Assembly (NCBI GenBank): GCA_038826135.1
Contig: JAWBON010000042.1
Coordinates: 1 to 10,131 of the forward strand
From: Candidatus Odinarchaeota archaeon
GTDB lineage: Archaea; Asgardarchaeota; Odinarchaeia; Odinarchaeales; Odinarchaeaceae
Length of the DNA: 10,131 nucleotides
Direction: 5' to 3'
The translations under genes were made by a program, and so were the position numbers. This document shows, piece after piece, positions 1 through 10,131 of the stretch (positions are counted from its first letter, which is position 1; each line of letters begins with the position of its first letter). The notes under the pieces were generated by a model that ran no database searches, had not been told where the DNA came from, and saw only the letters and a program-made list of their open reading frames with translations.

Positions 1-2
1 TC

Positions 3-137
3 TTACCTACCGGTGACATGATTCAAAAAGTAATTCTGAAAAAACCTAGGGGTTTAAATATTAACGTTGACACAGTGCAGCTGGAAAACCTTGTTTATAG
101 TCTGACAGGTAATACAGTGCGCCTCTCATTTGAATAA
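3..137 (+). CDS. 3' end of a probable NusA-like KH-domain RNA-binding protein (5'-truncated by the window edge)
   Basis: My translation of frame +3 is open from base 3 to TAA 135-137: LPTGDMIQKVILKKPRGLNINVDTVQLENLVYSLTGNTVRLSFE*. The '...LE.LV..LTG..VRLSF.' ending resembles the C-terminus of the archaeal NusA-like KH protein that I recall lying upstream of aspS in several archaea. Family assignment is from memory and from 44 aa only. Confidence 0.55.
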   Translation, partial: LPTGDMIQKVILKKPRGLNINVDTVQLENLVYSLTGNTVRLSFE

Positions 138-155
138 CTTAAACCTAACTCATCT

Positions 156-164
156 GGTGGTGGG
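156..164 (+). promoter_or_regulatory. Shine-Dalgarno-like ribosome binding site for aspS
   Basis: GGTGGTGGG, similar to archaeal GGAGGTGAT. A GGTGG core lies 4 nt before ATA (165), and a second one lies 4 nt before ACG (168). Confidence 0.6.
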
Positions 165-1460
165 ATAACGTATAGAACCCATTTGTCAAAAGATATACAT
201 CCTTCTATGGCAGGTCAGAAAGTTAAGTTACTAGGCTGGGTTGAAATAAAAAGAGACCTAGGTAAAATAAAATTTATCATACTTAGAGATTATAAAGGGA
301 GATTACAGGTAACCTTCCCCCCTGATGTAAGTAAAGAATTAACCGATACTTTTAATCGCTTAGGACGGGAGGATGTTATCTCAATATCCGGTATAGTTAA
401 AAATATGCCGCAAGCTCCAAAAGGTGTTGAAATACTCCCGGAAGAGATAAAAATAATAAATAAATCCATATCCCCACTACCTCTTGAATTAACAGGTAAG
501 GTGAAAGTTGAACTCGACACTCGATTAGATAATCGCATACTCGATCTGCGAACCGCTAGATCTAACGCCATATTCAAAATAAATAATGTAGTTTTAACAG
601 CTGTTAGAAACTTTTTTGTTGAAAACGAATTTATAGAGATTCACACACCTAAAATAATAGCAAGCGCTACTGAAGGTGGAACAGAACTTTTTCCAGTAGC
701 ATACTTTGACAAAGAGGCTTTCCTCGCTCAGAGCCCTCAGCTATACAAGGAACAGTTAACATCAGTTTTCGAAAAAGTTTACGAGATCGCCCCTGTCTTC
801 CGAGCTGAGGAGTCAAACACTACTAGACATCTTTCAGAGATAGTAATGCTCGACGTGGAGGCTGCATTCACAGACTACGATGATATCATGAATCTTTGTG
901 AACGTCTCTTAGACCAGGTTTTCGCAGAAGTTATATCGAAATGCAGTGAAGAGCTGGCAGCATTAAAACAAAAGTTAACCAGGCCTAAAATACCTTATAA
1001 AAGATACACGTACAGTGAAGTTATAGAGATTTTATCAAATAACGGTGTTGAAATAAAATGGGGGGATGATATAGACACGTTGGCTTTAAGAAAACTCGGT
1101 GAACTTTTAAAAGAACCATATTTTATAAAAGACTGGCCAACCGAGGGTAAACCATTCTATATAGCACCCCGCAGTGATAAACCTGAAATAAGCGAGTCGT
1201 TTGATTTAATGTGCGGCTGGCTGGAAATAGCTTCAGGCGGTACACGTATACATCAAAAAGATTTGTTAATAAATCGAATAAGAGAGAAAGGTATGAGACC
1301 TGAATCCTTCGATTTCCATATTAAAACCTTTGATTGGGGTATGCCGCCTCACGCAGGCTGCGGGATCGGTTTAGCACGTTTACTTATGGCGCTTACAGGC
1401 CTAGATAATATAAGGGAAGCTGTTCTATTTCCACGTGATAGGTATAGGTTAACACCCTAA
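165..1460 (+). CDS. aspS: Archaeal aspartyl-tRNA synthetase, probably non-discriminating (Asp/Asn)
   Basis: Has an OB-fold anticodon domain (GWVEIKRDLGKIKFIILRD), class II motif 1 (FIEIHTPKI), AQSPQLYK, motif 2 (FRAEESNTTRHLSE), motif 3 (PPHAGCGIGLARL) and the typical FPRD..RLTP end. The conserved N-terminal YRTH lies at 171-182, upstream of the track's TTG at 183, so I moved the start to ATA 165 (alternative ACG 168). Confidence 0.97.
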   Translation: MTYRTHLSKDIHPSMAGQKVKLLGWVEIKRDLGKIKFIILRDYKGRLQVTFPPDVSKELTDTFNRLGREDVISISGIVKNMPQAPKGVEILPEEIKIINKSISPLPLELTGKVKVELDTRLDNRILDLRTARSNAIFKINNVVLTAVRNFFVENEFIEIHTPKIIASATEGGTELFPVAYFDKEAFLAQSPQLYKEQLTSVFEKVYEIAPVFRAEESNTTRHLSEIVMLDVEAAFTDYDDIMNLCERLLDQVFAEVISKCSEELAALKQKLTRPKIPYKRYTYSEVIEILSNNGVEIKWGDDIDTLALRKLGELLKEPYFIKDWPTEGKPFYIAPRSDKPEISESFDLMCGWLEIASGGTRIHQKDLLINRIREKGMRPESFDFHIKTFDWGMPPHAGCGIGLARLLMALTGLDNIREAVLFPRDRYRLTP

Positions 1461-2788
1461 TAACCTACCTCGTAGAAAGCGGATTTTTTAAGAAACTCCC
1501 TCACAACCACAGTAGCATAACAGCCTTTTTCAAGATCAAAACACAACCAGGCAGCGCGCTCACCTTCATCGTATTCAATCTCAAAATTATAAACTGGGGA
1601 AAGTATCATCCTATAATCCCCAGGACTTGAAAGACTTGGCGCCTCTTCTATGTAGAAGTCTTCAAACTTAATTTTCTCATTATTTAAAATTTTTAGAACG
1701 CACTCCCCTGTCTCTCCATCAGGTAGTTTACTATCATATCCAATTACTGGTAGAACAACCCTGTATTTGCCTGACTTAACCTTAGAGTTAACATCACCTA
1801 ACTCCCCACTCATAACCCGCCGGTATTTAGGGAATCCGTTAACACTCTCGAGGATAATATCCCCTTTAACAGCCTCATTTAACGGTATGTTTTTTCCCCA
1901 TCTTTCACTGAGTGTTAAATTAAAAAGATAGGATTGATACGAGTGGACGAATAGTCTGGAAATATTTTTAGAAAGTGTTAGAAAACAGCCTTTATAATCT
2001 CCCGGCTTCTTCTTCAAGTATTTAAGCATCGCAGATTCGTAAAATAAGAAACCAGGCGCTCTACTATCAACCCCTTCTTCAAGCTGGCTGAGAATATTTT
2101 CTCTAAAATTTTTACCGCTCTCAGACTCACGAACACCTTTAAAAGTTAGGAATAATTTAACAGCGTCTTCGAATCTTCTTCTCAATATCAGTTTTCCAAT
2201 CTGATGGTTTACACATCTTATTGTTCCGAACCGCTGATGACCGTAGAAATTAGGCACACCACCCAGTTTGAAAATTTCCTCCCGTATTAACAGGAGTTTA
2301 TCCCTCATATTCTCTTCATCATCGGCGAATACCAGTTTTATTTTAAAACCGTTTCCTCCAAGATCGCCTATCATTATATTCTGCTTATTATATGTTAAAT
2401 CTTTGATTTTAATCATTTCATGTTTAAAATTCTTCAATTTATCTAGAAACCCTCCTGGAACACTAATTCTCTGAGCGGTTTTAGCGAATTTATCCTTCAA
2501 ACCAGCGTAAGATAAGAATTTAAGCCGGATACCCGTTCTCTTAGAGATCACACGAAGAGCTGCTGGCGTATCATAACCTTCCTTAACTAATGTGAAATGA
2601 ATAAACCTCTCTTTCTCCCCTAACCTAAAAGTCTCTCCGTCAACACACCATTTAAAACCGTTTTTATCAATCTCCTCCACTATGAACTCTCCAGGAGTTC
2701 TTCTTATTCTACCCTTCAAGCCTTCGCAGGATGTAGCGTAAAAATTCATCCCCATAATCCGCTCATACACTGGTGTTAACACCCGCAA
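1457..2788 (-). CDS. truD: tRNA pseudouridine(13) synthase TruD/Pus7
   Basis: Catalytic motif YAGLKDK.A.T.Q, GN.F.I.L, and PNFYGHQRFG; C-terminal F.L.KG.YAT.VVRE. TTG start at 2788 is preceded by AGGTGTGA, which overlaps the pth2 stop. GTG at 2782 is an alternative start with better SD spacing. Confidence 0.95.
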   Translation of the reverse strand: MRVLTPVYERIMGMNFYATSCEGLKGRIRRTPGEFIVEEIDKNGFKWCVDGETFRLGEKERFIHFTLVKEGYDTPAALRVISKRTGIRLKFLSYAGLKDKFAKTAQRISVPGGFLDKLKNFKHEMIKIKDLTYNKQNIMIGDLGGNGFKIKLVFADDEENMRDKLLLIREEIFKLGGVPNFYGHQRFGTIRCVNHQIGKLILRRRFEDAVKLFLTFKGVRESESGKNFRENILSQLEEGVDSRAPGFLFYESAMLKYLKKKPGDYKGCFLTLSKNISRLFVHSYQSYLFNLTLSERWGKNIPLNEAVKGDIILESVNGFPKYRRVMSGELGDVNSKVKSGKYRVVLPVIGYDSKLPDGETGECVLKILNNEKIKFEDFYIEEAPSLSSPGDYRMILSPVYNFEIEYDEGERAAWLCFDLEKGCYATVVVREFLKKSAFYEVGY

Positions 2789-2794
2789 TCACAC

Positions 2795-3157
2795 CTATAA
2801 TAAAGGTAAATTCCCAGTTAATTTATCAATTATAACAGAAGGAGCTGGCCCTATCCCTAGAGCGGTAACCGTACCAGGAGGGACCTCTGTTAAACCACGA
2901 TCCTCTATAATCGCATGAGGGATATCATTGTTTTTAGCTTTTATTTTAAGGGCTAAAAGTTCATCAAGACTCTTAACTTTAACAGCAACCTTTCTCTGCC
3001 CCTCATTTAACCATTCTAACCACCATTTAACGTATCGCCTCCTAGCCTCCTCACTTGAAGCTACAGCGGCGTGCGCTGCTTGAACAGCTATTTTTCCACG
3101 GCTCATATTAAGATCCATGCGGATAACCAGAATCTGTTTATATTGAAACTCACTCAT
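2795..3157 (-). CDS. pth2: Peptidyl-tRNA hydrolase 2 (archaeal/eukaryotic type)
   Basis: KQILVIRMDLNMSRGKIAVQAAHAA, GQRKVAVKV, and IEDRGLTEVPPGTVTALGIGP...IDKLTGNLPLL. SD GGGATGAT lies 5 nt before the ATG. Confidence 0.97.
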   Translation of the reverse strand: MSEFQYKQILVIRMDLNMSRGKIAVQAAHAAVASSEEARRRYVKWWLEWLNEGQRKVAVKVKSLDELLALKIKAKNNDIPHAIIEDRGLTEVPPGTVTALGIGPAPSVIIDKLTGNLPLL

Positions 3158-3239
3158 ATAGAATCATCCCTTTTATTATCACTAGCATAATAGTAATTAA
3201 CTATTAATTATCTTTTGAAAATATTTACTTTAACAAAAA

Positions 3240-3245
3240 GGAGGT
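3240..3245 (+). promoter_or_regulatory. Shine-Dalgarno site for the GGR-family gene
   Basis: GGAGGT, 6 nt upstream of an in-frame CTG at 3252. Confidence 0.7.
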
Positions 3246-3251
3246 TTCAAA

Positions 3252-4454
3252 CTGACCGCTCAAATATATATAGTAGGCGGCGGGCCTGCAGGATGTTTAT
3301 TAGCAGGTAAACTCGCAAGCAGCGGGGTGGAGGTTACATTATTCGAAGAGCATACGGAGATAGGTAGACCAGACCACTGTGCAGGTTTAGTTGGCTGTAA
3401 AAACTTTAATAAATTATATAATCCTCCTAAAAAAATTATAAGAAACACGGTGAAGGGTGCGGTGATACATTACGATCAAGGTCAAATACTTATATCCAGA
3501 AATATTGAAGAAGCTTACGTTATAGATCGAGCTGGATTAGACCAGTATCTGGCTTGTAAAGCAGTTGAAAAAGGAGCTCGGATAAGACTTAATCAACGTG
3601 TAAAACACTACGTTAAAAAAAACGGTTTTTTCAAGCTTTTTTCAGCAAGCGGGGAAGTTTACCCCGGAGCAAATATAATAGTGAATACCGCTGGTGTAAA
3701 CGGTCTTTTATCAAGAAACCTCAATCACAATATTAAATATTCTAAAATAGTTCCAGGTATTCAATACGAGTTAAATAATGTTAAAGATATTTCGAAAGAT
3801 ACTGTGGAACTATATTTTAATAATAACTTGACTCCTGGTTTTTTCAGCTGGATAATTCCGTTAGACGAAGAGAGTGTGAGAGTCGGTTTAGCCGCGCATG
3901 GCTCTAAACTGGAAAATAGGCTTCAATATTTTATTAGAAAGATAGTCTTCAACACTAACCGGTTTAAAAAATCCAGGATAACCGCTATTAAAAAAGGTTT
4001 AATAATAACAGGCGGCCCTTTAAATAAAACCTATTATGATGGTGAAATACTTATAGGAGACGCGGCTGCGCAGGTGAAACCGGTAACTGGAGGAGGCTTA
4101 AACCTGGCAGGGTTATGCGCAACAATTGCAGCTGAGATATTAATTAGAGCTGTTGAAGAGAAAGATTTTTCAAGCACTCTCCTATCAAGATATCAGGCTG
4201 GTTGGCGCTGTATTCTCAGCAGAGAATTAAAATATACAAGGTATGTTAGACTTCTCTTAGACAGACTGGATAATACTCGCTTAGCTGAATTTTTTAATAA
4301 GATAAAAGATAATCGCCTAGAATCATCTCTTATATTAGAGGGTGATATTGATTTCCAATCGCAGGCTATAAAATCAGTTATGAAAAACCCCAGATTTCTT
4401 AAACTCGCACCGTTGATATTTTTAGCTCTTTCTAAACACTTCTTAAATCTGTAA
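3252..4454 (+). CDS. Geranylgeranyl reductase-family FAD-dependent oxidoreductase (DGGGPL-reductase-like), about 400 aa
   Basis: The frame is open upstream of the track start (3327) and encodes the FAD-binding Rossmann motif IYIVGGGPAG (3264-3293). It also has HCAG, DRAGLD, PGFFSWIIP (PxxYxWxFP-like) and GDAAAQVKPVTGGG. Inferred start is CTG 3252 behind GGAGGT. Substrate specificity is not determinable. Confidence 0.88.
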   Translation: MTAQIYIVGGGPAGCLLAGKLASSGVEVTLFEEHTEIGRPDHCAGLVGCKNFNKLYNPPKKIIRNTVKGAVIHYDQGQILISRNIEEAYVIDRAGLDQYLACKAVEKGARIRLNQRVKHYVKKNGFFKLFSASGEVYPGANIIVNTAGVNGLLSRNLNHNIKYSKIVPGIQYELNNVKDISKDTVELYFNNNLTPGFFSWIIPLDEESVRVGLAAHGSKLENRLQYFIRKIVFNTNRFKKSRITAIKKGLIITGGPLNKTYYDGEILIGDAAAQVKPVTGGGLNLAGLCATIAAEILIRAVEEKDFSSTLLSRYQAGWRCILSRELKYTRYVRLLLDRLDNTRLAEFFNKIKDNRLESSLILEGDIDFQSQAIKSVMKNPRFLKLAPLIFLALSKHFLNL

Positions 4455-4568
4455 GCTAACAGTAAGATTTTTAAACCAAATAGTTAAATGTATTCAAACT
4501 GATAAGCGCATACAGAGAGGTTTCGTATTCTATAAAATCTAAGATGTGTATTCTCGGAGGAAATATTT

Positions 4569-4745
4569 ATGGAAGAGGTTGAAAGCCCACTATGCTCTTG
4601 TTGCGGTCACGTAATCCCCCCGGATAATAAGGCAGTTCACTTCTCATGCCCTAATTGCGGTGAGATTACGATATGGCGTTGTGAGAGATGCAGACAGTTT
4701 TCAAACGCGTATAAATGTTTCAAATGCGGGTTTGAGGGGCCTTGA
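4569..4745 (+). CDS. Small Zn-ribbon/zinc-finger protein (DUF1610 / HVO_2753-like), 58 aa; not in the ORF track
   Basis: My translation: [58 protein letters not shown]. Four CxxC knuckles and the C-terminal CGFEGP; GGAGG at 4556-4560. This family is conventionally found directly upstream of archaeal EF-1beta. Confidence 0.92.
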
Positions 4746-4758
4746 AGAGATGATTTAT

Positions 4759-5025
4759 ATGGGGAAGGTTCTAGCTGTTTTAAATATTATCCCACAAGAC
4801 CCAAATGTCAACCTGACAGTTGTAAGCGAACGAATAAAGAGTAAACTGCCTAGTAATATAAAATACCGTGACTCTAAGATTGAACCTTTAGCATTCGGGC
4901 TTGACACTTTAAAAATAGGTTTCATACTAGACGACAGTGAAGGCGGTACGGATCAACTAGAAGAATTAATTAAAAACATAGACGGTGTAGGGGAAGTGAC
5001 AGTAGAGCATTTAACGCTTATTTAA
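4759..5025 (+). CDS. ef1b: Translation elongation factor EF-1beta (aEF-1B), 88 aa
   Basis: MGKVLAVLNIIP...EPLAFGLDTLKIGFILDDSEGGTDQLEE. The start is set at ATG 4759 behind the SD-like GAGATGAT. The longer track ORF (4660) overlaps the Zn-finger gene. Confidence 0.95.
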   Translation: MGKVLAVLNIIPQDPNVNLTVVSERIKSKLPSNIKYRDSKIEPLAFGLDTLKIGFILDDSEGGTDQLEELIKNIDGVGEVTVEHLTLI

Positions 5026-5264
5026 TATTTTCAATTATAATTTTCATATGCATCTGTTTCCTGTAAAAAACTATTTTTATAGAGTTCACTAAAAATTTTA
5101 AAACCTAAAATATAGATGTTTCATTATACCATGTTTTCAAGAAGTTTTTAGATGAAAATATACGTTATCGTTAAATCCGTAAACTGTTTAAAATATAAAA
5201 TAAATATTATTGTATACTCAATAAGCCTGCGGCTGTATTTTTCAATAATGGAGGCACATGTTTC

Positions 5265-7427
5265 ATGGAAGTGTCCCTGCGCGTTTACGAAGCTTATCCT
5301 AAAGATGTGGGAAGGTTTGTTATACGATTACATAAAAAAATACTTAAAAGCTTAGGTATAACCCCGGGGGATATAATCGAGATCCGTGGGCGGAGGAGAA
5401 GCGCAGGTATCGCGCACCCCCTCTCCCAAGAGGATACAAAGGATAACATAGTTAGAATAGACGGGATTATGAGGAAAAATCTAAGGGTCGGGATAGGGGA
5501 TAATGTAATAATTAAAAAAATCGACGAACAGGCAGCTAAAACTATTATTTTAGCCCCTCTTTACAAATTAAGTGAAGGTGAAGTTTCACCTGAATATGTT
5601 AAAGAGAAATTGTTAAACTACCCGGTATGTGGCGGGGATGTTCTCCTAATCCAGCTTGGCATCAATAGAGAGGTTAAATTCAAAGTATCAAGCACCGCAC
5701 CATCAGATATAGTGGTGGTGAGGACTGGTACTAAACTAATTATTTCAAACGAAATCCCTGATGAAACCGGTAAAATACCGTATATAACATACGAGGATAT
5801 AGGCGGATTTAAAAAATCTATAAGAAAAATAAGGGAGATGATAGAGCTACCCTTAAAGTACCCGTCACTTTTTAGTAAATTAGGCGTGGAGCCGCCTAAA
5901 GGTGTCCTAATTCATGGACCGCCCGGATCTGGAAAAACACTTCTAGCCCAGGCTGTGGCTAATGAGTCTAACGCTCATTTTATATCAATAAACGGGCCTG
6001 AAATAATGAGTAAATATTACGGTGAATCTGAGAAGAGACTTAGAGAAATATTTACGGAGGCTGAGAGAAACGCGCCAAGTATAATATTCATCGATGAATT
6101 AGACGCTATAGCACCTAGAAGAGAGGATACTATTGGCGAAGTGGAGCGTAGAGTTGTAGCTCAGCTACTCACTTTAATGGACGGGATTAAATCACGCGGC
6201 TCGATTATAGTTATAGGGGCTACAAACAGAGTTAACGCGATTGATCCGGCTCTCAGAAGACCTGGAAGATTTGACAGAGAAATCGAGCTCGGTGTACCAG
6301 ACTATGATGAACGTCTTGAAATACTGCAAATCCATACTAGGGGGATGCCCCTTGATAAATCCGTCAACATATCGAAGATAGCTGAACTCACCTACGGTTT
6401 TGTAGGAGCAGATCTAGCGGCTCTATGCAGGGAGGCTGGAATGAGAGTTATGCAAAGAATGTTATCGAATATAGAACTGGATGAGGATTTTTTATCCAGT
6501 AAAATAGTGGATCAGATAACTGTAACAGAGCACGATTTCATAGAAGCTTTAAGAGAGATAACACCGAGCGCTTTAAGAGAAATATGTATTGAAAAACCTC
6601 AGACTAAATGGAGTAATATAGGCGGCTTAGAATCTGTTAAGAAAAAACTGTTAGAGGCTGTTACGCTTACATTAAGCAAATCCTCCACTTTTAAAGAGTT
6701 CGGGTTGACACCCTATAATGGAATACTAGTTTACGGCCCACCAGGTTGCGGTAAAACCGTGCTTATAAGAGGCTTAGCTAACGAGGTTAATGCAAACTAT
6801 ATTGAAGTGAAAGGAGCTGAACTGTTATCAAAATGGGTTGGTGAAACAGAGAAAGCTATAGGTGAAATATTCAGAAAGGCTAAAAGCGCCTCCCCCTGCA
6901 TAATTTTCTTTGATGAAATAGATACCGTCGGCTCTATTCGCGTTACTGGAAGCGGCCCAGCTGATAAAATTGTTAACCGTCTTATCGCTGAAATAGATAA
7001 TATAGCATCCCACCAGAAAATCATAGTCATAGGCGCGACCAATCGCCCCGACTCGCTGGACCCTGCTTTAATCAGGTCGGGTAGATTCGACCTTGTGATT
7101 TCAATCCCCCCACCAGACTTCAAAGAAAGACTAGAAATCCTTAAAATATGCACCGCTAAGATAAATATGGATCGGAAGGTTAATTTAGAGGAGATAGCGA
7201 AGATAACAGAGGACTATGTAGGAGCGGACCTCCACGCTTTGTGCAGGGAGGCTGCTATAATCTCGCTTAGGGAAGAGAAAAACGAGAAAACTGTTAGAAG
7301 AGAACACTTCGAGGGCGCTCTTAAAACAATACACCCGTCTTTAAGTAAAGATATGATTGAATGGTATAAAACATTTGAGAAGAAATTTTCTAAAGTGATT
7401 AGCGATTATAAAACTCATATAGTGTAG
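5265..7427 (+). CDS. cdc48: Cdc48/VCP/p97-family double-ring AAA+ ATPase
   Basis: N-domain (EAYPKDVGR...RIDG..RKN..VGIGD.V). D1: [36 protein letters not shown]2: [46 protein letters not shown] at 5250-5254. Confidence 0.96.
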
Positions 7428-7439
7428 GAGATGAACACG

Positions 7440-7703
7440 ATGTGCGCGAGTTTCTGGGAGAGTACCCTGTCTAAGAATAATGTATTATCTATACTTGCTA
7501 AACGACAAGGTGTAATATTAGACGATGAACTTTACATGATACTTAAAAAAGACTATCCGGACCTATCATATAAGGAGCTTAATCGTATGCTTATGGAACT
7601 TGAGATACAAGGTCTAATATATGTCTCACAGATTACAAAAACTAAGAGAAGAGTGGAATTGGTTAAAGAAGGTCAAGAGTTTCTAGGAGTCGGTGAAGAT
7701 TAA
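7440..7703 (+). CDS. Small winged helix-turn-helix protein downstream of cdc48, function unknown
   Basis: The pattern helix-helix-(LSYKELNRMLMELEIQGLIYV)-beta wing (TKTKRRVELV) fits a wHTH fold, followed by the tail GQEFLGVGED. SD-like GGAGATGA (7427-7434) overlaps the cdc48 stop and favours ATG 7440; ATG 7431 is in frame and is the alternative. Confidence 0.8.
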   Translation: MCASFWESTLSKNNVLSILAKRQGVILDDELYMILKKDYPDLSYKELNRMLMELEIQGLIYVSQITKTKRRVELVKEGQEFLGVGED

Positions 7704-7765
7704 TATCGCAAAGATAAAGATTAAATATTAAACAGGTATTAGAACGAGTGTAAAAGGTGGTTGAC

Positions 7766-7927
7766 ATGCCGATAACCGATGCTGATAAAAAATATATTGC
7801 AGCCCACTCATTACTATACGTTAATGTATGTAGAAAGTGTGGTGCTCGTAATCCTTTGAATAATAAAAAATGCAGGCGCTGCAAGTCTCCAGTTTTACGA
7901 CCTAAGAAAAGAGAAATAGGAAAGTAA
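7766..7927 (+). CDS. rpl40e: 50S ribosomal protein L40e (eL40), 53 aa; not in the ORF track
   Basis: My translation: MPITDADKKYIAAHSLLYVNVCRKCGARNPLNNKKCRRCKSPVLRPKKREIGK*. Contains the CRKCGARNP...CRRC...LRPKK signature; SD AGGTGG at 7755-7760. It is stand-alone, with no ubiquitin fusion. Confidence 0.95.
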   Translation: MPITDADKKYIAAHSLLYVNVCRKCGARNPLNNKKCRRCKSPVLRPKKREIGK

Positions 7928-7974
7928 ACTTTAACATGAACCTGTAGCCTGAACTTTAAGCAGCCGCTAACGCA

Positions 7975-7984
7975 TTTCTTTTTT
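7975..7984 (+). terminator. Putative oligo-T terminator after rpl40e
   Basis: TTTCTTTTTT about 50 nt after the rpl40e stop and immediately before the tRNA promoter. Archaeal intrinsic termination occurs at U-tracts. Confidence 0.4.
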
Positions 7985-7998
7985 AAAATCTTATATAA
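7985..7998 (+). promoter_or_regulatory. BRE/TATA promoter of tRNA-Val
   Basis: AAAATC followed by TTATATAA (7991-7998), ending 28 nt upstream of tRNA base 1. Confidence 0.6.
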
Positions 7999-8071
7999 AC
8001 TACTTAACAATATTATATGTTAGGTTGGGCGGGTGGTCTAGGGGTTATGACGCCGCCCTCACACGGCGGAG

Positions 8072-8094
8072 ATTAAAACTGATTTAAACCGCAA
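8072..8094 (+). other. tRNA intron A (23 nt) at position 45/46
   Basis: BHB-like motif: exon GCGG (40-43) pairs with CCGC 8089-8092; 5' bulge AG^A; 3' bulge AA^N; inner stem TT-A-AAA(CTGA)TTT-A-AA. Confidence 0.7.
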
Positions 8095-8117
8095 ATAAGC
8101 TTTTAAACTCAGCGGAA
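8095..8117 (+). other. tRNA intron B (23 nt), in tandem at the 3' splice junction of intron A
   Basis: BHB motif: CCGC 8089-8092 pairs with GCGG 8112-8115; bulges AA^A (8093-8095) and AA^T (8116-8118); closing pairs T8096-A8111 and A8088-T8119. Confidence 0.7.
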
Positions 8118-8184
8118 TTCGGGGGTTCGAAACCCTCCCCGCCCACCATAAAAACTAAAATATTAAAATGTCAGCGATACTATA

Positions 8185-8199
8185 CAAAAAATTTAATAA
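8185..8199 (+). promoter_or_regulatory. Putative BRE/TATA promoter of glnA
   Basis: CAAAAAA followed by TTTAATAA (8192-8199), about 55 nt upstream of the ATG. SD-like GATGTGAT at 8242-8249. Confidence 0.45.
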
Positions 8200-8252
8200 T
8201 CCCCTCATTGTTAAATACTCGTATTAATGCAGCTCTTTAGTGATGTGATGCT

Positions 8253-9614
8253 ATGATTGACTATAATGATCCTAAACGTGAAGAGTATGTTCAAAGCGTT
8301 ATGAAAACCATCCGCGATAAAAAATTAAAATTTGTGAGGCTTCAATTCATAGACATTAACGGGATGGTTAAAAGTTTTGCTATATCTACCCATTACGTTG
8401 AAGATGCTTTACACCACGGTCAAGCCTTTGACGGGAGCTCTGTTACAGGATTCGGTCAAGTTGAAGAATCAGATATGATTGTTATACCCGACCCGTCTAC
8501 TTTTAACATAATCCCGTGGCGTAAAGAAGAGATTTCAACCTGTAGAATGATCTGCGACGTTTACACGCCTGAGGGGCAGAGGTTTGAAGGTGATCCAAGA
8601 TACATTCTTTATAAATCTGTTAAAAGAGCGGAGGAGATGGGTTACAAATATTTCTGCGCTCCCGAGCTTGAATTCTTTATTATGAGTCCGACTCAAGATT
8701 TAGCTAAACCTAAGCCGATAGATCTACGCGGCTATTTTGATCTTAATCCAGGCGGTGAAACAGAAGATTTAAGGAGAGAAATATGCGATACCGCTGAACA
8801 GTTTGGGATAAGTATAGAAGTCTCCCATCACGAGGTGGCTATGGGCCAGAATGAAATAGATTTCAGGTACGGTGAAGCATTAGAAACCGCTGACCGAACA
8901 GTGACTATGAAAACTATTATTAAAAATGTTGCTGCTCAAAGAGGCTACATCGCAACATTTATGCCTAAACCATTTTTCGGCGTTAACGGTTCAGGTATGC
9001 ATGTTCACCAGTCATTATGGTCTTCAAAAGGAGAAAATCTGTTTTACGATGAAAATTCTAAGCTAAACTCTCTATCGCAGACAGCTTTAAGCTTTATAGC
9101 CGGCCAGTTAAAATACGGTAGAGAGATGTGCGCGGTTTTAGCTTCCTGGCCTAACTCTTATAAGCGACTGTTACCTGGTTATGAGGCCCCTGTTTATATA
9201 GCATGGGGGTTCAAAAACAGGTCCCCTCTTATAAGGGTACCCAACTTTTATAAGAGGCCTTCAGCTGCTAGAATTGAAATAAGATGCCCTGATCCAGCAG
9301 GTAACCCTTATCTTCAAATAGCTGTCCTATTACAGGCAGGTTTGGAGGGTGTAAAGAATAAGCTTCAACCCCCAGAACCTACTGACCTTAACGTCTACAA
9401 GCTGTCATTCGAGGAGAGGAAGAAGATGGGTATAGTTTCTTTACCTGAAACATTCGGGGAGTCTCTTAACGAGTTTGAAAACAGCTCTTTTATGAAACAG
9501 GTTTTAGGGAAGACAGCGTTCACAAACTTCCTACTAGTTAAAAGAAAAGAGTGGGATGAGTACAAATCTAGTATAAGCGAATGGGAAATAGAAAGATATC
9601 TTACAAGATTATAA
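8253..9614 (+). CDS. glnA: Glutamine synthetase type I (GSI-alpha size class)
   Basis: FDGSS..GF..VEESDM, PELEFF, SHHEVA.GQNEIDF, FMPKPFFGVNGSGMHVHQS, NSYKRLLPGYEAP, NRS.LIRVP, RIEIRCPDPAGNPYL; 453 aa. Confidence 0.97.
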   Translation: MIDYNDPKREEYVQSVMKTIRDKKLKFVRLQFIDINGMVKSFAISTHYVEDALHHGQAFDGSSVTGFGQVEESDMIVIPDPSTFNIIPWRKEEISTCRMICDVYTPEGQRFEGDPRYILYKSVKRAEEMGYKYFCAPELEFFIMSPTQDLAKPKPIDLRGYFDLNPGGETEDLRREICDTAEQFGISIEVSHHEVAMGQNEIDFRYGEALETADRTVTMKTIIKNVAAQRGYIATFMPKPFFGVNGSGMHVHQSLWSSKGENLFYDENSKLNSLSQTALSFIAGQLKYGREMCAVLASWPNSYKRLLPGYEAPVYIAWGFKNRSPLIRVPNFYKRPSAARIEIRCPDPAGNPYLQIAVLLQAGLEGVKNKLQPPEPTDLNVYKLSFEERKKMGIVSLPETFGESLNEFENSSFMKQVLGKTAFTNFLLVKRKEWDEYKSSISEWEIERYLTRL

Positions 9615-9620
9615 TCTTGT
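9603..9620. repeat. Perfect 18-bp palindrome spanning the glnA stop codon
   Basis: ACAAGATTA|TAATCTTGT is its own reverse complement. Confidence 0.9.
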
Positions 9621-9648
9621 TATTCAAACCAGATTTAGAGAAATAAAT

Positions 9649-10131
9649 CTAAATTATAAAATACGCGATTAACAGCGGTATCATACCTATGAACAAGGCG
9701 ATCGGCAGTCCTGGCATGATCTCCCTTTTAACCAGCACCAGAAACGTAATCGCCAATCCCGTGATTAGACTGAGTATTGAAAGCAACCAGACTAATAAGC
9801 CGTAGAAGAGGAGAGTGTGCGCTACTAGAATCGAGTAGAAAACTAGGTCGCCTATTCCAATCTCCCATGAACCTATATTAACATATAATTTAACGCTTAA
9901 ACCGCCTTTTCTCTCAGCGACCTGTATGGTCTTCTTTATAGGGCCTTTTATAACAGAGTATATGTCGTATAATGATAAACCCACCATTATAAATATTAGA
10001 ATTAAAGTCGGTAAGATCAAAGATAGAAACACGCTAACCAGTGAACTGTAAACTATCATAGATGTGTTTCTAAGCTTTGAACTCGCTTTATCAACAGTGG
10101 CGGCGTATGCTGAAACACCTCCTATAATCAC
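9649..10131 (-). CDS. Presenilin-like (GxGD, A22) intramembrane aspartyl protease, C-terminal part (5'-truncated by the window edge)
   Basis: Multiple hydrophobic segments; YD motif (GLSLYDIYSV..KGP), GxGD motif (IGIGDLVFYSILV) and PAL-like motif (MPGLPIA), in the presenilin order. The GTG at 10131 is simply the window edge, not a supported start. Confidence 0.9.
   Translation of the reverse strand: MIIGGVSAYAATVDKASSKLRNTSMIVYSSLVSVFLSLILPTLILIFIMVGLSLYDIYSVIKGPIKKTIQVAERKGGLSVKLYVNIGSWEIGIGDLVFYSILVAHTLLFYGLLVWLLSILSLITGLAITFLVLVKREIMPGLPIALFIGMIPLLIAYFII

Follow-up and report, generated by a model that had tools for sequence, protein, structure and literature searches.

The tRNA-Val(CAC) gene of an Odinarchaeia (Asgard) hot-spring archaeon is interrupted by a 46-nt insert that probably consists of two abutting protein-spliced introns of the bulge-helix-bulge (BHB) type, here called A and B, which share a single pairing strand and of which B would be removed before A. 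This reading starts from what can be seen directly in the data, namely the geometry of the insert, the conservation of that geometry, the canonical tRNA that is left once both introns are taken out, and the presence of EndA and RtcB genes in the same genome.

The gene lies at positions 8027-8148 of the window, by which we mean the whole 10,131-nt stretch of DNA that was analysed (contig C42 of a 1.26 Mb genome with 38% G+C that is 93% complete), and the insert occupies 8072-8117, between tRNA positions 45 and 46 (Table 1). Rfam model RF00005 matches 8027-8145 with 49.2 bits and places a 47-nt insertion in the variable region; ARAGORN, run on the unspliced window, does not call the tRNA-Val(CAC) gene. 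A small winged-helix-like ORF is found on one side of the tRNA and glnA on the other, within a wider neighbourhood of housekeeping genes for a class II aminoacyl-tRNA synthetase, TruD, PTH2, EF-1beta and Cdc48. Exon 1, which ends in GCGG (8066-8069) followed by AG, is identical across the four congeners compared, and joining it to exon 2 gives a predicted mature junction of GGCGGAG followed directly by TTCGGGGG. The spliced product is a 76-nt tRNA-Val(CAC) that ARAGORN folds as a cloverleaf with a 5-nt variable loop, AGUUC, in 4/4 species of the genus, which agrees with the product proposed in the initial annotation of this DNA. The features expected if the insert were kept as a class II tRNA arm are absent, as the anticodon CAC specifies Val, not Leu, Ser or Tyr, a retained insert would make a variable region of 51 nt against the 10-24 nt of class II tRNAs, and the conserved bases are those of the splice motifs.

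Table 1. Features of the interrupted tRNA-Val(CAC) gene, in window positions; within a bulge, a slash marks the predicted cut.
Feature	Positions	Strand	Description and basis
Promoter-like A/T block	7975-7999	+	TTCTTTTTTAAAA then CTTATATAAA; 28-52 nt upstream of the mature 5' end
Exon 1	8027-8071	+	tRNA positions 1-45: acceptor, D arm, anticodon arm with CAC, variable-loop A44 G45; RF00005 alignment
Exon strand GCGG	8066-8069	+	tRNA 40-43; 3' strand of the anticodon stem and 5' strand of the predicted central helix of A
Predicted intron A, 23 nt	8072-8094	+	5' bulge AG/A; 3' end CCGC+AA; strict BHB scan
Shared strand CCGC	8089-8092	+	Predicted 3' helix strand of A and 5' helix strand of B
Predicted intron B, 23 nt	8095-8117	+	5' bulge AA/A; 3' end GCGG+AA; strict BHB scan
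GCGG of intron B	8112-8115	+	Predicted 3' helix strand of B; invariant in four species
Exon 2	8118-8148	+	tRNA 46-76: variable-loop UUC, T arm, acceptor 3' strand, A73, encoded CCA

The division of the insert follows from a strict BHB rule: the central helix must be paired at 4/4 positions, and both of its strands must stop 2 nt short of a cut, which places every cut between the second and third bases of a 3-nt bulge. When every pair of cut sites was scanned under this rule, the only tRNA-compatible BHBs in the region were those with cuts at 8071/8072 and 8094/8095, which delimit A, and at 8094/8095 and 8117/8118, which delimit B; no strict BHB spans the 46 nt as a single intron, its end strands being GCGG and GCGG, which pair at 2/4 positions. 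The 5' cut of B is the same phosphodiester as the 3' cut of A, and the CCGC that precedes it pairs 4/4 by Watson-Crick rules with either the exon GCGG or that of B. The scan bears out two claims of the initial annotation, that no single BHB fits the insert and that it splits into A and B with a central CCGC usable by both, the latter in 4/4 species. The cut rule puts the start of B exactly at the end of A, the insertion point at the DNA level being ambiguous by up to 2 nt. Within the motifs, the inner stem of A (8073-8078 with 8083-8088) has 5/6 pairs and that of B is weak in the window genome (T:A, A.C, A:T, G:C; two mismatches, 3/5 pairs). The outer helices are only 1 bp each, which makes both motifs relaxed and not full hBHBh', the H, B and h' elements being good and the outer helix h being 1 bp. 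Relaxed BHB motifs are common among non-canonical introns.

Brute-force BHB excision judged by ARAGORN accepted far too many false products, and a strict cloverleaf template was used instead. Allowing one to three excisions, the template search returned one good solution, B then A, in that order only. An alternative two-step route in the window genome, which takes out 13 nt and then 33 nt through A/U- and G:U-rich helices to leave a variable loop AGAUC, was rejected because the congeners do not keep its TTTT strand. In 20,000 shuffles of the insert, any tandem route appeared in 0.75-1% and a single strict BHB in ~1.3%, so the window genome alone (p~0.01) is suggestive, not decisive; the statistical weight comes from the recurrence of the same route in three diverged congeners.

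A different way to remove the insert would be as one 46-nt intron in a single round by a broad-specificity EndA, with the 5' site (helix, AGA bulge and the hairpin of A) and the 3' site (helix and AAT bulge) serving as separate relaxed half-motifs and the middle site never being used. Heterotetramer-type EndAs do cut relaxed motifs of the hBH, HBh' and BHL kinds (PMC4090602, PMC4033280), the host has at least two EndA genes and, by hand reading of Pro(GGG), introns with only 3/4 helix pairs, and the outer helices are weak here. However, beyond the poor match of the end strands, both half-motifs need the same CCGC and thus cannot coexist, either helix would bring the middle bulge (8093-8095) into register with a second active site, and CCGC keeps its 4+2 register relative to the middle cut in 4/4 species, which a single intron does not require. 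We consider this single-round removal unlikely, and two introns with B removed first the best-supported reading.

The comparison within the genus rests on four sequences, that of the window genome and orthologues from three other species; scans of metagenomes and species representatives with the exact 5' exon gave no new orthologues, returning only two known congeners and the intron-less Val(CAC) genes of other archaea. Apart from one T-loop base, the four species have identical exons, and their flanks are only 63-73% alike, a disparity that argues for purifying selection. The invariant part of the insert consists of CCGC, GCGG and a few adjacent bases, and the bulge bases and loops vary through both substitutions and indels, with intron A measuring 23, 24, 20 and 21 nt and intron B 23, 22, 21 and 22 nt. 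The 23 + 23 nt symmetry in which the initial annotation saw meaning is therefore a coincidence of the host genome, the congeners having 24+22, 20+21 and 21+22, and the AA with which both introns end in the window genome is not conserved either, being AT, AT and AG in A and TG in all three congeners in B. What the congeners do keep of intron A is its termini, ATT... at the start and ...AACCGCA at the end. Applied to each species separately, the strict rule finds in 4/4 cases no single motif and exactly one two-step route, with B first.

The inner stem of B is a clean 5 bp in two of the congeners, G001 and G002 (TAAGC:GCTTA, 5/5), and in the third, G003, a G:C pair is replaced by A:U in a compensatory change, alongside a change of C:G to U:G. 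This covariation is thin, with one pair changed on both sides among four sequences and 128/500 shuffles scoring as high, and the two key central helices never vary among the four species, so what supports them is conservation and not covariation. The CCA and the promoter-like block are also conserved in the genus; direct reading of the 60-nt upstream stretches shows the block to be related to a promoter-like element, TCTTTTTCAAAA, present upstream in 4/4 congeners, and the block is a candidate tRNA promoter.

These comparisons bear on the possibility that the gene is decaying or unused, its insert never being correctly removed and GUG codons being read by tRNA-Val(UAC). Such a fate would fit the degraded inner stem of B in the host genome, the presence of tRNA-Val(UAC) and Val(GAC) genes, and the failure of ARAGORN to recognize the unspliced gene. 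It sits poorly with identical exons between diverged flanks, invariant splice-motif strands and a conserved CCA and promoter-like block, and no second Val(CAC) gene was found in the 93%-complete host genome or in the congeners, so that we regard decay as highly improbable.

In the two-intron reading, the order of removal would be set by how the strands of the primary transcript pair. There are two CCGC strands (tRNA 27-30 and the end of A) and two GCGG strands (tRNA 40-43 and the end of B). In the primary transcript, the cloverleaf would hold the exon GCGG in the anticodon stem, leaving the CCGC of A to pair with the GCGG of B, which would thereby borrow its 5' helix strand from A without having a 5' exon strand of its own. 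EndA would then cut at 8094/8095 and 8117/8118, and RtcB would ligate A to exon 2. With B removed, CCGC could pair only with the exon GCGG, the anticodon stem opening as predicted for the other 45/46 introns of the host, and the intermediate, which would resemble the Ala(GGC) and Val(UAC) precursors, would lose A through cuts at 8071/8072 and after 8094, the final ligation giving the mature tRNA. Were A cut first, B would have GCGG on either side of it and could form no BHB, a dead end that had already been foreseen; its GCGG could pair only with tRNA 27-30, for which the cuts fall inside the anticodon loop (pair 8058/8117). That splicing occurs, that it follows this order and that it passes through a ligated intermediate are all predictions made from the sequence.

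Energy calculations agree with this order. In a nearest-neighbour model at 37-60 C, the conformer with the cloverleaf and the B helix is more stable than the A-helix conformers by 5-10 kcal/mol; at 70 C, with the tRNA body held fixed, the B helix has a pairing probability of 0.70 and the A helix one of 0.02. As the B-helix conformer is the favoured one, B should be cut first, in keeping with the earlier suggestion that the folded anticodon stem favours this route; the unconstrained MFE fold of the transcript is not a cloverleaf and was left out as evidence. The helix of A, both of its 3-nt bulges and its 1-bp outer helix can already be drawn before B is removed. This makes the A motif formally complete from the outset, and the order would depend on which of the competing conformers prevails, with no absolute block to A. 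The initial annotation had called the B-then-A order obligatory: it is the only strict route in four species, but the order comes from geometry and, given the complete A motif, we infer a preference enforced by fold competition. A, which is transcribed before B, may also be cut co-transcriptionally.

The same three cut sites might be used in no strict order, either because exon 1 joined to A is recut before ligation, so that RtcB joins the exons directly, or because A-first products are tolerated and degraded. After cutting of B, the halves would be held together by the acceptor, D and T arms, and the 5' site of A (helix, AGA bulge and inner stem) is intact in the 5' fragment, so that no ligated intermediate would be needed; the formally complete A motif points the same way for a relaxed order. 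The energetics, on the other side, favour the B helix first, and a route lacking the ligated intermediate relies on the cut sites and the shared strand of the stepwise model, from which computation does not separate it. We judge processing of this kind to be distinctly unlikely.

Both enzymes on which stepwise removal of B and A would depend are encoded in the host genome. The EndA catalytic domain (PF01974) has three matches, at C72:2-247, C48:1-135 and C45:5827-6087, two of them at contig ends and so either one gene broken by assembly or two paralogues; three matches on three contigs, two possibly from one gene, amount to at least two EndA-family genes. A complement of at least two is that expected for a heteromeric enzyme with broad specificity. 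The RtcB ligase match scores 495 bits. The RtcB gene, at C16:2586-5357, is a single 995-codon open frame whose Pfam match breaks off at model position 50 and resumes at position 49 ~470 codons later, an interruption suggestive of an intein.

Introns are widespread in the tRNA genes of the host, with inserts in 23 of the 29 found by Rfam; given that only 29 tRNAs were detected at all, the most disrupted of these genes escape Rfam. The single introns solved are 14-31 nt long, and ten tRNAs carry one in the variable region, which is thus a hot spot (43/44 to 47/48). The strict BHB rule gives no solution for Tyr GTA (C7:2725-2868), Pro GGG (C8:28780-28891) and some Ser and Leu genes, whose introns seem to use relaxed motifs with 3/4 helix pairs, as is the case for Pro(GGG) when its sequence is read by hand. 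With relaxed motifs elsewhere in the host genome, a requirement for strict BHBs only is too severe.

Two other genes carry a single intron at 45/46, namely tRNA-Ala(GGC) (C11:12163-12261; 27 nt) and tRNA-Val(UAC) (C72:5244-5341; 25 nt), and in 4/4 species these introns follow the exon strand GCGG+AG and end in CCGC (CCGT in two congeners) plus 2 nt. They are like A in their insertion point, exon strand, CCGC end and need for opening of the anticodon stem, and differ from the A and B pair in that they are 25-27 nt long and stand alone, with only exon 2 after CCGC+2. Judged by these features, A is an ordinary 45/46 intron of the lineage. Intron A and the 3' part of the Ala(GGC) intron (..TTTAAACACCGCAA) are alike, which may reflect shared origin or convergence on the same helix.

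The introns of Val(CAC) differ between families of the same order. In the sister family (G005 and G006), the gene has one variable-region intron of 16-17 nt, at 43/44 or 45/46, and an additional 29-nt intron inside the anticodon, at 34/35; in more distant Asgard genomes and other archaea it is intron-less. The comparison of relatives for zero-, one- and two-intron states that the initial annotation had recommended thus yields two introns in the genus, one variable-region intron in the sister family and none in distant relatives. As B is unable to form its helix without the CCGC of A, A or an A-like intron came first, and this dependence, together with the single variable-region intron of the sister family, supports the suggestion that B was added at the 3' junction of A. 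Intron B looks like a later, genus-level addition on an older A-type intron. Regex searches of the host genome for relatives of B returned nothing convincing; a look-alike on contig C24 (GCGGAG/ATT ... TTTAAACACCGCAG/) reads through as ordinary coding sequence of the ThiD/PfkB kinase type and was dismissed as chance.

There is a small chance that B arrived as a 'piggyback' intron at precisely the position where the RNA of the older intron is cleaved and ligated, for example by mis-ligation of a free intron into the cleaved pre-tRNA, in a reverse-splicing-like step, and subsequent copying back into DNA. An intron gained in this way would survive only through pairing with the helix strand of its host intron. 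Such an origin, if true, would be a rare footprint of the arrival of a BHB intron, a process that the 2026 census of Asgard introns leaves open (bioRxiv 10.64898/2026.10.13.758758).

Nested multi-intron archaeal pre-tRNAs that require ordered splicing were already described in 2007-2009 (PMC8450103, PMC3728597, PMC3978253, citing Sugahara 2007 and Tocchini-Valentini 2009), and from this literature, as these later papers summarize it, ordered splicing of stacked BHB introns of the Thermoproteales type can be taken as established. According to the same summaries, the nested pre-tRNAs of Crenarchaeota/Thermoproteales resemble the present gene in having closely spaced BHB introns whose removal follows a fixed order and takes one pair of EndA cuts and one ligation per intron, and in that the flank of the inner intron is sequence of the other intron. 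At least two BHB introns with one productive order are likewise found here, under the strict rule and in four species. The present case differs from the summarized Thermoproteales type, in which the BHB of the last intron arises only after the others have been removed, in that the helix and bulges of A are already in the primary transcript, A being out-competed, not absent. It differs further in that the order would arise from one strand having two pairings that exclude each other and from the wrong order leading nowhere, and in that the introns abut with no exon base between them, the 3' cut of A coinciding with the 5' cut of B. The lineage is another one too, the host being an Asgard archaeon and not a member of Thermoproteales. 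Zero spacing, a coincident splice site and the use of one strand for both central helices with the two motifs there from the outset were not found in the literature searched, which covers Sugahara 2007 and Tocchini-Valentini 2009 through summaries, and the 2026 Asgard intron census makes no mention of Odinarchaeia or of tandem introns (bioRxiv 10.64898/2026.10.13.758758). The initial annotation knew of no described case of the shared-strand geometry, and within that literature this stands, but the ordered splicing of nested introns as such had been described. The tRNA-Val(CAC) layout is an unusual variant of known ordered multi-intron tRNA splicing and leaves the picture of BHB splicing unchanged.

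Stacked introns with an order of removal also occur as twintrons, as in the group II/III introns of Euglena plastids, where an inner intron is removed before the outer one can be spliced; their chemistry and machinery are unrelated to those of A and B, and the inner intron sits within the outer. A further comparison is offered by the nuclear pre-tRNAs of Cyanidioschyzon merolae, in which the order of removal tracks motif stability and the anticodon-arm motif is removed last, just as A, whose motif requires an opened anticodon stem, is predicted to be last here; the C. merolae introns are, unlike A and B, separate and independently folding, with either order productive (PMC3728597).

If confirmed, the tRNA-Val(CAC) gene would provide a compact natural test case for the choice of EndA between mutually exclusive RNA folds, in which a single 4-nt strand is used first by one intron and then by the other, with a dead-end RNA as the outcome of a wrong choice. 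It would also be a dated example of an intron stacked on an intron, with a genus-specific B over an older A-type intron. For annotation, the lesson is that inserts in the variable region which match no BHB may consist of two introns stacked together, a point relevant to intron-rich Asgard genomes; in a recent census, only 21% of missed variable-region inserts form canonical motifs.

Two minor observations concern the flanks of the tRNA gene. Upstream, a 115-codon ORF on the minus strand (7663-8010) both overlaps the end of the 7431-7703 ORF and reaches into the tRNA promoter region; it matches no Pfam family and is probably not a gene. Downstream, a block of sequence ACAAAAAATTTAATAATC at 8184-8201, 52-69 nt upstream of the glnA start codon (8253), is kept downstream of the tRNA in 4/4 congeners and is probably a TATA-like promoter of glnA.
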